Shown here: positions 1 to 56,409 of the stretch, piece by piece
How the letters are laid out: the number at the start of each line of letters is the position of its first letter
How positions within the stretch are numbered: the stretch's first letter is position 1
DNA from: Minisyncoccota bacterium
GTDB lineage: Bacteria > Patescibacteriota > Minisyncoccia > Phycocordibacterales > UBA9973
DNA: 56,409 bases
Assembly (NCBI GenBank): GCA_041657885.1
Contig: JBBABB010000003.1
Location: forward strand, 1-56,409
Reading direction: 5' to 3'
The notes under the pieces: model-generated
What the model was told of the DNA's origin: nothing
Seen by the model: the letters and a program-made list of their open reading frames with translations, nothing else
Database searches by the model: none
Made by a program: the position numbers and the translations under genes

Positions 1-601
1 GGGTTGGAGTTTGACTAGCCCAAGCACTGCCAACTGATTGGATAATATTACCGGTAGTGGCGGTAAGTCCAGCGATAGTTGTGAGGTCTGAATCTACTGG
101 TTGAGAAGAACTGTTGGCTGAATTGTCTCCCGTGTTGGTGCCAGAGTTTGTTCCAGTAATGTCAGAGGTGAAAGCTAAAGTTCCAGAAGCATCTTTCAAA
201 GTGTAAACTCTGTCGACGGTATTGGTATTAACAAAACTTCCATTAAAGGTATTGGCAACATTTCTTAACAATAGTTTTGTATCGTTAAATGTTTTGGCTC
301 CAGAGACTGTTTGCACAGAGGCCAGAACCATGTCACCTACGCCTGCAGGTGTTCCCCAAGTTCCTGCACCAGTTAAAAACTTTGTTGCATCTCCAATCGC
401 TTGAGCTGGGACTAAACCTTTTAATCCTCCAGCTCCAGAATCTCCGGTCATACTGAGAAGGGTGGCGGTAACTTGGGTTGGAGTTTGACTAGCCCAAGCA
501 CTGCCAACTGATTGGATAATATTACCGGTAGTGGCGGTAAGTCCAGCGATAGTTGTGAGGTCTGAATCTACTGGTTGAGAAGAACTGTTGGCTGAATTGT
601 C
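1..601. repeat. Intragenic direct repeat with a 474-bp period; 127 nt are identical
   Basis: Bases 1-127 are identical to 475-601 (gggttggagtttgactagcccaag...gctgaattgtc). About 25 nt of weaker similarity follows. The repeat encodes the motif ...NTGDNSANSSSQPVDSDLTTIAGLTATTGNIIQSVGSAWASQTPT. Confidence 0.9.
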
Positions 602-2467
602 ACCTGTGTTAGTTCCAGATGTATTTCCTAATAATATTATTTGTGCATCTGTTACATAATTATCATCAACACCTAGAACTGGAGCGTAAACTCCAGTGTG
701 GTTGTGAGTAGCTGTTGCAAAGTCTCCAGTATTGTTGAGAGCTGCCGATCCTAATCCAAGTGAAGTTCTTCCAGTTGCTACGACTAATCCTGTACTTCCT
801 CCATCCCATTGTCTTGTTTGAGAATATGCTGTGTTCCAGTTCGCAGAATTATTAGTGATGGAAGCTCCCCATGCTGAACCTGTAGAAATGGCGATACCTA
901 CTCCGGGATAAACCATTCCCCCACCTGAAAGTGTTGTCCACTGAGGAGCAAGAGTTGTACCTTGTGATGTGAGTACTTGTCCGGCTGTACCGTTTCCTAA
1001 TCTTCCGGTTGTGTTACTTGCTGATTGATACAATATTTCGCCACCTACTCCACCTGCTATGTTACCTGCTGTACCGGTAACATTTCCTATAATATCATTG
1101 GATACTTCTAAATCAGTAAACCAACCTTTAGTAAGTTTTCCAGCTCCAGTTGCACCGAGTGAACCAGTTGAAGTGATATTGTTTGTTCCCATAGCTAAAG
1201 TTCCTCCCATAGTGAATCCAGCGACTGGCCCATTCAAACTAATAGCTCCTGTCCCTGTAGAAAAAGTATTTGCTCCAGTTTGAGAGAAAGAATTGTCTAA
1301 AGTTACAGCACCGTTGAGTGTAGTTATCCCACTTAATGTCGGTCTGTTTAAAGTTGTGTCATTTAGTGTTCCATCTTCTGTAATGTTTTCTGATGCGCCA
1401 CTTACGCTTCTACTGACACTGTCGTATGTTCTATCTGTTTGACGAGAATCGTGAGTGATACTGTTTTGTAATGCTAATTCAATACCTTCTATACGGGTAA
1501 AGATTGTTGGGTCAACTTGATTGATGATTGTGGTTTGAGGTTGTTCGTAAATCTTTTGAATGATTGTGCGTCCAGCGACAAAGGTTCCCGTGGTTGATGT
1601 TGACGGTTGTTCTGGTGCAATAACTTTAATTTTAATTGTCAGTGCTGTCGTTGTGAGTGAAGGAGGTATGACTGTGATTGTTTTAGGTTTTGGTGTGGAA
1701 AGAATAGCAAGAAATGAATTCCAATTTGATGCGATTTTACTTGGGATAGATGTTAATGAATTCCAACCAAATGCAAGTCCATTAGATACAGATGTAAGTG
1801 AATTACCAACATATGTGATAACTCTTGCAATTACACTTGGGGTAGATGTGATTCCATTTGTAATTCCACTCCCGACAAATGTGGCTCCATCCCAGACAGA
1901 AATGGCAAATTCTTTTGTTCCATTTGCAGAATCTTTAATATTATTTAATATCCCTTCCGTGAATGTTACCCAACCATCGGCAAGTCCACTTGATACAGAT
2001 GTAAATGAATCTAGGACAGATGCGGAGAGAAGAGAAGCTGGAATTTTTTCTTGTGCAACTATCTTATTGGCTTTCACTTCTTCTGTGTGTCTCGAAAAAA
2101 CGAAAGAGTAGAAACCAAGCGAAGGGAGAGCCACAAATGCGATGATGACCAAAACCAAAATATTACGAGTGAAATTGTGGGTAAAATTACGAGTGAAATT
2201 GTGGGTAAAATTGTGGGTAAAGAAACTCTTAACAGCTAGCTTTTTGTGGAGAATTTTTTTAACAGAACCTTTATTAGATGACTGAGCGTGGATAGTTTTT
2301 TGCTTTAAAAGATAACTCTTAACCTCATCTTTAGAAGTAAACCAATTCCTTCCTTTTTTGACTCCTTTTATCTCACCGCTACGTATCAAATAGCCGAGAT
2401 GGTCCTGGGTATACCCAGAAATCTTGGCTGCTTGATGCAAAGAAATGACTTTTTTTAATGATTCCAT
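1..2467 (-). CDS. Large membrane-anchored protein with an N-terminal MerR/excisionase-type HTH, one TM helix and a long tail-fibre-like repeat ectodomain. The C-terminal part runs off the left edge.
   Basis: The minus-strand frame is open from the ATG at 2467 to base 1. It has no stop in the window, so it is absent from the ORF track. The + ORFs 222-404, 1059-1283 and 1560-2111 are antisense shadows. Translation begins MESLKKVISLHQAAKISGYTQDHLGYLIRSGEIKGVKKGRNWF (HTH), then ILVLVIIAFVALPSLGFYSFVF (TM). G/T/S/N-rich repeats follow, with the motifs NTGDNSANSSSQPVDSDLTTIAGL and GDATKFLTGAGTWGTP, as seen in phage tail-fibre-like proteins. Confidence 0.75.
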   Translation of the reverse strand, partial: MESLKKVISLHQAAKISGYTQDHLGYLIRSGEIKGVKKGRNWFTSKDEVKSYLLKQKTIHAQSSNKGSVKKILHKKLAVKSFFTHNFTHNFTRNFTHNFTRNILVLVIIAFVALPSLGFYSFVFSRHTEEVKANKIVAQEKIPASLLSASVLDSFTSVSSGLADGWVTFTEGILNNIKDSANGTKEFAISVWDGATFVGSGITNGITSTPSVIARVITYVGNSLTSVSNGLAFGWNSLTSIPSKIASNWNSFLAILSTPKPKTITVIPPSLTTTALTIKIKVIAPEQPSTSTTGTFVAGRTIIQKIYEQPQTTIINQVDPTIFTRIEGIELALQNSITHDSRQTDRTYDSVSRSVSGASENITEDGTLNDTTLNRPTLSGITTLNGAVTLDNSFSQTGANTFSTGTGAISLNGPVAGFTMGGTLAMGTNNITSTGSLGATGAGKLTKGWFTDLEVSNDIIGNVTGTAGNIAGGVGGEILYQSASNTTGRLGNGTAGQVLTSQGTTLAPQWTTLSGGGMVYPGVGIAISTGSAWGASITNNSANWNTAYSQTRQWDGGSTGLVVATGRTSLGLGSAALNNTGDFATATHNHTGVYAPVLGVDDNYVTDAQIILLGNTSGTNTGDNSANSSSQPVDSDLTTIAGLTATTGNIIQSVGSAWASQTPTQVTATLLSMTGDSGAGGLKGLVPAQAIGDATKFLTGAGTWGTPAGVGDMVLASVQTVSGAKTFNDTKLLLRNVANTFNGSFVNTNTVDRVYTLKDASGTLAFTSDITGTNSGTNTGDNSANSSSQPVDSDLTTIAGLTATTGNIIQSVGSAWASQTPT
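2162..2221. repeat. 24-nt tandem repeat, 2.5 copies, in frame
   Basis: attacgagtgaaattgtgggtaaa occurs twice, followed by the partial copy attgtgggtaaa. It encodes FTHNFTRNFTHNFTRN just before the TM helix of the 1-2467 gene. Confidence 0.85.
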
Positions 2468-2701
2468 TTTTACCTAATATTTGTAAATGTTTTTAAAACA
2501 TATCGGATCTCGTATATCGGATATCCGAGATACTATATGTCAAAAATACTCTTTATATTATAACAAAACAATTGAATTGTTCCAAGAAAAAACAAAAGTT
2601 ATCCACGTTTGAGGAATTTTTCGTTTCTTTCACAAATTAAACAATAAAACAAAGGATTTCTAAGCCCTTGTGCAACCAATTATATTGTTTTGTATTACTC
2701 T

Positions 2702-2722
2702 GCGTTAGGCCTTGCCTAACGC
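2702..2722. repeat. GCGTTAGGC-N3-GCCTAACGC hairpin, copy 1 of 2
   Basis: Perfect 9-bp arms. It overlaps the trmD stop codon (TAG). A second copy with the same arms and the complementary loop lies at 54353-54385. Confidence 0.7.
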
Positions 2723-3531
2723 ATTTTCCACTTCTCTATTTTTTTATGGTCGCCCGAGAGAAGAACCGCAGGCACTTTGTATTTCTTTTTATTATAAATT
2801 ATTATTTCAGGGCGAGTATAAACTTCGCTTGTTGAGACACGTTCTTCTTCTCTTGAATCAAAATTCCCTAGAACTCCTTCTATCTGACGTGAAATACAAT
2901 CGATGAGTATCATTGCTGGTATTTCTCCACCAGTGAGTACATAATTCCCTATTGAAATTTTTTTAAATTTACAGAACTTGTCCTGAGCTTGTCGAAGGAT
3001 TTTATCTACACGAGCGTCTATTCCTTCATACCGTCCACAAATCATAATTATGTCGGTATATTTTTTCGCAAAATTTTTAGCAACTTTTGTATCAAACTTT
3101 TCTGCATTAGGAATAAAATTAATAATTAAAATTTTTGGTTTTATTCCCCTCTTGAGGTGAGGTTGGGTAAGGGACCCAACCGTAAAACCTTTTGAGATAT
3201 CTTTGTAATCAAAGTATCCAAAAGGTGTACTGCTCCTGTAAGGAGGGCATCGAAGGGTGGGGTGGAGAATTTTTTTTGTTACATTCTCAACAGCTTTGAG
3301 AACTGGTTCTGCTCGCATGACCATACCTGGACCACCAGCGTATGGTCTATCATCCACCTGAAGAGAAACATTACCATCTGGCCAAACTTTTTTATATTTA
3401 CCTGTAACAAATTTACGAGGGTTTACAAAAGTAATTTTTATTTTTTTATTCTTTATCGCTCTACCTAGAATAGACTCATTCAAATATGAGTCAAACATTT
3501 CTGGGAATAATGTAATAATATGAAAATGCAT
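2716..3531 (-). CDS. trmD: tRNA (guanine37-N1)-methyltransferase TrmD with a 42-aa internal insertion
   Basis: MHFHIITLFPEMF, DDRPYAGGPGMVM, ICGRYEGIDARV and SIGNYVLTGGEIPAMILIDCISR match the TrmD signature regions. It lies in an rpsP-KH-trmD operon context. Confidence 0.9.
   Translation of the reverse strand: MHFHIITLFPEMFDSYLNESILGRAIKNKKIKITFVNPRKFVTGKYKKVWPDGNVSLQVDDRPYAGGPGMVMRAEPVLKAVENVTKKILHPTLRCPPYRSSTPFGYFDYKDISKGFTVGSLTQPHLKRGIKPKILIINFIPNAEKFDTKVAKNFAKKYTDIIMICGRYEGIDARVDKILRQAQDKFCKFKKISIGNYVLTGGEIPAMILIDCISRQIEGVLGNFDSREEERVSTSEVYTRPEIIIYNKKKYKVPAVLLSGDHKKIEKWKMR
3146..3267. repeat. 122-nt structured palindromic element (RPE-like), copy A, in frame inside trmD
   Basis: About 75 percent identical to 48443-48562 by eye. 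The two copies share three hairpins (GGTTGGG..CCCAACC, CTTTG taat CAAAG, CTCC tgtaa GGAG). It corresponds exactly to TrmD residues I88-G129 (ILHPTLRCPPYRSSTPFGYFDYKDISKGFTVGSLTQPHLKRG). Confidence 0.8.
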
Positions 3532-3535
3532 ATAT

Positions 3536-3608
3536 ACTGATCAACACTGATAATAAATACTGATTAGACACTGATAAAAGCTGACTTACACCGATTGATT
3601 CTGATTGG
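3536..3608. repeat. Left arm of the long inverted repeat flanking the GxxExxY gene (CTGAT motif array)
   Basis: actgatcaacactgataataaatactgattagacactgataaaagctgac... closely matches the reverse complement of 4040-4108 (gctgatcaactctgatgg..aactgataaacactgataaaaa). Confidence 0.75.
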
Positions 3609-3993
3609 TAAAATTAATTCTTCGACGAACTTCAACTTTTCTAGGTCCAAAATTTATAAGAAATCCTAAGGGTAATTTTGTTGATTTCAAATAATTCAAT
3701 AATTGAACTTCGTAATCCTTGGGCATAAAATCAACGGCTTTAATTTCAACTACTATATTATCATTTATAACAAAATCTGGGCGATAGACACCAACCTTAA
3801 CATCATCATAACTAATCGTCAAGGATTTTTCTCTTTCAAAATTAATACCTAATTTTTTCAATTCCAAAGCAAGTGCTTTTTGGTAAATTACTTCTTTATG
3901 TCCACCTCCTAAAATATTATGCACATTAAAACAAGCTCCTCTGATTTTATAAGATAAATCTTCGTACATAAAATTCTCAACCTTTTTGTTCAT
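3586..3993 (-). CDS. GxxExxY family protein (PD-(D/E)XK-like); the family is often encoded inside 23S rRNA intervening sequences
   Basis: The translation contains GGGHKEVIYQKAL (GxxExxY), RPDFVI and VVEIKA, and is 135 aa long. These features match my recollection of the GxxExxY family (TIGR04256). Confidence 0.8.
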   Translation of the reverse strand: MNKKVENFMYEDLSYKIRGACFNVHNILGGGHKEVIYQKALALELKKLGINFEREKSLTISYDDVKVGVYRPDFVINDNIVVEIKAVDFMPKDYEVQLLNYLKSTKLPLGFLINFGPRKVEVRRRINFTNQNQSV

Positions 3994-4039
3994 TTAATTC
4001 TCTTGATAATTATCTTTCTAATAAATTCTTCTCTGTTTT

Positions 4040-4108
4040 TATTATATCAGATACTTATTAATTTTTATCAGTGTTTATCAGTTTGAATTCCATCAGAGTT
4101 GATCAGCA
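4040..4108. repeat. Right arm of the inverted repeat flanking the GxxExxY gene (ATCAG motif array)
   Basis: ATCAG occurs at 4046, 4067, 4077, 4092 and 4102. The arm is complementary to the left arm at 3536-3608. Confidence 0.75.
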
Positions 4109-4134
4109 GAAAACCCGCCTTTCGACGGGTTTTC
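4109..4134 (-). terminator. Hairpin terminator after the KH-domain gene
   Basis: GAAAACCCG cctttcga CGGGTTTTC lies 2 nt past the stop codon. On the minus strand the stem is followed by UUUUCU. Confidence 0.6.
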
Positions 4135-4136
4135 GA

Positions 4137-4487
4137 TTAGATACCCTTTAAATCTTCAAGCGCTGAATCAACTGACTTTGATGAATCACTACTTGATGGG
4201 GCTTGACTTGAGACTGGAGCTGAAGGATTTTCAATTTTACCACCTTCTGGCTCATTAATCTTTAGATTAACACGAGCATTATTTTTCATTCCAATAACTC
4301 GCAAAAGAGTTCTTATCGCTTTTGCAGTATTCCCCTGACGACCAATTATCTTACCCATATCTGCCGCATTAACGGTCATAGTTATAAGTACTCCCATCTC
4401 GTCTACTGTACGGTCGATTTTCACATCATCTGGATTATCAACCAAGGCTTTTACAACATATTCTAAAAATGCTTTATCGTCTGCCAT
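4137..4487 (-). CDS. KH-domain RNA-binding protein (YlqC/UPF0109-like) with a Ser/Pro-rich C-terminal tail
   Basis: It contains the GxxG KH motif KIIGRQGNTAKAIRTLL. Its position between rpsP and trmD is the conserved one. Confidence 0.85.
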   Translation of the reverse strand: MADDKAFLEYVVKALVDNPDDVKIDRTVDEMGVLITMTVNAADMGKIIGRQGNTAKAIRTLLRVIGMKNNARVNLKINEPEGGKIENPSAPVSSQAPSSSDSSKSVDSALEDLKGI

Positions 4488-4637
4488 ATCTTTGTTTATA
4501 GTATTATTCTTAAATCTGCGCAGTGTATCGACTACAACCTGCTCTGTTTTAGATTATATCACAAAATTGTTTTACTGTGCAAATAAAAAAATATAATATC
4601 AAAAAGAGCACAATATTAATATTTTATTTATTGGTAA

Positions 4638-4723
4638 CCAAAAAGCACAATATTACATTTTCTGAGTCGCGTCGGAGCCCTTTAGGGTAAAGCGCGAAGA
4701 AAATGTGATATTATGCTTTTTGG
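4638..4723. repeat. Long hairpin carrying a conserved 36-nt GC-rich apical core, copy 1
   Basis: A 25-bp AT-rich stem (4638-4662 / 4699-4723) encloses the core tgagtcgcgtcggagccctttagggtaaagcgcgaa (4663-4698). The core is identical to 33539-33574. Confidence 0.8.
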
Positions 4724-4728
4724 TTTAA

Positions 4729-5034
4729 TTATTTTTTCTTGAGTTCTTTTTTGGCCTTAGTGGGAGATTTCTTTGATAAAACATTTTTCTTTTTACCAGT
4801 AATTAATTTTTGGTGGACAAGAAAATTGTGAACTGTATCAGAAACTTGAGCCCCTTGACTCATCCAATAAGCCACACGGTCTTGTTTAAATAATACCTCA
4901 CCTTTTTTCAAATTATATGAGCCTAATATTTCTTTAAACCTACCGCTCTTAGCTGAATTTTTTGAGTCGGTTAAAACAACCCGAAAAGCAGAATCATTCT
5001 TGCGACCTATTCTTTGTAATCTTATTTTTAACAT
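4729..5034 (-). CDS. rpsP: 30S ribosomal protein S16
   Basis: MLKIRLQRIGRKNDSAFRVV is the canonical S16 N-terminus. I place the start at the internal ATG at 5034 rather than at the ORF-track start of 5073. Confidence 0.9.
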   Translation of the reverse strand: MLKIRLQRIGRKNDSAFRVVLTDSKNSAKSGRFKEILGSYNLKKGEVLFKQDRVAYWMSQGAQVSDTVHNFLVHQKLITGKKKNVLSKKSPTKAKKELKKK

Positions 5035-5069
5035 ATGTAAGAGTATTCTATCATAAAAGAATATATAAA

Positions 5070-6797
5070 TCAAATTGTTGAGAGTTGGAGAAATCGTAAG
5101 AGATCAGGTGGAAGTTCAAAACCTCTTTTATAAAGTTCATTTAGATAAAGTATCGCTTCTTCGTAATTTTTTTGCTCATAATAATATACTGTTAAAGCTT
5201 TCAAGGCATCTATGTAGTTCGGATTAATTTCTAATGTTTTTTTCCAATTAATAAGAGCTTCTTCGTATCTTTTTTGTCCAAAATACAATAATCCTAAATT
5301 AAAATATGCATTATCATAATAAGGATTAATTTCTAATTCTTTTTTATATTCACTTTCAGCCTCTACTAATTTATTTTGATTAGAATAAACAAGCCCTAAA
5401 TTATTGTGAGCCATTGGTTCATTTGGATTAAGTTCTAAGGCTATTTTGAATTCTTTTTCAGCATTATCCATATCTCCATCTAAATATTCCATAGCTCCTA
5501 AATTACTATGATTAAAAGCAAAACTTGGTGATGTTTCCGTAGCATTCTTCCAAAAACTAAGCTTGTCTTTATAATATTGATTACGATAAATTGTTACGGA
5601 AGAAAAAATTAATATTACTAACAAGCTGACAAACAAAATAATTTTTTTCCAATTAATTTCATAATTCATTCTCTTTCTAATAAAAGTCGGGATTCTAATC
5701 CTACCAAGTCCTAGAATCACAAAAATAAATCCAAACATCGGTAGATAAATTCTATTTTCAGAAAATTCAGGAATTGTACCAAGAGGTTTTATTAGTGTTA
5801 GTAAGATAAAAATAAAAAACCACAAAAAGCCAAAAATAATTAATTTTAAATTCTTTTTTTCACTCAAAATAAACCAAAATCCCAATAAAATTAAAGAAAT
5901 TATTCCATAAAATAGAGACATATCATTCATAACTGGAAAGACTGATAAATTAAAAGGTAAAAATATTTTGCCAATAGCAGGAATTAACGACGGTAAATTT
6001 TTATAAATGGAAAGGAAGACATTATAATCAGCATTACCTATAAAATTATGCAAAACCGACATACGTATTAAAAAATAAAAAACTCCTATACCTATAGAAC
6101 TAACTCCAAGTTTAAGATAAATTTTATAATTTTCAATTATTTTTCTCCAACCAACAAAAATTAAAAGGTAAGTCGCGCAAATGACTGGTAATACTACTGC
6201 TGTTTCTTTGGTAAAAAGAGCCAATGTAAAGAAAATTAAATACCATATAAAATATTTATTCTTTTCTGTTTGTAAAAAACCTAAAAAGAAAATAAGTGAT
6301 AAAAAAATAGAAATAACCAAAAGAGAATCATTGCGACCAGAAATAAAAGCTACAGTTTGTGCTGTTAAAGGATGAATACTAAAAATTAACGCGAATAAAA
6401 AGGCTGTTTCTTTTTTAATGTTCAATCTTAATAGAAAAACAAAAAGTAGGCAAATCGCGAGAATATGCAGTAATAGATTACTAAAATGTGACATGAAAAT
6501 GATAGCTCTTTCTCCAAACTGTGCATCTAACATAAATGTAAGTCGTTCAATAGGGCGATAAAAAGTTCCCCCATTATGTGGTGTTCTGAAAATATCTTCA
6601 TTAAAGGCTTGAGGAATATTCAATAAATTTTTATTAAACTGGTATTGTCCTGTTACTAAAACATTGTCATCTAAATAAACAATATTAAAGAAAAGTGTAG
6701 CCCCATAAACTAAAGAGATTAACAAAGTAATCCAAAAAAATGGATGCCATGATTCTAAAAATATTTTATAAAATTTGTTTTCTTTATTATCAATCAT
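5070..6797 (-). CDS. Polytopic membrane protein (GT39/PMT-like glycosyltransferase fold suspected) with C-terminal TPR repeats
   Basis: About 11 hydrophobic segments are followed by TPR units (NLGLVYSNQNKLVEAESEYKKELEINPYYDNAYFNLGLLYF...). It clusters with the GT2 and GtrA genes. Confidence 0.6.
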   Translation of the reverse strand: MIDNKENKFYKIFLESWHPFFWITLLISLVYGATLFFNIVYLDDNVLVTGQYQFNKNLLNIPQAFNEDIFRTPHNGGTFYRPIERLTFMLDAQFGERAIIFMSHFSNLLLHILAICLLFVFLLRLNIKKETAFLFALIFSIHPLTAQTVAFISGRNDSLLVISIFLSLIFFLGFLQTEKNKYFIWYLIFFTLALFTKETAVVLPVICATYLLIFVGWRKIIENYKIYLKLGVSSIGIGVFYFLIRMSVLHNFIGNADYNVFLSIYKNLPSLIPAIGKIFLPFNLSVFPVMNDMSLFYGIISLILLGFWFILSEKKNLKLIIFGFLWFFIFILLTLIKPLGTIPEFSENRIYLPMFGFIFVILGLGRIRIPTFIRKRMNYEINWKKIILFVSLLVILIFSSVTIYRNQYYKDKLSFWKNATETSPSFAFNHSNLGAMEYLDGDMDNAEKEFKIALELNPNEPMAHNNLGLVYSNQNKLVEAESEYKKELEINPYYDNAYFNLGLLYFGQKRYEEALINWKKTLEINPNYIDALKALTVYYYEQKNYEEAILYLNELYKRGFELPPDLLRFLQLSTI

Positions 6798-7713
6798 TTT
6801 TATCTTTTTGCGCGATAATTGTTATAACTTCCCCACTTCTAGAAAAATAAAGACATAAATTAATTAAAAGGCATGGTAAAAATAAAATAGTAAAAAGAAA
6901 AACATGCCAAATTATTTTTGGATTAGAATCTCTATTTTGAAGCCACTCAAAAAAATATGAATCCGAATTAGTTATTAGATTCATAATGCTTTGTGTAGAA
7001 GTAAAAGTTGAATATTCCAAAGAAAAGGTCCTAATTTTTTTAATTTTTAAATTATACTTTTTAAGTAGAGAAACTATAGATGAAGGCATAAAAAAAGTTA
7101 AATGGTGTTTTAAATCCAAAGCTAACCAATGTTCTTGAGTTAATTTTCTTGTCCATGAATTATAATTAGGAACTTCGATGAATAATAAACCTTTTGTGTT
7201 AAGTAATTCGTAGACCCTTTCTACATATTCTTCAGGATTTTTTACGTGTTCCAATACGTGCAAAATACTAATAACATCAAACTTTTTTTCAAAAGACAGT
7301 TCAAGAAGGTCTTTGTTGTAAATTTCTAATTTCAGCTTTTCTTTTGAAAATTTATAAGCATTTTCGGCAATTTGAGTCCCTATCACTCTATCATATTTAA
7401 AATATTTTTTCAGAAAATAAAGTATCCATCCCCGGCCACTTCCTATATCTAAGATACTTTTAGCTTTTGTGTTTAAAGAGTAAATCTTATAAGCACGTAT
7501 AAAACGAAATATTTTCACTATAAACTCAATGATAATACTAAATCTACTCCCAGTTTCCTTTTCATAATAATTACTATAAACTTCTACCAAGTTTAAAATT
7601 TTTTGCTCATCCTTACAAGCAAAAATTAATTCACATGATAAACATTTACAAAGCTTATAGCCCTTTGTTTCTAAAATAATTTCGGGATTTTCATTTTGGC
7701 AAATCATATGCAA
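6790..7713 (-). CDS. Class I SAM-dependent methyltransferase with an N-terminal Cys pair motif and a C-terminal TM segment
   Basis: Motif I is ILDIGSGRGW, followed by DVISILHVLEHV. The N-terminal motif is CKCLSCELIFAC. Confidence 0.7.
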   Translation of the reverse strand: MHMICQNENPEIILETKGYKLCKCLSCELIFACKDEQKILNLVEVYSNYYEKETGSRFSIIIEFIVKIFRFIRAYKIYSLNTKAKSILDIGSGRGWILYFLKKYFKYDRVIGTQIAENAYKFSKEKLKLEIYNKDLLELSFEKKFDVISILHVLEHVKNPEEYVERVYELLNTKGLLFIEVPNYNSWTRKLTQEHWLALDLKHHLTFFMPSSIVSLLKKYNLKIKKIRTFSLEYSTFTSTQSIMNLITNSDSYFFEWLQNRDSNPKIIWHVFLFTILFLPCLLINLCLYFSRSGEVITIIAQKDKND

Positions 7714-7719
7714 ATGTTT

Positions 7720-8454
7720 TTACTTTTTATAAATTTTTCTTATACGAGTTTTAAAAAAGAATTTTAGCGCTGTAAAAAGTGTAAGAATACCATACTCTAA
7801 ACTATGAACAAAATTAATTGAAGAAGATTCTGCGGTGTATCTTACAGGAATTGGTATATCACCTATACGATACCCTTTTTCTATAATCTGAAATAGAACC
7901 TCTGTATCAAAAACAAAATTATCAGAATTATTTATAAAATCAATTTTCTCTAAGACTTCTCTTTTGTATGCTCGGAGTCCTGTATGCCATTCAGATAAAT
8001 TATATCCACTTAATGTATTTTCCCAAAAAGTAAGGAAACGATTGGCAAAATATTTATAAAGGGGCATTCCACCTTCTAGTGCCTCTTTTCTAGATCTGAT
8101 TCTTGAGCCTAACATTACATCAGCATATCCCTCTTCAATAAAACCCACCAAATATTTTATTACTTTTGCATCATATTGATAATCAGGATGAATCATAACA
8201 ATAATATCCGCGCCTTTCTCTAGTGCAATACGGTAACATGTTTTTTGATTGGCTCCATAACCCTTATTTTTATTATGACAATATACAGTTATATTAAGTT
8301 TTCGCGCCAAAATAACTGTCTCGTCATTACTACCATCATCAACTAATATAATTTCACTGACAATATCTTTTGGTATATCTTCCACTGTTCTTTTTAGGGT
8401 TGTTTCAGCATTAAAAGCAGGAAGGATAACGATGACTTTTGGTTTTTTATTCAT
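7720..8454 (-). CDS. Family 2 glycosyltransferase (polyprenol-phosphate sugar transferase-like)
   Basis: VIVILPAFNAE, LVDDGSNDET and MIHPDYQYD are typical of the GT2 / GT-A fold. Confidence 0.8.
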   Translation of the reverse strand: MNKKPKVIVILPAFNAETTLKRTVEDIPKDIVSEIILVDDGSNDETVILARKLNITVYCHNKNKGYGANQKTCYRIALEKGADIIVMIHPDYQYDAKVIKYLVGFIEEGYADVMLGSRIRSRKEALEGGMPLYKYFANRFLTFWENTLSGYNLSEWHTGLRAYKREVLEKIDFINNSDNFVFDTEVLFQIIEKGYRIGDIPIPVRYTAESSSINFVHSLEYGILTLFTALKFFFKTRIRKIYKK

Positions 8455-8458
8455 AATG

Positions 8459-8860
8459 TTAAATTTTTTTAAATATAATTTTATTAAAATAAATATAATT
8501 TATACAAGCAATAATAATAGCGGACATTGCTTGAGCTAAAAGATACCAGATGTTAATTATATCAACAAAGAAATACATTAACAAAGTATTGACACCGAGC
8601 ATAATTAAATTATAAATAAAAAAATTTAAAAACTGCGTATGCATGTTTTGCGTTAAGTAATTTTTAAATACAAAAAATTTTTGGAGTAAATAACTTATTA
8701 GTACTGCACAACAAAAAGAAATAATAGTAGAAGTCAAATACCACAATTTAAAATAATGAACACAGACGAAAAGGATTGCTATATTAGAAGCTGTCGCAAT
8801 TCCTCCTGCAAAGATGTATCTGATTATTTGATTATATTTGGACATAATATTGTTAATCAT
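8459..8860 (-). CDS. GtrA family membrane protein
   Basis: 133 aa with four TM segments and YIFAGGIATASN near the N-terminus. It is adjacent to the GT2 gene. The start could be the ATG at 8845. Confidence 0.7.
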   Translation of the reverse strand: MINNIMSKYNQIIRYIFAGGIATASNIAILFVCVHYFKLWYLTSTIISFCCAVLISYLLQKFFVFKNYLTQNMHTQFLNFFIYNLIMLGVNTLLMYFFVDIINIWYLLAQAMSAIIIACINYIYFNKIIFKKI

Positions 8861-8966
8861 TTTTAATATTTCTAACTATTAATAATAACATAGTATTTAC
8901 TATTTTTATAATTAACCCTTAAAAACCTAGTCTTTATATAAAACAATATGTGCTATACTCCTAACT

Positions 8967-10928
8967 ATGAAAGAACCGAAAAAAGGCAAGGATTCGAGCA
9001 GACATTTTGAGGGGATTATAAATATTTCACATCGCGGAACTGGAACCGTTCGCTTAAATAAAGAGAATAAAACTATAGAAATAGACCATAGTTTCTTAAG
9101 AACAGCTTGTAATGGTGATACTGTTATTATATTATTACATCCTAAAAAGAAAGATGGTACTTTAAGCGGTGAAGTTATAAAAATACTTCATCGTTCAAAA
9201 AAAGGATATGCTGGGGTTTTGGAAAAAGAAAATGATACATACTTTCTTATCCCAAGTGATTTGAAAATGTATTCTGATATCATAATCCCTCCAAATAAAT
9301 TAAATGGGGCAAAAGTTGGGCAAAAAGTTTTCGTCACCATTACCGACTGGACAGATGCCAAAAAAGCTCCAATTGGAGAAATCACAAAAGTATTGGGTAT
9401 GCCAATGGAGCACAATGCTGAAATGGAAGCTATTGCGCTCGAGAAAGGATTTAATTCTACTTTTCCACCATTAATTTTAAAAGAAGCTCAAAAAGTTTCC
9501 CAAATAGGTGTCACAGACCACGATATAAAAGAGAGGCGTGATATAAGAAAGACAACAACTTTCACTATCGACCCAGAAGATGCAAAAGATTTTGATGATG
9601 CAATATCTATCCGTAATCTCCCCTCATTTTCCAAGGAGGGGGTTGGGGGTGGTAATCTTTATGAAGTTGGTATTCATATCGCAGATGTATCTCATTATGT
9701 AAGATTGGGTACTGAACTAGACACAGAAGCGCGTCGACGCGGAACTTCTGTGTATCTCGTTGACCGCACTATTCCCATGCTCCCAGAAGAACTTTCAAAT
9801 GGAATATGTAGCTTAAATCCTGATGTTGACCGACTAACCTTTTCAGTTATATTTGAATTAGATAAAATGGGTGGAGTCCATAAAGAATGGTTTGGGAGGA
9901 CAATAATCCATTCTGATAAAAGATTCACATATGAAGAAGCACAAAAGATTTTAGACAATAAGCGAGGAAATTTTTTTGAAGAACTTTCTACTTTAAATAA
10001 TATTGCCAAAAAACTTTTAAAGAAACGATATGACGAAGGGGCAATATCACTTGAACAAGAAGAAATTAAATTTAAATTAGATAAAAATGGTGTCCCTATT
10101 TCTGTCTATATTAAAGAACGTGGTGATACAAATAAATTAATTGAAGAATTCATGCTTCTGGCAAATAGACGTGTTGCAGAATACATGTCTAAAGGGAAAG
10201 AAAGTGTCAAAGGTGTTTTCCTTTATAGAATTCACGACTTTCCAAATAAAGAAAAAATAAAAGATTTAGCAACATTTCTTAGAAGACTTGGCCATAAAGT
10301 AAGATTAATAAATGGAATAATTCCATCAGAAGAAATAAATGCTCTGATTGCTAAACTAGAACACAGCCCTATTAAAGACACAATTCACAGCGCTATTATT
10401 CGCACAATGGCAAAAGCTATTTATTCCACAAAAAATATCGGGCATTATGGTCTTGGGTTTAAATATTATACTCACTTTACTTCTCCTATCCGCAGATACC
10501 CCGATGTGATAGTTCATCGATTACTTTCAGATTTCTTAGAAAATAAAGTTATTCCAAAAGAGAGATGGTTTGAATATGAGCAAATGAGCCAAGAAGCTTC
10601 AAATAGAGAAAAAGAAGCGTCCGAAGCAGAGCGCGCATCTATTAAATATAAGCAAGTTGAATACATGTCTCACCGTATTAATGAAAAATATGAGGGTATA
10701 ATTACGGGAGTTACCGAGTGGGGGTTGTATATTGAAGATAAATTGACCAAATGCGAAGGTATGGTCCGAATGAGAGATTTGAAAGATGATTATTACACTT
10801 TTGACAAAGAAGGAATGAGTATTAAGGGTAGGAAAAGTCACAAGAAATATACTCTCGGAGATAGAGTTAAATTCATAGTCAAAAATGCTGATATGAATAA
10901 GAAAACTATTGATTATGAAATACGGTAG
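8967..10928 (+). CDS. rnr: Ribonuclease R (RNB family 3'-5' exoribonuclease)
   Basis: FTIDPEDAKDFDDAISI, HIADVSHYV, VYLVDRTIPMLPE and HYGLGFKYYTHFTSPIRRYPDVIVHR are present, with a C-terminal S1 domain. Confidence 0.9.
   Translation: MKEPKKGKDSSRHFEGIINISHRGTGTVRLNKENKTIEIDHSFLRTACNGDTVIILLHPKKKDGTLSGEVIKILHRSKKGYAGVLEKENDTYFLIPSDLKMYSDIIIPPNKLNGAKVGQKVFVTITDWTDAKKAPIGEITKVLGMPMEHNAEMEAIALEKGFNSTFPPLILKEAQKVSQIGVTDHDIKERRDIRKTTTFTIDPEDAKDFDDAISIRNLPSFSKEGVGGGNLYEVGIHIADVSHYVRLGTELDTEARRRGTSVYLVDRTIPMLPEELSNGICSLNPDVDRLTFSVIFELDKMGGVHKEWFGRTIIHSDKRFTYEEAQKILDNKRGNFFEELSTLNNIAKKLLKKRYDEGAISLEQEEIKFKLDKNGVPISVYIKERGDTNKLIEEFMLLANRRVAEYMSKGKESVKGVFLYRIHDFPNKEKIKDLATFLRRLGHKVRLINGIIPSEEINALIAKLEHSPIKDTIHSAIIRTMAKAIYSTKNIGHYGLGFKYYTHFTSPIRRYPDVIVHRLLSDFLENKVIPKERWFEYEQMSQEASNREKEASEAERASIKYKQVEYMSHRINEKYEGIITGVTEWGLYIEDKLTKCEGMVRMRDLKDDYYTFDKEGMSIKGRKSHKKYTLGDRVKFIVKNADMNKKTIDYEIR
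9617..9652. repeat. GC-rich CCCCTC..GAGGGG hairpin embedded in frame in rnr
   Basis: tctcccctcattttccaaggagggggttgggggtgg encodes LPSFSKEGVGGG in the variable loop just before the HIADVS motif. It resembles the hairpins at 49072-49157 and 49708-49777. Confidence 0.6.
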
Positions 10929-10934
10929 TTGTAA

Positions 10935-11085
10935 GTTGGAAGTTGAAATAGTCTTATCAAGAAAGTTAGTTGTCCGTTGAAATAGCTCTTCTCAAAGGGT
11001 ACTCAAATTTTTTGCTAAAAATTTGCTCAGTTCTCGCTCCGTCGAGCTCCAAAGCCCCTTTGATAAGACTATTTCAACTCCCAAC
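10935..11085. repeat. About 150-nt imperfect inverted repeat between rnr and the CapA-like gene
   Basis: gttggaagttgaaatagtcttatcaa (10935-10960) pairs with ttgataagactatttcaactcccaac (11060-11085), giving 25 of 26 bp. An internal second copy of the 5' arm (gttgaaatagctcttctcaaaggg) could pair alternatively with the same 3' arm. Confidence 0.7.
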
Positions 11086-11103
11086 CCATAAACCAAAATT
11101 ATC

Positions 11104-12720
11104 ATGAAAAATAAAATTATAATAATATCATTCATAATCTTAATAATAATTTTAGTTGTTGGTTTTTTTTATTTTAAAAATGATTGGGTTGTAAACCAAT
11201 ATGATCAGATTACCCAAGTCGAAAAAGTAATCGAAACTCCAAAAGTAAAAACAACTACCTTATTTTTTGTTGGAGATATGATGTTTACACGCGGAGTTAA
11301 AAGTTCCGTTGATAAAAATTTTGGAGGTGATTATAGTAAACTATTTGAAAATCTACCTTTATTAAAAGATGCCGATATATTATTTGGTAATCTTGAGGGA
11401 GATGTATCTCTTGTTGGGAATAACGTCGGAAGTAAATATTCTTTTAAAATGGATCCAAGTATATTACCAGTATTGAAAGACGCTGGTTTTGATATTGTAT
11501 CTTTTGCAAATAATCATGTCGGCGATTGGAATATGAGTGCATTCAAAGATACATTATCAAGATTAAAAGATATTGGAATTTTAAAAACCGGTGCTGGTGT
11601 AAATAAAGAAGATGCCACTAATCCTACTATTATAGAAAAAAACGGAACCAAATTTGGATTTTTAGGTTTTTCAGATGTAGGACCAAATTGGCTAGAAGCA
11701 AAAATTGATACCTCTGGAATACTTCTTGCAAGCGACCCAAATATTGGTGAAATAATACAAAATGCTAAAACAAAATGTGATGTACTAATTGTTTCCTTCC
11801 ACTGGGGTGTTGAATATAAACTCGTTCATAATGCTCGGCAAGAGAATTTAGCTCATATAGCCATAGATAATGGTGCAGATATGGTAATTGGCCATCATCC
11901 ACATGTGATGGAAGAGATAGAAGAATATAATGGCAAAACAATTGTTTATTCACTTGGTAATTTTATTTTTGACCAATACTTTTCAAAAGATACGATGAGA
12001 GGAATGCTTTACAGCGCAGAATTTGATGGAATAAATTTAATAAAAACAGAACAAAAAATAATTACACTGAATAAAAATTATCAGCCGGAAGGAATTTTTA
12101 GCATAGAGGAAATTAAAGAAAAAGACGAACTAGCTTCAATTGTCTGTCCAAAACCAAAAAAAGATTATGACGATATGATGTTGCTAAATATCGGACAAGA
12201 AATTGGATTACCAGATGTAACTTACATTCCAGAAAATCTAAGAGAGCTTAATACAGAATCAAGTACAAAAACAATTTGTTTAATAAAAGAAGTTAGGGAT
12301 GCGTTTGAATTGATGGCCCAAGGTGCGAAAAAAGATGAGCTCACAATAAAAGCAAGCTCTGGATTTAGAAGTTACGAAATTCAAAAAACTTTATTCAATA
12401 ATAATATAAAAAATAGCGGAAAAGATACTTCAATATCTGTAGCAAAACCAGGATATTCTGAGCACCAATTTGGAACCGCAATGGATATAACAGGGCTATC
12501 CATAAATTATGATTCTGCTGTAGGAAAATTTGATAAAACACCTGAAGATTTGTGGCTCAAAGAAAATGCTTATTTGTATGGCTTCATCCAAAGTTATCCG
12601 AAAGATAAAACTGATATAACTGGTTACAAATACGAACCGTGGCATTATCGCTATTTTGGAATAGATAAAGCAAAAGAAATATACGACTCGGGATTAACAA
12701 TTACTGAGTATCTAAATTAA
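11104..12720 (+). CDS. Fusion protein: CapA/PGA_cap metallophosphatase-like domain plus a VanY/M15B D-Ala-D-Ala carboxypeptidase domain, with an N-terminal TM anchor
   Basis: The N-terminal half has FVGDMMFTR, SFANNHVGDW, SFHWGVEY and GHHPHV. The C-terminal half has SGFRSYEIQ, PGYSEHQFGTAMDI and EPWHYRY. Confidence 0.75.
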   Translation: MKNKIIIISFIILIIILVVGFFYFKNDWVVNQYDQITQVEKVIETPKVKTTTLFFVGDMMFTRGVKSSVDKNFGGDYSKLFENLPLLKDADILFGNLEGDVSLVGNNVGSKYSFKMDPSILPVLKDAGFDIVSFANNHVGDWNMSAFKDTLSRLKDIGILKTGAGVNKEDATNPTIIEKNGTKFGFLGFSDVGPNWLEAKIDTSGILLASDPNIGEIIQNAKTKCDVLIVSFHWGVEYKLVHNARQENLAHIAIDNGADMVIGHHPHVMEEIEEYNGKTIVYSLGNFIFDQYFSKDTMRGMLYSAEFDGINLIKTEQKIITLNKNYQPEGIFSIEEIKEKDELASIVCPKPKKDYDDMMLLNIGQEIGLPDVTYIPENLRELNTESSTKTICLIKEVRDAFELMAQGAKKDELTIKASSGFRSYEIQKTLFNNNIKNSGKDTSISVAKPGYSEHQFGTAMDITGLSINYDSAVGKFDKTPEDLWLKENAYLYGFIQSYPKDKTDITGYKYEPWHYRYFGIDKAKEIYDSGLTITEYLN

Positions 12721-12725
12721 AAAAG

Positions 12726-12754
12726 CCGCTGCGAATTTCGCAACGGACTTTTTT
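12726..12754 (+). terminator. Rho-independent terminator after the CapA/VanY gene
   Basis: CCGCTGCGAA t TTCGCAACGG (one mismatch) is followed by acTTTTTTc. Confidence 0.65.
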
Positions 12755-12769
12755 CAGGTGATTCCTTTA

Positions 12770-12955
12770 TCACCTTTTTATCTTATTTCTTTTTCTTTTT
12801 TGAAAATAATCATCCGCAACCCAAACGATAGCTGCGATAATCAAGAGAAAAAAAACAACCCAGGGTTCATTGTCCGCGACCCATGTTTCCATATTTGCGC
12901 TACTTATAGGCCCAAACAGAAAACATGTCATCAAAAAAAACAATAAAATATTCAT
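12770..12955 (-). CDS. Possible small two-TM membrane protein
   Basis: A 61-aa ORF with two hydrophobic segments and a basic tail (KRKRNKIKR). There is no recognisable homology, and an overlapping + ORF is equally long. Confidence 0.25.
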   Translation of the reverse strand: MNILLFFLMTCFLFGPISSANMETWVADNEPWVVFFLLIIAAIVWVADDYFQKRKRNKIKR

Positions 12956-13047
12956 ATCTTTTTTATTTTAAAAATTTGTTTCAAAAATATCAAAGAGCTA
13001 TTTACCCTTGCATTATATCACAACCAACCCAAAAAGTCAACGGAATC

Positions 13048-13078
13048 CCCCAGATAGGGGCTAAGCCCCTATCTGGGG
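13048..13078. repeat. Perfect 14-bp GC-rich hairpin just downstream of smc
   Basis: CCCCAGATAGGGGC taa GCCCCTATCTGGGG. Neither strand has a clear U-tract after the stem. Confidence 0.7.
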
Positions 13079-13097
13079 AAAGATTATAATATAAGGA

Positions 13098-15371
13098 TTA
13101 TTTCGCGTATGTTGTCGCATCTTCGAGGTGGATGGAGAGAAGTTTGGAAACGCCTTCGGCACTCATTGTGACTCCGTATAGAACATTGGCTCGTGACATT
13201 GTCTCACGATTGTGAGTCACGACTATAAGCTCTGAAACTTTCGAAAGATTTTCAAGCATGTTTCCATATTTTCTGGAATTTGCTTCATCAAGCGCTGCAT
13301 CTGTTTCGTCAAGAACTAAAAATGGAGGAGGGTTAACTTGTGAAATCGCAAACAAAAGCGCGATAGAAGCGAGAGACCTCTCTCCACCTGAGAGCATGTG
13401 TAAATCTTTAACTTTTTTGTGCGGAAGATTTACATTTATTTCTATACCCCGTTCAAATCCAATCTCATTCTCTTCATCATCTTCGTCTTCTTCAATTTCT
13501 TCTTCCAATATAGATTCATCGTCTTTCTTTGGCTTTTTATGTTCCATGGTGATAGAAAGAAATGCTCCTCCCCCACCAAACATCAAAGCGAAAAATTCTT
13601 GGAATTGTTTATTGATTTTTTCTACGCCTACTTTAAATTCTGTATCAAGTTTTTCTTTTAATTCTTGTATAAGAATATGGCAATCTTTAATACTTTTATC
13701 TAAATCCTCAATTTCTTTAGCCAAAAATGTATCTCGCTCAGTTGTCTCCTTAAACTCTTTCATAACATCATTTCCACTTCCGCTCCCAGCATCTTCAATC
13801 TTAATTTTGATACGTTCTATTTTACGACGAAGTTCTTCTTGTGTAATGCGATTAATTTCTCCTTCCACGTGTTCTTGCGCAAAAGAAACAATCTCTTTCC
13901 CAATCAAAACTCCAGCTTCAGTTAATTCCATATTAAATGCATTCTTTATCATAGCAAGTTTTTCTTCTTCAAAGGAAAGTGAATGCGTGTTTGAAGTGAC
14001 TTCATTTTTATCTCGAAGAAGTTCATACAATACTCGTTCACTATCGCGATATGACGCTTGACTTTCAAGTTCTTTTTGTTTGAAATCTGAAATTGTATTT
14101 AAAATCTCTTTTTCTTCTCCTTGCATTTTTTCTATCTCGTCCAAAATATCATCTTTTGTCTTTTGCATTTCTTTATACTCATCATTATCGCTCAAAGAAA
14201 TGCTATGATTTTCGTTTTCATCATTATTCTTATAAAATTCCCCCAAACGTGATTTAATATTTTTCAAAACCTCAATCACTTTTGGTAAATCCTCTATTTT
14301 AATTGCTTCATCAATAAGTAAAGATATATCGTCCATAAAAGTTCTCCATTCCGCTTCTTTAATCACCTTATGTTTAACTTCTTTAACACGAGAGAATTGA
14401 TGTTCTATTCTTTCAATAATTCCCTCTATACGCCCAAGCTTGCGAACTAATTCATTCTTTGCATTGCGAAGTAATGAAACCTTATTTTCACAATCTTCCA
14501 TTTCTTTTAAATAAATATTTTCAGCTTGATTTTCATTTTTTTGTTTTTGCAATTCATCTATACGGGTATCAAGCAATGATTCTTTTCCTTCTAAAGAATG
14601 TCTTAAATTAGCCAAACGCTTTGATTCATCATTTATATATGTCCCTTCATTAGAAAGATATTTTTTGTATAGGTCTCTCAAATCGTCTCTCATGACTCTC
14701 GCTTTTTCCACTACTTGTACCTGCTTTTTTAAGAATGCTAAGTGCGGAGCAATCTCTCGTCTTAAGGCCTGAACTTCTTTTATATTCAAAAATGTCTTTT
14801 CAAGTTTTCTCTCTGATTCTTTTATTCTAAATTGATAAACCCTTAATCCAAGAGCATCTTCTATCATACCTCGGCGCTCTTTATTTGAAGCACTGAGTAC
14901 TCGATCAGTTTCACCTTGAGAAATTATATGATGTCCTGAACTTCCAATATTTACAGAAGCAAGTAAGTCAATTATATCTTTAAGACGAACTTCTGTATGA
15001 TTAATAGAATATTTATTTGACCCATCAGCAAAAACTTCTCGCCCAAGCACTATTTCATCATAATCAACAGATACACCAATACCACTATTCGTAAAAGAAA
15101 AAATTTTATCAGTGTTATCAAAAGTTATTAGTACTTGTGCACGATTTAATGATGATAAACCTTTAGACCCTTTAAAAATAAGATCAACTCCGCCTTTTCC
15201 TCGGAGGGATTTCATTGATTGTTCTCCAAGTACAAATCGAATTGCTTCTACTATATTTGACTTACCAGACCCATTGGGGCCAACAATAGCAGTTATTGGC
15301 GTTGTGAAAGTTACAATGCTTTTCTTTCCAAATGATTTAAATCCTGTTAACTCAATAGATTTGAAGGTCAT
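13098..15371 (-). CDS. smc: SMC-like chromosome segregation ATPase, unusually short (757 aa) with no recognisable hinge
   Basis: The N-terminal head has GPNGSGKSN (Walker A). The C-terminal head has LSGGERSLASIAL (signature) and FLVLDETDAALD (Walker B). Only about 350 aa of coiled coil lie between the heads. An acidic insert (EEEIEEDEDDEENE) sits in the C-terminal head. Confidence 0.8.
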   Translation of the reverse strand: MTFKSIELTGFKSFGKKSIVTFTTPITAIVGPNGSGKSNIVEAIRFVLGEQSMKSLRGKGGVDLIFKGSKGLSSLNRAQVLITFDNTDKIFSFTNSGIGVSVDYDEIVLGREVFADGSNKYSINHTEVRLKDIIDLLASVNIGSSGHHIISQGETDRVLSASNKERRGMIEDALGLRVYQFRIKESERKLEKTFLNIKEVQALRREIAPHLAFLKKQVQVVEKARVMRDDLRDLYKKYLSNEGTYINDESKRLANLRHSLEGKESLLDTRIDELQKQKNENQAENIYLKEMEDCENKVSLLRNAKNELVRKLGRIEGIIERIEHQFSRVKEVKHKVIKEAEWRTFMDDISLLIDEAIKIEDLPKVIEVLKNIKSRLGEFYKNNDENENHSISLSDNDEYKEMQKTKDDILDEIEKMQGEEKEILNTISDFKQKELESQASYRDSERVLYELLRDKNEVTSNTHSLSFEEEKLAMIKNAFNMELTEAGVLIGKEIVSFAQEHVEGEINRITQEELRRKIERIKIKIEDAGSGSGNDVMKEFKETTERDTFLAKEIEDLDKSIKDCHILIQELKEKLDTEFKVGVEKINKQFQEFFALMFGGGGAFLSITMEHKKPKKDDESILEEEIEEDEDDEENEIGFERGIEINVNLPHKKVKDLHMLSGGERSLASIALLFAISQVNPPPFLVLDETDAALDEANSRKYGNMLENLSKVSELIVVTHNRETMSRANVLYGVTMSAEGVSKLLSIHLEDATTYAK

Positions 15372-15372
15372 T

Positions 15373-16068
15373 TTAATCTAGCCATTCTTTAACTTCTAAT
15401 GCTTCATGAGCTGCTGCTTGTTCTGCCTCTTGTTTAGATTTACCTTTACCTTCTGCAACTAATTCATCTCCAAAAAAGATTCCTATTGTAAAATGTTTGT
15501 CATGGTCAGGACCAACTTCATTTAAAACTTTATAAGATGGAGTTACGTTTAGATATTCTTGGGATTTTTCCTGAACTAAACTTTTCGCATCTCGCCATAA
15601 TTTCTTTGTAACTATTGCGTCTATTTTATTAAAGAGTGTTTTGGCTATAAAATCTTTTGCCACATCATAACCCAGGTCTAAATATACCGCTCCGACGTAT
15701 GCTTCATAAGTATTCGCTAGTATATAACCCCGGGCTTTACCTATATCTTTAGCCTCTCCCTTTGAAAGAAGTAGATAATCATTCATACCAAGTTTTAAAG
15801 CCACTTCTCCTATAATTACAGCATTTACAAGAGCTGACCGGAAAGCTGTGAGATCCCCTTCGTCATGGTCTGGGTATTTGGAATAAAGATACTCAGTAAC
15901 AATAAGTTCAAGAACTGCATCTCCCAAAAACTCCAAGCGTTCATTGTGAAATAATTTTGAACCAGAATTTTCATTAATATAAGAACGGTGAATAAAAGCT
16001 TGTTCTAATAAATTTTTATTATTAAAAATGATTTTTGTTTTTTTTTCAAATTGTGAGAAGTCAATCAT
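15373..16068 (-). CDS. rnc: Ribonuclease III
   Basis: The signature NERLEFLGDAVLEL is present, with a C-terminal dsRBD (GPDHDKHFTIGIF...GKGKSKQEAEQAAA). Confidence 0.9.
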   Translation of the reverse strand: MIDFSQFEKKTKIIFNNKNLLEQAFIHRSYINENSGSKLFHNERLEFLGDAVLELIVTEYLYSKYPDHDEGDLTAFRSALVNAVIIGEVALKLGMNDYLLLSKGEAKDIGKARGYILANTYEAYVGAVYLDLGYDVAKDFIAKTLFNKIDAIVTKKLWRDAKSLVQEKSQEYLNVTPSYKVLNEVGPDHDKHFTIGIFFGDELVAEGKGKSKQEAEQAAAHEALEVKEWLD

Positions 16069-16076
16069 AAATTAAT

Positions 16077-16994
16077 TTATTTCTTATTAAGAATTTCTAT
16101 TGCTTTAGTCAAGAGAGGAATCATATTGTCATACATTTTAAGATTTGGAACCTCTCCAAGTGGGAACCAACGAGCGTCATCTAATCCACCTGTGCCTTTT
16201 TCAAGAATAAGATCTTTATATTCTGATTCTGCTAAAAAGAAAACGACTTGTTTTCTGATTTTTCCTTTTTCTGGATGACAGGCAATATATTCATTACGAC
16301 CAAGTAATTCTTTTATTGTGATATCAAGACCCATTTCTTCTTTAATCTCTCTAATTGCTCCATCTTTTTCATTCTCTCCTTCTTCAATACTTCCCTTTGA
16401 TAGAGTCCAATAACCAAAAACATCGTGGACGAAAGCAAAATATATTTCATCTTTATTATAAGCATAAACAACAGCTCCAGCCTTTTTTTCTATTGGGAAT
16501 TTAGTTGGATCGGTTTCAAAATGTCTGTTCCTTTTCTTACAGACATCATCTTTTCCTGGTTCACCTATTTCTTTATAAACCCCACCTAAAACTCCATTTA
16601 TAAATTTACTTGAATTCTCTCCACCGAAACTTTTTGCAAGTTCAATAGATTCATTGATGGCAACTTTGGGAGGAACTTGAGTTCTATCCCCAAACAACAA
16701 TTCATATAATCCTATCCGAAGAATGTTGCGGTCAACTATTGATATTTTATCTATTGGCCAATCAGGTGCTGCTTTTTCTATAATCTCATCTATTATTGCT
16801 TTTTTCTTTATCACGCCAAGAAACAACTCGGACATAAAATCTGAGTCATCAAGTCCTGGACCAAACTCTTCAATATTGCGGTCAAGCATCTTTTCGGGTA
16901 TCGCATCTTTTGAGACAGCGAAATCCCACTCGAAGAGTGTTTGAAGAACAATTGAACGTGAAAGGTGCCTGTTTGCCATAAGATAATGCGACAC
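16077..16994 (-). CDS. nusB: NusB (transcription antitermination) fused to a C-terminal NUDIX hydrolase domain
   Basis: The N-terminal 140 aa are NusB-like (RSIVLQTLFEWDF, NILRIGLYELLF, AINESIELAKSFGGENSSKFINGVLG). The C-terminal half carries the Nudix box GSIEEGENEKDGAIREIKEEMGLD. The ORF-track start is a GTG at 16994; the ATG at 16979 (MANRHLSR) is an alternative. Confidence 0.8.
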   Translation of the reverse strand: MSHYLMANRHLSRSIVLQTLFEWDFAVSKDAIPEKMLDRNIEEFGPGLDDSDFMSELFLGVIKKKAIIDEIIEKAAPDWPIDKISIVDRNILRIGLYELLFGDRTQVPPKVAINESIELAKSFGGENSSKFINGVLGGVYKEIGEPGKDDVCKKRNRHFETDPTKFPIEKKAGAVVYAYNKDEIYFAFVHDVFGYWTLSKGSIEEGENEKDGAIREIKEEMGLDITIKELLGRNEYIACHPEKGKIRKQVVFFLAESEYKDLILEKGTGGLDDARWFPLGEVPNLKMYDNMIPLLTKAIEILNKK

Positions 16995-16995
16995 T

Positions 16996-17089
16996 AATTT
17001 ACGAATTCATGCGAATTTACGAATAAATTTATGAACCCTATTCGTAAGGATAAGTAACTATTTGTGTAATTCGTATCCATTCGTAATTG
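16996..17089. repeat. Inverted arrays of the TACGAAT / ATTCGTA motif
   Basis: TACGAAT occurs at 17000 and 17018. ATTCGTA occurs at 17040, 17069 and 17079. The two halves are roughly reverse complementary and form a long hairpin between rpmF and nusB. Confidence 0.65.
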
Positions 17090-17098
17090 GCGTCGTGT

Positions 17099-17308
17099 TT
17101 ATTTTTTCTTTTTTGCCTGTTTCTTTTCTACTTTCTTAACCACATCTAGAACTTTGCGTCCATTGTAAAAACCACAATGTTTACAAACTATGTGAGTTTC
17201 TTTTTTCTGCCTACAGTTTGAACATGTAGTAAAAACAAGCGCTTTAAGCGCATGATGTGATCTTCGGTTCCCTGTATGGGAACGCGTATGTCTCATTCGT
17301 ACTACCAT
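17099..17308 (-). CDS. rpmF: 50S ribosomal protein L32
   Basis: MRHTRSHTGNRRSHHAL is followed by the zinc-ribbon cysteines CSNC....CKHCGFYNGRKV. Confidence 0.85.
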   Translation of the reverse strand: MVVRMRHTRSHTGNRRSHHALKALVFTTCSNCRQKKETHIVCKHCGFYNGRKVLDVVKKVEKKQAKKKK

Positions 17309-17394
17309 ATAAGATAGTATACTGATTTTTGTCTAAAATGCAACTCAAAAAACAAAGGTTTGTTCGTATTAATTATTGTGATATTATATGAAGT

Positions 17395-19140
17395 ATGGAA
17401 AACATAGAAAAATTAACGCAATTACGCCATTCCCTTGCTCACTTATTAGGAGCTTCTATATTAGAACTTTATCCAGGGTCCAAGATTACACTAGGCCCAG
17501 CAGTAGATAATGGCTTTTATTATGATGTAGATACTAATGGCAAAATTACTGATAAAGATTTAGAGAAGATAGAATCTAAAATGAAAGAACTCATAAAGAC
17601 ATGGACTACATTTAAGAAGAAAGTCCTCACAAAAGATGAGGCTTTAAAAATGTTTGCTGATAATACATATAAAGAAGAACTCATAAATGGCATCATAGAA
17701 AAAGGAGAAGAAATCACAATTTATACTTCAGGAAAATTCTCTGACCTTTGCCGTGGTGGACACATTGAAAGCATGAAAGAAATTAAAAAAGGCTCTTTTA
17801 AGCTTGACCGAGTCGCTGGAGCTTATTGGCGTGGAGATGAAAAAAATAAAATGCTTACTCGTGTTTATGGACTTGCTTTTGAAACAAAAGAAAAACTTGA
17901 TGCATATATGAAATTAAGAAAAGAAGCAGAAAAAAGAGACCATAAGAAAATTGGGAAAGAATTAGATCTTTTTACTTTTTCAGAATTAGTTGGTTCTGGA
18001 TTACCTCTCTGGACCCCCAAAGGGACACTAATGATAAATCTTCTTGATGAATATGTTTGGGAGCTTAGACAAAAATTTGGTTATGTAAAAGTAGAAATAC
18101 CACACATAACAAAAAAAGATTTATATATAACAAGCGGACATTGGGATAAATTCAAAGATGAACTTTTCCGTATTACAACACGTGAAGGTCATGAATTTGC
18201 GATGAAACCAATGAACTGCCCTCATCATACACAAATTTATGCAAGAAAAGTATGGAGCTATCGAGAACTTCCACAGCGATATGCAAATACAACTATGTGC
18301 TATCGTGACGAGCAATCAGGAGAATTGTCTGGATTATCAAGAGTACGTTCTTTCGCTCAAGATGATGCCCATGTATTTTGTAGAATGCACCAAGTAAAAG
18401 AAGAATTTTTGAAAATTTGGGATATTGTTCATGATTTTTATAAAGTATTTGGTTTTAATCTACAAGTACGACTTTCTACTCATGACCCCAAGCATATGGA
18501 GAAATATTTGGGGGAAGAAAAACAATGGGAAAAGGCAGAAAATATACTTAAGGAAATAATTAAAGAAAAAAAAGTGGAAGCAGTTGATGGCCTTGGCGAA
18601 GCTGCTTTTTATGGTCCTAAACTTGATTTTATGGCCAAAGATTCACTTGGCCGTGAATGGCAAGTGGCTACTATTCAACTTGATATGAACATGCCAGAAA
18701 GATTTGATTTAACTTGCGTAAACGAAAAAGGAGAAAAAGAAAGAATTGTTATGCTTCATGCAGCTATTATGGGTTCAATAGAAAGATTTATTTCTATTTT
18801 AATTGAACATACCGCTGGTAATTTTTCAGTTTGGCTTTCCCCTGTTCAAGTTATAGTTCTACCGATATCAGAACACCAAAAAGATTATGCCGATAGTATT
18901 TACAAAAAATTAAAGGACTTTGGTATAAGAGTAGAATTAGACGATTCAAATGAATCTCTCGGCAAAAAAATCCGCAACGCAAAAATGCAAAAAGTCCCTT
19001 ATATAATTGTTCTTGGTAATAAAGAAAAAGAAAGTAAGACCATCACCATCGAAGGACGAACAGAAAAATTAGAAGGTCTAACTGTAGAAAAATTCTTAGA
19101 AAAATTAGAAAAAGAAATAAAAGAAAGAACCTTGAATTAA
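17395..19140 (+). CDS. thrS: Threonyl-tRNA synthetase lacking the N-terminal TGS domain
   Basis: The protein starts in the editing/SAD domain (LRHSLAHLLG). Class II core motifs are FAMKPMNCPHH, RVRSFAQDDAHVF and GSIERFISILIEH. A C-terminal anticodon-binding domain is present. Confidence 0.9.
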   Translation: MENIEKLTQLRHSLAHLLGASILELYPGSKITLGPAVDNGFYYDVDTNGKITDKDLEKIESKMKELIKTWTTFKKKVLTKDEALKMFADNTYKEELINGIIEKGEEITIYTSGKFSDLCRGGHIESMKEIKKGSFKLDRVAGAYWRGDEKNKMLTRVYGLAFETKEKLDAYMKLRKEAEKRDHKKIGKELDLFTFSELVGSGLPLWTPKGTLMINLLDEYVWELRQKFGYVKVEIPHITKKDLYITSGHWDKFKDELFRITTREGHEFAMKPMNCPHHTQIYARKVWSYRELPQRYANTTMCYRDEQSGELSGLSRVRSFAQDDAHVFCRMHQVKEEFLKIWDIVHDFYKVFGFNLQVRLSTHDPKHMEKYLGEEKQWEKAENILKEIIKEKKVEAVDGLGEAAFYGPKLDFMAKDSLGREWQVATIQLDMNMPERFDLTCVNEKGEKERIVMLHAAIMGSIERFISILIEHTAGNFSVWLSPVQVIVLPISEHQKDYADSIYKKLKDFGIRVELDDSNESLGKKIRNAKMQKVPYIIVLGNKEKESKTITIEGRTEKLEGLTVEKFLEKLEKEIKERTLN

Positions 19141-19142
19141 TT

Positions 19143-19445
19143 ATGAAAAGTTATAATAAATTGGTTAGAGATAATATACCAGAATATTTAGATTCAAAAG
19201 GTATTTCTTATAAAAAAAGAATAGCTAATAAAGAAGAATATAAGGAAGAATTGATTAAAAAATTGGATGAGGAAATAAAAGAATTTATGGAAATAAAAAA
19301 TACAGAAGAATTGGCTGATATTACAGAAGTTATTGAAGCTCTGAAAAAATTACCTGAATTCGCTAATGTTGAAGAAATTAGATTAAAAAAATTTAAAGAA
19401 AAAGGTGGTTTTGAGAAAAAAGTAATCTTAAAAGGAGAAAAATAA
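19143..19445 (+). CDS. MazG-like / PRA-PH-like nucleoside triphosphate pyrophosphohydrolase (small all-alpha)
   Basis: The N-terminal motif YNKLVRDNIPEYL and the EE-rich helices (EEIKEFMEIKNTEELADITEVIEAL) are typical of this family. Confidence 0.6.
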   Translation: MKSYNKLVRDNIPEYLDSKGISYKKRIANKEEYKEELIKKLDEEIKEFMEIKNTEELADITEVIEALKKLPEFANVEEIRLKKFKEKGGFEKKVILKGEK

Positions 19446-19463
19446 TACAAAACAAACTTCATG

Positions 19464-19501
19464 TTTTACATTTAACGAACGGCCGTTTCTTAATTGTAAA
19501 A
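19464..19501. terminator. Palindromic hairpin between convergent genes; member of a two-copy family
   Basis: ttttacatttaacgaacGGCCgtttcttaattgtaaaa has 16 of 19 bp in its arms. The core acatttaacgaa(c/t)ggccgttt is shared with 20066-20125. Confidence 0.6.
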
Positions 19502-19503
19502 TA

Positions 19504-20049
19504 CTACAACTTAAACAATTTTTTAAATTTTAAATCTTTATCAAATGAATCAGTAGTTATATAAATGACTTCATCATTGAAATTAAAATTCGTTTTAATA
19601 ATCGTTATAATCTCTTCACATGGGTAAGGATATATCCACACACTTCCCTGTATTTGCAAGAAACCGATTTTTTTAAGATGAAATCTTATAATATTACGTA
19701 ATTTTGTTTTATCTTCAGGTATATCAAACATCACCATTCTCCATTTACCATCCCATTTTGTAGGTTTTTTAAGTTGTTTGTAATCTCCTAATAAAAGATT
19801 TCTTACAATATTATGACCCTTAGAAGTAATAGTCATTCTTAATTCTCCATACTTATTAACAAACTGAATCAGGCCTTTTTCTTCCATTCTATTTATAGTT
19901 TCAGAATATTGATACTTTTGACGAGCAGTTTTAAAAATATCAGAAAAAGATTCAGAGTATTTTGTGGGTAATTCTCTATCTTTAATATTAAGAATTGTTT
20001 TTAATAATTCTCTCTCAATTGAACCAACTCTATATCCTTTATATCTCAT
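19504..20049 (-). CDS. PaaX-like / Cas2-fold winged-helix protein
   Basis: The C-terminal half WDGKWRMVMFDIPEDKTKLRNIIRFHLKKIGFLQIQGSVWIYPYPC matches the PaaX/Cas2-like motif pattern (WDGxW..V.FDIPE...R......L...GF..LQ.SVW). Confidence 0.6.
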   Translation of the reverse strand: MRYKGYRVGSIERELLKTILNIKDRELPTKYSESFSDIFKTARQKYQYSETINRMEEKGLIQFVNKYGELRMTITSKGHNIVRNLLLGDYKQLKKPTKWDGKWRMVMFDIPEDKTKLRNIIRFHLKKIGFLQIQGSVWIYPYPCEEIITIIKTNFNFNDEVIYITTDSFDKDLKFKKLFKL

Positions 20050-20065
20050 TTCTATATAATATCAC

Positions 20066-20125
20066 AAATTTATAAAAATTACATTTAACGAATGGCCGTT
20101 TGTTAAATGTAATTTTTATAAATTT
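20066..20125. terminator. About 30-bp-arm palindrome downstream of gyrB; second copy of the 19464 hairpin core
   Basis: aaatttataaaaattacatttaacgaatGGCCgtttgttaaatgtaatttttataaattt has 2 mismatches. T-runs lie on both sides. Confidence 0.65.
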
Positions 20126-20130
20126 ATTTT

Positions 20131-22263
20131 TTAGATATCTAGATTTGCCATTTTGGCGTTGGATTGAATGAAAGTTTTGCGAGGTGGAACTTCCGAGCCC
20201 ATAAGCATATCAAAAACTTTATTGGCAATCTCTGCGTCGTGTATTGCAACTTGTTTTAGAACTCGTTTACTTGGGTCCATGGTTGTTTCCCAAAGTTCTT
20301 CGGCGTTCATTTCTCCGAGACCCTTGTATCTTTGAACATGAACTTTATTTGATTGCTTTTTTTCTTCTTCCCTAAACGCTTCAGTAGAAGCGTCGGGCGA
20401 TCCAGCAAAGCTGGATTTAGCTTCTTCTTGAATTGTATCTTCTTCGTTTGCTGACGCGGAAAGTAATTCTTGGAGTGATGCCGCATCCTTTCCGAGTAAC
20501 TTGTCTCTTTCTTCATCTGAATACGCATACATTATCTCTTTACCTCTTTTGATTTTGAAAAGTGGAGGTTGAGCAATGTAAATATAACCAGCATCTAGTA
20601 TTGGGCGGAAATATCTATACATTAAAGTTAAAATAAGTGTGCGAATGTGAGCTCCATCCACATCGGCATCTGTTGCAATAATTATTTTATGATAACGCAT
20701 TTTTTCAAGGTCAAAAGTATCTCCTATTGAAGTCCCCATCGCAATAACCAAATTTTTAATTTGTTCACTCCCGAGCATTCTATCAAGTCGAGCACGTTCT
20801 ACATTCAAAATTTTCCCACGGAGTGGAAGTATGGCTTGAGTTTTTCTATCTCTACCCATCTTGGCTGTACCACCTGCCGAATCCCCTTCCACAATAAATA
20901 GTTCTGCAGAAGATGCATCTCGAACCTGACAATCAGCAAGCTTGCCTGGAAGAGTCATCCCCTCAAGTGCCCCTTTTCGAAGAACGGAATCCTTGGCAGC
21001 TTTAGCTGCTTTACGAGCCCTAAGAGCAAGAAGTGACTTATTTATGATAGATTTTGCTTCATCTGGATTCTCTTCAAGAAATGCAGAAAAAGCATCTCCG
21101 AAGACCGTAGCCACTGCCCCCTGAGCTTCAGTTGACCCAAGTTTAGTTTTGGTTTGTCCTTCAAATTGAATTTCTCGAAGTTTGACCGAAATCACTGCTG
21201 TTAGACCTTCTAAAACATCATCTCCAGTAAATCCACCATCTATTTCTTTAATTAAATTATTTTTTTTGCCATATGCATTTAGAATACGAGTAAGAGCAGT
21301 TTTAAAACCAGTAACATGAGTTCCTCCTTCAACGGTATGTATATTATTTGCAAAAGGTATTATATCAAAGTTAATATCATCCACATATTGAAGAGCTACT
21401 TCTACTCCAACATTATCTAATTCTTTTTCAACATAAAAAACAGTCGGGTGAATTGGTTTTTCAAGTTTATTATAAAATTTCACAAGCGATACAAGCCCTC
21501 CTTCAAAATAAAATGTTGCAGATGGAATTTCAAGTTCAAGTTCCTTGAACCAAAAAATATCATTAAAATCTTTTTTACCTTTTCCTCCTGTTAGTGGGTC
21601 CCATTCACGCGCGTCTAATATATCTATACGCAAACCTTTCACCAAGTATGCTTGCTGACGCAAATGATTGGTAACTGTTTCTAAATCAAATTTAACTTGT
21701 TTAAATATTTCCTCATCGGGTGTAAAAGAAATAATTGTACCGTGGAGTTTAGAAGAACCAATTTTTTTGACAACGGCTTTTCTCTTTCCTTGTTTATATT
21801 CTTGCATATACCTTCCTCCTTCTGTATGTACAATCGCTTGAGTATAAATAGAAAGTGCATTTACAACTGAAGCTCCAACACCGTGAAGCCCTCCTGAGAC
21901 TTTATAGCCACTATTCTCCCCACCAAACTTTCCTCCAGCGTGAAGAGTCGTCATAACTGTTTCTAGCGCAGAAACTTTTGTTTTAGAATGAATTCCAATA
22001 GGAATACCACGCCCATTATCAACAACTCGGACAGAGTTATCAGGTAAAAGAACTACTTCAATGTGGTCACAAAATCCCCCCATCGCTTCATCGAGAGAGT
22101 TATCAAAAATTTCCCAAATCAAATGATGCAATCCATCAATTCCCGTAGACCCAATATACATCCCAGGGCGACGTCTAACTGGCTCAAGACCTTCAAGGAC
22201 TGATATTTGCTCTGCCCCATATTTAACTGTTGATTTAACTTTTTTTTCTTCTTTTTTAGCCAT
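20131..22263 (-). CDS. gyrB: DNA gyrase subunit B
   Basis: LEGLEPVRRRPGMYIGST, GGLHGVGASVVNALS, LPGKLADC, EGDSAGGTAK and IATDADVDGAHIRTL are present. A low-complexity insert sits near the C-terminus. Confidence 0.95.
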   Translation of the reverse strand: MAKKEEKKVKSTVKYGAEQISVLEGLEPVRRRPGMYIGSTGIDGLHHLIWEIFDNSLDEAMGGFCDHIEVVLLPDNSVRVVDNGRGIPIGIHSKTKVSALETVMTTLHAGGKFGGENSGYKVSGGLHGVGASVVNALSIYTQAIVHTEGGRYMQEYKQGKRKAVVKKIGSSKLHGTIISFTPDEEIFKQVKFDLETVTNHLRQQAYLVKGLRIDILDAREWDPLTGGKGKKDFNDIFWFKELELEIPSATFYFEGGLVSLVKFYNKLEKPIHPTVFYVEKELDNVGVEVALQYVDDINFDIIPFANNIHTVEGGTHVTGFKTALTRILNAYGKKNNLIKEIDGGFTGDDVLEGLTAVISVKLREIQFEGQTKTKLGSTEAQGAVATVFGDAFSAFLEENPDEAKSIINKSLLALRARKAAKAAKDSVLRKGALEGMTLPGKLADCQVRDASSAELFIVEGDSAGGTAKMGRDRKTQAILPLRGKILNVERARLDRMLGSEQIKNLVIAMGTSIGDTFDLEKMRYHKIIIATDADVDGAHIRTLILTLMYRYFRPILDAGYIYIAQPPLFKIKRGKEIMYAYSDEERDKLLGKDAASLQELLSASANEEDTIQEEAKSSFAGSPDASTEAFREEEKKQSNKVHVQRYKGLGEMNAEELWETTMDPSKRVLKQVAIHDAEIANKVFDMLMGSEVPPRKTFIQSNAKMANLDI

Positions 22264-22402
22264 CCCATTAGAAAATTAAATAATAATATAATTTAAAATA
22301 CCCATTTATTATGGATAACTTCTTCTTATATTATAACAAAAAAATACCAAAAATCCTAATATTTTTAGTGAATTTAAACCTTATAAATAAAGGATATTTT
22401 CT

Positions 22403-24340
22403 TTATCTAACCTCAAAACCAAGAGATAACACCTTGTTGGTAATATTCGTCATAATTACATTTATTTCTTCATCTGTCAGAGTTCGATCGTCTGCCTGAA
22501 AAACTAAACGATATGCAAAAGAAGTTTTTTCTTTTCCATCGATAATTTTTGTGAAAGAATCAAACAATTTTGGTTCTTTGATTAATAATTCTGTTCCAAA
22601 ACTTTTATAAATCTCAATAAGTTTTTCTGGAGCTGTCCCCTCTGGAACCCAGACCGCAATATCACGCGTAATAAATGGATATAAAGACCACATTTTGAAA
22701 GGTCTTGAGTTAGTGAGTGAATGAGAAGTTTCTTCTGAAGTGCCTTGGGAGGCTGTCGAGCCGAGCACGAGGAATTTTTCAACAGAAAAATATCCGTGCA
22801 CTTCAGAAGAAAGCTTCTCGTTCACGAACTTATCTAAGTTTATCTCTTTAATTTCTTTTTTATCTCCATAAGCAACATGTATTTCTTCTCCATTCTTTGT
22901 AAATATCGTTCCAATTTCAAAAACTTTTATTTCATCCATATCAAGAAGAGGAATATTTAATTGATTCAATTTGATGCTTTCTTTTAAACCATCTGACAAA
23001 TTATTTCTCAAAAACTTTTTATCAGAAGCCGAAGCGAGAACCTCTACCTCTCCTTTATTACGAAAAACATAAGTCATAATTTCAGAATATCCATCTGTTA
23101 AAAGTTTATTACGAACCCAAAGCATTTTATAAAAAATTTCATTTATTAAAGGACGGTCCTTAAGAGAGTTTCCCCAAGGACCGTCCTTAGGTAATTTCTC
23201 TTCAATTCTATTATATCCTAAAATTCTTATTACCTCCTCTACTAAATCATGTGGACCTGTTATATCAATTCTTAAAAATGGAATTTTAATTTCAAATTCT
23301 TTATCTTTTTCTTTATATCCAAAATTTAATTTTTTCCAAACACTTTCAATTTCTTCCTTTGAGAAATTCGAGCCTAGTCGTTTATTTATATAGTTTATTG
23401 AAATAAGAACAATTCTCTGTTCAGTTTTTTGTGGATAAATATCTACTATTTCTTCCATCTCTCCACCAGCCAAAGCATATATCATATCGGTAATGGCATT
23501 CATAACTTTCTCGCAAAGCTCTGGAGTAATTTCATTCTCATACCTTTTTACTGCATCTGTTGATATACCAATTTTCTTGGAAGTTTTTCTGGTAGTAGTC
23601 GGGTTGAAATTTGCAACCTCAATAACTATGTTTTTCGTATCTGAATCAATTTCAGCTTTATCTCCACCTTTAATCCCCGCTATAGCAAGTGGATCACGCT
23701 CGTCTGCAATTATCAAAATTGAATTATCCAAATTTACTTCTTTTTTATCAAGAGTTGTTATTTTTTCACCAATTTTTCCATTTCTGATTATTATTTTACT
23801 ACTTTCCAATTTATCTAAATCAAAACAATGAATTGGTTGCCCTAAATCAAACATAACAAAATTAGCAGCATCAATAATGTTATTTATGGATTTCTGACCT
23901 ATTGTATTTAATTTATTTTTAAGCCAATCTGGACTTTCACCAATTTTTATATTCTTTACTATCCTACCCATATAACGAAGACATTTATTGTTTTGTATTT
24001 CAATTTTAAGTTCTGAATCAATATGGCTTTCTGAATGGTCTGACTCTGTTTTCCTCCCTCGTCTGAGAATCTGAGAAAAGCCATTCGGCGAAGAAATTTC
24101 TAAATCGAAAATCGCTGAAATTTCTTTCGCCACCCCCCAGTGCGAAAGACAATCATGCGCTCTATCTGGTAAAATTTTAATATCAAAAATCCAATCTTCT
24201 TTACTTGTACCAGTCGGACTGGTACATCTATCTAAACTTTCCACTTCAAAAGAATGAAAAATAATCCCTTCGGCAACTTTCTCAGGTTTTGGTAACTTTT
24301 CTTCAAAATAATTTTGTAACCAATTGTAACTTATTTTCAT
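22403..24340 (-). CDS. pheT: Phenylalanyl-tRNA synthetase beta subunit, 645 aa, without the B2 tRNA-binding OB insert
   Basis: MKISYNWLQNYF is the N-terminus. B3/4 is represented by AANFVMFDLGQPIHCFDLDK. The C-terminal FDX-ACB-like end is KTSFAYRLVFQADDRTLTDEE. Confidence 0.9.
   Translation of the reverse strand: MKISYNWLQNYFEEKLPKPEKVAEGIIFHSFEVESLDRCTSPTGTSKEDWIFDIKILPDRAHDCLSHWGVAKEISAIFDLEISSPNGFSQILRRGRKTESDHSESHIDSELKIEIQNNKCLRYMGRIVKNIKIGESPDWLKNKLNTIGQKSINNIIDAANFVMFDLGQPIHCFDLDKLESSKIIIRNGKIGEKITTLDKKEVNLDNSILIIADERDPLAIAGIKGGDKAEIDSDTKNIVIEVANFNPTTTRKTSKKIGISTDAVKRYENEITPELCEKVMNAITDMIYALAGGEMEEIVDIYPQKTEQRIVLISINYINKRLGSNFSKEEIESVWKKLNFGYKEKDKEFEIKIPFLRIDITGPHDLVEEVIRILGYNRIEEKLPKDGPWGNSLKDRPLINEIFYKMLWVRNKLLTDGYSEIMTYVFRNKGEVEVLASASDKKFLRNNLSDGLKESIKLNQLNIPLLDMDEIKVFEIGTIFTKNGEEIHVAYGDKKEIKEINLDKFVNEKLSSEVHGYFSVEKFLVLGSTASQGTSEETSHSLTNSRPFKMWSLYPFITRDIAVWVPEGTAPEKLIEIYKSFGTELLIKEPKLFDSFTKIIDGKEKTSFAYRLVFQADDRTLTDEEINVIMTNITNKVLSLGFEVR
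24206..24226. repeat. Perfect 10-bp-arm palindrome in frame inside pheT
   Basis: TGTACCAGTC g GACTGGTACA encodes CTSPTGTS, at the point where the B2 domain would normally begin. Confidence 0.8.
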
Positions 24341-24341
24341 A

Positions 24342-25049
24342 TTAAAATTGATTAAATCTTAAATCACCCTGATAAGCAGGTCTGATGTCTGGCATTATAT
24401 ATTTAATAACCATTAGCCTCTCAAGCCCTGGGCCAAAAGCCAAACCTTGATATTTACTTCCATCAATCCCGCAATTCTCTAATACTTTAGGATGAACCAT
24501 CCCTGCTCCACCCATTTCAATCCAGTTTCCTTTATATTTTAAATCAAATTCAATTGAAGGTTCAGTAAATGGGAAAAAGCTTGGTCTGAAACGGAGATTA
24601 GTATCTTCGCCAAGCATTTTTTTATAAAAATGAGACAAAATTCCTTTTAGATTTGCCATTGAAATATCCTCTCCAATCATAAGTCCTTCAATCTGATAAA
24701 ATTGCATTTCATGAGTTGCATCTGTAGCTTCGTTACGAAAACATTTACCAATTGAAATAACTGCAAATGGTGGTTTTTTACCAGACCTTGTAAGATTTTC
24801 CATATATCTAATCTGCACATTTGAAGTATGAGTTCTTAATACTTTTCCGTTTTGGCCCTTAATCCAAAAAGTATCTTGCATATCACGGGCTGGGTGATCT
24901 TTCGGCATATTAAGTGCATCAAAATTATGCCATTCATCTTCTAATTCTGGCCCACTAGCAACTTCAAAGCCCAAGTCAGTAAAAATCTTTACTGCATCAT
25001 TTATAACTATTGAAAGCGGATGCTCTTTACCTTTCTGATTCTCTTCCAT
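24342..25049 (-). CDS. pheS: Phenylalanyl-tRNA synthetase alpha subunit, catalytic core only (235 aa)
   Basis: HPARDMQDTFWI, FRNEATDATHEMQFYQIEGL, GAGMVHPKVL and AFGPGLERL are present. The N-terminal coiled-coil arm of about 100 aa seen in E. coli PheS is absent. Confidence 0.9.
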   Translation of the reverse strand: MEENQKGKEHPLSIVINDAVKIFTDLGFEVASGPELEDEWHNFDALNMPKDHPARDMQDTFWIKGQNGKVLRTHTSNVQIRYMENLTRSGKKPPFAVISIGKCFRNEATDATHEMQFYQIEGLMIGEDISMANLKGILSHFYKKMLGEDTNLRFRPSFFPFTEPSIEFDLKYKGNWIEMGGAGMVHPKVLENCGIDGSKYQGLAFGPGLERLMVIKYIMPDIRPAYQGDLRFNQF

Positions 25050-25093
25050 ATATAGAATATAGCATTTTCACGCCTTTTTTCAAATATTTACTT

Positions 25094-28087
25094 TTATTTC
25101 TTTATGTTATTCCACATTTTACAATATTCACACTCCATAGATCCACTGCCATATGGTTTGAAGTTACACTCCCTTTCTACCCAAGAGCCTGATGAAAGAG
25201 CTTCGTCATATTCTTTTATATCTCTCTTTAATAAATTAATTTGTTCTTCGGTAATTTTTGTTTGATAAAATGCATTTTTATCACCCACTTTACTTTCAAG
25301 AAATAATAATTTTGAATTTGAAACTTTTAATTCTCCACTATTACCGGATAAAAGATAAGAGTACATCGCAAGCTGGCGCATTAGGTCAGACATTCTCCCT
25401 TCTTCATCTACTTTCTCTATTATCCCACTTGTTTTTGAGTTTCCTGTTTTAAAATCTGTCACATAAACTTTACCATCTGTTAAATATTCCGTTAGGTCTA
25501 TTTTCCCATACATTAAGAGGTGTGGAAAATTTTTTTTATCAACAAATAAAACTGAACGTTCTGACTTGAAATCAGGGAGTAAATGAGAATAATAATTATC
25601 TATCCAGTTTTGAGTTATATCATAAGCATCACGGCTTAGTTTTCTTAAATTGTTTTCATTTGTAATCCCTTCCTTCTGAAATGCTTCATTAATATTAGAT
25701 TTTATTTCATTTTCACTGGGTAATTCTTTTAACTTCAAAATATATTCAATCATAGAGTGCACTACTGTTCCAAGAGTCAAATATACCGGCTTTACTTCTG
25801 GTAATCTCAAAAAATTTCTAAAATACCATTTCCACGGGCATTCAAAGAAGTTATTCAACATTGAGACAGAAACTTTGATATCACTATGATTTTCATAAAC
25901 CAATTTTTGTATATCAGAAACTATATTAGTATCTTTTTTAATATTAGAATTTATATAAACTTCAGCTCCTTGTTCTAATATTTCTTTTTCTGTTGCAGAA
26001 GAATTTTTCTTAACAAAATGTATATCATCAAGCTCTTTAATTATAGAAGCGAGTTCCATGGTATTACCATTATAATTCTCTTGTGCGTATGATAAGATAC
26101 AAAATTCTTTAGCTCGGGTAATTGCAACATAAAGTTCTCTTTTAGCCATTTCAACACTTTTCTTATTTATATGCTCTTTAATTTTTTCCGGCAAAGTAAA
26201 TCCGCCTTTTTTCTCAGACATCAATGTCTCTTCATTCATATGCGCCACCCAGACACATTCATACTCAAGACCTTTTGATTTATGAAGAGTCATAACTCTG
26301 ATACCAGAATCACTCTCAAATTTCGTAAGCTCAATATGTGTTCCATAAGATTCAAGCCGATTAATATATTCCAAAAATGAAGCGAGAGTTGGTTTTCTGT
26401 TTTTTTCTTCATAAAACATTGCTAAATGAATAAAACTTCGGACCACCTCTACTCTATTTAATAATTCATCGCTTCCTTTTGATGTGTTTATCAAAAGCTC
26501 ATTACCAATATTACTAATAACTATACTTGGTTTTTCGCTAGATAAATTGTTTACCCAGTCCTTTAATTTATTTCCCCATTTAGAAATAGGATTTTCTCTA
26601 GTAAAAAGTCCATCATTAGAATCATAAGAAATTAATTCTTCTATCGTTAATTTATCTGGTTTTGTATTCTTTAAGAAATTATGCGCTGAAAGGTAAGAAA
26701 TATCACTTGTCTTATCAAGTAGAGATTTTGACAATAAAATAGAATCAGATGGGTTAACTATTACACCCAGTACTCTGCGAAAAAAATCACCTTCAAGTAC
26801 AGAGAAGAGAGATAAACTTTTCCCCGACGATACAGGTAACCCCATATCGGAAAGTATTTGTATAGCGGAGCGGACATTGTAATTCTTTGGAACTAAAAGA
26901 GCACATTCATCAGAGCCTAATCCTTCTTCAATTTTTTGTTTGAAGTAAAAACCAGCGCCGATAATTTCATCGCGGGGATAAGCGTATTCGTTAAGCATTA
27001 TTTTACTATTACCTTTTTTGTTGCTATTTAATTTTTCATCTGTAATTGAACTTTTAAGTAAATTATCCGCAATAGAAAGTATTGGGGCTGTGGAACGATA
27101 ATTCTCTATAAGAATAATTAATTTTGCTTTACCAAAAATATGAGAAAACTCTTCAAAATAAGAAAGCGATGCTCCAGAGAAAGCATAAATAAGCTGACGA
27201 TCATCTCCCACTACAAAAATATTTGGACTTTCAACCTCTTTCCAAACTGCTTTCAAAAAACTATTTTGAATTCCATTTGAATCTTGATGTTCATCTACTA
27301 ATATATATAAATAATTTTCTCTTATGTCATCTCGGATACTTTCAAAATCCTCAACTAGTAAAACTGCATATTCTAATACATCATCATAATCGATGAGTGA
27401 TTTTTCTTTTTTATTTTTTTCATACAACTCATAAAACTTTACAACTTCACGAGTGCGCATTAACTGGTCTATTTTCTTTTCTGTTTCTTTTTTAAGCTTA
27501 CCTTTTGTTTCCCCACGAGAAGAAATATTCTCCGGAGTTTCTTTTAAGTTTTTAATATTTTCTTCTATATAAGATAACAATTTATTGAATGTTATACGTT
27601 CACGTTTTAATATTGAAACAAGTTGTTTTAAGTCACCAAAATACATTGCTGGGTTATTTCGAGGACTAATATATTCCCAATCATTGTTGTTTAGAATTTC
27701 ATCAATCAAAAATACTGCTTCATCGTCGGACAAAAGTGCTGGCATCTGTGTGAAATCAAGAAGTTCATAATGCTTCTCAATAAGGTTAAAGGCAAAACTA
27801 TGGAAGGTTGAAACAGCAACATTTTTTGCCCTATCACCAATATATTTTTCTAACCTTTCTTTCATGGCTGAAACACCAGAATTTGTAAAAGTCAAACATA
27901 AAATTCCATCAGGGCTTGTATCTGTTTTTTTCAAAATATTTCCTATACGCAAAGCAAGTATTTGGGTCTTTCCGGTTCCAGGACCTGCTACTACCATTAC
28001 TGGACCATCTATGGTATCCACAGCTAATCTTTGGGCTTTATTTAGCTCTTTATATGTTTTTTCAAATTCAGTTAGTAGATTTCTCAT
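25094..28087 (-). CDS. UvrD/PcrA-type superfamily 1 helicase fused to a C-terminal PD-(D/E)XK (Cas4/AddB-like, Cys-cluster) nuclease
   Basis: Helicase motifs are VVAGPGTGKTQIL, ILVDEHQDSN, VMTLHKSKGLEYECVWV and ELYVAITRAKEF. The C-terminal part has ECPWKWYF, GKIDLTE..VTDFKTG and C-x-CEYC cysteines. Confidence 0.8.
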   Translation of the reverse strand: MRNLLTEFEKTYKELNKAQRLAVDTIDGPVMVVAGPGTGKTQILALRIGNILKKTDTSPDGILCLTFTNSGVSAMKERLEKYIGDRAKNVAVSTFHSFAFNLIEKHYELLDFTQMPALLSDDEAVFLIDEILNNNDWEYISPRNNPAMYFGDLKQLVSILKRERITFNKLLSYIEENIKNLKETPENISSRGETKGKLKKETEKKIDQLMRTREVVKFYELYEKNKKEKSLIDYDDVLEYAVLLVEDFESIRDDIRENYLYILVDEHQDSNGIQNSFLKAVWKEVESPNIFVVGDDRQLIYAFSGASLSYFEEFSHIFGKAKLIILIENYRSTAPILSIADNLLKSSITDEKLNSNKKGNSKIMLNEYAYPRDEIIGAGFYFKQKIEEGLGSDECALLVPKNYNVRSAIQILSDMGLPVSSGKSLSLFSVLEGDFFRRVLGVIVNPSDSILLSKSLLDKTSDISYLSAHNFLKNTKPDKLTIEELISYDSNDGLFTRENPISKWGNKLKDWVNNLSSEKPSIVISNIGNELLINTSKGSDELLNRVEVVRSFIHLAMFYEEKNRKPTLASFLEYINRLESYGTHIELTKFESDSGIRVMTLHKSKGLEYECVWVAHMNEETLMSEKKGGFTLPEKIKEHINKKSVEMAKRELYVAITRAKEFCILSYAQENYNGNTMELASIIKELDDIHFVKKNSSATEKEILEQGAEVYINSNIKKDTNIVSDIQKLVYENHSDIKVSVSMLNNFFECPWKWYFRNFLRLPEVKPVYLTLGTVVHSMIEYILKLKELPSENEIKSNINEAFQKEGITNENNLRKLSRDAYDITQNWIDNYYSHLLPDFKSERSVLFVDKKNFPHLLMYGKIDLTEYLTDGKVYVTDFKTGNSKTSGIIEKVDEEGRMSDLMRQLAMYSYLLSGNSGELKVSNSKLLFLESKVGDKNAFYQTKITEEQINLLKRDIKEYDEALSSGSWVERECNFKPYGSGSMECEYCKMWNNIKK

Positions 28088-28091
28088 TTCT

Positions 28092-28919
28092 TTATTTTAG
28101 CATATTTAACTCAAAATTATTATTCCAATCTATTTTATTTACTTCTATATTTTTATCAAATAATTTTGACAAAATTGGCTTTATATCATCTTTTTCACCT
28201 GAAGTAAAAATATCAATTTTCCTGTCCCCTACCACAAACTTATTCAATAATTTGTTTTCACTCAAAACACGAGAAACTTGATGAACTATTGCACTCGTCG
28301 GATCTATAACATTAACTTTATCTCCCACAATTTTTTTTATTAAAGGAATGACAAATGGATAATGAGTACATCCTAAAACAACGGTATCAATATTTTTTTT
28401 AAGCATTGGCAAAAGTCCCCGTTCTAAAATGGAACGCGTTTCAATAGAATTCAAATCCCCTTTTTCTATTTGGCCAACAAGCCCCGAGCAGGTATCTTTA
28501 AATATTTCTACATTGTAAGCGAATCTCTCTACAACAGAATTATATAATTCTCCTTGAAAAGTAGCAGGAGTTGCTAGTACTCCAACTTTCCTTGTATGAG
28601 TTACCTCTACTGCAGGTTTAATAGCTGGTTCCATTCCGACAAAAATTACTTTTGGAAACTTTTCTCGAAGATATTTTAGAGAAGTTGCAGAAGCCGTATT
28701 ACAAGCAATAACAATCACATTACAACCTTTGCTAATTAAAAATTTAGTTATCCCTTCTGAAAATAACCTTATCTCTTCCATAGTTCTTCCTCCATATGGC
28801 ACATGCCCCTGATCTCCGAAAAATACATAATTATATCCCGGCAGTTCTTCCTGCAAGTGCTTCAATATCCACAACCCCCCAACCCCCGAATCAAATACGC
28901 CAATACTTCCTTTTTTCAT
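28092..28919 (-). CDS. murI: Glutamate racemase
   Basis: IGVFDSGVGGLW, IACNTASA and LGCTHYPF are present. Confidence 0.9.
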   Translation of the reverse strand: MKKGSIGVFDSGVGGLWILKHLQEELPGYNYVFFGDQGHVPYGGRTMEEIRLFSEGITKFLISKGCNVIVIACNTASATSLKYLREKFPKVIFVGMEPAIKPAVEVTHTRKVGVLATPATFQGELYNSVVERFAYNVEIFKDTCSGLVGQIEKGDLNSIETRSILERGLLPMLKKNIDTVVLGCTHYPFVIPLIKKIVGDKVNVIDPTSAIVHQVSRVLSENKLLNKFVVGDRKIDIFTSGEKDDIKPILSKLFDKNIEVNKIDWNNNFELNMLK

Positions 28920-28993
28920 AAGGGTATTATAGCATTATTTTATTATTCTAACATATTAAAAGAAACCACCCAATAATGGTATAATTTACTTTT

Positions 28994-29803
28994 ATGCCTG
29001 ATATTACCTTACTTTTAAATCTCTTGACTCAATTCGCGTGGCTCGGCAATTGGTTGTTTTTTACCTTGGCCTTTGTTGAATCCGCTCCATTTATTGGTGT
29101 GTTCATTCCGGGAGCAACCCTCATTTCAATTGGTGGATTTTTGGCTTCTCAAGATTATTTAAATGCTTGGGATATAATATTCTTTGCCACTATCGGCGGA
29201 ATTGTTGGTGATTTTTTCAGTTATTCACTTGGGCGATGGGGTGGTAATTTTATAAAAAATAAAAAAATAATCAATCAAAAAATCCTTGACCATGGAGAAA
29301 AATTCTTTAGGAGGTATGGCAACAAAAGTATTTTTTTGGGTCGTTTCTTCGGACCAATTAGGGCAATTATTCCCTTTATTGCCGGTTTGTCAAAAATGAA
29401 ACCAAAACCATTTATTTTTTGGAATGTTTTAAGTGGAATAGGTTGGGCAATATTGAATGTTTTTCTTGGTTATTTCTCTGGCTCTTTGGTTGTTTCCATT
29501 TTCAAAAAATGGACAAGCGGTTTGACTTTAATATTAGTCGCCGTTACAATTATCGTTCTCGTTTACTGGTTAATTAAAAAACGTGGCGAATCCCTTGTCT
29601 CTTCTTTCCGCGCAAGTAGCCTTAACTTCGTCCAATATCTTCATAACCAAAATTGGTTCAAGAAATTAATTGCCCGCTTCACTTTTATCACCGATTTCTT
29701 CAATGAAAGAAAACACGCCGAAGAAAAACTCTTCGGCAGTGTTATTATCTTTTCATTCTTAATTATAATTTATCTTCTAATATTAATTCTAGATGTATTT
29801 TAA
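28994..29803 (+). CDS. DedA/SNARE-associated family membrane protein with a C-terminal extension
   Basis: FIGVFIPGATLISIGGFLA, FFSYSLGRWGG and LGRFFGPIRAIIPFIAG are present. Confidence 0.8.
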   Translation: MPDITLLLNLLTQFAWLGNWLFFTLAFVESAPFIGVFIPGATLISIGGFLASQDYLNAWDIIFFATIGGIVGDFFSYSLGRWGGNFIKNKKIINQKILDHGEKFFRRYGNKSIFLGRFFGPIRAIIPFIAGLSKMKPKPFIFWNVLSGIGWAILNVFLGYFSGSLVVSIFKKWTSGLTLILVAVTIIVLVYWLIKKRGESLVSSFRASSLNFVQYLHNQNWFKKLIARFTFITDFFNERKHAEEKLFGSVIIFSFLIIIYLLILILDVF

Positions 29804-29804
29804 C

Positions 29805-30488
29805 TTAAGGTCTCTGAATAACTAACTCTTCTTCAGGATTTTCTAGTTTTAAATTATTTATAACCTTTTCGGCTACATAATTTGAACTCATAAATTCTCC
29901 ATAATTTTCTGGTTTTTTCTCGTCAAATAAATTAGTTTGCATGCCCCCTGGATAAATTGCCATTATTTTAATATCTTTTCCATCTACTTCTTTTTTAAGG
30001 GATTTTGTAAATCCCATTGCAGCAAATTTACTCGCACAATATGCTGTTTCATTTACTTTACCATCCAAGGCACTTGTTGAAAGAATATTTATAATTAAAC
30101 CAAAACCTTGTTTCCGCATTTGAATGAGAGCAACTTTAGATCCATACACTGTGCCAAACAAATTAACTTCAATTAAATCGTGCGCTCTTTTCCAATCTGT
30201 TTCTTCAATTGGTTTGTGTGGCAACCAAATACCAGCATTATTTATCCAAATATCAACTCTACCAAATTTTTTAATTGTCTCATTTAAAAGAGAAGTTAAT
30301 TCTTCCTCTTTTGTTACATCAGCGTAAAAACCAAACGCCCCTATTTCTTTTGCGATATTTTGTATTTCAACATCATTATTAGAACTTATAATAACCTTTA
30401 ACCCCTCCTTAACAAAAAGCTCAGCCAATGTTTTCCCAAACCCTTTTGACCCACCAGTTATTATGACAACTTTATCTTTTAGATTCAT
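29805..30488 (-). CDS. Short-chain dehydrogenase/reductase (SDR)
   Basis: ITGGSKGFGK (TGxxxGxG), NNAG and YCASK (YxxxK) are present. Confidence 0.85.
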   Translation of the reverse strand: MNLKDKVVIITGGSKGFGKTLAELFVKEGLKVIISSNNDVEIQNIAKEIGAFGFYADVTKEEELTSLLNETIKKFGRVDIWINNAGIWLPHKPIEETDWKRAHDLIEVNLFGTVYGSKVALIQMRKQGFGLIINILSTSALDGKVNETAYCASKFAAMGFTKSLKKEVDGKDIKIMAIYPGGMQTNLFDEKKPENYGEFMSSNYVAEKVINNLKLENPEEELVIQRP

Positions 30489-30492
30489 AATT

Positions 30493-31179
30493 CTATTTTA
30501 ACAAAAATCGGAGAGTTGATACAAGGCGAATTTTCTTATATTCGGGAGATCCGGGGTCTTTGTCTGTTATATCAAAAACTCCTTGATTACCACGAGTAAC
30601 ACTTCCTACCAATGAACCTGAATTATTTGCAAATTGTGAAGCTGTGTCTCGTGCGTTTTTTATTGCTTCAGCAAGCATTTCAGGTTTGATACTATTTAAA
30701 TCTGAAAATTCAAATGAGATATTGTTTTGATTTAAAACTACTCCCCTTTTTACCAAAAGCAATGTTTCATTTGATGTTGATTTTGCAAGGTCAACTTTTT
30801 TCGTATATACCGACACTTGATTCATTGAATTATATCTGAAGGATGCATCTTTGTATGTCTCTTGATAAATATTCACCGGAGCAACATTTATTTCTGAATT
30901 ATCAAAACCTTTTTCTGTGAGGAATGTTTTAATCGTTGTAATATTTTTTTCTATATCAGAATAAAGAGTATCTATATTATTAGATTTTACCTCAAAACTC
31001 ATAGACCAGATGGCTGTGTCCGCCTTAACGATTTTCTCTGAAAGGCCTTTTACTTCTACATAAGACCCTTGTTTTGAGAAATCCTTAGCCGAAATAAAAA
31101 ACGCCGCAGAAACTAACAAAGAAAATATGATAATCGCCGAACTAATAAATATAAACTTGTTGTTTTTTGTGTCTCCCAT
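30493..31179 (-). CDS. SIMPL/DUF541-like secreted or anchored protein
   Basis: It has an N-terminal TM/signal anchor. Its length and beta-rich pattern are similar to 26-kDa periplasmic immunogenic protein family members. The assignment is by recollection only. Confidence 0.5.
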   Translation of the reverse strand: MGDTKNNKFIFISSAIIIFSLLVSAAFFISAKDFSKQGSYVEVKGLSEKIVKADTAIWSMSFEVKSNNIDTLYSDIEKNITTIKTFLTEKGFDNSEINVAPVNIYQETYKDASFRYNSMNQVSVYTKKVDLAKSTSNETLLLVKRGVVLNQNNISFEFSDLNSIKPEMLAEAIKNARDTASQFANNSGSLVGSVTRGNQGVFDITDKDPGSPEYKKIRLVSTLRFLLK

Positions 31180-31232
31180 AATTTAATTATAACACTTATT
31201 AATTTTAAAACATAATCCACGATTTCGTCTTG

Positions 31233-31243
31233 TTGCGGAGGGT
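31233..31243. repeat. Third, shortest direct copy of the tRNA-Ser 3'-end sequence
   Basis: ttgcggagggt matches 31769-31779 and 31969-31979. It lies upstream of the second gtrA gene. Confidence 0.5.
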
Positions 31244-31345
31244 ATAAGTCACTGCTGGAACCAGTATTTTAAAAAATAAAAGTATTATAATAATTATTTG
31301 CTTTTAAGGGTTATTTCTGATAGTTTTAAGAAAAAGGAGGCTATT

Positions 31346-31732
31346 TTGAAAAAACAACGTTTTTTAGAAATTGTGCGATTCTGTATTAGTGGAGGAATAG
31401 GAGTTATATTAGGATATGCAACTCTTTATATTCTTACAGAATATGTAGGACTTTGGTATTTATTATCATCAATGACTGCATGTGCTCTAAGCTATACTAT
31501 TGGTTTTATTATGCAGAAGTTCTGGGCATTTAAAAACAGAGATACTAAAAAAATAAAAAGACAAATATTTTTGTATTTAGTAATATCTGTTTTATTCTTT
31601 GTAACAAATACTGGGTTCATGTATGTATTCGTAGATTATTGCCATATACAATATATTTTTTCTCAGATAATTCTGACAATTATATTGTCTATTATAAGCT
31701 ACATTACAACTAAAAAGATTTTCGCACACTAA
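31346..31732 (+). CDS. GtrA family membrane protein (second copy in the window)
   Basis: FLEIVRFCISGGIGVILGYATLYILTEY is followed by four TM segments. I prefer the TTG start at 31346, 5 nt after AAGGAGG (31334-31340). The ORF track starts at a TTG at 31298. Confidence 0.7.
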   Translation: MKKQRFLEIVRFCISGGIGVILGYATLYILTEYVGLWYLLSSMTACALSYTIGFIMQKFWAFKNRDTKKIKRQIFLYLVISVLFFVTNTGFMYVFVDYCHIQYIFSQIILTIILSIISYITTKKIFAH

Positions 31733-31767
31733 ACTCAACTATATTTAAACATACGTTGAGTTTTTTA
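31733..31767 (+). terminator. Terminator after gtrA
   Basis: ACTCAAC (15-nt loop) GTTGAGT is followed by TTTTTT. Confidence 0.55.
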
Positions 31768-31936
31768 ATTTGCGGAGGGTGAGGGACCATGAGTACATGT
31801 TTTGGCCTCGACTCATAATTTTTCCGTCGAAAAATTATGGTCTAGCCACCGACTCGCTCATTTTCTCTGCTAAGAAAATGATGCTCCGTCGTTCAAATCC
31901 CCACGCACGACAAGCAGTTGTCGTGCTACCCTCCGC
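31768..31936. other. tRNA-Ser-derived mosaic / structured about 167-nt element closed by a 9-bp terminal helix
   Basis: It begins with a 19-nt direct copy of the tRNA-Ser 3' end (atttgcggagggtgaggga, identical to 31968-31986). It ends with the inverted copy ACCCTCCGC, so GCGGAGGGT pairs with ACCCTCCGC. Internal hairpins include CATAATTTTT ccgtcg AAAAATTATG, CATTTTCT ctgcta AGAAAATG and ACGACAA gcag TTGTCGT. It also contains a T-loop-like GTTCAAATCCC. Confidence 0.5.
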
Positions 31937-31971
31937 AAATACAAAACAGCCCCAAAAGGGGTTTTGTATTT
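31937..31971. terminator. Bidirectional hairpin terminator downstream of tRNA-Ser
   Basis: AAATACAAAA cag CCCC aaaa GGGG TTTTGTATTT. Confidence 0.65.
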
Positions 31972-31972
31972 G

Positions 31973-32059
31973 CGGAGGGTGAGGGATTTGAACCCTCGAA
32001 GGTTGTAACACCTTACACGCTTTCCAAGCGTGCGCAATAGACCACTATGCGAACCCTCC
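31973..32059 (-). tRNA. tRNA-Ser (anticodon GGA), type II with a long variable arm; CCA is not encoded
   Basis: Hand-folded cloverleaf: acceptor GGAGGGT/ACCCTCC; anticodon stem CACGC/GCGTG with loop TTGGAAA; variable arm AAGGT gttaca ACCTT; T arm GAGGG TTCAAAT CCCTC. Confidence 0.85.
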
Positions 32060-32065
32060 ATTTAA

Positions 32066-32959
32066 TTAATTCAAACTTCCCCTTAGCCGTTTTATTCTTT
32101 CTTCAACAGGAGGATGTGTGGAGAATAAATTACCAACTTTCTTTGAAAATTGACCAGAACCTGTTGGATTTGCAATATAAAGATGTGCTATAGCATTTGA
32201 TTGTTTTTTCATTGGTCTGCCATATTTACTAATCTTCTCTAGCGCAGAAGCGAGCCCTTCGGGATAGCGAGTAAGAAGCGAGCCTGATGCGTCTGCTAAA
32301 AATTCGCGCTTACGTGAAATAGCAAACTGAATAAGTGTCGCAGTAATAGGCGCAAGAATTGCGAGAACAATTCCCACAATCATGAAAATTCCACCACCCT
32401 CTCTGTCATTACGACGACCACCAAATATCGTCATGCGAATCATCATATCTGAAACAATAGCAACAAAACCCACAAGGACCACCGCTACCGTAGATACAAG
32501 CATATCACGATTACCAATATGGCTCATCTCATGAGCAACAACCCCCTCAAGCTCTGTTTTATTCATAATAGAGAGTAAGCCTGTCGTCACTGCCACCACA
32601 GCATGATTCTTGTCACGGCCTGTCGCAAAAGCATTTGGTGATGGGTCAACTATGACATAAATTTTTGGCATTGGAAGCCCAGCAGTAATGGCTAAATTTT
32701 CAACTATCGTATAGAAATCAAAATATTGTTCTCGAATTGCTGGGTGTGCCCCAGCCATAGAAAGTGCAATCTTATCAGAAAACCAATATCCTATTATATT
32801 CATTCCCACACTAAAAATAACAAAGAAATATAAAATAGTTGGATTATTATACATTCGGGCAAAAACAAAACCAAGCCCAATCACAACGATTAAAAAGATG
32901 CTCATGAGCATCCATGTCTTGCGAACATTTTGTCCTTGATGTGTATAAAGTGTTGCCAT
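32066..32959 (-). CDS. htpX: Zinc metalloprotease HtpX (M48)
   Basis: HEMSHIGNRD (HExxH) and four TM segments are present. The start is set at MATLYTHQ (ATG 32959), which abuts the lemA stop at 32961. The ORF track starts at 32995. Confidence 0.85.
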   Translation of the reverse strand: MATLYTHQGQNVRKTWMLMSIFLIVVIGLGFVFARMYNNPTILYFFVIFSVGMNIIGYWFSDKIALSMAGAHPAIREQYFDFYTIVENLAITAGLPMPKIYVIVDPSPNAFATGRDKNHAVVAVTTGLLSIMNKTELEGVVAHEMSHIGNRDMLVSTVAVVLVGFVAIVSDMMIRMTIFGGRRNDREGGGIFMIVGIVLAILAPITATLIQFAISRKREFLADASGSLLTRYPEGLASALEKISKYGRPMKKQSNAIAHLYIANPTGSGQFSKKVGNLFSTHPPVEERIKRLRGSLN

Positions 32960-32960
32960 T

Positions 32961-33509
32961 TTAAAACTTAACCGCAACTGGTTCTTTTTCGGCACTATCT
33001 TGCTCTAATTCAAAGAAATCCATCTTAGCGAATTTAAACATAGAGGCGATGACATTCCCTGGGAACTGGTCAATAGCAGTATTCAAGTCGCGAATATTTC
33101 CATTGTAAAATCTACGAGATGCTTGAATCTTGTTTTCTGTATCTGAGAGTTCACTTTGAAGCTGAAGAAAATTTGTATTCGCCTTTAAATCAGGATATGC
33201 TTCTGACACTGCAAAAAGAGATTTAAGAGTATCGGAGAGCATATTTTCTGCAACACCTTTTTCTGCTGTAGTACTCGCCTGCATAGCCCGAGCACGAGCT
33301 TCTGTAACCTTTTCAAATGTCCCTGCTTCGTGTGTAGTATACCCTTTCACCGTATTCACAAGATTAGGGATAAGGTCATAACGACGCTTGAGTTGAACAT
33401 CAATATCTGCCCATGCTTCTTGGGTCCTAGTACGGAGTGTAATAAAACCATTATACTTGAAAACCAAAAACAAAATAAACGCGACAACAATTCCTAATAT
33501 TATATACAT
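32961..33509 (-). CDS. lemA: LemA family protein
   Basis: An N-terminal TM helix is followed by YNGFITLRTRTQEAWADIDVQLKRRYDLIPNLV, which is typical of LemA. The lemA-htpX pairing is conserved. Confidence 0.85.
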   Translation of the reverse strand: MYIILGIVVAFILFLVFKYNGFITLRTRTQEAWADIDVQLKRRYDLIPNLVNTVKGYTTHEAGTFEKVTEARARAMQASTTAEKGVAENMLSDTLKSLFAVSEAYPDLKANTNFLQLQSELSDTENKIQASRRFYNGNIRDLNTAIDQFPGNVIASMFKFAKMDFFELEQDSAEKEPVAVKF

Positions 33510-33520
33510 ATATAATTGGA

Positions 33521-33592
33521 GCAGAAAATGAAATTTTATGAGTCGCGTCGGAGCCCTTTAGGGTAAAGCGCGAATAAAATTTTATTTTCTGC
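33521..33592. repeat. Long hairpin carrying the conserved 36-nt GC-rich core, copy 2
   Basis: An 18-bp stem (gcagaaaatgaaatttta / taaaattttattttctgc) is unrelated in sequence to the copy-1 stem. It encloses a core at 33539-33574 that is identical to 4663-4698. Confidence 0.8.
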
Positions 33593-33648
33593 GTAAATAA
33601 TAAATAAAAACGACTTTAGATACAATATCCATTATAGCATACTGAAAC

Positions 33649-34539
33649 CTAATTCTTTGCCTTCTTCTTTTGAAGGTTATTAAATATTACAAGCAATGGA
33701 CTTGCTAAAAAGATGGAGGAATATGTACCGAAGAACATTCCGGCTGTAAGCATAATAGCGAAAACTCTTGTACTTACTGGTCCAAAAAATACCAAAGCGA
33801 GAAGTGCAATAATAACAGTTGATGCTGTTGCGATTGACCTAATATAAACTTGGCTAATACTTCGCCCGACAGTTTCTTCAAATGTTTTAAAATGACCAAC
33901 ACGAATATTTTCACGAATACGATCAAATACAACTATAGTATCTGAAACAGAAAGACCCAATATTGTCATCACAGCAACCACAAAAAGAGTATCAACTTCA
34001 GCTCCAATTAAATGACCTAAAAACGCAAATACCCCAGCTGAAATAGTAACATCGTGAATCAATGACACTATTGCTATTAAACCATATTTCCAAGAAGAAA
34101 CTGGTTTTGAAACTTTACGAAAAGAAAAAGCTATCCAGAATATAATTCCAAGCGCTACTAGAATAAAAGAAATAATAGATTTGCGGACAAGTTCAGCTCC
34201 AACAGAAGGGCCGATAGAAGTAAAACTTTTTTCTGTAACATCACTTCCTAGCGCTTTCATGACAGACGAACGCTCTAGTTCATTTATATCTCGAGTTTTG
34301 ATACTGTAACCCTTTTCTCCCATAGGTTGAACTAATATTTCTCCTATAGAAAGAGGTTTTATTGTATCTTCTATAATTTTTTGTTCTGGTCTAGAAGTTG
34401 TATATTCTACCTCAAGAAGAGAACCTCCTTTGAAATCAATACCGAAATTCAAGCCGAAAAAAATTATAGATAGAATAGATAAAGAAACAAGAACAGCTGA
34501 AATCGTAACGAATATTTTTTTGTGTTTAATTATAAACAT
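33649..34539 (-). CDS. secF: Protein translocase subunit SecF
   Basis: GIDFKGGSLLEV is present, with six TM segments. It lies immediately downstream of secD. Confidence 0.9.
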   Translation of the reverse strand: MFIIKHKKIFVTISAVLVSLSILSIIFFGLNFGIDFKGGSLLEVEYTTSRPEQKIIEDTIKPLSIGEILVQPMGEKGYSIKTRDINELERSSVMKALGSDVTEKSFTSIGPSVGAELVRKSIISFILVALGIIFWIAFSFRKVSKPVSSWKYGLIAIVSLIHDVTISAGVFAFLGHLIGAEVDTLFVVAVMTILGLSVSDTIVVFDRIRENIRVGHFKTFEETVGRSISQVYIRSIATASTVIIALLALVFFGPVSTRVFAIMLTAGMFFGTYSSIFLASPLLVIFNNLQKKKAKN

Positions 34540-34540
34540 A

Positions 34541-35944
34541 TTATTTTTGGACTGCAGTAGCAGTTACAGTTGAGGCATTGCTAAATCCCGACCCAAATAG
34601 AAAACCAGTTAATTTATTTTTCTTTTTAATATTTAGAGAATAAAGGAATATTCTTGTTATTGATATTGCTGAGATCATAGATATAAGTACGCCGATTAGA
34701 AAGACAAGCGCAAATCCTTTAATAAGAGAAGTTCCAAACCAGAATAAAATGATAGCTGTAATCATACTGGAAATGTTTGAGTCGCGAACAGAAAGCCATG
34801 CTCTCTTAAAGCCATGATGAATTGAATCTAAAATACCATCACCATTACGAAGCTCTTCTTTTATACGTTCAAAAATAAGAACATTCGCATCCACAGCAAT
34901 TCCTATGGAAATAATAAACCCAGCAATACCAGCTGCGGTAAGGATAACAGGAACTAATTTAAATATTGAGAGCATTATTATGACATACATTGAGAGAGCT
35001 AAAACTGCAATCATTCCAGGCAATCTGTACCAAATCATAAGGAAGAGTGCAATAGCCAAAAATCCAATAAGGGCTGCTTTGACTCCAGCACTTGTCGCAA
35101 GGACCCCAAGAGAAGGGCCAATTGTCTGAGTGGAAACAAGACTTATTGGCACAGGAAGGGCTCCCGAATTCAAACGGCCAACTAGTGTCTTTGCTTCTGT
35201 TGGAGTAAAATTACCTGATATTTGAGCTCTACCACCAGTAATTGTTTCATTTACTGTTGGTATTGAAATTGGCGTTCCATCAAGGAATATTGCCACACTT
35301 TTGCCGACATTTTCTTTTGTTATTTTCTCAAATAAAAGAGAACCTTCTGCATCAAATTGCAACGAGACTACTGGTTCACCCGTGGTCTGATTAAATTCAA
35401 GAATTGCTTTATCCAAGAAACGACCAGTAAGATCAGTTTTAATATATTTAGATGCATACATATCAAGAACAACTTTTCCATCTTTATCTACTGTTACTTC
35501 CTGAGGAGCATCTGTAATTGGATTCTCAGTGCGAAAATCTAGCATTGGGGTTTGCCCAATCATTTCTATTGCCTTACTAACATCCGTAACTCCGGGAAGG
35601 TCAACAATCAAACGTTCTTCGCCCGCATTTGAAAAACCACCATTTTGAACTTGAACAATTGGTTCTGAAACACCGAAGACATTGACACGTCTCTCTATGA
35701 CATCGCGAAGTGCGTCCATAGAATTTTTCAATTCTGTAGAATCTATCAGAGAAACATCTGCTTTATAAACCAAATGAGTACCACCGGAAAGATCTAAACC
35801 CAACTTGAATGGATATTTGGCAAGACCGGTAATTTTAGCATCTTTAGCTAAATTTCTATGACGAACTTCAGACTTATAAACAAAAAAACCGAGCCCGATT
35901 CCTAATAAGAGTATTAACAATGTTGCAATTCTTGTTTTCCACAT
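34541..35944 (-). CDS. secD: Protein translocase subunit SecD
   Basis: LGLDLSGGTHLVY, a periplasmic domain and a C-terminal six-TM bundle (GIAVDANVLIFERIKEE) are present. Confidence 0.9.
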   Translation of the reverse strand: MWKTRIATLLILLLGIGLGFFVYKSEVRHRNLAKDAKITGLAKYPFKLGLDLSGGTHLVYKADVSLIDSTELKNSMDALRDVIERRVNVFGVSEPIVQVQNGGFSNAGEERLIVDLPGVTDVSKAIEMIGQTPMLDFRTENPITDAPQEVTVDKDGKVVLDMYASKYIKTDLTGRFLDKAILEFNQTTGEPVVSLQFDAEGSLLFEKITKENVGKSVAIFLDGTPISIPTVNETITGGRAQISGNFTPTEAKTLVGRLNSGALPVPISLVSTQTIGPSLGVLATSAGVKAALIGFLAIALFLMIWYRLPGMIAVLALSMYVIIMLSIFKLVPVILTAAGIAGFIISIGIAVDANVLIFERIKEELRNGDGILDSIHHGFKRAWLSVRDSNISSMITAIILFWFGTSLIKGFALVFLIGVLISMISAISITRIFLYSLNIKKKNKLTGFLFGSGFSNASTVTATAVQK

Positions 35945-36053
35945 AATAGAGATATTTTATAGCTTTTTGACATAAAAAGCAATCAAACTATACTATGTTG
36001 ACAAGCTTGAATAAATATTATAGAATAAAAAAAAATTAAAGGAAAGGAACCCC

Positions 36054-36353
36054 ATGAAAAATGATAATCTTGAAAAAGCTGTCGCTAGTATTTTTTCTAA
36101 TGAGAAATCAAAAAAAGTTGCAAAAGAGATTTGTATACGTGAGTTAATAATTCTTAGCTCAACAGACGTTGATGCAAAGAATGGAACTTATACTAGCGTT
36201 TCAGAAAACTATACCTATACGGAACTCATCAAACAAGTAGAAGATGAAACTCCTGATGGGGTAAACGTCATAAAAGAGGATATCCGACTTAGGATACTTA
36301 TCGAACAAGGTTGGAAGAAGTTAAAAAAATTTCCAATGGACAAACCCTTCTGA
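36054..36353 (+). CDS. Hypothetical 99-aa protein
   Basis: There is a good RBS (AAAGGAAAGGAA, 4 nt before the ATG) and its own terminator at 36385-36416. I recognise no homology. Confidence 0.5.
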   Translation: MKNDNLEKAVASIFSNEKSKKVAKEICIRELIILSSTDVDAKNGTYTSVSENYTYTELIKQVEDETPDGVNVIKEDIRLRILIEQGWKKLKKFPMDKPF

Positions 36354-36384
36354 AAATGAAAAAATGAGACTAAAAATAAAAAAC

Positions 36385-36416
36385 AACCCCGCGCGCATTG
36401 CGGGGTTTTGTTTTTT
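36385..36416. terminator. Bidirectional GC-rich terminator
   Basis: AACCCCGC gcgcatt GCGGGGTT is followed by TTGTTTTTT. A-rich sequence upstream gives a U-tract on the other strand. Confidence 0.75.
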
Positions 36417-36440
36417 CCACATGTCTGACATGTGAGAAAA

Positions 36441-37133
36441 TTACTCTTTATATTCAAGCCATTCTAGGATTTCCTTATCAAAATTTTTATTATTAGAAAA
36501 ATAATCAGGGAAATCTTCTAAATTTAAAATCTTATTTTCTAAACGATTAACACCACTGAAATCCAAATAACTGCTCCATTTATATTCGCCCAAAAATTCT
36601 AGAGTTTTATTTTCATCCTTAATTCCAACTTCTTTCCAATCTTTCTGTATAAGTTTTACTGGATTCAAATGAATATAAGAAAAAAGATATTTAGCTTGGT
36701 TGTCATTTTCTATATACACAGATTTGAATGCCCCCTCAAACAAACCTCCAGTTCTATTATATTTAGCATTAAAATATTTTACATATGCGGTTTGTAACTT
36801 CCTCATAAATTCGGAAATAGCATTTCTCCCCTTTTTTTCCCACATGTCAGACATGTGGGAATTTATCATTAAATAAATATGAAAATGATTAGGCATTAGG
36901 ACCCAAGCTCCAATAGAAACTATTAGCTTTCCCCTTTCAAATTCAAAAGCATCAATCTTAATATCTACAATATTATCTCTAAATTTAAAATTATTTTTTG
37001 TATTACATATATAAAGTAACTTAACGAAATGTTTATAATCAGATTTATCTAAAAATATTTTCTGTTTACTATTTCCTCTATTATATATATGATAATATCC
37101 ACCTCTAGCAAATGGTATTTTTCTTTTAGCCAT
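36441..37133 (-). CDS. REP-associated tyrosine transposase (IS200/IS605 Y1 HUH family, RAYT-like)
   Basis: YHIYNRGN, the HUH motif LMPNHFHIYL, GGLFEGAFKS and the catalytic Tyr region YIHLNPV are present. Confidence 0.8.
   Translation of the reverse strand: MAKRKIPFARGGYYHIYNRGNSKQKIFLDKSDYKHFVKLLYICNTKNNFKFRDNIVDIKIDAFEFERGKLIVSIGAWVLMPNHFHIYLMINSHMSDMWEKKGRNAISEFMRKLQTAYVKYFNAKYNRTGGLFEGAFKSVYIENDNQAKYLFSYIHLNPVKLIQKDWKEVGIKDENKTLEFLGEYKWSSYLDFSGVNRLENKILNLEDFPDYFSNNKNFDKEILEWLEYKE
36839..36859. repeat. REP-like palindrome inside the RAYT coding sequence, inverted orientation
   Basis: CCCACATGTC a GACATGTGGG has perfect 10-bp arms. It encodes SHMSDMW just after the HUH motif. Confidence 0.85.
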
Positions 37134-37179
37134 ATATAAATTATATCATATTCCCCATATGTCTGACATGTGGGGAAAA

Positions 37180-37758
37180 CTATTTTCTCTTAAAAATAAG
37201 ATTGAAAATTATAGCTATAATCGCACCTAAAATATAGCCAACTAAGATGTCTATAGGAAAGTGAACGCCAGAAGCTACACGAGCTAACCCGATGAGTAAT
37301 GCAACAACAATATACAAATACTCCATTCTTTTATGAACAAAATAAAGTGATACCGCAAGTGCACCAAAAAACATCGCGTGACCAGATGGGAAGGAATCCA
37401 TTCCCCCATGTAAAAATAGTGGTTTAATATTTTCAAAAAGAATAAACGGTCGGGGTGATAAGATAAACAATTTAATAATAGTTGCGATAATCCAAGCTGA
37501 TATACTCGCAGAAAATATAAGTGCTACTTCTTTAAATTTATTCTTAAATTGTAAAAATGGTGTACGATAATTAAAAACTCCATCAGTATGAAAAATCAAA
37601 TATATAAATGCAAGAAAGACCATCATATATCCAAAACCATTTGCCGTAAATATCAAAAGCCAATCAAGAAAGACAGATTGATGCGCTAAACTATATAAAC
37701 TAAAAAATATTTCATTATTCATATTATTTATCTCCATAACGACTTTCCGCGACCGCAT
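37180..37758 (-). CDS. PAP2 superfamily phosphatase (undecaprenyl-diphosphatase-like)
   Basis: SFPSGHAMFFGA and SGVHFPIDILVG are present, with multiple TM segments. The start may be the ATG at 37737. Confidence 0.8.
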   Translation of the reverse strand: MRSRKVVMEINNMNNEIFFSLYSLAHQSVFLDWLLIFTANGFGYMMVFLAFIYLIFHTDGVFNYRTPFLQFKNKFKEVALIFSASISAWIIATIIKLFILSPRPFILFENIKPLFLHGGMDSFPSGHAMFFGALAVSLYFVHKRMEYLYIVVALLIGLARVASGVHFPIDILVGYILGAIIAIIFNLIFKRK

Positions 37759-37773
37759 TAAATCGTTATGCCT

Positions 37774-38610
37774 TTATTTTTTATTCTTCGCTACTTGTAA
37801 TACATTTTTTAAAAGTATCGCCACTGTGACTGGACCTACTCCACCCGGAGTCGGTGAGACAAAAGATGCAATATTCATTACGGACTCTAAATCAACATCC
37901 CCCACTACAGCACCATTGTCTTCAGAAGTACCAGCATCAATAATTATAACATCTTTTTTAACCATATCCCCTTTTATAAATTTTCCCTTTCCAATAGCAG
38001 AAATTATCACATCCGCATTTTTAATCAAAGCTTCTGTGTTTTCAGTTTTAGTATTAACAGTATTAACTTCGAGTCCTCTCTCTCTAAGTAAATGAGTTAC
38101 TGGTAGACCAACCAAACTTCCTTGCCCTAAAATTAATATTTTCTTTTTTGATAAATCAATATTCAGAATATCAAGAATTTTTACGCAAGCAAGAGCTGTC
38201 GGATAACCTATTTCACCTTCATTATTATAAAAATTTTCACTATTTATAGAGCCCAAACAATCAACATCAAGAGATGGGAAGATAGCATCAAGAACTTTTC
38301 TCTTGTCTATATGGTCCGGTAGTGGTAACTGGATTATGACTCCACACATATGTGGAACTCTGTTTAAATTTTCTATTTCCTCTACTAATTCTTCTGTTAA
38401 TACAGAATCTTTAAACTCGGCCGTACGAAATTTAATCCCTACTAATTCCGCAAATTTCGTCTTAATTCTAACATAGGAGGCTGAAACTGTATTATCTCCA
38501 ACTAAGATATCACAAAAAATAGGTATGAAAGGTAGAGATAAAACACCTTCTTTTACTTCTTCTAATATTTCATCTTTAATTTTTCTCCCATCTATTATTT
38601 GTGTTTGCAT
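37774..38610 (-). CDS. folD: Bifunctional methylenetetrahydrofolate dehydrogenase/cyclohydrolase
   Basis: ASYVRIK, QLPLPDHID, GQGSLVGLPV and PTPGGVGPVTVA are present. Confidence 0.9.
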   Translation of the reverse strand: MQTQIIDGRKIKDEILEEVKEGVLSLPFIPIFCDILVGDNTVSASYVRIKTKFAELVGIKFRTAEFKDSVLTEELVEEIENLNRVPHMCGVIIQLPLPDHIDKRKVLDAIFPSLDVDCLGSINSENFYNNEGEIGYPTALACVKILDILNIDLSKKKILILGQGSLVGLPVTHLLRERGLEVNTVNTKTENTEALIKNADVIISAIGKGKFIKGDMVKKDVIIIDAGTSEDNGAVVGDVDLESVMNIASFVSPTPGGVGPVTVAILLKNVLQVAKNKK

Positions 38611-38641
38611 TTTGTATTTATATTTTTATTCCACTATTCTC

Positions 38642-38673
38642 TTCACTCTATTCACTATTCACTATTCACTAAT
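38642..38673. repeat. 7-bp-period tandem repeat (TATTCAC)
   Basis: ttcactc tattcac tattcac tattcac taat lies between rodA and folD. No inverted partner is nearby. Confidence 0.7.
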
Positions 38674-38675
38674 AA

Positions 38676-39815
38676 TTATATTCCCAAAAATTCATTATGC
38701 ATATCATCTCTGTGAGCTACACGACCATAACGACTCATTCCCATTAAAATACCTAGACCAATAAATTCAGTTAGTAAATGAGACCCTCCATAACTCATAA
38801 ATGGCAGTGTGATACCGGTAACTGGCATAATACCAAGGTTCATTCCAATGTTTATGATAAAGTGAGTCATAAAATAAATTGCGAGACCTAGACCAAAGAG
38901 TATCTCAAAATTTGTAGTCCCAAGTAAGGCTATGTGTAATATACGCCAAATTATAAGCCCAAATAAAACAAAAAGAATTATAATTCCAACAAAACCCCAT
39001 TCTTCAGAAAAAGCTGCGAAAATAAAATCTGTTTGATATTCGGGTAAGAATTTTAATCTTGATTGTGTTCCAAAACCAACTCCCTTCCCAAATATTTGCC
39101 CACTTCCAACCGCAATCGTCGATTGATAAACGTTGTATCCTGAACCATGAATATTGGAAAGTGGTTGGATAAAATTTATAACACGAGCTTTTTGATAAGG
39201 TTGGAATACGAAACCCCAAAGAAAAACAAGGGAGATTACCACAACACCAATAACTATAAGTAGGTGTCGCTTTGAAATACCAGAGACAAGTGTCATCCCA
39301 AACCATATAAAAAAGATAATTATTGCTGACCCAAAATCTGGTTGTAGAAAGACAAGAAGAAATGGAATGAGAGCATAAATACCTGAAATAAAAATGTGTT
39401 TGAAATTACGTATTTCTATGTGTCGCCGAGAAAAATATTTTGCCAGCATTAGTATAACAATAAGTTTTATTGTATCCGAGGGTTGAAAAGAAAACCCTCC
39501 AAAAGAAAACCAACTTTGGGCCCCATTGGAGGTATGTCCTAGAAAAAACAAAAGTAAAAGTAATCCTGAAAAAATTAAAAAAAGAACGACTAGGACATCT
39601 GTTCTTTTTAAAAATCTAAAATCAATAAAAGAAAATGAAAAAAGAAACACAAAGGAAATCCCTATCCATATTAATTGGTGATTAAAAAATGAAGTTTCTC
39701 CGGTAAAAGATTTCATCGTTACCAAACCAGCCCCAAGAACAGGAATTATAAATAGGATTAATAACCAATCAATCCCACTAGAAATCTTACCTGCCTCTAT
39801 TTTTGGTGAAATCAT
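38676..39815 (-). CDS. SEDS family peptidoglycan polymerase (RodA/FtsW)
   Basis: QPSDTIKLIVILMLAKYF, LQPDFGSAIII, FIFAAFSEEWGFVG and TGITLPFMSYGGSHLL are present. Confidence 0.9.
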   Translation of the reverse strand: MISPKIEAGKISSGIDWLLILFIIPVLGAGLVTMKSFTGETSFFNHQLIWIGISFVFLFSFSFIDFRFLKRTDVLVVLFLIFSGLLLLLFFLGHTSNGAQSWFSFGGFSFQPSDTIKLIVILMLAKYFSRRHIEIRNFKHIFISGIYALIPFLLVFLQPDFGSAIIIFFIWFGMTLVSGISKRHLLIVIGVVVISLVFLWGFVFQPYQKARVINFIQPLSNIHGSGYNVYQSTIAVGSGQIFGKGVGFGTQSRLKFLPEYQTDFIFAAFSEEWGFVGIIILFVLFGLIIWRILHIALLGTTNFEILFGLGLAIYFMTHFIINIGMNLGIMPVTGITLPFMSYGGSHLLTEFIGLGILMGMSRYGRVAHRDDMHNEFLGI

Positions 39816-39838
39816 ATGCTTACTATATTAAAAATTAT

Positions 39839-40648
39839 TTAAAAAGAAACAGAAAAGGGATTAATCTGAATTAAGACATCTTTAATAACAGGAATAGATG
39901 AAAGTATTTCTGGCCAAGTAAAGACAACTGGTAAATTATCGCCACTTAGAAGTTTATCTTTGTAAGTTTTAGATGCATTAATAGCGTTATGCTCTGCATC
40001 ATAAAGAATTGCAATTACGTCAAATTCTGGTAAATCATAAATCGATGCGTTGCTAATAATAGCAGATAAATTGGGGGTATCTTTATTATCATCAAAAACA
40101 ATATTACTTACATTGATTGGAAGGGTTTGTAATGTTGGAGATTTTTTAATCCAAACAAGTGGTGGTAAAAATTCAAACGTAATACTCTTGAGTTCGCTTT
40201 CCCCCGCATCAAAACGAGATTCAAATACAGCAAATTGCTGATTTGGTGGAATAAAAGTGCTTCCTTGCCTACGACCCAATAATTTATTATTAACATCATA
40301 AACTCTAAATTCATATGGAGCTGAATATACACCCGAATTTTTATTTCTATTTTCAATAAAAGCAATGAGATTGTAATTGCTACCCACAACTGGGAAAGCC
40401 CGACTCCAAAGGACAACAGGGTCTGACACTTCCGCTAAACACATACGTAAACATGCCCCACCACAATCCACCCCCGTCTCTGCGCCATTTTGCTTGCTAT
40501 CTGTGCATGTGGGTTTCTTAAAAATCAAAGGATATATAAAAGCAAAAACAATAAGTCCAACTACTAAGAGAAAAATAGAGAGGTATTTAAATTGTCTACT
40601 TGATGCCCATGTCATATATCTTTCTATTATACCAAAAATCTGCCCCAA
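39839..40648 (-). CDS. Hypothetical membrane-anchored protein with a Cys-rich motif
   Basis: An N-terminal TM helix is followed by CTDSKQNGAETGVDCGGACLRMC and a beta-rich domain. I recognise no named family. Confidence 0.6.
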   Translation of the reverse strand: MGQIFGIIERYMTWASSRQFKYLSIFLLVVGLIVFAFIYPLIFKKPTCTDSKQNGAETGVDCGGACLRMCLAEVSDPVVLWSRAFPVVGSNYNLIAFIENRNKNSGVYSAPYEFRVYDVNNKLLGRRQGSTFIPPNQQFAVFESRFDAGESELKSITFEFLPPLVWIKKSPTLQTLPINVSNIVFDDNKDTPNLSAIISNASIYDLPEFDVIAILYDAEHNAINASKTYKDKLLSGDNLPVVFTWPEILSSIPVIKDVLIQINPFSVSF

Positions 40649-40681
40649 TGTGGAGCGAAAGTTTTTTGAGTTAAATTCTTT

Positions 40682-40793
40682 GTGCTGGCGGCAACCTACT
40701 TTCCCCGTTTATAGAGTATCATCGGCGCAACGAGACTTAACTTCTGTGTTCGGAATGAGAACAGGTGTGACCCCCGTGTTGAACCACCAACAC
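40682..40793 (-). rRNA. rrf: 5S rRNA
   Basis: The reverse complement reads GTGTTGGTGGTTCAACACGGGGGTCACACCTGTTCTCATTCCGAACACAGAAGTTAAGTCTCGTTGCGCCGATGATACT...GTAGGTTGCCGCCAGCAC. It contains the conserved CCGAAC..AGAAGTTAAG box and a 10-bp terminal helix. Confidence 0.9.
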
Positions 40794-40861
40794 AAAAAAT
40801 TCAACTATTTTATTTTCAAATTTTACTACATTACCCTCTTGGTAATGACAGATATAATACC

Positions 40862-40891
40862 TGAAAACTGAATGCTGTGAACGCAATAATA
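40862..40891 (-). other. 3' strand of the pre-23S processing stem
   Basis: tgaaaactgaatgctg (40862-77) is perfectly complementary to 46684-46699. gaacgcaataat (40880-91) is complementary to 46614-46625. Confidence 0.75.
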
Positions 40892-41134
40892 TGATTTCCA
40901 AATTTCCTAATAGGAATCGAACGATTAGTACGCCTCGGCTGAACACATTGCTGTGCTTACACCTAGCGCCTATCAACCTGATCATCTCTCAGGTTTCTCA
41001 AACGATTCCTCATCTTGAAGCTGGCTTCCCTCTTAGATGCTTTCAGAGGTTATCCATTCCCGACATAGCTACCGGGCAGTCCACTTGGCAGTAGAGCCCG
41101 TACACCAGAGGTCAGTTCATTCCGGTCCTCTCGT

Positions 41135-41545
41135 CACTTCATAAAAACTAAATTATTTTAGTTTTCACTATTCCCCTATTTCTAGGAGCGCAGACTATAT
41201 CTTCACCTTTTTCTGAAAAATTCAGAACGAAGGGTTGGCATATTACAGATATATGCAGTCATTTTCTAAGAAATGATTCCTCATATATAAGTCTCTCCTT
41301 ACGGATTAGTCGTTACGGGGTCAAACCTAAAACCCTATGCAAATCTTTGCATCAAGATAAATTAGATCGACTTCCCACGGTATTATCTTATCATTTTCTG
41401 GTCCTCAAGTAAATTCTCAACACAACGGCAGGACCGCACATTTGTGTATGTATAAGTGGACAAAAAATAATTTAAGACTTCACCGTTATTAGCCAAATTG
41501 TCATCACAAATTTCTTTGTGAAGTAGCAGAAACCCTCTCGGGTCT
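41135..41545 (-). mobile_element. Group I intron (411 nt, no ORF) inserted in the sarcin-ricin loop sequence
   Basis: The exons read ...GTTCCTAGT | intron | ACGAGAGGACCGG. The 5' exon ends in U and the intron ends in G. P1 pairs UAGU+AGA with UCUGCUA and has a U.G pair at the splice site. An S-like element GAAGATATAGTC lies at 41192-41205. Confidence 0.8.
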
Positions 41546-41701
41546 ACTAGGAACAAATCTTCTCAAGAATCAACGCCTGCAGTAGATAGGAGACCAACCT
41601 GTCTCACGACGGTTTGAACCCAGCTCGCGTACCTTTTTAATTAGCGAACAGCTAAACCCTTGGTAGCTTCTCCACCACCAGGATAAGGTGAGCCGACATC
41701 G

Positions 41702-41993
41702 TAAACGTAGCTATCAACAAAATATTTTAATTGCTAATAACACCGCCATCACTGGCGGGATCGGACTATATCTTCATCCTTCCATTAATCAATAATAATG
41801 GTTAGGAGATTGGCGTCTAGTCTCTGAGGATTCTTGTTAAAAATTTTAACAAGCCTTTCCTGCTGATTACCTTATCAATTACGAATAAGGGTTCCAGCAT
41901 ATGGCCAATTATTTTATTTTTCTCTTTACACCTATCAAACGTAAAGAAAAAACGCTAATATTATTTCTAATATGGCACCCCGATAATATGTTA
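41702..41993 (-). mobile_element. Group I intron (292 nt, no ORF) after U2500 (E. coli numbering by hand count), in the peptidyl-transferase centre
   Basis: The exons read GTTCGGCACCT | intron | CGATGTCGGCTC. P1 pairs GGCACCU with GGGUGCC (41974-80) with a U.G pair. P10 pairs AUCG with CGAU. The conserved Q (AATCAGCAGGAAAGG), R (CCTCAGAGACTAGACGC) and S (GATGAAGATATAGTCC) elements are present. Confidence 0.8.
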
Positions 41994-42234
41994 AGGTGCC
42001 GAACTCCGCCGTCGATATGAACTCTTAGGCGGAACTAGCCTGTTATCCCTAGAGTAGCTTTTATCCGTTAATCTTCATCCGCATCTAATGCGAAATGTCG
42101 GTTCACTATGTTCTACTTTCGTATCTGCTCGAGATGTACCTCTTACAGTTAAGCTAGCTTGTGCCATTACACTATCGGCACGATTTCCATTCGCGCCTAG
42201 CTAACCTTAATAAACTCCTCCGTTACTCTTTAGG

Positions 42235-43508
42235 CATTTATGTTAACCCAATTTATATTTTAAACTTGGAAGTATATATGGCTCAATTATATTTTTAAAT
42301 AATTGTGCCGATTCGCTATACACATACAGTCTCCATTGTGAATATTGTTTATGTATTCCGACTTTAATTCCAAACTTTTTTTCAAAAACATCTTTAATTA
42401 ACTCAAGCTCATCTTTTGTGTAGCAATTCGAATGAATTATATATGTTTTATGGTGGACAGATTTATATGACCCATCATCCATAAACCACATTGCTAAACT
42501 TTTTTGACTAAACAACTTAAAAATAATTTTAGGCATTACTTTTTTACCATTATGATAAAATTGTTGTCCATAAAATCTAAATATATCGCTTGAAATTGTC
42601 ATAAAACCATAAGATTTTAATTCTTTTCCAAGTGATATTCTTGTTCTTTCTTTTGGAGCTGATATCGTGAATTCCTTAAAAATTTGATACAAATAATCAA
42701 CATATTCTTTCTGTTTGATTGAGTGCTCAACTTTAAGGCGATATGTTCTGCCATTGTTTTGTGTTTCCAAATGGCCATCTCCTAAAATAATTCCTACAAG
42801 AATTTCTTTTTGTTCATCCGTAAGCTTTTCACTAATCGTTTTACTTTGTTTTGTTTTCATATTAGGTTTTCTAATTTTAAATTAGAACTTCATGTCGCCA
42901 TGAAGATCGGACTATATCATCATCTCAACTTTAGTTGAGAGCCAGCGTATAGTCTCTGAGGATTTTTATCAGATTCCCAAAGAAGGAGAAGAAAAAATAT
43001 TGTTATACTTTCTCTTCTCAAAATTTTCAAAACCTTAGATGAGATTTAACTTTTTACAGTCCATGTAGTTGACTCAACAAGATTCAACCAGCCAAAAGTA
43101 TTGTTCAACATACGTCTATGTATTCCTCTACAATCGTTAAGTTGTCCTGATTATACGGACTCTGTCATTATGCTTACACACAATGAGTATCTACCTAAGT
43201 GGTAGCCTACTTTTTCTCCTTGGTCTTGAATTAAATTCAAAGAACATTTCTCCTTCTTTGGAAACCCAATAAATCTTTCCTGCTGATTGTCCGCCGATTT
43301 TTACATCTCACTTTAAGATTTTTACTATTTATATTTTATAATAAATTAGTACTTAAAGATACATGCGGATGTTTCAGCATACAGCTGATTTTCTATCATC
43401 GTTTACACGATGATGTCCCCTTGTTTTATTTTTTTCGAGGTGGATTAGACCTCTCGAGGCGGCATAGTTCGAGAATTCAAATAGAAATTTATTCTGTTTA
43501 AATTCTCG
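42235..43508 (-). mobile_element. Group I intron (1274 nt) carrying a LAGLIDADG homing endonuclease gene, inserted just 3' of the P-loop (about E. coli 2262 by hand count)
   Basis: The exons read ACTGGGGCGGTATCCT | intron | CCTAAAGAGTAACGGAGG. The 5' exon ends in U and the intron ends in G. Q (AATCAGCAGGAAAG), R (CCTCAGAGACTATACGC) and S (GATGATATAGTCC) elements are present. The ORF occupies the 3' third of the intron. Confidence 0.8.
42243..42860 (-). CDS. Double-motif LAGLIDADG homing endonuclease (intron-encoded)
   Basis: It has two LAGLIDADG motifs, ILVGIILGDGHL and LAMWFMDDGS, and is 205 aa long. It lies entirely inside the intron. Confidence 0.85.
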   Translation of the reverse strand: MKTKQSKTISEKLTDEQKEILVGIILGDGHLETQNNGRTYRLKVEHSIKQKEYVDYLYQIFKEFTISAPKERTRISLGKELKSYGFMTISSDIFRFYGQQFYHNGKKVMPKIIFKLFSQKSLAMWFMDDGSYKSVHHKTYIIHSNCYTKDELELIKDVFEKKFGIKVGIHKQYSQWRLYVYSESAQLFKNIIEPYILPSLKYKLG

Positions 43509-43819
43509 AGGATACCGCCCCAGTAAAACTACCCACCAGATACTGTCTCTCTACGTTTTTGCCGTAGAGATTAGAATATATCGTCACAAAGAATGGTATT
43601 TCACTGTCGAGTAAATCACAACCGAGATCGTGACCATCAAACCTCTCCCATCTATGCTACGCAGAATAACCATATACTCAATATCAAGCTGCAGTAAAGC
43701 TTCTAGGGTCTTTTCGTCTATCTGCAGGTAACCGGCATCTTCACCGGTATTGTATTTTCACCGAGCAGGTCTTCGAGACAGCTCTCCAGTCATTATGCCA
43801 TTCGTGCGCGTCGGAACTT

Positions 43820-44059
43820 CATTACTCAACACCAATTTATTTATAAAAATTAGTGTGAACCCTTTATTTCTAAAGGAATGGACTATATCTTCATCCTTAA
43901 TAAATTATTAAGGATGTTTGCGTGTAGTCTCTACGGTGTCCCCGTAAATTATGGGGTTCCCTCGGTATTGCCATATTTAATTTTCATTAAACTTAGGTTT
44001 CACCGATACAGCAAATTATCGATCAGTTTTACAACTGAAAGGGGCAAGTTCCGATACTT
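43820..44059 (-). mobile_element. Minimal group I intron (240 nt, no ORF) after U1951 (E. coli numbering by hand count)
   Basis: The exons read CCTTGTCGGGT | intron | AAGTTCCGACGCGCACGAATGG. P1 pairs GGGUAAGU with ACUUGCCC and has a U.G pair at the splice site. The intron ends in G. R (CCGTAGAGACTACACGC) and S (GATGAAGATATAGTCC) elements are present. Confidence 0.8.
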
Positions 44060-44073
44060 ACCCGACAAGGTAC

Positions 44074-44114
<41 letters not shown>

Positions 44115-44294
44115 CAGGGCTTATATCAGCCAGCCTACATCTTGCGACATAGACCACCGATATTTGACCTTCTGGCATTGGTCAGGCATCACCCCCTATA
44201 CATCCTCTTACGAGTTCGCAGGGAGCTGTGTTTTTGATAAACAGTTGCCAGAGATACTTTCGCTGCGGCCCCGGGCATCACGCTACGCGCGATG

Positions 44295-44377
44295 TTAATT
44301 AAGAATTAATAATTAAAAATTAATAATGAAATACAAAATGCATTCAATTCTTAATTCCTAATTCATAATTATTAATT
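44295..44377 (-). other. AT-rich heptad-periodic hairpin expansion (IVS-like) in the 23S helix 63 region
   Basis: One arm is AATTAAG AATTAAT AATTAAA AATTAAT AATGAAA. The complementary arm is TTCTTAA TTCCTAA TTCATAA TTATTAA. Both have an exact 7-nt period and are embedded where E. coli has the short helix 63. Confidence 0.7.
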
Positions 44378-45040
44378 GCATCACATGCAATGTGATGCCT
44401 AGGGCAAGCCTTATTCCAAAGTTACGGCTGCTTGTTTGCCGAGTTCCTTGAAGACCTCTCACTCGTTCGCCTTGGTCTACTCGACCTGATTACCTGTGTC
44501 GGTTTACGGTACGGATTCTATTTCATTAACCTTAGATACTTTTCTTGGAAGCGTGCTTTATAAAATCTGCCTCGACGAATCGAAACATTTATGCCTCGCT
44601 TGGGTGCCACTTTTACGTGCATCTTCCGGATTTTCCTGGAAGAAACCCTCACTAACATACTCAAATCCAATAATGAGCTTTATATACTACACTCCGTCCT
44701 ATCATCGAATAAAATAGAAGTCAGGGAATATTAACCCTGTGCCCATCGGATGCGGCTATCGCCATTTCCTTAGGACCGACTAACCCTGGGGTGATTACCA
44801 TTGCCCAGGAAACCTTAATCTTTCGGCGGGAAGGGATCTCACCTTCCTTGCGGTTACTTGTGCCAACATTCTTACTTCCACACGCTCCACCATGGGTCAC
44901 CCCTTTGGCTTCGACGCTGAGTGGAAAACTCTCCTACCGCTCCCAATTTTAAAAAAATGGAAGCCCTCAATTTCGGTATTATGTTTAGCCCCGATTATTT
45001 TCGGTGCGAAATCTCTGGATGAGTGAGCTGTTACGCTTTC

Positions 45041-45072
<32 letters not shown>

Positions 45073-45203
45073 TCATTGTCAGAGAAATTTCACCTCCTTG
45101 ATTTGCACTTAACATAAATTTAGGGACCTTAATTAGAGATCTGGGCTGTTTCCCTTTTGGCTGATGGAGCTTCGCCCCCATAGCCTAACTGCCGTGTTTT
45201 TTA

Positions 45204-45338
45204 CCCCCACACCTACTTTACCATCGTTCTGTTTTTTCAAAACAACATTAACATTATTTTAATATTCTAATTAATAATATTATTTTTAATAATACAATCA
45301 ATACAGAACAAAAAACAATGGCAAAGTAGGTGTGGGGG
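45204..45338 (-). repeat. 135-nt hairpin IVS in 23S helix 45 (CCCCCACACCTA family, copy 1)
   Basis: cccccacacctactttaccatcgttctg...cagaacaaaaaacaatggcaaagtaggtgtggggg replaces the helix-45 tip, between GAATACTAAGAGTAAAC and TAAAAAACACGGCAG. It is about 98 percent identical to 46076-46212. Confidence 0.85.
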
Positions 45339-45725
45339 TTTACTCTTAGTATTCGGAGTTTGATAGAATTCGCGAGATTACTCCCTGTCGAAACCTTCCA
45401 GTGCTCTACCCCTAAGAGGAACACACGACGCTAGCCCTAAAGCTATTTCGGAGAGAACCAGCTATTACCAGGTTCGATTAGTTTTTCACTCCTTACCACA
45501 AGTCATCCGAGACTATTGCACGGGTCACCGGTTCGGACCTCCATCTGCCTTTCGACAAACTTCATCCTGCTCATGGCAAGCTCACCTGGCTTCGGGTCTT
45601 ATCTAGACTACATTTATTTCGCGCTATTAACACTCGGTTTCCCTAAGGCTCCACTGTTCTAACAGCTTAGCCTGCAGCATAGATAAACTCGTTGGCTCAT
45701 TCTTCAATAGGCACGCCGTGACGGA

Positions 45726-45771
45726 CAGAACAAAATTTTCGAAAAAAATTCCTTTCAAAAATTTTGTTCTG
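45726..45771 (-). other. Extended helix 25 hairpin (small IVS-like expansion)
   Basis: CAGAACAAAATTTT cgaaaaaaattcctttca AAAATTTTGTTCTG lies at the helix-25 position. It shares the CAGAACAAAA string with the 135-nt IVS family. Confidence 0.6.
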
Positions 45772-45826
45772 CCCGCTCCGACTCCTTGTAAGTATATGGT
45801 TTCAGGTCTATTTCACTCCCCTTATC

Positions 45827-45869
<43 letters not shown>

Positions 45870-46075
45870 ATCTAAAAAAGTATTTAGCCTTACCAGTTAG
45901 TTCTGGTGGATTCGCTCAAGCTATTCGTGTCTTGAGTTACTCAAGAATGACAATCAAGAAGATGTGAAATTTTCAACCACCGGGCTATCACCGTCTATGG
46001 CTCTTCTTTCCAGAAGATTAATCTAACAACACATTTTGTAACTTCTCTAGATAAATCTACATTGTCATCTTACAA

Positions 46076-46212
46076 CCCCCCCACACCTACTTTACCATCG
46101 TTCTGTTTTTTCAAAACAACATCAACATTATTTTAATATTCTAATTAATAATATTATTTTTGATAATACAATCAATGCAGAACAAAAAACAATGGCAAAG
46201 TAGGTGTGGGGG
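46076..46212 (-). repeat. 137-nt hairpin IVS in 23S domain I (CCCCCACACCTA family, copy 2)
   Basis: It has the same sequence as 45204-45338 apart from 3 substitutions. It is inserted right after AGTAGCGGCGAGCGAAAAGGAAAGAGCCCAAA. Confidence 0.85.
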
Positions 46213-46496
46213 TTTGGGCTCTTTCCTTTTCGCTCGCCGCTACTCAGAAAATAAATATTTTTCTCTTTTCCTCCAGGTACTGAAATGTTTTACTTCCCTG
46301 GGTATGCTCTTTTGTGTCAAGCACAAAAGTTTCTAAGGATTACTTAGAAGGGTTTCCCCATTCAGAAATTTCCGGATCAAAGGTTGCTAGGCACCTCCCC
46401 GAAACGTATCGCCGCCATGCTACGTCTTTCATCGCCTTTTTTAGTCTAGGCATCCGCCATATACTCTTATATTTCCTATTAGGAAATATGAAAACC

Positions 46497-46569
46497 ATCC
46501 CGTTAGAAGCCGCCCTCGCAAGTATGCGAGTGCTACGGTCACCTCGGGGCGACCTGCTTCTAACGGGAT
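46497..46569 (-). other. GC-rich 73-nt structured hairpin in the 23S 5' leader
   Basis: A 14-bp stem ATCCCGTTAGAAGC / GCTTCTAACGGGAT encloses GC-rich nested helices (CGCCC..GGGCG and CTCGC atactt GCGAG). It lies immediately 5' of helix 1. Confidence 0.6.
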
Positions 46570-46613
46570 TAATTAATATTGTCCGGAACCGCTTCCTTCT
46601 AAATATTAACTTT

Positions 46614-46699
46614 TTAATTATTGCGTTCTGTTTCCAACTCGATTAAAAGACCCTCTAAAATAAAGGATAACAGTGAGTTGGAACAGCATTCAGTTTTCA
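46614..46699 (-). other. 5' strand of the pre-23S processing stem, with an internal hairpin
   Basis: It is complementary to 40862-40891. The intervening segment ttccaactc...gagttggaa forms its own hairpin. Confidence 0.75.
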
Positions 46700-46729
46700 A
46701 ATATCATATCGACGCTTACAAAATAAAAA

Positions 46730-46746
46730 TCCGCCTTTTAAGCGGA
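46730..46746 (-). terminator. Terminator-like hairpin in the rRNA leader
   Basis: The minus strand reads TCCGC ttaaaag GCGGA followed by TTTTTATTTT. It lies between the candidate promoter and the processing stem. Confidence 0.35.
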
Positions 46747-46817
46747 CGAAGGAAAACCAATTGGTTTTACTTTAACCGCATATTTTGGTGATTTGTATTT
46801 ATTAACATCGTGGGTTT

Positions 46818-46846
46818 ATTCTATACTAAAGATAAATTAATGTCAA
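46818..46846 (-). promoter_or_regulatory. Candidate sigma70-type promoter of the 23S-5S operon
   Basis: The minus strand reads TTGACA (46846-41), a 17-nt spacer, then TAGAAT (46823-18). It lies between the upstream gene's terminator and the rRNA. Confidence 0.5.
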
Positions 46847-46866
46847 ATTTTTTGGGGATAATCAGA

Positions 46867-46905
46867 GTATAAAAACAGCCTTACAAAGTAAGGCTGTTTT
46901 TATAC
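46867..46905. terminator. Bidirectional hairpin terminator
   Basis: GTATAAAAACAGCCTTAC aaa GTAAGGCTGTTTTTATAC has perfect 18-bp arms with internal U-runs. It lies downstream of the 46931-47635 gene. Confidence 0.75.
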
Positions 46906-46930
46906 TTTGATTTCAAATTAGAAAACAGAC

Positions 46931-47635
46931 TTACATCCTTGAAGACACATCATTAGACATATCGCGAGATACATTTTCAATAGCGCGAGATGCTGCTTCT
47001 TTTCCACCAAGACCAAATGCAAGACCGAGTGCAATAGCAAGAGCTGCGATTAATCCTGTGAATAGAATCTGCATGAATGCAGTTGCAATACCAAGCTCTG
47101 ATAATGCAATAATAAATGCGAAGCCCCAGATAGCATAACGAGTGATAGAGCCGAGCATATTTGCTGAATGAACATTTGCAGCTTGTGCAGATGCTTTGAC
47201 AATCTTCTTCATTGCATCAGCAAGGAAAGAAGCAATGACCAAAACGAGAGCAGCAATAATTACTTTTGGTAAGTAGTACAATACTGCTTCACGAAGGAAA
47301 TCATTGACTTGAGTCAAACCGACAATCTCAAGTGATGCCATTAGAAAGACCACAATGATGAACCACTTTACAAGTCCACCAATGAATCGACTAGCACTCA
47401 ATTTAAGACCAGTACGATTTACGAAATCATTTGCTCCTGCACTTTCAAAAAGTTTATCAACTTTAAGTACAGCAACCAATTGTGTAATTGCCTTACCAAC
47501 AACCTTACCAACCAACACACCAACAATAAAAATAATTATTGCGCCCAATAGACTGGGGATAAAGCTTATAAACCCATACCAGAGACCTACCAAAGATTGA
47601 CTGAAAACTTCGCCCCAAGATTGTAATAAAATCAT
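46931..47635 (-). CDS. Membrane protein with conserved TM-helix repeats (MscS-N-terminal-like)
   Basis: Units of the type LLGAIIIFIVGVLVGKVVGKAITQLV recur, with about 5 TM segments. The family assignment is by recollection. Confidence 0.55.
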   Translation of the reverse strand: MILLQSWGEVFSQSLVGLWYGFISFIPSLLGAIIIFIVGVLVGKVVGKAITQLVAVLKVDKLFESAGANDFVNRTGLKLSASRFIGGLVKWFIIVVFLMASLEIVGLTQVNDFLREAVLYYLPKVIIAALVLVIASFLADAMKKIVKASAQAANVHSANMLGSITRYAIWGFAFIIALSELGIATAFMQILFTGLIAALAIALGLAFGLGGKEAASRAIENVSRDMSNDVSSRM

Positions 47636-47722
47636 AATATAATAAATATATTTACAAAAAAATAATAAGATACTTACAAAGATTCGACCTTTTCAAGTAC
47701 TTTACCATTATACCAAATTTTA

Positions 47723-48340
47723 CTACTTTTTAGAAATATATGTGGATAACTGCCCGTTGTCTATAAGCTTCTCATGTGGCAAGTCTATGATGTCACAGAC
47801 CAATTTATCATACATATCAACACGATATTTAAATTCATTAGTATCAAAAACCACATAATCAAGCTCCTTCCCTATCTCGGCTTCTAGTCCTTTAATGACT
47901 TGTTGTAAAATGTTCTTTTTGAGTTTGTCCCCGACGATAAGAACATCGGCTCGGCTCTTGCTATTGCCGATAAATACTCCCGATACTACCATTAATTTAA
48001 TTTTCCCTACTTGTTTGAAGCGCTGAGGTAAGTCCTCTTGAAGTAAAAGAGTTGGGTCTACAAGAATATCTCTTATGGACTGAAGGTATCGGAATGATGG
48101 GTTTAATGACCAAACAACAACTTTCTTTTTTGTGCCACGATAACCCTCTTTTGTTATAACTTTCTGCTTAATAAAATCTATAACAGATAAAGCATTTATT
48201 TCTTTACGGGCATTGGTTTTTGTTATACGACTACGAGATACAACTTCTTCAACTTCAAAATTACTGTTATTATTTAATAAAAAAAGACGCATTATCCTGA
48301 CACGTGCCTGACCACCAAAAAGTTTTGATAGAGTTTCCAT
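47723..48340 (-). CDS. Hypothetical protein with an N-terminal winged-helix-like domain
   Basis: METLSKLFGGQARVRIMRLFLLN resembles ArsR-type wHTH proteins. The start is moved to the ATG at 48340 because the ORF-track N-terminus (48385) reads through the 48359-48434 hairpin. Confidence 0.55.
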   Translation of the reverse strand: METLSKLFGGQARVRIMRLFLLNNNSNFEVEEVVSRSRITKTNARKEINALSVIDFIKQKVITKEGYRGTKKKVVVWSLNPSFRYLQSIRDILVDPTLLLQEDLPQRFKQVGKIKLMVVSGVFIGNSKSRADVLIVGDKLKKNILQQVIKGLEAEIGKELDYVVFDTNEFKYRVDMYDKLVCDIIDLPHEKLIDNGQLSTYISKK

Positions 48341-48358
48341 ACCACCAATATACACCTT

Positions 48359-48434
48359 AAAAAACACCCCCGCAAGCCCCCACACCTATATTTTGTTTAA
48401 TTAAATATAGGTGTGGGGGCAAGGGGTGTTTTTT
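48359..48434. repeat. Composite hairpin whose inner stem has the same base as the 23S IVS family (CCCCCACACCTA)
   Basis: AAAAAACACCCC cgcaag CCCCCACACCTATAttttgtttaattaaaTATAGGTGTGGGGG caa GGGGTGTTTTTT. Confidence 0.8.
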
Positions 48435-48442
48435 TGAGTTTT

Positions 48443-48562
48443 CCTCCCCTGCTAAGGGGTGAGCTTGGGCAAGGGACCCAAGCGCAAGACCTTGAACGTT
48501 TTGTAATCAAAATGTGAAAGGTGTACTGCTCCTGTAAGGAGGTGCCAAAGGCGGAGGGGTGA
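48443..48562. repeat. 120-nt structured palindromic element (RPE-like), copy B, intergenic
   Basis: It aligns along its whole length with 3146-3267. Stem changes are compensatory: GCTTGGG/CCCAAGC against GGTTGGG/CCCAACC, and TTTTG/CAAAA against CTTTG/CAAAG. The block aaggtgtactgctcctgtaaggagg is identical in both. Confidence 0.8.
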
Positions 48563-48567
48563 ATTAT

Positions 48568-49035
48568 TTACCTCAACGTAACCTTACCACCCGCTGTTTC
48601 CAATTTCTTCTTAAATTCTTCTGCTTCAACTTTTTTCATACCTTCTTTAAGTACTGAAGGAGCGCCATCAACTAAATCCTTTGCTTCTTTAAGTCCAAGA
48701 GCAAGAACTTCTTTGACAACTTTCATAACGGCAATTTTCTGTTCACCTGCAACTGTAAGCTCAACAGTAAAAACACTTTTTTCCTCAACTGCCTCCCCTA
48801 CGACTGCAGGACCAGCTGATGCGACTGTGGCTGCTGAGACCCCAAACTTTTCTTCTAATATTTTTACAAGTTCGTGCAAATCAAGAACTGACATTTCTTC
48901 TATTTTTGAAACTATGTCCTTGAATTTTGCAGGAACCCCGCCTGAATGATTTTCAGATCGGGCAGGTGTTGTTTTAGCATTAGTCTTTTCTTCTTTTTTG
49001 ACTTCTGCTTTCTCTTCCATTTTTGTTTCTTCCAT
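48568..49035 (-). CDS. rplL: 50S ribosomal protein L7/L12 with a Lys/Glu-rich N-terminal extension of about 35 aa
   Basis: [28 protein letters not shown], a hinge, and the C-terminal domain [27 protein letters not shown] are present. Confidence 0.9.
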
Positions 49036-49071
49036 ATGTTTTTAAAATTAATTATTAATTGATTTGAGTTT

Positions 49072-49157
49072 CCCCTCCCCTTACCAAGGGTTGGGGAGGG
49101 GTTCCTAATTAATTAAGAACCTCCCCTCTCATTCCCCTCCTTAGTAAGGAGGGGAGG
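49072..49157. repeat. Cluster of GC-rich CCCCTCC..GGAGGGG hairpins in the rplJ-rplL spacer
   Basis: The cluster comprises CCCCTCCCC ttaccaagggtt GGGGAGGGG, the near-palindrome GGTTCCTAATTAATTAAGAACC, and TCCCCTCC ttagtaa GGAGGGGA. Confidence 0.75.
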
Positions 49158-49162
49158 AAATG

Positions 49163-49648
49163 CTATTTAGCTTCTGCTATCTGGTTTAGAACACTTGCAA
49201 ACCTTTGTATTGGTGAATTGATAAGATTGACGAACATTCCGCGTAGAGTTTGAAGCGGAGGAATTGTTGCAATGGACATCATCTCCGATGCATTCATATA
49301 CTTCCCTTCAAATACTCCCCCTACGATTGAAATATTCTCCTTGTGAATCTTCTGGAAACCAAAAACCTCACGAGCTCCAGTTAGTAGGTCAGCACTATAA
49401 GCGATTGCGACTTGCCCTCCCATTTCAGGTAAATCACCTGTTATCCCATGAGTGGAAAGCGCGCGCTTAAGTAGAGTTTTCTTTGCTACTTGGTAACCAA
49501 CTTCTTGTGCTTGAAGAGTTCGGCGAAGTGTATTCACGTCGGCAACTTTCAATTTACCAAATTTCACGAAGACAACAGAATTCGCGCCCTTTAGCGCTTT
49601 CTCGAGAGAAGCCACTAATTCTTTCTTTTTGTCTAATGTAATTGGCAT
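49163..49648 (-). CDS. rplJ: 50S ribosomal protein L10
   Basis: KKELVASLEKALKGANSVVFVKFGKLKVADVNTLRRTL is typical of L10. It lies upstream of rplL. Confidence 0.9.
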   Translation of the reverse strand: MPITLDKKKELVASLEKALKGANSVVFVKFGKLKVADVNTLRRTLQAQEVGYQVAKKTLLKRALSTHGITGDLPEMGGQVAIAYSADLLTGAREVFGFQKIHKENISIVGGVFEGKYMNASEMMSIATIPPLQTLRGMFVNLINSPIQRFASVLNQIAEAK

Positions 49649-49707
49649 AATAACTGTAATCTATCTAAATTAAAAAAATCGACCTATTAAGGCCGTTAAG
49701 TATTCCT

Positions 49708-49777
49708 CCTCCCCTTACCAAGGGGAGGGCTGGGAGGGGTCTGACCCCCTCTCGGTCTCCCTTTTAGCAGGGGGAGA
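49708..49777. repeat. Cluster of GC-rich hairpins in the rplJ 5' leader
   Basis: The cluster comprises CCTCCCC ttaccaa GGGGAGG, GGGAGGGG tctga CCCCCTCTC, and TCTCCC ttttagca GGGGGAGA. The string ccccttaccaaggg is shared with the 49072 cluster. Confidence 0.7.
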
Positions 49778-50020
49778 AGGAAACCTGGGAAGGACTTATA
49801 AATGCCTTCTTTCTACGGCTTACTTCTAGATAATAGCAAATAAAATTACTTTGTCAACAATTAAAATTACCAACTCAACGCGATAGCTTCGACTTGGTAA
49901 AAATCTTATTTAAATGAATCAATAACAACAAGCATTATAAGGCCAAAAATTATGACCCCGCAAAACGCTAAAAGGACCTTAAATGAATGTTTGTTAAACA
50001 TATTTGTAGTATACCATATT

Positions 50021-50048
50021 TTGCATTTTCCGTTTTTGGGTGTATAGT
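50021..50048 (+). promoter_or_regulatory. Candidate promoter of a small + strand transcription unit
   Basis: TTGCAT (50021-26), a 16-nt spacer, then TATAGT (50043-48). Confidence 0.4.
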
Positions 50049-50100
50049 AATTTTGAGATAACTAAATTTTGTTCTTAATTTTTTTAAAAAATCTAAAACT

Positions 50101-50259
50101 ATGGCTAGAAATTATGCTACCCAGGGTCTTCCAACCGAAAGACCTGACCCAAGGTCAACAAATTTCCGGAATTTGAGATTTTATCAATCCTATTGTGGTG
50201 AATCGTCAAATTCCAAAAAAGCGAACCGAAACGTACGCAAAAGAACACAACACAAGTAA
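50101..50259 (+). CDS. Possible 52-aa basic protein; alternatively part of a small RNA
   Basis: The ATG ORF reads MARNYATQGLPTERPDPRSTNFRNLRFYQSYCGESSNSKKANRNVRKRTQHK. It is too short for the ORF track. It is bracketed by a candidate promoter and a strong terminator. The RBS is weak. Confidence 0.35.
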   Translation: MARNYATQGLPTERPDPRSTNFRNLRFYQSYCGESSNSKKANRNVRKRTQHK

Positions 50260-50265
50260 GAAATT

Positions 50266-50315
50266 ACCCCCATGAAGCTTTCAAATAATGAAAGATTTCA
50301 TGGGGTATTTTTTTA
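50266..50315 (+). terminator. Rho-independent terminator
   Basis: ACCCC(C)ATGAA...TTCATGGGGT forms a long hairpin with an inner CTTTCA/TGAAAG stem. It is followed by ATTTTTTT. Confidence 0.7.
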
Positions 50316-50333
50316 AATTAATATCTCTAAGAT

Positions 50334-50756
50334 TTATCTATTTTTGATTTTAAAATAAATAGCGGAAATAGATGTTACGAGAATACTTAAAATCAAATAC
50401 AATATCCCTGAGAAATATATCATAAAGGTGCGGTCAACACAGAACATCATATCGCACTCATTGGGAGTTACTTTTATTAACAAAATTCCTATCAGCATTA
50501 ATGGGATTGCAAAAATAGCAAACTTTTTCCAAATTTTAAAAACTCGTTCTGAAAAAAATACAACAAATAATAACGAAGCTGAAATAAAAAGAGGAGTTAA
50601 AACAAACATTGGGATTAATTCATCAAAAAATAAAGTACTGCAAGAATAATTGTTTAAATGGTTACAATTTATTATATAAAGTGTATATAGATACGATAAA
50701 AGTAATATTATCAATAACACACCCAGAGAAATCAAAATTTTTTTTCTATAATTCAT
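50334..50756 (-). CDS. Hypothetical 4-TM membrane protein
   Basis: 140 aa with four hydrophobic segments and Cys pairs. Its start overlaps the stop of the upstream giant gene by 4 nt, which suggests translational coupling. Confidence 0.55.
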   Translation of the reverse strand: MNYRKKILISLGVLLIILLLSYLYTLYIINCNHLNNYSCSTLFFDELIPMFVLTPLFISASLLFVVFFSERVFKIWKKFAIFAIPLMLIGILLIKVTPNECDMMFCVDRTFMIYFSGILYLILSILVTSISAIYFKIKNR

Positions 50757-53700
50757 ATTTTTATTCTAAAAATTAATTTAAAACCAATTAATAATATTAA
50801 CGAGGCAACAATTCCTGATATGGCTGTTCTCTTGCTAATTATACCACTATCCCCTGCAGAAGCAGAAATATTCGGGTTATAATTATCGGGTTCGGATTTG
50901 GTAATTTCTTTATTTTTGTTTGATTTTGTATCCTCTGGTAAATCATATTTAATTTTTTCTAAAGATATTTCCCTTATGTTTGAGTTAATAACATCTTTAT
51001 TATTGAGAATATCAACTTTTGCTTCTGAAATTTTATTGATAACAAGTGGAATACTTCCCGAAGAATAATGTTTTCCAGACCCAATATTTTCATCTTCTTC
51101 ACCTGTCGAGGGGTAAATAACTGATTCAAATATTCCATCACCTTCCTTGTCTAGGGAGATACTTGTCGCTAAAGAGTCAGCGTTTATATCAACTTCACCA
51201 CGAAGAGACGAGGTAGTAGAAATGTCTCTAAACACCACAGAATCAACTGGTAAATCATTTACTACTAATTCTTGTTCTAAAGTAAAAATACCATCAGATA
51301 AACCAGTAAGCTCTAATCTATAATTTTCATCTCTTGGTACAATGAGATACTTTTCATCTCCAACTTCTAGGTATGAACTATTTGGAATATTCTCCTCTAT
51401 AAACTCAAGGTCTGGGTCATCATTCTCTACCATTCCTGTATGCAATCCATCTTCATTGTATATGTCTATGGCAACAGGTGAATGCATTTTTATTACTGTA
51501 AAATCTACAGGGGAAGGCTGGGTTGTAGTTACATATTCGGGCAAACTAGAATCTCCTTTTATAATATTGTGAACTAAATCAAATAAAAATGGTACATCAA
51601 ATATATTAGCGTGACTTTTTTTTAAAGAAAATTTATTATCTTTATTGTATTCACCCAAATTCAAATAGTAATCTATTCCATCACCAGCCAATGCTGTATC
51701 TGCAATAACTGTCCCATCTCCACCAGAGACCAAACCAACATCTGATGAAAGTGCTAATTTCTTTTTTATACATACTAACAAAAAAATATCGCATTCATTT
51801 TTGGATTTATATTTTAAATCGTATGTAGTTGGTATTCCCCACCCAGAAACTTGGTGTATTTTTATGGTTTCTGGAAATACCAAATCATCAAGATTATCAT
51901 GGAATAATTTTGCCCTATCAAAAAGAGTCTCATTGAGAATAAGTGGATTTACTAAATCATTATAATTAGGTTGCATCCTGTTTCCATCAGACGCGGACAA
52001 GAATTTCTCTAATTCTTCAAAAGTATCCACTGACTGACCATACAATTCTTTCCAATTATTCAGCTTATCTAATGATTCATCTAAAGTGATTAAATTATTA
52101 TCAATTTCATCCATGTATTTTTCAGACGGCAATAAATTATAAGCACCTGGGAGATTTTGCCCAAAATCTCGAGCATTCTTTCTACTAAGAAGTAGATTGA
52201 GTAATTTACCCTGATTATACCCATGCAAAAGGGCAGGAATCGCTTCTGGCGTCCCTAATAAAGGCGAGCCAACAAATATTATGTTATCTATATAATCAAC
52301 TAAGTCAGATTCCCCGTTTTTCTTCATTTCTTCTAATTTAAAAACTAGGGCTTTTGCAACTAAACCACCATTTGAATGAACAACTATTGTTACCTTGCCG
52401 TTTTTAGAAGAATCTGCAAGTTTCTGTAATTGGTTAATAATATAAGGGATTTGGTCTTCTGTTAATTCTTCATTGTAAGAAATGTTTCCATTCTCTTTTT
52501 CTATTCCCCTATTCACAATATCAGTAGGTGACAATCTCCAGTCATATGCGATAGCCTTCCACCCAGCAATTTCATCTTTAGCGACAAGCTCGTCCATCTG
52601 GTCCATGAAAGATTTATAGAAATTTTTTACTCCAATACCAAAAAGAGTGGCTGTGCCTACTATATCTCTTGTATAAATATCACTATCTATACTGACGCCA
52701 TTTTCATCCATAAACAGGTCTCTGATGTCATCACCAGCATTGGACTCCCAAAGCTTATCCTCAATTTCTGAACCCAAATAACTTTTTGTTTTATACATTC
52801 GACTGGCTTCAAATCCAGGGATAAGCATAACATTGGAGACACCTGGTTTCAGCGGGTCAAATTTAAGAAATGGCTCGAAAAGGATATTGTCGGAAACGAT
52901 GTCGCCGAGGCCGGTGGGATTTGAGGAGTGAGTTGGACCAGTTTTGTCTCCCCAATAGTTGGAAGTGAAATCAAGTAGAATATCTGTAAAAGTATCAACA
53001 CCACTAGTAAAATTATCATGGATACTATTCTGGTAAGCAGAAAAAGTAGAATCAAATATCTCAAAACCATATTCGTTTCCTGTAATTTCACTGTTTGTTA
53101 CAGTAATTTGATTTGGCTCGGCATTAGTAAAAGCAGTAATTCCAGCATCTAATGAATCTGTAATCTTTACGCCATCAATACTTGCTATTATTCCATTAAA
53201 GAGAACAATTCCATTATTGAAACAAGAAATAGTTCCACCAGAAAGATTCAATGAAGAATTATTGAAAATTTCAATTCCATTATTCCAACAAGTTATAGGT
53301 GAATCAGTAATTGTAGCAGAAGAATCATTAAAAATTTCAATTCCATCATTTTCACTATTTACAGATGAATTTATAATCATTAGAGAGTATTTATTAAATA
53401 CACTAACTCCATAATCTTTACTATTTATAATTGAATCTGTAATAGTTAAAGAGGAATTATTAAAAAATTCAGAACTCTCATGATTATCTAAATAATCAGA
53501 ACTATTATAGCCAGTAAACCCATTCTCAACATTTGTGACAGAAATATTCTGCACTTGAAGCGAACTATTATCATAAAAAGTAAAAGCATCTTCCAGATTA
53601 TCAAAGTTGCCACCTAAAATTTCAATATTACTATCTAAGTCTCCAGTAAGTCCTGAGTAACTATCATTTATATTTAAATTTTCAAAATTTATGCTCGATG

Positions 53701-54277
53701 ATTTAAAATAAAGAGCATCATTCGCATATCGAAAAAACACATTTTTAAAACTTGAACCTGCAGAAGATGTAAGATAAATACCTCTCCAGTCCCCAGGATA
53801 TGGATTAGCATAATCATATGTCTCACAAGTTTCTTCACCAAAAGGATCTCCGTTTTCATCAACCTCATAGCCACAAGATTCATAATCGTCTGTACTACCT
53901 CCTAACTCATCATCATAAATTGAAGTAAAATAAATAGGGTTATTTTCTGTTCCCTCTGCAATTATTGTTCCAGAAATATCAAGCGAGGTACCACTATAAG
54001 GATATTCACCTGCTTTAAATTTGACCACAACACCGGGCTCTATAGTGAGAGTAACTCCTTCCTCAATATGTATTGCATTCTTAATGAGATACGGACTCTC
54101 ATCTATCATCCAAGTTGTATTTTCTGTAATATCAGTATCTATAGTAGTTGAAGCAAATGCAGTAGAAACAAAAAAACCGTTAGCAATAAATGCGACGGAT
54201 ATGAAGAGAAACAAAAAATATTTCTTTGTGAGAAATTTGGCAACAAAATAAAAAGAACAACTTTTCAGTTTTTCCAT
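50753..54277 (-). CDS. 1174-aa surface protein: signal/TM, right-handed beta-helix (PbH1/NosD-like) repeats, lipase-like alpha/beta hydrolase domain, C-terminal TM anchor
   Basis: Beta-helix repeats are present (ITDSIINSKDYGVSVFN, NDGIEIFNDSSATITDS, NNGIEIFNNSSLNLSGG, NYWGDKTGP). A lipase-type nucleophile elbow is present (VTIVVHSNGGLVAKAL, pattern GxSxG-like HSNGG). The C-terminal hydrophobic anchor is AISGIVASLILLIGFKLIF. Confidence 0.7.
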   Translation of the reverse strand: MEKLKSCSFYFVAKFLTKKYFLFLFISVAFIANGFFVSTAFASTTIDTDITENTTWMIDESPYLIKNAIHIEEGVTLTIEPGVVVKFKAGEYPYSGTSLDISGTIIAEGTENNPIYFTSIYDDELGGSTDDYESCGYEVDENGDPFGEETCETYDYANPYPGDWRGIYLTSSAGSSFKNVFFRYANDALYFKSSSINFENLNINDSYSGLTGDLDSNIEILGGNFDNLEDAFTFYDNSSLQVQNISVTNVENGFTGYNSSDYLDNHESSEFFNNSSLTITDSIINSKDYGVSVFNKYSLMIINSSVNSENDGIEIFNDSSATITDSPITCWNNGIEIFNNSSLNLSGGTISCFNNGIVLFNGIIASIDGVKITDSLDAGITAFTNAEPNQITVTNSEITGNEYGFEIFDSTFSAYQNSIHDNFTSGVDTFTDILLDFTSNYWGDKTGPTHSSNPTGLGDIVSDNILFEPFLKFDPLKPGVSNVMLIPGFEASRMYKTKSYLGSEIEDKLWESNAGDDIRDLFMDENGVSIDSDIYTRDIVGTATLFGIGVKNFYKSFMDQMDELVAKDEIAGWKAIAYDWRLSPTDIVNRGIEKENGNISYNEELTEDQIPYIINQLQKLADSSKNGKVTIVVHSNGGLVAKALVFKLEEMKKNGESDLVDYIDNIIFVGSPLLGTPEAIPALLHGYNQGKLLNLLLSRKNARDFGQNLPGAYNLLPSEKYMDEIDNNLITLDESLDKLNNWKELYGQSVDTFEELEKFLSASDGNRMQPNYNDLVNPLILNETLFDRAKLFHDNLDDLVFPETIKIHQVSGWGIPTTYDLKYKSKNECDIFLLVCIKKKLALSSDVGLVSGGDGTVIADTALAGDGIDYYLNLGEYNKDNKFSLKKSHANIFDVPFLFDLVHNIIKGDSSLPEYVTTTQPSPVDFTVIKMHSPVAIDIYNEDGLHTGMVENDDPDLEFIEENIPNSSYLEVGDEKYLIVPRDENYRLELTGLSDGIFTLEQELVVNDLPVDSVVFRDISTTSSLRGEVDINADSLATSISLDKEGDGIFESVIYPSTGEEDENIGSGKHYSSGSIPLVINKISEAKVDILNNKDVINSNIREISLEKIKYDLPEDTKSNKNKEITKSEPDNYNPNISASAGDSGIISKRTAISGIVASLILLIGFKLIFRIKI

Positions 54278-54352
54278 TATTTTATGATTATAAAACTTTA
54301 AAAATATTTTGAAAAGGTTAAAAATGTATTTTATGTGGATAACTTTTTATAT

Positions 54353-54385
54353 ATTCTTGCGTTAGGCAAGGCCTAACGCAAGAAT
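54353..54385. repeat. GCGTTAGGC-N3-GCCTAACGC hairpin, copy 2 (15-bp arms)
   Basis: ATTCTTGCGTTAGGC aag GCCTAACGCAAGAAT. The loop is the complement of the loop in copy 1 at 2702-2722. Confidence 0.7.
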
Positions 54386-54392
54386 ACTTATA

Positions 54393-54427
54393 GCACAAAA
54401 AGTCGCCAGTAAGGCGACTTTTTGTGC
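54393..54427. terminator. Perfect 15-bp hairpin, bidirectional terminator-like
   Basis: GCACAAAAAGTCGCC agtaa GGCGACTTTTTGTGC. Confidence 0.65.
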
Positions 54428-54441
54428 AGGGTTTGGCTAAA

Positions 54442-54707
54442 AAACCTCTCCCTACCCTCTCCAAAGGAAAGGGTTTTAAGATTATTGGGCGTTCATCTTT
54501 GCTTTTGTTTTAGCGCCGACGAGGCCGTCTGCGACAAGGCCATTATCCTTTTGCCCCGCCGGAGGACGGGCAGGCATTTCTTTATGACGGCAATAGTTTT
54601 TGGACCAAGTTTTCCATCAATTACCAAACCAAGATTCAATTTAACATTCAAGAATCTTTGAAGTTCTTTAACTCCATTACTCTGACTTCTGTTTTTGAGA
54701 GTAGTAA
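54442..54707 (-). pseudogene. Relic 3' end of a peptidoglycan-binding-domain gene; duplicate of 55357-55603
   Basis: It is near-identical to the 3' end and downstream flank of the 55397+ gene. It is interrupted by a 20-nt GC-rich insertion (ccgccggaggacgggcaggc, about 54558-54577) that shifts the frame. No N-terminal part exists, because the TAA stop of the 88-aa ORF lies directly upstream. Confidence 0.7.
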
Positions 54708-54708
54708 T

Positions 54709-54975
54709 TTAAGCAAAAATCTTATCTTCTAATTTTTCTATTCTTTTATCATGATGCATAACTGTATCTGTATTATCTATTGTATCTTTCTCTATTTCTT
54801 TAATAGAATGTTCTGTATCTTTTCTAAAACTCTTAAAATCCGAACGGAAATCTTGAATTTCAGTTGTGAGTTTTAAATCTAAATTTGATATTTTATTTTC
54901 AACCTTAGAAAAACTCCTATTCATTGACTCTAAAAGTTCTAGGTTTGTTATATCTTTATTGTCATTATTATTCAT
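54709..54975 (-). CDS. Hypothetical 88-aa coiled-coil protein
   Basis: The sequence is charged and heptad-rich (ISNLDLKLTTEIQDFRSDFKSFRKDTEHSIKEIEKD...RIEKLEDKIFA). Its ATG lies 1 nt after the stop of the upstream small Cys-rich ORF. Confidence 0.55.
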   Translation of the reverse strand: MNNNDNKDITNLELLESMNRSFSKVENKISNLDLKLTTEIQDFRSDFKSFRKDTEHSIKEIEKDTIDNTDTVMHHDKRIEKLEDKIFA

Positions 54976-54976
54976 A

Positions 54977-55143
54977 TTATTTTTTTATTTTATCTTCTTT
55001 TATTAATTTATGCTTTTTTAAGAAATCTATCACTGGCTTTCCACAAGTTAAACAAAAATCTTTCGCACCAAAAAACCAACACCAGCTCTTACCGGATTAT
55101 CTTGTATTTTCTTCTTGCAAATATCACATTTTTGGATATTCAT
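54977..55143 (-). CDS. Small CxxC...CxxC zinc-ribbon-like protein requiring a -1 frameshift at a U UUU UUG site (or a pseudogene / homopolymer error)
   Basis: The zero frame reads MNIQKCDICKKKIQDNPVRAGVGFLVRKIFV and then stops. The -1 frame after the T6 run (55070-55075) continues GAKDFCLTCGKPVIDFLKKHKLIKEDKIKK and stops at 54977-79. Only the joined product has both Cys pairs. Confidence 0.45.
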
Positions 55144-55211
55144 AATTTAAAGTATATCAAACGATAAATTTTATGCAAAGGTATAAATGCTTTACAAAAG
55201 AATTTAGTGTG

Positions 55212-55238
55212 TTCCCCACATGTCTGACATGGGGGGAA
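55212..55238. repeat. REP-like palindrome, fourth copy, remote from the RAYT gene
   Basis: TTCCCCACATGTC t GACATGGGGGGAA has 13-bp arms with one mismatch. It has the same core as 37151-37177. Confidence 0.8.
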
Positions 55239-55310
55239 CAATATAAAAAATTGATGTAACACTTGCAGACGGCCGTCGCTATCTGTTACAGATATACAAA
55301 ACGGAAAGTG

Positions 55311-55332
55311 GCATTTCGGTAAACCGAAATGC
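55311..55332 (-). terminator. Hairpin downstream of the FN3/PG-binding gene
   Basis: GCATTTCGG taaa CCGAAATGC sits within an outer ATACAAA/TTTGTAT stem. On the minus strand the following sequence is U-rich. Confidence 0.45.
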
Positions 55333-55396
55333 TGCTTTGGTTTGTATTCAATTAAGAAACCTCTCCCTACCCTCTCCAAAGGAAAGGGTTTTAAGA

Positions 55397-56409
55397 TTAT
55401 TGGGCGTTCATCTTTGCTTTTGTTTTAGCGCCGACGAGGCCGTCTGCTACAAGGCCATTATTTTTTTGCCATGTTTTAATAACAGCAATAGTTTTTGGAC
55501 CAAGTTTTCCATCAATTACCAAACCAAGATTCAATTTAACATTCAAGAATCTTTGTAACTCTTTAACTCCTTCACCTTTACTCCCGTTTTTGAGAGTGCT
55601 AATGCCGAAGTTGTAAGAAGCAGGAGTTGCCGGTGTTGCCGGAGTAGCAGAGCTAACTCCTGGTACTGCAGGTGTAGCTGGAGTTGCCGGTGTAGCACTT
55701 ACTGGACAAGCTGCACCTGTTGAAGTGTTGAACAAATTTCCACCTGAACAACCTTGCGGAATAACTGCGTTATTTACACAAGCTGCCCCTGTTTGAGTAT
55801 TGAACAAGTTTCCACCTGAACAACCCACAACTGGTGTAGCTGGAACAGCAGTACCTGCAGGCGTTACTGTTGACACAGCTGAAGTTGCAGAAGCTGTACT
55901 ACTACCATGTCTTCCACTACCAGAAGGAGCTACTGGTGTTACAGAAACCTCCGTAGTTGCGGCAGATTCTTTATTGGGACTAGAACTATCCAAAGCGGAG
56001 ACTTTAAAATAGTAAATAGTGCCATTAGTTAAACCGGTAGCGGTATAAGAAGTAGAAGTTGTTTGCGCTAAATATGGATAATCAGCACCTACTTTTTTAT
56101 AGATGTCATATTTGGTTGCACCAGCTGAAGCTGTCCAAGATAAAACAGCACTTACATCACTAGCAGTTGCGCTTAATCCCGTTGGTACTGGAGGAGCGTC
56201 TGAATCTGTAGGAATAGAAGGAGCATATGTTGATAAGTGAGTTGTCGTTCCTGTAAGAGTTATTGCCGGATCATCATCTAGCCCAGCTATAGTAGTAGCA
56301 GAAGGAACACTTAAGGTAACTACTGTTGGTATTTCTACCCATGAACCACCAGTAGAGTCATAATAAGTAATTTTTATAGCTTGCGCCTGCGCGAATGTTA
56401 AGTTTGCAG
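55397..56409 (-). CDS. Surface protein with fibronectin type III domain(s), Thr/Pro linker, two Cys-knot-like repeats and a C-terminal peptidoglycan-binding domain. The N-terminal part runs off the right edge.
   Basis: The ORF-track start at 55993 is an internal TTG. The same frame stays open up to base 56409. It reads ...PPVPTGLSATASDVSAVLSWTASAGATKYDIYKKVGADYPYLAQTTSTSYTATGLTNGTIYYFKVSALD (FN3). The C-terminal part has CSGGNLFNT(Q/S)TGAAC twice, then GVKELQRFLNVKLNLGLVIDGKLGPKTIAVIKTWQKNNGLVADGLVG (PG_binding_1-like). Confidence 0.8.
   Translation of the reverse strand, partial: ANLTFAQAQAIKITYYDSTGGSWVEIPTVVTLSVPSATTIAGLDDDPAITLTGTTTHLSTYAPSIPTDSDAPPVPTGLSATASDVSAVLSWTASAGATKYDIYKKVGADYPYLAQTTSTSYTATGLTNGTIYYFKVSALDSSSPNKESAATTEVSVTPVAPSGSGRHGSSTASATSAVSTVTPAGTAVPATPVVGCSGGNLFNTQTGAACVNNAVIPQGCSGGNLFNTSTGAACPVSATPATPATPAVPGVSSATPATPATPASYNFGISTLKNGSKGEGVKELQRFLNVKLNLGLVIDGKLGPKTIAVIKTWQKNNGLVADGLVGAKTKAKMNAQ

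Follow-up and report, generated by a model that had tools for sequence, protein, structure and literature searches.

The trmD gene in the contig analysed here carries 42 codons whose DNA reappears in a non-coding stretch beside rplL, and this raises the question of what kind of sequence can be accommodated both in the reading frame of an essential gene and outside genes. The window, i.e., the whole stretch of 56,409 nucleotides from the Minisyncoccota bacterium contig JBBABB010000003.1, has a GC content of 34%; its 23S rRNA gene carries group I introns, and its closest proteins are from Paceibacteria or Nomurabacteria. In a preliminary description of this DNA, the 42-codon segment was regarded as a structured nucleic-acid element comparable to the Rickettsia palindromic elements (RPEs). 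The features discussed below are collected in Table 1.

Table 1. Positions of the two element copies, their parts and the adjoining features in the window.
Feature	Position	Strand	Basis or remark
trmD (tRNA m1G37 methyltransferase), host gene	2716..3531	-	intact ORF, 271 aa; Pfam PF01746, E=9.6e-30
Element-contributed trmD codons, 42 (H90-K131)	3139..3264	-	ORF translation and orthologue alignment
5' outer arm of trmD copy, ATTCCCCTCTTGAGG, left terminal inverted repeat	3143..3157	+	encodes ..LKRGI on minus strand
Core of trmD copy	3156..3247	+	R1 match, family covariation, absent from L120 site
Core part GGTGAG	3156..3161	+	
Core part P2	3161..3181	+	GGTTGGG/CCCAACC, loop TAAGGGA
Core part, GTAAAA junction	3182..3187	+	
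Core part P3	3188..3225	+	
Core part, TGTACTG junction	3226..3232	+	
Core part P4	3233..3245	+	CTCCT-GTA-AGGAG
3' outer arm of trmD copy, GGCATCGAAGGGTGGGGTGGAGAAT	3246..3270	+	encodes ILHPTLRC.. on minus strand
Large near-perfect palindrome with A and T run flanks	48361..48432	.	sequence
Second, intergenic composite copy	48443..48561	+	5' arm CCTCCCCTGCTAAGGGG, core, then 3' arm GTGCCAAAGGCGGAGGGGTG
Core of intergenic copy	48458..48543	+	R1 92.0 bits, E=2.6e-22
rplL (L7/L12)	48568..49035	-	Pfam PF00542 and PF16320

The two copies in the window are clearly related. A blastn comparison of the trmD copy (3132-3246) with the intergenic copy (48431-48542) gave 80.5% identity over 118 nt on the same strand (E=1.3e-18), and MAFFT aligned them end to end, which bears out the similarity of the trmD segment to 48443-48562 that had been claimed. 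The 25-nt block described as identical in both, AAGGTGTACTGCTCCTGTAAGGAGG, has exactly two sites in the window (3222-3246 and 48518-48542); the expectation from 100 shuffles is 0. The compensatory stem changes are real as well: GGTTGGG/CCCAACC of the trmD copy corresponds to GCTTGGG/CCCAAGC of the rplL copy in helix P2, and CTTTG/CAAAG to TTTTG/CAAAA in helix P3, both helices covarying family-wide. Furthermore, both copies fold better than their shuffles (z = -4.4 and -2.8, + strand). R1, a covariance model based on 50 copies of the family, scored 91.3 bits for the trmD copy (E=4e-22) and 92.0 bits for the rplL copy; as the next-best R1 match in the window reached only 15.6 bits, the window contains exactly two copies.

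The earlier view of two copies is thus correct for the window, but the family as a whole is far larger. An exact-match search with the 21-mer GTGTACTGCTCCTGTAAGGAG returned at least 119 stretches from at least 103 Patescibacteria assemblies; these, together with the 0 sites expected in shuffles, dispose of the reservation in the preliminary description that there might be no further copies and no significant similarity. R1 found 117 matches in 708 kb, about 16 of them copies without the exact 21-mer. The element is found widely among Patescibacteria that are of the Paceibacteria/Parcubacteria type, and spurious small ORFs derived from it occur in them. Apart from tandem copies in three loci (L087, L013, L067), it is found singly.

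The common part of these copies is a core of ~80-90 nt with three helices, 5'-GGUGAG-P2-CGCAAGACC-P3-GGUGUACUG-P4(CUCCU GUA AGGAG)-3', in which the junctions and P4 are almost invariant, and P2 and P3 are free in sequence but paired. Over 50 copies, 94.5% of the helix cells are paired (79.4% in shuffles, with none of 500 shuffles reaching the observed value), 173 cells are changed on both sides (58 in shuffles), and pairing drops to 38-54% if the helix partners are shifted by 1-3 columns. GGTGAG..CGCAAG also covaries with GTTGAA..TGAAAG across the family. This covariation of the stems supports the proposal that a nucleic-acid structure rather than a protein drives the similarity. The folding strand is the + strand (G:U 27 versus A:C 9, p=0.004); since this strand is antisense to trmD and rplL, the mRNAs of these genes carry the mirror image only. 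In the subfamily to which the window copies belong, the core is bracketed by short, inverted outer arms. The arms of the L127 copy are terminal inverted repeats (ATTCTCCTCTTGAGG... pairs with ...CCTCAAGAGGGGAAT); this copy has the same 5' arm as the trmD copy and a full inverted partner, CCACCCCTCAAGAGGGGAAT, ~70 nt past the core. In the window copies these repeats are short and imperfect, and the tRNA-linked and rplK-linked copies described below have no terminal inverted repeats, possessing host-derived helices instead.

The insertion in trmD is in frame and open, just as had been stated, and it is a composite. The PF01746 match in the product is broken into two stretches, and PDB TrmD matches flank the insert on either side; in the solved chain 4mcb_A, for example, ~10 residues (74-83) stand where the window protein has residues 84-135. 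The closest of 7985 TrmD homologues, at 72% identity, are 225-256 aa long, and the catalytic blocks are conserved in the orthologue alignment. Approximately 12 of the 42 added residues come from the outer arms and ~29-30 from the core. A core-less trmD allele (L120) separates these parts: it is identical to the window in 18 of 18 nt of the 5' arm and in all 15 nt of GAAGGGTGGGGTGGA of the 3' arm, and reads ..CTTGAGG|GGTGCC.. against ..CTTGAGG[core, 88 nt]GGCATC.. in the window, which places the core boundaries at ~3158-3245. Both insert ends (HPTL[R/Q]..LKRGI, ~12-13 aa) are also present in the closest orthologues P0002, P0004 and P0008, whereas among the orthologues aligned only this genome has the central ~29-30 aa, for which the core of 87-88 nt codes. 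The lineage specificity considered for the whole 42-aa segment therefore applies to its centre and not to its ends. In an AlphaFold2 model, which is shallow (mean pLDDT 60.7), residues 94-128 have pLDDT <50 and no secondary structure, and the 42 added residues are probably a disordered loop. The tryptic peptides encoded by the insert, read from the translation, include SSTPFGYFDYK and GFTVGSLTQPHLK. The insertion site is a variable loop in which orthologues have inserts of many lengths; some other trmD orthologues possess a different DNA palindrome, with perfect stems of 17-18 bp, at the same site, which therefore gathers DNA hairpins rather than peptide functions.

A second gene, coding for an ExoX-like exonuclease, exists in the same three states as trmD: without insert, with the arms alone, and with both arms and core. 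At the DNA level, GAAGGGGG[TGAGC...GTAAGG]AGTGCCC of the filled allele corresponds to GAAGGGGGAGTACCC of the empty one. The ExoX-like protein P0124 is 91% identical to P0121 and is without the core, which is present in the less similar P0122 and P0123 (79-81%). Comparison of the ExoX loci L022 and L123 gives 98.8% identity for the core and 100% and 92% for the arms, as against 71-72% for the flanking coding sequence, 48% for its third codon positions and 80.5% for the best 82-nt flank window. Close copies are also found at unrelated places: over 103 nt, the trmD copy has 95.1% identity with the intergenic copy of L127, a locus sharing nothing else with the window, and the 66 nt upstream of the 21-mer in the rplL-side copy are 94% identical to the copy of L077, with unrelated flanks. 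The in-gene copies (trmD; ExoX in three lineages) are stop-free, use one shared antisense frame (..PYRSSTPFG..) and differ from the empty alleles by multiples of three (87 or 78 nt); translation would require such frame-keeping and freedom from stops, splicing would not. The intergenic window copy has stops in the frame used by the trmD copy. No fixed-length target-site duplication could be defined at the trmD or ExoX sites.

The intergenic copy in the window lies antisense in the 3' untranslated region of rplL, 5 nt past the stop codon, and its type of arm also flanks copies in L022, L024, L074 and L077. The gene at 47723-48385 does adjoin it as reported, but its designation as a wHTH gene is without any Pfam match. 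Judged by its sequence, the palindrome at 48361-48432 is a probable bidirectional terminator that would end the rplL transcript beyond the element; Rfam gave only generic long-hairpin matches on it, at the E-value threshold.

In the family as a whole, ~98% of the copies are intergenic, and ~2 of 123 loci are in genes. No rule governs their orientation relative to the flanking protein genes (same/same 35, opposite/opposite 26, mixed 25), and ~40% of the intergenic copies are antisense to the surrounding genes. At the protein level, a profile of the 42 aa yielded only 99 candidates and 2 short ORFs, and phmmer against 1.84 billion representatives matched 6 short ORFs; this suggests that in-gene copies are rare, in searches that are insensitive owing to the short query and in which clusters at 50% identity hide insert-bearing alleles.

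Placement next to tRNA genes is conspicuous. Forty of the 123 copies are less than 400 nt from a tRNA gene, and in ~31 of these the tRNA gene precedes the element on the same strand, mostly 30-80 nt away and usually with a terminator hairpin in between. The closing helix of these copies reproduces the acceptor and T-stem of the neighbouring tRNA (eight tRNA identities), its 3' strand repeating the last 15-25 nt of that tRNA exactly. In ten loci (L012, L029, L039, L053, L061, L070, L094, L100, L110, L119) the tRNA gene is intact and the insert behind it lies between direct repeats of the 3' terminus of the tRNA; this bracketing is confined to the tRNA-linked subfamily, to which the window copies do not belong, and the sole tRNA gene of the window (31972-32059) has no element beside it. 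More generally, flanking direct repeats of at least 13 nt were found in 19 of 112 copies, versus ~0.4% with mismatched flanks; the repeats vary in length (10-30 nt) and equal the 3' end of the upstream gene. In ~10 species, a copy in sense orientation is fused to the last codons of rplK, and in at least eight species the P2 partner covaries with these codons. Several functional assignments were considered and discarded. P4 holds UAAGGAG, but its distance to downstream starts is mostly far too long for a Shine-Dalgarno donor. Against an autoregulatory mimic of 23S rRNA for L1, L11 or L10 stand the lack of a meaningful R1 match in the 23S rRNA gene of the window and the antisense position of the window copy relative to rplL. 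Copying of the tRNA-linked repeats from mature tRNA with CCA is suggested by L012 and L029 but not by the remaining loci.

When the 1296 ORFs of 119 loci (~4 kb) were clustered all against all, no transposase, recombinase or reverse transcriptase recurred beside the copies; ABC transporter, L11, NusG and EF-G genes were the only recurrent neighbours. Among the neighbour ORFs of the 119 loci no RAYT or TnpA gene was seen, and viral contigs gave no exact 21-mer match. A search of the whole window and 18 loci with Rfam 15 at gathering score found nothing on the element, and permissive searches (E<=10 for the two window copies, E<=0.5 for four tRNA-linked loci) returned only noise over it; tRNA, tmRNA and other Rfam models did not match it, and a likeness to hammerhead, hairpin or T-box RNAs found no model support. 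Full-text literature searches on repeats and structured RNAs of CPR/Patescibacteria, on tRNA-like elements and on analogues of RPEs found no description of the element either, and within these searches the earlier remark that no equivalent was described for CPR bacteria has held.

Comparison with known systems gives several partial likenesses. RPEs are, like the CPR element, short (about 100-150 nt), hairpin-forming and multi-copy, do not code for a transposase, are found between genes and also in frame in housekeeping genes, where they form a peptide loop at a permissive site, and reuse one reading frame across host proteins (PMC10969869). Insertion of RPEs into ORFs is reported to be unusually frequent, with 44 insertions in metabolic genes of Rickettsia conorii (PMC10969869), whereas ~2% of the sampled copies of the CPR element are in genes. 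Moreover, the RPE description in PMC10969869 has no counterpart to the near-invariant junction-plus-hairpin of 21-25 nt, the heavy covariation and the tRNA-copied arms. The CPR element is from another phylum, and its kinship to RPEs is one of analogy, with no sequence relationship claimed; membership in one of the Rickettsia RPE sequence families (RPE-1 to RPE-10) is implausible. What remains of the RPE precedent is the in-frame palindromic insertion that leaves the gene intact, in trmD and in three ExoX lineages, but in-gene copies appear to be rare here. The MITEs (Correia/CREE, ERIC, RUP, BOX, Nezha) share with the element their small size, non-autonomy, high copy number, insertion in either orientation and occasional in-frame fusions, and the terminal inverted repeats of the arm-bearing subfamily (L127) and the arms-only alleles, taken as internal-deletion derivatives, are MITE-like too. 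Unlike MITEs, the element has no fixed-length target-site duplication and no parent insertion sequence within ~4 kb, many copies have a closing helix of host sequence instead of inverted terminal arms, copies in the same genome have diverged with compensatory changes, and the structure is strand-specific.

REP/BIME sequences mobilised by RAYT (IS200/IS605-like HUH) proteins and the ends of IS200/IS605 elements have, like the CPR element, strand-specific hairpins adjoining a short invariant single-stranded motif. REPs are mobilised in trans, follow no inverted-repeat or target-duplication rule and are mostly intergenic, but they are single hairpins of 20-40 nt, usually clustered or in inverted pairs. 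The CPR element, with its three helices around a junction, its length of 80-90 nt and its solitary copies, does not fit the REP/RAYT pattern. The tRNA-linked copies resemble integrative elements at tRNA 3' ends (attL/attR) in their specific orientation downstream of an intact tRNA and in the direct repeat of 15-25 nt; however, the "island" is only ~150-200 nt long, non-coding and without an adjacent integrase, and the reverse complement of the repeat is also present as a helix strand, which att sites do not have. Likewise, the stacking of a helix resembling an acceptor stem on one resembling a T-stem, with the other arms replaced, is reminiscent of tRNA-like domains (tmRNA), but in the tRNA-linked copies the core replaces the T-loop, the helix sequence is that of the neighbouring tRNA, and the copies are many. 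TIGR arrays of parasitic bacteria are tandem guide arrays (PMC12045711), whereas the CPR copies occur singly save a few tandem pairs.

On balance, we lean towards the element being a non-autonomous, structure-dependent mobile mini-element of the RPE/MITE kind that is translated through in a permissive loop. The element, or its arms first and then the core, would have been inserted into trmD DNA where it codes for a short linker at the protein surface that joins the N-terminal block to the central strand, in the orientation whose reverse complement has an open frame; the gene would stay intact, and its mRNA would be read straight through to give a protein with 42 additional residues. Spread may involve the + strand as a single-stranded intermediate, either RNA or ssDNA, that folds and is recognised by a factor encoded elsewhere in the genome, with the invariant GGUGUACUG-CUCCUGUAAGGAG as its likely recognition or cleavage site, and insertion may go along with duplication or copying of local target sequence. 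This reading brings together the family membership, the folded core, the presence/absence polymorphism at the same site in two genes, the near-identical copies at unrelated loci elsewhere and the conservation of the element far above that of its host gene. There are also points against it. No gene for a partner protein recurs beside the copies, viral contigs have no exact 21-mer match, and neither trmD nor ExoX shows a target-site duplication of fixed length. A recent burst would give near-identical copies, but identity between the two window copies is 80%, with compensatory differences, and such diverged copies in the same genome look more like long-term upkeep of each copy. The non-random, orientation-specific placement at tRNA genes and rplK could reflect a host function instead of a target preference, and an RNA with a function, if under strong purifying selection, could be conserved above the host gene without any recent transfer. 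The arms-only alleles may be either targets or footprints after core loss.

These points lead to a possibility that we do not favour but take seriously, namely that the core is a structured RNA with a function for the host: a mimic of the tRNA top half (acceptor stem and T-arm), or a cis-element located at the 3' ends of tRNA and rplK transcripts and bound by a conserved cellular factor. Many copies would then be retained since each is of use, and the trmD and ExoX copies would be accidental, tolerated by-products of duplication or recombination. The near-invariant junctions and P4 and the covarying stems over at least 103 assemblies would fit such a role, as would folding of the + strand, the closing helices of ~31 tRNA-linked copies that match their own tRNA (eight identities), the covariation with the last codons of rplK in at least eight species in sense orientation, conservation above the host gene, and same-genome copies that are old and compensated. 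However, both window copies and ~40% of the intergenic copies are antisense to their neighbours, and a terminator usually separates tRNA and element, so that expression of the + strand is not assured. Presence and absence in genes, near-identical copies at unrelated loci and tandems are the behaviour of mobile DNA; the element is not universal, as the tRNA gene of the window illustrates, and it matches no RNA family. A somewhat unlikely proposal, which we put forward tentatively, is that of a new class of element, in which the three-helix core is conserved and every copy builds its closing helix anew out of the 3' end of the gene lying upstream, the element being either mobile RNA or ssDNA with base-pairing-guided or templated integration, or a set of tRNA-matched top-half mimics. 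Next to tRNA genes, the closing helix would be made of the tRNA acceptor/T-arm strand and its exact reverse complement, and next to rplK of the last codons of that gene; with templated integration, the variable arm would be a reprogrammable guide and the direct repeat the mark of the target. In either version the core would enter or leave a site precisely, as the trmD insertion shows, and that insertion would be a side product.

The two other explanations concern trmD itself and have little in their favour. Removal of the element from the trmD transcript, as an intron-like or self-cleaving/self-ligating RNA that would leave TrmD without the 42 residues, was raised in the preliminary description and appears very improbable. 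In its favour, the element has a compact and elaborate structure, one of three ways to place the ExoX core boundaries gives GU...AG ends on the + strand, and group I introns do occur in the 23S rRNA gene of this genome. Nevertheless, the folding strand is antisense to trmD, which also speaks against a self-splicing intron in this gene, and in the mRNA its G:U pairs are replaced by C:A mismatches; searches at E up to 10 matched no family of introns or ribozymes, ~98% of the copies are intergenic and in either orientation, and the in-gene copies are stop-free and keep the frame with 87 or 78 nt, as is needed only if they are translated. Hardly credible at all is an ordinary selected TrmD loop, with the similarity to 48443-48562 being incidental or due to a trmD pseudogene fragment. 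The site is indeed a variable loop with inserts of many lengths, but the intergenic copy has stops in that frame, the same sequence has non-coding surroundings in more than 100 genomes, the variation tracks base pairing and not codons, and other orthologues have a different palindrome with stems of 17-18 bp at this very site.

If the favoured reading as a mobile mini-element is correct, its significance goes beyond trmD. To our knowledge, there is essentially one textbook case of in-frame colonisation of essential genes by structured repeats, that of Rickettsia; an independent second one, from the reduced CPR genomes, would make it a recurrent way for tiny genomes to acquire protein loops. For annotation, the element is an abundant CPR sequence family without a match in the libraries searched, which inflates the number of "lineage-specific insertions" and spawns spurious small ORFs. 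The invariant junction and hairpin, covarying stems, tRNA-copied arms, three allele states and the contrast of 99% and 71% identity point to a specific mechanism of mobility or recognition, and the many natural variants of the family provide material for a search for the partner enzyme by phylogenetic profiling.

The in-frame segment of trmD and the intergenic stretch next to rplL indeed align end to end, as the preliminary description had proposed (80.5% identity over 118 nt, E=1.3e-18, blastn). In the window, the shared 25-mer AAGGTGTACTGCTCCTGTAAGGAGG has these two occurrences and no others (0 expected by chance), and the paired stem substitutions listed there are present in both copies. 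A covariance model built from 50 family members (R1) scores these copies at 91.3 and 92.0 bits, the next-best match in the window reaching 15.6 bits. Both lie on the plus strand and are therefore antisense to their host transcripts. The "wHTH gene" label of the ORF beyond the second copy found no Pfam match; note that its annotated GTG start falls within the terminator-like palindrome, and the true start is therefore probably an internal ATG (METLSKLFGG...). The 23S rRNA gene of the window is interrupted, which fits the abundance of insertions in CPR (Patescibacteria) rRNA genes reported in PMC11270868.

Features of the window and of loci from other genomes (L numbers)
Feature	Position	Strand	Remarks
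trmD	2716-3531	minus	ORF, 271 aa; Pfam PF01746 match in two stretches
trmD copy, core	3156-3247	plus	in frame within trmD
Second trmD insertion	~2965-2994		RQAQDKFCKF, residues ~180-189
Short-repeat spacer	3536-3610		by PD-(D/E)XK ORF; run of short repeats containing CTGAT
PD-(D/E)XK nuclease-family ORF	3586-3993	minus	Pfam PDDEXK_3, E=2e-37; between KhpA-like gene and trmD
KhpA-like gene	4137-4487		
5S rRNA	40683-40791	minus	Rfam
Group I introns	41742-41960; 43860-44069	minus	called with Rfam
23S rRNA gene	43513-43695; 43753-46466	minus	split Rfam LSU matches
ORF	47723-48385	minus	
Terminator-like hairpin	48361-48432		large palindrome, beyond second copy as seen from rplL
Second copy, core	48458-48543	plus	intergenic, 5 nt past rplL stop codon, ahead of terminator-like hairpin
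trmD orthologues with another in-frame palindrome	L121:1501-2244; L122:282-1049		
Core in partial tRNA-Ile duplicate	L039 ~6435-6640		
Core in partial tRNA-Ser duplicate	L065 ~7700-8000		
Tandem units directly after rplK	L087:5200-5400; L013:4816-5103; L067:698-900		

The element is not confined to the trmD copy and its sibling, the pair given in the preliminary description. An exact-match scan with the 21-mer GTGTACTGCTCCTGTAAGGAG, using one genome per GTDB species, yielded at least 119 stretches from at least 103 distinct assemblies; in the listed loci (708 kb), R1 found ~16 more copies that do not contain this 21-mer exactly, so the family extends beyond it. Among the matches listed, several assemblies contribute 2-4 loci each, and all taxa but one are of the Patescibacteria/Parcubacteria type (Nomura-, Kaiser-, Zambryski-, Taylor-, Yonath- and Azambacteria, Paceibacterota) or unclassified MAGs. 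The exception, L095 (CAYMLA010000388.1, 2966 bp, from an "uncultured Bdellovibrionales" MAG), probably reflects contamination during binning, not a real occurrence outside Patescibacteria. No copy was found by exact 21-mer match in the viral collection, searches of Rfam 15 gave no match for the element in any of its forms, and the literature searched on CPR/Patescibacteria repeats and structured RNAs does not describe it.

The core reads 5'-GGUGAG-P2-CGCAAGACC-P3-GGUGUACUG-P4(CUCCU GUA AGGAG)-3'. Across 50 copies, 94.5% of cells hold standard pairs versus 79.4% in shuffles (0/500 reach the observed value), both sides are changed in 173 cells versus 58 in shuffles, and pairing is 38-54% in a control with partners slid by 1-3 columns. 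P2 pairs are changed on both sides in up to 29/50 sequences. Covariation extends to the flanks, where GGUGAG...CGCAAG in some copies is GUUGAA...UGAAAG in others; in GGUGAG, the second G, paired elsewhere with the second C of CGCAAG, makes a G:U wobble with the U of CGUAAA in the trmD copy. G:U exceeds A:C (27 vs 9, p=0.004), and the plus strand is therefore the folding strand. P2 and P3 exist in a few interchangeable versions shuffled among copies. Part of the invariance of P4 follows from the seeding of the scan with the exact 21-mer. Larger conserved contexts surround some copies and may represent composite RNAs or elements of greater size. In 9 loci (e.g., L069, L082, L097, L043, L030, L038, L072) P4 is succeeded by a hairpin and then UAUGCGUGACCGA, in 6 loci (e.g., L047, L081, L097) UUGAAAGACGGAG stands ahead of the core, and there are long outer stems, such as one of 18 bp in L069.

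In solved TrmD structures, a ~10-residue linker occupies the site of the extra segment (e.g., residues 84-135 of the window protein stand for 74-83 of 4mcb_A). The closest orthologues share 67-72% identity with the window protein and have 225-256 aa. The 42-aa segment is private to this genome only in its central core; its ends, HPTL[R/Q]xxLKRGI, are also found, without the core, in three of these orthologues, P0002, P0004 and P0008. At the DNA level, L120 has TTTATTCCCCTCTTGAGG|GGTGCCTGAAGGGTGGGGTGGA where the window has TTTATTCCCCTCTTGAGG[88-nt core]GGCATCGAAGGGTGGGGTGGA; the arms are identical at 18/18 and 15/15 nt, the proteins being 67% identical. An intergenic copy in L127 (95.1% identity to the trmD copy over 103 nt, with one G:C to A:U compensatory change) shares the 5' arm and has its full inverted partner downstream; in this copy the arms thus form terminal inverted repeats. 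At the codon position that holds the element in the window, trmD of L121 and L122 carries a different palindrome with perfect 17-18 bp stems; the TrmD loop therefore collects DNA hairpins. The outer stem of this palindrome, ATTCTTAAACGATTTTT...AAAAATCGTTTAAGAAT, encodes ILKRFLK...KSFKNLR, its type is common to P0005, P0013, P0039, P0062, P0083 and P0113, and it probably represents another family of coding hairpin repeats. The window ORF is intact with conserved blocks present, and an AlphaFold2 model (shallow alignment, mean pLDDT 60.7) shows residues 94-128 as low-confidence coil, which hints that the insert might be disordered. The smaller second insertion of the window protein is private; at its position orthologues have KT, and P0008 carries another insertion, of 17 aa. 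The gene order of L120 and L121 is S16-KhpA-TrmD with nothing intervening.

A second host gene encodes an ExoX-like 3'-5' exonuclease (L022, P0121), and its element is in the antisense frame used in trmD. Orthologues have no insert at the site (P0126, P0129, P0133, P0137, P0206), the arms only, as DPLALTGT-PPSQEGEE (P0124, P0125, P0127, P0192) or a variant peptide (P0128, P0147, P0188), or arms plus core, DPLALTGT[PYRSSTPFGQKDVSKGLALGSLTPSS]PPSQEGEE (P0121, P0122, P0123); the DNA is GAAGGGGG[TGAGC...78 nt...GTAAGG]AGTGCCC when filled versus GAAGGGGGAGTACCC when empty. The core is missing from P0124, 91% identical to P0121, and present in P0122 and P0123, which are more distant. The arms-only alleles are either targets or footprints. 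All in-gene copies (trmD here, ExoX-like in three lineages seen; the protein-level census of in-frame copies is insensitive) are stop-free, share one frame and differ in length from empty alleles by a multiple of three. Read-through translation predicts all of this; removal at the RNA level, the alternative raised earlier, would need none of these properties. In the plus orientation, both window copies contain stops in each of the three frames, and therefore only antisense insertions survive in genes.

According to crude ORF calls around copies, 107/123 are intergenic, with no rule for orientation relative to the protein genes on either side (same/same 35, opposite/opposite 26, mixed 25). Two contexts are strongly over-represented, i.e., downstream of tRNA genes and after rplK. 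A tRNA gene lies within 400 nt of 40/123 copies, in ~31 of these 40 upstream on the same strand, mostly 30-80 nt off, and the copy is usually beyond its terminator. P2 then branches off a closing helix whose 3' strand, immediately past P4, directly repeats the last 15-25 nt of the tRNA (Thr, His, Ile, Glu, Trp, Val, Ser and Lys tRNAs); the other strand, upstream of the core, is the exact reverse complement of the tRNA 3' end and, as the discriminator and one more base are part of it, was not copied from the tRNA's own 5' flank. In L039 and L065, the adjacent tRNA gene has a partial duplicate with the core at the position of the variable loop, the 3' 25 nt of the L039 duplicate being identical to the real gene. 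After rplK (~10 species), P2 consists of the last rplK codons and a partner covarying with them, P4 is followed by a direct repeat of these codons in diverged form, and units may be in tandem (two identical 96-nt repeats in L087). Overall, direct repeats of at least 13 nt flank 19/112 copies versus ~0.4% with mismatched flanks.

The core of the family could be a host-functional RNA module, a tRNA top-half mimic or 3'-end element, with selection maintaining the copies and the in-gene ones accidental; we regard this main rival as possible but unlikely. Comparison of the ExoX-like alleles of L022 and L123 gives 98.8% identity in the core, 100% and 92% in the arms, and 71-72% in the flanking coding sequence (third codon positions 48%; best 82-nt flank window 80.5%). 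This shows that the element is no neutral relic; it has either arrived or been exchanged recently or is under very strong selection. Pairing of the variable arm with its target, or the use of that target as its template, which would make the element guide-programmed or target-copying, appears rather doubtful to us.

On balance, we lean towards a miniature, non-autonomous, structure-dependent mobile element, comparable in this respect to both Rickettsia palindromic elements and MITEs. No recurrent transposase-, recombinase- or RT-like neighbour was found in the 8-kb excerpts around copies that represent the loci. The invariant GGUGUACUG-CUCCUGUAAGGAG would be the probable recognition site of a putative trans-acting factor, and the intermediate would be the folded plus strand, as RNA or ssDNA. 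Such a mobile element would be tolerated in TrmD in a permissive loop.

Follow-up and report, generated by a model that had tools for sequence, protein, structure and literature searches.

What kind of genetic unit is the small gene that stands between a KH-domain gene and trmD in this bacterial genome, and what purpose do the inverted motif arrays on either side of it serve? The preliminary description of this DNA (56,409 nucleotides, hereafter the window) likened the unit to the ORF-bearing intervening sequences (IVSs) of 23S rRNA. Its two arms were thought to pair in a polycistronic transcript and to be cut by RNase III, with a mobile cassette as the fallback. Here the unit is compared with its orthologues, with the wider GxxExxY family and with cassette-free relatives.

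The cassette at the KH-trmD junction and its nuclease

Profile matches and coordinates confirm that a 135-aa GxxExxY ORF lies between the KH gene and trmD (Table 1). The whole cassette unit is 573 bp, and rpsP, the KH gene, the ORF and trmD are all on the minus strand, which corrects the earlier account. A G+C-rich hairpin keeps the KH gene and the 5' arm apart, while the ORF runs into the 3' arm with its last seven codons and stop codon. Read on the plus strand, CTGAT occurs five times within 3537-3601 and ATCAG five times within 4046-4102; a motif scan of all 56,409 bases found no further cluster of at least three of these motifs. In the window, the -10 box and the GxxExxY ATG are separated by a 42-nt leader (3996-4037). 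This leader is absent from relatives on metagenome contigs of X3 and X6, and the -10 box therefore adjoins the ATG there. The nearest named relatives of the window are Candidatus Nomurabacteria and other Patescibacteria MAGs, which makes its source a CPR bacterium, and a landfill metagenome contains the window sequence almost in full.

Table 1. Coordinates of the cassette and its neighbours in the window, and of array hairpins lacking an ORF at other loci
Feature	Position	Strand	Evidence or remark
rpsP (ribosomal protein S16)	4729-5073	minus	Pfam Ribosomal_S16, 3.2e-13; upstream neighbour, outside cassette
KhpA-type KH-domain gene	4137-4487	minus	Pfam KH_KhpA-B, 5.7e-21; upstream boundary gene
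Terminator-type hairpin AAAACCCGUCGAAAGGCGGGUUUU	4110-4133	minus	11-bp stem in MFE fold; directly 3' of KH stop, outside 5' arm
5' arm, sense CTGAT-type (RCNGAT) array, ~10 nt spacing	4040-4108	minus	kept in 14 orthologous loci
Extended -10 promoter-like box TGATATAAT (predicted)	4041-4049	minus	inner edge of 5' arm
GxxExxY / PDDEXK_3 nuclease gene, 135 aa	3586-3993	minus	Pfam and NCBIfam profiles; site E34...P72-D73...E83-x-K85 intact
3' arm, antisense ATCAG-type array	3536-3608	minus	ends 5 nt before trmD ATG
trmD	2716-3531	minus	NCBIfam TrmD, 4.3e-61; downstream boundary gene
ORF-less hairpins, L124	1715-1773 and 3367-3423		
ORF-less hairpin, L132	256-338		
ORF-less hairpin, L099	1019-1120		
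ORF-less hairpin, L111	1448-1517		
ORF-less hairpin, L154	3542-3624		in frame in LepA

The encoded protein matches TIGR04256 GxxExxY of NCBIfam (2e-38, 131.4 bits against a cut-off of 35) and PF13366 PDDEXK_3 of Pfam (2.3e-37, 128.4 bits against a cut-off of 22). Nine residues (E34, Y70, P72, D73, E83, K85, Y101, N114 and F115) are invariant in all 82 copies of the family set defined below, none of the 82 has an internal stop, and a mean pN of 0.115 indicates strong purifying selection. The AF2 model (pLDDT 90.8) has a PD-(D/E)XK fold; its best PDB fold matches are Cas4 SSO0001, lambda exonuclease, Hjc resolvases and splicing endonucleases, all generic at TM 0.4-0.5, and sequence profiles of solved structures returned T7 endonuclease I alone, with a marginal E of 0.14. 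The 135-aa product can be described as a minimal PD-(D/E)XK nuclease to which no characterised protein is closely related.

The family is large, with 24,490 clusters at 50% identity in an exhaustive profile search (E <= 1e-3). Among the best 150 of these clusters are many long proteins in which the domain is embedded, or tandem two-domain proteins. The literature searched records no function for GxxExxY/PDDEXK_3 and does not describe GxxExxY genes within IVSs or inserted into housekeeping proteins. A defence role was considered and rejected: there were no PADLOC matches, and the PHROG matches were weak and mostly of unknown function, the weakest being annotated 'endonuclease'. No RNA runs matched the window cassette or two in-frame LepA cassettes, and matches to the window cassette came from DNA metagenomes only.

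Orthologues were collected from the contigs of the closest GxxExxY proteins (72-92% identity), to which two GTDB genomes (L093, L094) and two metagenome contigs found through TrmD (L052, L073) were added, giving 14 loci. In every orthologue traced the gene is at the KH-trmD junction and the arm-ORF-arm architecture is kept, so the inverted flanks foreseen for related genomes are indeed present. The order is constant over the 14 loci: KH stop, terminator hairpin, 5' arm, -10 box (in most loci), an optional cargo gene, GxxExxY, 3' arm and trmD ATG. The 5' arm holds four to five CTGAT or CCGAT motifs and the 3' arm three to five ATCAG motifs that overlap the last codons of the ORF. The cargo inside the arms differs from locus to locus: L001-L006 have a P-loop kinase-like gene and L173 has GrpB, of which L177 and L178 keep a 50-aa remnant. 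Inspection by eye of the window and the orthologues revealed no target-site duplication or direct repeat at the cassette boundaries.

An extended -10 element of the TGnTAnAAT type is recognisable at the equivalent relative position in most orthologues, and nearly every junction of more than a few bases, whether filled or empty, has an equivalent hairpin after the KH gene. Both were called by conservation; a consensus promoter and terminator scan reported neither, because its rules demand a -35 match and a longer T run. The window cassette, placed downstream of the KH terminator, would accordingly bring its own extended -10 promoter, and trmD is probably transcribed from it.

Motif arrays across the family and copies inside host proteins

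To place the arms in a wider context, a scan of one genome per GTDB species (80 loci) was combined with the orthologues into a set of 82 non-redundant loci. The shared motif is RCNGAT, with the variants CTGAT, CGGAT, CAGAT and occasionally CTGAA. Upstream of the gene there are on average 3.48 sense against 0.33 antisense motifs per locus, and downstream 3.18 antisense against 0.46 sense, with a background of 0.57. The survey of other GxxExxY flanks that had been proposed thus revealed inverted arrays as a family trait: at least two sense motifs upstream together with at least two antisense motifs downstream were found in 61/82 loci, and the reverse arrangement in 0/82.

The distance from motif to motif peaks sharply at 10 nt in both arms. 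Spacings of exactly 10 nt make up 53/114 and 61/110 in free-standing copies, and 45/87 and 33/74 in copies that lie in frame within host genes, though 10 is not a multiple of 3. An oriented, conserved motif that recurs once per helical turn is a signature of protein recognition on duplex nucleic acid, as in phased binding-site arrays. On this general ground, oriented RCNGAT motifs at helical-turn spacing point to recognition by a protein and not to an arbitrary RNA stem.

Free-standing copies with arms alike are found at the nusG-rplK junction (three lineages), upstream of dnaB and beside giant Laminin_G_3 surface-protein genes. The same motif family also flanks GxxExxY genes of Omnitrophota, of a Planctomycetia-labelled MAG and of Treponema. 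At plasmid loci outside the CPR the arrays are reduced to single inverted or direct motif copies, a suggestive but thin likeness. Several loci in addition carry hairpins of 60-100 nt that have no ORF and in which a forward array is directly followed by a reverse array (Table 1). More generally, the GxxExxY loci (292 kb) contain 40 extra arrays (at least four motifs, more than 300 nt from the cassette) where 0.9 would be expected, and the cassette-free trmD loci (317 kb) contain three. No second array is present elsewhere in the 56-kb window, and there is thus no sign of cassette activity in this lineage.

Many family members are part of larger proteins. In 43 of 74 loci outside the KH-trmD junction, the open frame that holds the GxxExxY domain is longer than 230 codons. 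As judged from ORF translations and Pfam, the insert in LepA/EF4 replaces the loop between 'GITIK.QPVRM' and 'LNLIDTPGH'; other hosts are RecG (between DEAD and Helicase_C), LeuRS, another class-I aminoacyl-tRNA synthetase, a transketolase-like protein, a GT2 glycosyltransferase and a YdjC-like protein. The arms are present in these copies and translate as low-complexity linkers, for example ..RINADLTRIDAD.. and ..SIRDNPRRNQRESA.., and the cores cluster mainly by insertion site. Inteins were considered and discarded as an explanation: in 10 host proteins, with inserts of about 150-170 aa, Pfam shows PDDEXK_3 and host domains only, with no Hint domain. As the frame is open through both arms in 43/43 in-frame copies, including one in an essential synthetase, the insert is likely translated, which argues against an obligatory excision by RNase III.

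Pairing of the arms

Both quoted arm pairs were recovered, 3537-3551 with 4092-4106 and 3565-3579 with 4063-4077, each being a 15-nt match that is 93% complementary. The expectation that the arms fold better than shuffled controls was also borne out. In the MFE fold of 3520-4145 (minus strand) they pair around the ORF (z = -4.1, 0/20 shuffles); taken alone they form 40 pairs, with dG of -44.9 kcal/mol under RNA parameters (z = -5.8, 0/300 dinucleotide shuffles) and -28.2 under DNA parameters (z = -6.7). Flank complementarity exceeds that of shuffles across the family, with a median z of -2.7 over the 82 loci, and the arms of G+C-rich in-frame copies can form 60-76 pairs. Such good pairing is compatible with a hairpin role that the arms may have, as RNA or as ssDNA.

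These pairings, at the window and family-wide, together with a whole-region fold that encloses the ORF, are what speaks for an IVS-like RNA module. Read-through rpsP-KH RNA would then form a dsRNA stem, and RNase III would free the ORF RNA and sever trmD from rpsP-KH. Of the IVS architecture as first proposed, the complementary flanks that form a long stem stand, while the rRNA location is lacking, the unit being between the KH gene and trmD. Since a terminator hairpin stands ahead of the 5' arm and a conserved extended -10 box separates that arm from the ORF, a transcript started within the cassette would not include the 5' arm, and the stem could therefore fold only in terminator read-through.

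Conservation likewise argues against a module made for RNase III, as it is the motif, its 10-nt spacing and its polarity that are kept and not nested complementarity. In the window, the outer unit of the 3' arm is ATCAGTGTTGATCAG, which complements the outermost 5' unit; in six orthologues (L001, L052, L094, L175-L177) it is the inner one, so nested complementarity is not the conserved property. Register covariation of the variable motif base was no better than in permutations (99 matches vs 101.3 +/- 3.5). The strand test, which compares G-U with A-C, gave sense and antisense duplex energies without overall bias (mean difference +2 kcal/mol); for the dominant variable base, A in the 5' arm stands opposite C in the 3' arm in 10 loci and the other way in one.

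Arms of the same kind moreover flank the in-frame copies in LeuRS, LepA and RecG, where excision without religation would destroy the host mRNA. Nor does GxxExxY appear as a typical gene of 23S IVSs: no rRNA gene lies within 2.5 kb at the 34 loci sampled (31 free-standing and three plasmid loci). A survey of ORFs in CPR rRNA insertions reports LAGLIDADG, GIY-YIG and 23S_rRNA_IVP domains, and neither its main text nor one supplementary file names a PDDEXK domain (PMC11270868). Given the above, we regard an IVS-like RNA module as quite improbable. The window does have a 23S rRNA gene, at about 41.7-46.5 kb, with two group I introns.

Pairing of the arms could instead serve trmD. In terminator read-through RNA the 5' arm would pair with the 3' arm and occlude trmD initiation, while transcripts from the internal promoter, without the 5' arm, would be translated. 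Consistent with such regulation, every orthologue has 5-6 nt between the end of the 3' arm and the trmD ATG, and in cassette-free junctions the terminator is often surrounded by inverted arrays of other short motifs, which also abut the trmD ATG (GTAGTA/TACTAC and CTAG types in L025, L028-L030, L034, L059, L071 and L082). However, RCNGAT arms are also found at nusG-rplK, beside giant surface-protein genes and inside ORFs, and hence belong to the cassette and not to trmD; most relatives, furthermore, manage with a bare terminator and promoter. A role in trmD regulation is therefore rather unlikely.

Occupancy, transfer and a selfish reading of the cassette

How the cassette is distributed was assessed at 80 loci of TrmD relatives (62-72% identity), which yielded 62 distinct KH-trmD junction sequences. 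Among these nearest trmD relatives only two junctions have the cassette. In the synteny comparison that had been proposed, the KH gene and trmD are neighbours in most relatives: at 58/62 junctions a gap of 4-277 nt separates them and contains no more than one CTGAT or ATCAG. The remaining two hold other genes, an IS200-like Y1 transposase (L091, 1.8e-7) and an ORF of unknown nature (L079); the L091 Y1_Tnp gene is unrelated to the cassette. A soil-metagenome contig of at least 85% identity (X3) joins 3533 to 4220 and is thus cassette-free. The cassette therefore shows presence/absence polymorphism at one conserved site among relatives.

Several comparisons bear on a possible transfer of the cassette. 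Distant hosts whose TrmD is only 50-53% identical carry GxxExxY proteins 77-79% identical to that of the window. The pS of GxxExxY is below that of both KH and trmD in 35/45 pairs (means 0.60 against 0.75 for KH and 0.73 for trmD), although pS is near saturation. Between L007 and L093, a block of 97-100% identity starts at the terminator T-run, spans the ORF with both of its arms and reaches about 100 nt into trmD; outside it the KH tail is about 77% identical and the remaining trmD mostly 73-85%. The arms of these two loci differ only by gain or loss of one 7-nt unit. The L007/L093 mosaic is the trace expected of a recombination tract that carried the cassette, though both are metagenome assemblies and could be chimeric. 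Patchy presence at one site and a near-identical block inside diverged flanks in this one pair fit the mobile cassette that had been named as the fallback. Clustering by site and near-saturated pS are also compatible with old vertical inheritance followed by many losses.

Such inheritance would be expected of a domesticated host nuclease, with a cellular role in nucleic-acid processing or repair, often lost, whose arms would be autoregulatory operators. The strong purifying selection, the invariant active site, the size of the family and the clustering of cores by site all agree with this, and a 10-nt phased array beside a promoter resembles an operator. Operators would, however, be needless on the 3' side of the gene and inside host coding sequences. 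The patchy occupancy among close relatives, the mosaic block, the ORF-less array hairpins, the decaying cargo and the lack of PADLOC defence matches also count against a domesticated nuclease, which we consider unlikely.

The anatomy, phasing, polarity and conservation of the arrays were observed, as were patchy occupancy, identity confined to a block, copies lying in frame and an active site left intact. Taken together, they give about an even chance that the unit is a selfish nuclease cassette of a homing-like type, with arms that serve as phased binding sites for a protein. It would then be one copy of a cassette widespread in Patescibacteria and present in some other phyla, consisting of a minimal PD-(D/E)XK endonuclease gene bracketed by inward-pointing arrays of a 6-7-bp motif (RCNGAT; CTGAT in the window). 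The arms would most likely be phased binding sites on duplex or hairpin DNA that mark the ends of the element. The protein bound there is presumably the encoded nuclease, though an arm-binding protein, if any, could be a host factor. The nuclease would cut DNA, and the cassette may persist and spread by nuclease-stimulated, homing-like recombination at fixed 'allelic' sites such as the KH-trmD and nusG-rplK junctions and surface loops of LepA, RecG and LeuRS. Against the selfish reading, a PD-(D/E)XK nuclease can cut DNA but not join it, as integration would require, and no target-site duplication was recognised.

Several known systems share part of these features. Free-standing homing endonuclease genes, like seg and mob of phage T4 or the PD-(D/E)XK enzyme I-Ssp6803I, are also small nuclease genes at fixed sites between or within conserved genes. 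Patchy presence among relatives and site-specific lineages are common to both, and the near-identical block of the L007/L093 pair, which reaches into the flanks, resembles a co-conversion tract. Unlike the cassette, they lack inverted motif arrays at their ends as well as derivatives without an ORF, and inside proteins they ride in inteins, whereas the in-frame cassettes have no Hint domain. The RNase III-cut IVSs of 23S rRNA likewise have complementary flanks that pair into a long stem, with an ORF as its loop. The cassette, in contrast, is outside rRNA, has arrays of a phased, conserved motif in place of arbitrary complementary sequence, has a terminator and a promoter between its arms and its neighbours, and has in-frame family members.

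The cassette also resembles REP/REPIN sequences with their RAYT genes, in which a nuclease-type gene lies between inverted copies of a cognate short repeat and inverted doublets without the ORF are dispersed through the same genomes. The RAYT enzyme, however, is a Y1 (HUH) transposase and its repeats are palindromes of 20-40 nt, while the cassette has a PD-(D/E)XK nuclease and arrays of a 6-7-bp motif at 10 nt and, unlike REP/RAYT, can sit inside coding sequence. In that respect the family is like Rickettsia palindromic elements (RPEs) and MITEs, palindromes found in frame in conserved genes and translated into additional peptide stretches, as the hairpin in the LepA of L154 is. RPEs carry no gene, whereas the autonomous-looking version of the cassette encodes a folded nuclease domain between its arms.

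Like MITEs and TIR transposons, the cassette has terminal inverted repeats, in the form of inverted arrays at both ends, but a PD-(D/E)XK nuclease is its only conserved gene in place of a DDE, Y or S recombinase. The ends of Tn7 and Mu similarly have several oriented copies of a short site that point inward. The cassette differs from both in the absence of a DDE or serine/tyrosine recombinase, in having no detected target-site duplication and in its site-specific occupancy.

Selfish nuclease genes, in-frame palindromic elements and repeat-flanked mobilising enzymes are thus known kinds. The searchable literature yielded no description of a PD-(D/E)XK gene with helically phased inverted arrays that is found without an intein in core proteins. 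More tentatively, and with somewhat less than even confidence, we propose that GxxExxY nucleases and phased RCNGAT arrays form a new class of autonomous selfish element, with ORF-less hairpin derivatives, that colonises fixed sites in streamlined bacteria, including in frame and intein-free in LepA, RecG and LeuRS, and that the nuclease recognises its own arrays.

The link to RCNGAT arrays gives a directly testable hypothesis for the whole GxxExxY/PDDEXK_3 family. A cassette of this kind would explain puzzling insertions in core CPR proteins such as LepA, RecG, aminoacyl-tRNA synthetases and transketolase, which could otherwise be mistaken for lineage-specific domains and may mislead annotation, phylogeny and structure prediction. 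Should the nuclease prove sequence-specific for its arrays, the family would represent a new type of homing or mobile element, one that depends on neither an intron nor an intein.

Repeat-like elements and rRNA genes in the window

The trmD gene of the window encodes a protein of 271 aa, whereas those of relatives are about 220-235 aa. The surplus of about 45 aa is located in a variable loop, and the element that encodes it is structured, with a fold z of -4.7. The depth of this element in metagenome contigs is in 5-fold excess, and a partial second copy is found at 48460-48580 (about 48.5 kb). The trmD element looks like a dispersed MITE-like repeat that was inserted in frame in trmD. The long hairpin between rpsP and KH, aaaaagcacaatattacattttc...gaaaatgtgatattatgcttttt, is a second dispersed repeat family in the window; its depth in metagenome contigs is in 6-8-fold excess, and 46 of 48 bases of its core are found again at 33533-33580 (copy region 33520-33590).

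The 23S rRNA gene of the window contains two group I introns, scoring 90.4 and 85.9 bits in Rfam, and its LSU match is split, ending at model position 2284 of 2925.

Operon junctions of relatives

In many cassette-free relatives, a conserved hairpin of about 100 nt, ccccatctgctttgttgcag...gcgcctcgcatctgggg, replaces the simple terminator between KH and trmD. At other loci, different inverted arrays of short motifs, GTAGTA.../...TACTAC or CTAG-type, lie on either side of the KH-trmD terminator and adjoin the trmD ATG, several of these regions including a TTGCAT -35-like box. These arrays may form a leader structure for trmD or represent a separate family of repeats. Accessory genes other than that for the GxxExxY nuclease also occupy the junctions of the rpsP-KH-trmD operon in relatives (L091, L079, and L060).

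Features of the window and of relatives
Feature	Source	Position	Strand
Hairpin between rpsP and KH	window	4593-4774	
In-frame repeat-like element inside trmD (fold, contig depth, second copy)	window	3137-3260	minus
23S rRNA gene	window	41742-46466	
5S gene	window	40683-40791	
Conserved hairpin of about 100 nt	L016, L018, L027, L033, L039, L040, L043, L046, L054, L063, L064, L069, L070, L081, L089		
GTAGTA/TACTAC or CTAG-type arrays	L025, L028, L029, L030, L034, L059, L060, L071, L078, L082		
IS200-like Y1 transposase (1.8e-7) and 178-aa ORF	L091	1125-1784	
225-aa ORF, opposite strand	L079	1741-2418	minus
201-aa ORF between rpsP and KH	L060	1206-1811	
3' arm of the LepA-embedded copy	L104	2882-2971	
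Tandem two-domain GxxExxY proteins (examples)	P0121, P0122, P0141, P0147		

Tandem GxxExxY domains and tandem array units

Among the top 150 relatives from the exhaustive search are about 35 proteins, each of about 260-275 aa, that carry two GxxExxY domains in tandem. At L104, where a copy of the cassette is in frame inside LepA, the 3' arm consists of four perfect tandem copies of the 21-nt unit AGTCCGCAACTGTCTGCGTCA and is translated as four repeats of SPQLSAS. This perfect tandem shows that the motif arrays can grow through unit duplication.

Follow-up and report, generated by a model that had tools for sequence, protein, structure and literature searches.

A palindromic hairpin repeat of about 78-92 bp dispersed between and within genes of Patescibacteria

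The DNA analyzed here (the window) is a stretch of 56,409 nucleotides with about 33% GC from a Minisyncoccota bacterium. Two of its spacers, each between genes of the minus strand, contain the feature of interest. The first lies between rpsP (ribosomal protein S16; 4729..5034, PF00886), upstream in the direction of transcription, and a KhpA-type KH-domain gene (4137..4487, PF13083); the second lies between secF (33649..34539, PF02355) and, downstream of it, lemA (32961..33509, PF04011). Pfam thus gave the same spacers and the same gene direction as the initial annotation. The 36-mer TGAGTCGCGTCGGAGCCCTTTAGGGTAAAGCGCGAA is present on the plus strand as two exact copies, at 4663-4698 and at 33539-33574, as had been noted. 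No third match with up to three mismatches was found in the window (0 expected in shuffled sequence), and a covariance model built from 111 copies of the family described below, run over the whole window with filters off, returned no copy besides these two.

Both 36-mers are indeed the tips of long hairpins, with minimum free energies of -46.4 kcal/mol (z-score -9.3) for copy 1 and -35.2 kcal/mol (z-score -6.2) for copy 2, and fold prediction gave the core structure that had been proposed, in which UCGCGU/GCGCGA encloses GCCC-UUUA-GGGU. Copy 1 is a 90-nt hairpin element at 4636..4725 (+; covariance model score 88.2 bits), whose edge is 4 nt past the stop codon of rpsP (4729-4731). Its apical module of 34 nt (4664..4697, +) consists of a GAG bulge, the helix P2 (UCGCGU/GCGCGA), a CGGA/AAA loop and the helix P3 (GCCC-UUUA-GGGU); together with the closing T-A pair (4663 and 4698), this module makes up the 36-mer. 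It stands on the 19-bp helix P1, formed by the left arm GCACAATATTACATTTTCT (4645..4663, +) and the right arm AGAAAATGTGATATTATGC (4698..4716, +), and on an outer extension in which AACCAAAAA (4636..4644, +) pairs with TTTTTGGTT (4717-4725) and Watson-Crick AAA/TTT takes the place of the usual GNA/GNA loop. The stem of copy 1 counts 28 bp, two positions of which are non-Watson-Crick. Copy 2 occupies 33515..33598 (+; 93.2 bits), 5 nt from the ATG of lemA. It has an apical module identical to that of copy 1 (33540..33573, +), a 19-bp P1 formed by GCAGAAAATGAAATTTTAT (33521..33539, +) and ATAAAATTTTATTTTCTGC (33574..33592, +), a GGA/GTA internal loop and three more pairs (P0, ATT/AAT). A partial duplicate of the copy 1 left arm, about 80% identical, lies 37 nt upstream (4601..4627, +) and is likely a remnant or an arm duplication; similar arm duplications were seen in RNase HII orthologues, where they are visible as doubled 'xSQ' peptides.

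The two stems had been described as unrelated. Aligned in register, however, their arms are 74% identical, and at the five positions at which the left arms differ, the opposite arm has changed to match; the exception is two uncompensated positions within copy 1. Both pairs of arms fit one family consensus, gaAGCAGgAwTAT..AATTyT [core] ArAATT..ATAwTCcTGCgaag, which is drawn from over 100 copies. In agreement with the earlier failure to recognize an RNA family, Rfam gave no match at gathering or at permissive thresholds; the best hits were miRNA-type hairpin models, which scored about 20 bits where 100 are required. Comparison of the core by eye with the consensus sequences of the hammerhead, twister, K-turn, bulge-helix-bulge and group II domain V motifs gave no fit.

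The pattern and covariance-model search of genomes and metagenomes that the initial annotation had proposed showed that the two copies belong to a much larger family. A scan of one genome per GTDB species, with a pattern in which the loops were fixed and transitions were allowed in the stems, found 23 loci, 1-4 per genome, in Nomurabacteria, Paceibacterota, Nealsonbacteria, Saccharibacteria and unclassified Patescibacteria metagenome-assembled genomes. A metagenome scan with a 24-nt tip pattern found at least 116 loci, and the covariance model applied to the collected loci a few further divergent copies. In total, genomes and metagenomes contained at least 147 copies (at least 121 unique), usually 1-5 per contig; these copies are related, and their counts represent non-independent events. 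The invariance of the core is largely a matter of ascertainment, because the retrieval patterns fix the tip or core; the tip does evolve, as seen in a sample of RNase HII orthologues (see below). In the two metagenomes that contain the window, the depth of the core was 15-30 times that of its flanks. No matches were found in a scan of viral contigs or in BLAST searches of phages and plasmids. A full-text literature search found no described Patescibacteria element of this kind, although absence there is no proof. A CRISPR or TIGR-type array was rejected, as the two window copies are 28.9 kb apart and the loci are mostly single-copy. We conclude that Patescibacteria (CPR) genomes carry the element, a sequence of about 78-92 bp, as a few scattered copies each.

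The repeated unit is the entire rod, that is, the arms together with the GC-rich tip. The outermost helix, P0, has 2-7 bp and is different at each site; it reached at least 2 bp in 84% of the copies, compared with 27% when the flanks of different copies were paired. Inside P0 follows a 3x3 internal loop, GNA/GNA (GAA, GGA or GTA), which is turned into Watson-Crick pairs in copy 1 and at the Tgt site described below (GAA/TTC), and then, going inward, P1 with 19 bp, the GAG bulge, P2 with 5-6 bp, the CGGA/AAA loop and P3. At the 5' end, GAA was counted 22 times, GGA 10, GCA 4 and GTA 2 times; at the 3' end, GAA occurred 14, GTA 10 and GGA 8 times, with GAAG, GGAA and GTAG as the commonest tetramers. 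Pairing was observed in 94.9% of the cells, compared with 72% in shuffles and at most 51% with partners slid. All 16 pairs of the outer helix (P1) showed double-sided changes, and covariation was strong in 19 of 24 pairs. In copies found only with the model, P3 is lengthened with compensation (GCCCAG-UACU-CUGGGU; GCCCGUCG...UGACGGGU; GCCCC-UUU-GGGGU), and P2 and the CGGA/AAA loop are unchanged where its length varies. The covarying closing helix once suggested for a structured RNA is therefore real, but the copies are distributed as a dispersed repeat and not as an RNA gene.

Copies between genes were found mostly between co-directional ones, 38 antisense and 11 sense, with only three convergent and three divergent cases and one copy between tRNA genes. 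They usually start 0-20 nt past a stop codon and end 5-30 nt ahead of the next start. The neighboring genes have no common theme, and no transposase was present among the 25 most frequent of the 142 Pfam families hit by 150 neighboring ORFs. About 1 Mb of flanking sequence contained no longer element with the same ends. A consistent T-run after the hairpin was absent on either strand in the flanks of 25 and then of 111 copies, and a consistent promoter was absent in the flanks of 25 copies. An intrinsic terminator was rejected because of the lack of a T-run; copies also lie inside ORFs.

A PDDEXK_3 (PD-(D/E)XK nuclease) gene at 3586-3993 interrupts the rpsP-KH-trmD operon at a distance of about 650 nt from copy 1. 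It was considered as a linked factor and rejected, since tblastn found none at any other locus. The window also carries other repeats and inserted sequences. The near-perfect palindrome TTCCCCACATGTCTGACATGTGGGGAA occurs four times (36413-36445, 36836-36868, 37151-37183 and 55212-55244), at or near gene boundaries; it represents a further short palindromic repeat or, possibly, a family of operators or terminators. Inverted repeats of the form CCCCCACACCTAC.../...GTAGGTGTGGGGG are located at 45203-45339 and 46078-46212, 874 nt apart in the 23S region, with a related one downstream (48361-48435). A perfect 20-bp hairpin with a CCCC-UUUU-GGGG tip (31928-31980) shares sequence with the 3' end of the minus-strand tRNA-Ser gene (31972-32059). 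The rRNA operon occupies 40683-46466 on the minus strand; its 23S gene appears as two Rfam matches and contains two group I introns (41742-41960 and 43860-44069), between which lies an ORF of 205 aa (42243-42860), possibly a homing endonuclease. A 23S gene interrupted in this way and the GC content of about 33% give the window a Patescibacteria-like character.

To find out which strand carries the structure, we took the strand that reads GAGTCGCG... and compared the numbers of G·T and A·C within its outer helix: the ratio was 86:22 (about 4:1) overall, 28:9 for intragenic copies, 32:8 for intergenic antisense and 10:5 for intergenic sense copies. Because G·T wobbles exceed A·C mismatches in each class, it is the GAGTCGCG strand that folds, whichever way the gene runs. 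This plus strand was also the more stably folding one in 90 of 93 copies. Cytosine deamination follows a usual strand asymmetry. In the window, the GAGTCGCG strand has a negative GC skew and is the lagging-strand sequence, opposite the strand that carries the genes and rRNA; deamination asymmetry would, by inference from the GC skew and the leading-strand genes, predict the opposite excess. Mutation bias was therefore judged an unlikely source of the G·T excess, which moreover has the same direction where genes run the other way. The asymmetry looks like selection for pairing on one strand independently of transcription, which would suit single-stranded DNA, or an RNA transcribed from the element itself, better than an mRNA structure.

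These features could also belong to a functional structured module kept by selection, namely a hairpin that acts in cis, as RNA or DNA, and to which a conserved Patescibacteria protein binds, for example in mRNA processing or stability, or an antisense RNA. Such a module would explain the strong covariation and the conserved internal loop, the compensated length changes of P3 above a constant P2 and CGGA/AAA loop, the G·U wobbles kept on one strand in any gene direction, and the identity of the two window cores on arms that are only 74% identical. The position just past stop codons of co-directional genes resembles that of REP and ERIC repeats acting on mRNA, and the core is present in metatranscriptome contigs, which carry no strand information and may include DNA. 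However, in every one of the 41 intragenic copies, and in about 78% of those between co-directional genes, the strand that folds is the antisense of the host mRNA; both orientations relative to genes are found, and there are only a few copies per genome, next to genes without a common theme. The absence of an Rfam match, a T-run and a consistent promoter also speaks against a module of this kind, as do the copies inside genes and the alleles at their sites.

Copies inside long, mechanically called ORFs account for 41 of the 121 unique copies listed (34%) and represent about 14 independent sites. These are in RNase HII (one site), UvrA (two), UvrC (three), Tgt (one), an RluD-like pseudouridine synthase (one), class I tRNA synthetases (two), LigA (one), an RpoC-like protein (one) and other proteins (two); most hosts were named from conserved sequence motifs, and RNase HII and Tgt were confirmed against solved structures. 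In all 41 copies the core is reverse-complemented in the mRNA and read in one frame, with the predicted peptide ..(A/S)Q(E/K)Y(A/S)NS-SRFTLKGSDAT-QN.H..AS.. of about 22-31 residues. Each of the three plus-strand frames of the standard core contains a stop codon (TGA, TAA and TAG). For the whole element, the frame used was open in 77% of the copies and the second reverse frame in 20%, and forward frames were seldom open; we estimated a chance expectation of about 13% for an open frame at this AT content. As only the stop-free orientation and frame occurs inside genes, the host ORF is predicted to read through the element. Compared with solved structures, the insertions are clean: query residues 1-110 and 133-225 align with E. 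coli RNase HII, and at the position of 27 residues in the Tgt query, the Z. mobilis protein has 2. An AlphaFold model of RNase HII shows the insertion as coil, with most pLDDT values under 50. Many of the copies inside genes are old and orthologous, being common to genomes whose flanking proteins are 65-85% identical, and active transposition may be rare or extinct.

Other insertions were observed in two of the genes concerned here. The Tgt of contig L017 contains, at residues of about 106-141, a further stretch of about 31 residues that Z. mobilis Tgt lacks and that is unrelated to the element. In the window, the trmD ORF (2716-3531) has a split Pfam match and a GC-richer in-frame stretch at 3135-3284 with strong folding (z about -4.6 to -5.1), which is probably an in-frame insertion of another hairpin-element family.

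The RNase HII site was studied in an unbiased sample of 120 orthologues. The standard core was present in 32 of them and tip variants in another 32, an inverted element of the same family in 7, and a second family, GGTCCTCGGAYGAGGG..GCCAGACC, with its own arms, in 17; 14 sites were empty or held remnants, and 18 were decayed. The DNA of an inverted copy was checked in L141 (501-1184, rnhB), where the element lies in opposite orientation at the same codon position and reads ..NFCPCRPQYSGLSGENLDNS...; inverted copies stay readable because their tip variant (CCCCAGTACTCTGGG in L141) contains no stop codons. This suggests that recombination between the two arms can flip the core. For the second family, the DNA was examined in rnhB of L140 and L142, and in uvrC it occupies in L020 the same site as the first family in L015 and L021. 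Filled and empty pairs were also found among UvrC and UvrA orthologues, several of the 'empties' being remnants of internal deletions. Both window copies are variable as well: a co-occurring strain in the source metagenomes lacks 225 nt that include copy 1, and another such strain, on a contig of the X2 metagenome, has 22 nt (TTTAATTAATTAAATTAATGAT) instead of 33515-33606.

The PMDZ01 genome (Nomurabacteria) carries three copies at unrelated sites with arms that are 95-97% identical and an adjoining hairpin repeat of about 125 nt in common. This neighbor, GGTCGTTCACGAAATAG...CTATTTCGTTTCYGACC, is unrelated in sequence and directly precedes each copy (L004:5410-5540, L006:550-680 and L014:755-885), a composite or clustered layout like that of REP clusters. 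Metagenome contigs may be chimeric across the repeat. In L103 (559-648), the left arm and flank of the rnhB copy are joined to the right arm and flank of a uvrC copy, and the two arms are non-complementary; this is most likely an assembly chimera and less likely a real recombinant.

The different states at orthologous sites, together with the near-identical arms at unrelated ones, point to copies being duplicated or gene-converted, inverted between their arms, decayed and lost, which is the behavior of a repeat element. They weigh against the functional module introduced above: about 14 unrelated sites within essential enzymes, and alleles at the same site in close relatives that lack the element, are inverted or carry a different core, are hard to reconcile with selection for such a module, and we consider it quite unlikely.

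The initial annotation had offered, besides a structured RNA, a small element targeting the loops of hairpins already in place, and had asked about empty hairpins without the core at orthologous sites. Several observations would suit a mobile core of about 36 nt entering the loops of unrelated hairpins such as terminators: the first family, its tip variants and the second family sit at exactly the same rnhB and uvrC sites, the site-specific P0 is complementary far more often than in the controls (84% against 27%), and small palindromes are present in two empty alleles. Both palindromes lie exactly at the position of the element; one is TTAATTAATTAA, the other GGGGAAtttaTTCCCC, compared with GAGGAAG[...]CTTCCTC in the filled allele. 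But the empty alleles lack the 19-bp arms as well. The arms are homologous among copies, family-specific and recurrent at unrelated sites of one genome, the second family carries different arms of its own, and no T-run follows the hairpins. What persists of that proposal is the appearance of mobile DNA; the long AT-rich arms travel with the core, and entry of the core alone into existing loops seems very unlikely.

At most, the unit of about 80 nt may prefer the centers of short palindromes. P0 differs among otherwise near-identical copies and is still complementary, which together with the two empty alleles suggests insertion at such centers; an origin of the outermost 2-7 bp helix from a small palindromic target is suggestive in the same way. 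Alternatively, the palindrome-bearing empty alleles may be remnants. True pre-insertion sites are few, and since many apparent empty sites are remnants, the idea of a target palindrome stands on two alleles; one UvrC pair argues for part of P0 arriving with the element.

In its size of 78-92 bp, its inverted-repeat arms, its dispersal and its absence of coding capacity, the element also resembles a classical MITE. Such a MITE derives by deletion from an insertion sequence, whose transposase mobilizes it through conserved terminal inverted repeats, and leaves a target-site duplication. One diverged filled and empty pair can be read as a duplication of TATTC or TATATTC, but the remaining pairs show none. 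The unpaired GNA tails are no target-site duplication either, because their 5' and 3' variants do not co-vary. Furthermore, variable arms around a conserved center are the reverse of a MITE: the mean identity of the arms was 0.69 within genomes and 0.55 between genomes, compared with 0.94 for the core, much of which is fixed by the search patterns. By its termini, the element thus failed as a classical MITE, and no parent insertion sequence was seen, with no transposase among the 25 most frequent of 142 neighboring Pfam families and no longer element with these ends in about 1 Mb of flanks. We regard this origin as highly unlikely.

Taken together, each locus is best explained as a copy of a non-autonomous palindromic hairpin repeat of the general kind of RPE (Rickettsia palindromic elements), REP sequences and bacterial MITEs, a reading to which we assign a probability of about 75%. 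Its mobility is deduced from the distribution of copies and not from a mechanism, as neither a transposase nor a target-site duplication nor conserved terminal inverted repeats were found. The element would spread or be homogenized as DNA by a factor acting in trans. This factor would recognize the folded single strand 5'-GNA-arm-GAGUCGCG...GCGCGA-arm-GNA-3'. Selection for the hairpin, intrastrand (quasipalindrome) correction or both would maintain the pairing of the arms. Recognition as a single strand, on one strand only, is a tentative part of the proposal; it is suggested because the G·T wobbles keep the pairing on that strand regardless of gene direction. The two copies in the window probably do nothing specific for the cell beyond forming a stable hairpin in operon spacers. 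One could go further and regard the element as the substrate of an undescribed Patescibacteria-wide mobilization or recognition system that acts on the folded strand, usually antisense to genes, sets the rod at the centers of short palindromes so that the halves of the target become the outermost helix, and flips or exchanges the tips in place. We think it unlikely that all of this holds; if it did, the frame open in 77% of the copies would be an evolved feature for life inside essential genes.

Patescibacteria have very small genomes, few recognized mobile elements and proteins with many unexplained insertions. The repeat explains some of these insertions, in UvrA, UvrC, RNase HII, Tgt, LigA, tRNA synthetases and an RpoC-like protein, and at least two sister families appear to do likewise. 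After Rickettsia, this is a second large natural case of palindromic DNA lying in frame in essential genes of a reduced, host-dependent bacterium, and it points to a general tie between genome reduction and this lifestyle of selfish DNA. In practical terms, the repeat has to be considered as a source of chimeric metagenome contigs (as in L103), of split domain matches and of inflated protein-family diversity, and it is a potential lineage marker. The strand-specific covarying rod with its conserved tip offers a handle for finding the enzyme that moves or maintains it.

Among known systems, the MITEs ERIC, Correia/NEMIS and RUP share with the element its size class, inverted repeats, co-transcription and occasional in-frame intragenic copies; however, they have conserved terminal inverted repeats and a target-site duplication, whereas the element has variable, compensated termini, a conserved center and no evident duplication (PMC10969869, PMC3184786). 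The GC clusters of fungal and sponge mitochondria are likewise GC-rich hairpins that spread in AT-rich reduced genomes, sometimes in coding regions, but they are organellar, and the element shows no sign of translational bypassing, its frame being open and its length a multiple of three (PMC2800124).

The closest system in architecture is that of the REP/GTAG repeats, which are mobilized by RAYT tyrosine transposases and have 20-40 nt, stems of 5-13 bp and hundreds of copies (PMC3733652). Both kinds of repeat have unpaired purine-rich tails at the foot of the hairpin (GNA or GNAG in the element) and G·T pairs that mark a single-strand structure on one strand, both lie downstream of ORFs between co-directional genes and form clusters with other hairpin repeats, and the intragenic copies of both are preferentially in replication and repair genes (PMC3733652). 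In contrast to REP, the element measures 78-92 nt, with a stem of at least 19 bp, a structured tip of 34 nt and few copies, and so does not fit by size; it has GAA, GGA or GTA at both ends instead of a single GTAG tag, and no RAYT gene was seen near its copies, where the 25 most frequent of 142 Pfam families include no transposase.

The closest case in behavior is RPE (Ogata et al. 2000, 2002, summarized in PMC10969869 and PMC3733652), which lies in frame in housekeeping genes without a transposase; about half of the RPE-1 copies are intragenic, and the length is about 100-150 bp. Both are palindromic repeats in small AT-rich genomes of host-dependent bacteria, dispersed between genes and often in frame in housekeeping ORFs (34% of the listed copies here), with the peptide at a tolerated, probably surface, position and no linked transposase. 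Both count a pseudouridine synthase among their hosts. The element differs from RPE in its phylum, its shorter length of about 80-90 bp and its fewer copies per genome, in its conserved GC-rich structured tip and covarying arms, and in its range, which covers several class- and phylum-level lineages of Patescibacteria, whereas RPE belongs to one genus. With its Patescibacteria host, the element would be at most an analogue of RPE, similar to it in behavior and not a member of that family.

Follow-up and report, generated by a model that had tools for sequence, protein, structure and literature searches.

Evidence for an ORF-less, IA-like group I intron inside the sarcin-ricin loop of a CPR 23S rRNA gene

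An intact sarcin-ricin loop (SRL) in 23S rRNA is needed for the function of EF-G and EF-Tu, and the 23S rRNA gene analysed here is interrupted within that loop. What is the interrupting insert, and how would a working ribosome be made from such a gene? The gene lies on a stretch of DNA of 56,409 nucleotides (the window; GC content ~33%, range ~28-40%), where it occupies approximately 46480..40900 on the minus strand, and Rfam places a 5S rRNA gene downstream at 40683-40791. An initial reading of the letters (the sequence-only reading) had proposed a group I intron of 411 nt between U2656 and A2657 in E. coli numbering, the position having been counted by hand.

Whole-gene alignment to the E. 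coli 23S rRNA gene (L120:345-3248) with MAFFT places the insert at window positions 41545..41135 (minus strand), directly after E. coli position 2656. In E. coli numbering, AGUACGAGAGGACC begins at 2654, so the split falls between U2656 and A2657, inside the SRL. Both the length of 411 nt and the hand-counted position were exact. On the minus strand, the gene reads UUGUUCCUAGU up to the 5' junction, the insert runs from AGACCCGAGAGGG to AUGAAGUG, and the gene resumes with ACGAGAGGACCGGAAUG. Seen from the SRL, the string breaks after UUCCUAGU, is filled by AGACCCGAGAGGG to AUGAAGUG, and continues with ACGAGAGGACCGG; SRL DNA uninterrupted by an intron reads TTCCTAGTACGAGAGGACCGG. The last four nucleotides of the 5' exon, UAGU (41546..41549, minus strand; E. 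coli 2653-2656), form the exon half of the P1 helix described below, and the final U (41546), which the sequence-only reading had also noted, takes part in a U·G wobble. The 3' exon begins at ACGAGAGGACCGG (41122..41134, minus strand; E. coli 2657-2669), which holds the rest of the SRL including its GAGA tetraloop. An A is the first base of both the intron and the 3' exon, and sequence alone would permit a shift of 1 nt. The boundary is fixed at U2656/A2657 by the U(-1) rule and the terminal-G rule together with covariation of the P9.0 helix.

The SRL is not the only interrupted part of this gene. Three more large insertions, all on the minus strand, were seen at 44059-43820 after position 1951 (240 nt), at 43508-42235 after 2262 (1274 nt) and at 41993-41702 after 2500 (292 nt). 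They hold Rfam group I matches of 90.4, 41.2 and 85.9 bits, respectively, giving a 23S gene with four group I introns and ~2.2 kb of intron sequence in total. The insertion at 2262 encodes a 205-aa ORF (42243-42860, minus strand) that matches LAGLIDADG_2 (PF03161, E 8e-43), a family that differs from the LAGLIDADG family of introns at the SRL site. Relative to E. coli, the gene also has smaller insertions (40-170 nt) at 46209-46030, 45770-45731, 45343-45197 and 44403-44309 (minus strand), which follow positions 275/288, 544, 926/934 and 1708. Two of these weakly match plant miRNA-precursor models and thus form long hairpins; the smaller insertions may be IVS-like or expansion segments. No 16S rRNA gene was found within the 56-kb window (1-56409) that holds the 23S-5S pair, and the rRNA genes appear to be unlinked.

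We searched the insert with the Rfam model of group I introns, as the sequence-only reading had suggested. Under permissive thresholds, RF00028 (Intron_gpI) matches 41172-41541 (minus strand) over the full model with 34.4 bits and an E-value of 3.7e-7 to 4.4e-6, the lower value coming from a local search. The score lies below the gathering score of 50, which is an operational cut-off rather than a biological defining feature, and the model penalises long peripheral insertions; a compact homologue at the same site (L030) reaches 55.8 bits, above the gathering score. The aligned blocks are the classical AACGACUA (J6/7-P7) and GAAGAUAUAGUC (J8/7-P7). The minimum free energy (MFE) of the insert has a z-score of -3.8, none of 100 shuffled sequences folding as well, and the MFE fold by itself recovers P2, P3, P4, P5, P6, P8 and P9. 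Since the RF00028 match and the z-score are joined by at least 90 homologous introns at the same site, the resemblance exceeds chance. An ORF search gave no meaningful ORF in the insert, in agreement with the sequence-only reading; the sole one, of 57 aa with a TTG start, begins in the exon.

The homologues were found by scanning GTDB species representatives for loci at which a base other than U stands before the 3' half of the SRL (VACGAGAGGACCGGRRTGRAC), which returned at least 119 loci. At least 90 of these are full-length homologous introns at exactly the U2656/A2657 site, and further loci are interrupted by contig ends. Introns of this family follow the exon UAGU with AA..UUGCUAC and then a P2 hairpin, and end in G before ACGAGAGG. 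Among the matches listed, nearly all hosts are CPR/Patescibacteria, with names that include Paceibacterota, Nomura-, Yanofsky-, Kaiser-, Zambryski-, Staskawicz-, Campbell-, Adler-, Lipton-, Harrison-, Niyogi- and Peregrinibacteria; many MAGs named Saccharibacteria also occur. The closest relative among the matches listed is a Ca. Paceibacterota MAG (L050), 92% identical in the exon flank and 83-87% in the intron, which shares the peripheral elements of the window copy. The suggestion that the host is CPR-like was therefore borne out. A 47-mer across the 5' junction of the window had no exact match in the contigs of species-representative genomes.

Some loci returned by the scan were set aside. 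Four apparent non-CPR or archaeal occurrences (L002, L020, L065 and L080) are chance pattern matches in GC-rich DNA that is not rRNA. Six others (L035, L062, L091, L094, L097 and L106) are 23S genes without an insertion, in which G, A or C stands in place of U2656 (for example CCCUAGGACGAGAGG). They come from non-CPR MAGs (Alphaproteobacteria, Paracoccaceae, Lachnospiraceae and Christensenellaceae), and are unusual changes of a near-universal nucleotide or, possibly, assembly errors. Clear family members were also seen on contigs binned as 'Mycoplasmatales' (L049, CAXUEP010000002.1) and 'Chloroflexia' (L100, JBBRVL010000400.1), which could be misbinned CPR contigs or rare non-CPR occurrences. 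Many MAGs labelled 'uncultured Candidatus Saccharibacteria' (among loci L003-L119) carry the SRL-site intron, while Saccharibacteria 23S genes were reported to be almost without group I introns (Tsurumaki et al. 2024, PMC11270868); this mismatch reflects either unreliable automated labelling of the MAGs or the absence of these lineages from the published sample. Rfam tRNA matches inside or next to the 23S span of CPR loci (L032:6063-6136, L032:6159-6269 and L050:2049-2123) could be tRNA genes or tRNA-like elements in rRNA insertions or spacers.

A core in canonical order, P3-P9 with the P3/P7 pseudoknot, can be drawn for the window copy, and all of its helices pair (coordinates are window positions on the minus strand throughout). 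At the 5' end, P1 joins exon UAGU and intron AGA (41549-41543) to the internal guide UCUGCUA (41530-41524), placing a U·G pair at the splice site. This is the P1 that the sequence-only reading described, and all four exon pairs, including the U·G, are invariant in 30/30 aligned sequences. The intron part of P1 (41524..41545) consists of AGA at 41545-41543, a CCC-GAGA-GGG extension hairpin with a GNRA loop at 41542-41533, and the guide. The extension also occurs in some relatives with other GNRA loops. Its loop, CCCGAGAGGG, shares CGAGAGG with the SRL, and mimicry of the SRL was considered; in relatives this loop is a variable GNRA tetraloop (GAAU, GUAA, GAAA or GCAA) or is absent, and we therefore treat the likeness as chance.

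P1 is followed by P2, a UCACAAA-GAAA-UUUGUGA hairpin (41504..41521), and by the 5' strand of P3, UUGGC (41492..41496), which pairs with GCCAA at 41239-41235; this 3' strand (41235..41239) closes the P3/P7 pseudoknot. The P4-P5 domain (41377..41486), in which CGGUCC and GAGGACC blocks are conserved across the homologue alignment, comprises P4 (CGGUG/UACCG, 41485-41481 with 41382-41378), P5 (GUCUUA/UAAGAU, 41478-41473 with 41390-41385) and a P5 peripheral extension of ~80 nt (41470-41391) that is predicted by the MFE fold only. P6 and P6a, with a small terminal hairpin, span 41317..41376. The 'R' element, J6/7 with the 5' strand of P7 (GUAACGACUA, 41307..41316), contains CCCCGUAACGACU, invariant in 30/30 aligned sequences; the G of its GACUA, paired to C41193 in P7, is presumed to form the guanosine-binding pair. 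The 'S' element, J8/7 with the 3' strand of P7 (UGAAGAUAUAGUC, 41193..41205), is the strongest block of the Rfam alignment, and AAGRUAUAGUC within it is conserved in all homologues. The S-like element of the sequence-only reading is thus present as GAAGAUAUAGUC at 41204-41193, and both the R and S elements of the window copy can be aligned with the Rfam consensus and do not vary within the family.

Between P7 and the 3' strand of P3, a segment at 41245..41305 folds into two extra hairpins, P7.1 (UCC-GUAA-GGA, 41305-41296) and P7.2 (~41292-41245). Exactly two hairpins are predicted for this segment in 82 of 89 listed members of the SRL-site family, and they point to an architecture like that of subgroup IA, for which P7.1 and P7.2 are diagnostic. 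P8 (41206..41233), a CCUU...AAGG hairpin with an inner UUCUGAA/UUCAGAA stem, is assigned from the pair count, in which it is partly misaligned, together with structure prediction. Toward the 3' end lie the 5' strand of P9.0 in J7/9 (GC, 41190..41191), the P9 hairpin CUCCUA-GAAA-UAGGGG (41173..41188) and a peripheral hairpin, P9.1 (GUGAAAACUAAA / UUUAGUUUUUAU, 41141..41168), which is an MFE prediction and is present in some relatives only. The intron closes with the 3' strand of P9.0 (GU, 41137-41136) and the omega-G at 41135, together 41135..41137. A sixth P7 pair, C(41312)-G(41191), was considered and rejected; it is paired in only 22/30 sequences, and G41191 fits the covarying P9.0 better.

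We then asked whether the drawn helices covary. The window intron and 29 homologues of at most 550 nt, each with 10-nt exon flanks, were aligned with MAFFT, which fits the sequences to no structure, and pairs were counted for the hand-drawn P1-P9 structure. Standard pairs fill 91% of cells, and both sides change in 29 of the 54 pairs. The covariation score of 0.31 compares with 0.12 for shuffled alignments, none of 500 of which reach it (shuffles ignore kinship), and with 0.05-0.09 when the pairing partners are slid by 1 to 3 columns, a control that allows for kinship. The signal comes from P2, with compensatory changes in 7/7 pairs, P3 (both-side changes in 4/5 pairs; 98% of cells paired), P5, and P9 (5/6 pairs; 100% of cells paired). 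No variation is seen in P1, P4, P7 or the base of P6, and covariation is thus neutral on P4, P6 and P7. A group I core is therefore found, paired and covarying, where the sequence-only reading would have been overturned by its absence. At every invariant column of the alignment, the window copy has the conserved base.

The last intron base is G in 91/91 sequences, even though A and C were equally admitted by the search pattern, and the window copy ends in G as the sequence-only reading had said. P9.0, a 2-bp helix between the bases after UAGUCU and the two before the terminal G, forms in 90/91 sequences, compared with a mean of 53 and a maximum of 64 in shuffles, and does so with 10 different pairing dinucleotide combinations. 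Because P9.0 covaries beside the terminal G, the 3' splice site is fixed to the nucleotide.

Position, homology, a conserved and covarying core and invariant splice-site nucleotides together make the group I identity well supported, and the whole of 41135..41545 is assigned to the intron on the basis of the E. coli alignment, the RF00028 match and the same-site homologues. The proposal of the sequence-only reading has thus been upheld by the Rfam match and by covariation and splice-site conservation over 30 to 91 homologues. We conclude that the insert is very probably an ORF-less group I intron of IA-like subgroup at L2656 in the 23S gene of a Paceibacteria-like host within CPR/Patescibacteria.

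Longer members of the family show what the window copy lacks. Introns of ~740-1040 nt carry an ORF in the loop of P6. Its reading frame continues across the P4'/P6 core (..NTVGSRS..), a LAGLIDADG motif occurs once (AYIAGFLDGDGS), and the protein ends ..LGLTP at the UAA of J6/7. In L113, L033, L102, L017 and other long members, the last codons (LGLTP) and the stop coincide with the 3' strand of P6 and the UAA of J6/7. With the endonuclease ORF threaded through the ribozyme core in this way, constraints on the protein and on the RNA structure overlap. Two of the ORFs match Pfam LAGLIDADG_1 (PF00961; E 8e-12 and 1e-8), and the nearest solved structures to the family endonucleases are the homodimeric I-MsoI, I-CvuI and I-CreI. 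Copies of intermediate length (L009, L050 and L026) hold truncated ORFs, and in the window copy the ORF region is represented by its two ends alone. This length series fits the gain-decay-loss cycle of homing endonuclease genes. Judged by its sequence, the window copy may either descend from an ORF-bearing form or have been ORF-less from the start. As it is without an endonuclease gene, it cannot home by itself; the single-domain, I-CreI-like LAGLIDADG_1 enzymes of its relatives presumably cut intron-less SRL DNA.

An architectural parallel is found in chloroplasts. Chloroplast LSU introns of subgroup IA3 carry endonucleases of the I-CreI family, as in Cr.LSU at L2593 of Chlamydomonas reinhardtii. 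Introns of this type resemble the SRL-site family in their IA-type core, which has additional helices between P7 and P3', and in a single-domain, homodimer-type LAGLIDADG ORF in P6. The likeness is drawn at the level of IA, and whereas Cr.LSU lies in domain V of a chloroplast rRNA, the SRL-site family lies in domain VI in CPR bacteria. The group I introns already known from bacterial 23S genes, at L1917, L1931 and L1951 (Coxiella, Thermotoga and Simkania, as cited in PMC11270868 and PMC3984707) likewise occupy highly conserved 23S regions, often with LAGLIDADG genes, but in domain IV rather than domain VI, where the window SRL intron is found.

How would the window 23S rRNA be matured? In a splicing reaction consistent with this structure, exon UAGU (2653-2656) would be held in P1 by the guide sequence GCUA, with U2656·G marking the 5' splice site. 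The attack on that site would come from an external guanosine docked at the G-C pair of P7. The terminal G (41135), placed by the 2-bp P9.0, would then replace the external guanosine in the P7 site, and the free 3'-OH of U2656 would attack after the terminal G, joining the exons and restoring AGUACGAGAGGACC. We infer from the sequence that the window intron catalyses these steps and that its exons are ligated. That splicing is obligatory for the window 23S rRNA, as the sequence-only reading held, is a sound inference: the SRL must be intact, so ligation is the sole outcome that fits a working ribosome, assuming that the cell has only one 23S gene. Insertions in CPR rRNAs have been described as removed from transcripts (Brown et al. 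2015, as cited in PMC11270868).

The alternative that survives best accepts the group I intron and doubts only its autonomy. The intron may be unable to self-splice and may need a protein in trans, such as a host factor or a maturase-like LAGLIDADG protein, for example the one encoded in the L2262 intron. Many IA and LAGLIDADG-associated introns need protein help, maturase-like activity of Thermotoga I-TnaI is cited in PMC3984707, and a LAGLIDADG_2 protein is encoded in the same gene (42243-42860). P10, too, is absent or weak, and no convincing one could be drawn. On the other side, the core is complete and has peripheral stabilising elements with GNRA loops, and ORF-less copies are widespread over lineages, which suggests independence from a cognate maturase; neither point is decisive. 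We regard dependence on a protein as a real but minority possibility.

The more radical alternative is that the insert is no intron. Intervening sequences (IVSs) processed by RNase III are located in helices 9, 25 and 45 of 23S rRNA; they are simple extended stems in variable helices and leave the rRNA fragmented. Like the window insert, they are extra sequence in the 23S gene that is absent from the functional rRNA, and an IVS at this site would be cut out by RNase III or another nuclease without ligation, leaving the 23S rRNA fragmented inside the SRL. Ribosomes are inactivated when the SRL is broken, as by alpha-sarcin. IVSs that fragment the rRNA occur in bacterial 23S genes and have been proposed for some CPR insertions (PMC11270868), and the window 23S gene itself carries several hairpin-like insertions in variable regions. 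The insert at the SRL departs from this pattern: it has a ribozyme core that is complete, conserved and covarying, and it sits in a universally conserved loop, not in a variable helix. Its ends lack the typical long stem, the multi-domain MFE fold being closed by a 3-bp stem only, and the U·G pair, terminal G and P9.0 conserved at its exact boundaries have no role in nuclease excision. We consider excision as an IVS extremely unlikely. Just as hard to credit is a degenerate intron that no longer splices, in an rRNA gene copy without function, or a chimeric assembly, as might be suspected from the missing ORF, the sub-threshold Rfam score, the extra peripheral sequence (P5 extension and P9.1) and the probable origin of the source in a metagenome assembly, given that every invariant column of the 30-sequence alignment is retained, all core helices pair, the exons are collinear with E. 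coli 23S over the whole gene, the same insertion occurs in at least 90 independent assemblies and L050 shares the peripheral elements.

The sequence-only reading had taken catalogued LSU group I sites to lie elsewhere than the SRL, and in this it was wrong. Tsurumaki et al. (2024, J Bacteriol, PMC11270868) surveyed 348 CPR 23S genes and named the frequent insertion sites 23IS1-14. LAGLIDADG_1 genes predominate at positions 1917, 1931, 1952, 2593, 2604 and 2657 (23IS6-8 and 23IS12-14), and position 2657 (23IS14) is a frequent CPR site of group I introns with such genes; ORF-less copies with similar cores occur at the same sites (PMC11270868). Because the published '1952' is the classical L1951, the published '2657' is L2656, the site at which we found at least 90 homologues. 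The published 23IS14 family agrees with the window copy in site, CPR host clade, group I type and the presence of ORF-less copies alongside LAGLIDADG_1 copies. The window copy itself is a new sequence, 83-87% identical to the nearest listed species representative. The survey describes the introns as clustering around the PTC in domain V; it mentions neither the SRL nor domain VI and gives no secondary structure, subgroup or splice-site analysis for site 2657 (PMC11270868). In a literature search for rRNA introns at 2656/2657, with organellar intron catalogues outside its scope, Tsurumaki 2024 was the only work found, and searches by neighbouring site names (L2655 to L2658) gave nothing relevant. 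Among papers that combine the SRL with group I introns, none describes, in its title or the opening of its abstract, an intron inside the loop, and most name both only as examples of RNA structure.

The window intron therefore belongs to a large, published CPR family, and the new elements are an explicit structure and splice-site evidence for the site-2657 family, together with its framing in terms of the SRL. The comparative structure added for this family runs from P1 to P9.1, with P9.0 and IA-like P7.1/P7.2, and shows an I-CreI-like endonuclease ORF threaded through P6. P1 sequesters half of the SRL, and the large subunit would be unable to activate EF-Tu/EF-G until splicing has occurred; in CPR bacteria, which have few ribosome biogenesis factors, this intron family might on this ground be seen as a late control point built into ribosome maturation, or a regulator of it, rather than a neutral parasite. 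We think this highly unlikely. Nothing in the present data speaks for a regulatory role rather than plain selfish persistence, and we would put little weight on such a role.

The practical consequences are modest, and no new question is opened: annotation of CPR rRNA and the design of primers and probes should expect an insertion at the SRL. For the biology of these bacteria, the finding means that the gene segment for the SRL, among the most conserved and critical of rRNA elements, tolerates a mobile ribozyme, and in CPR does so routinely. The endonucleases of the family would target a universal sequence, among the most conserved DNA known.
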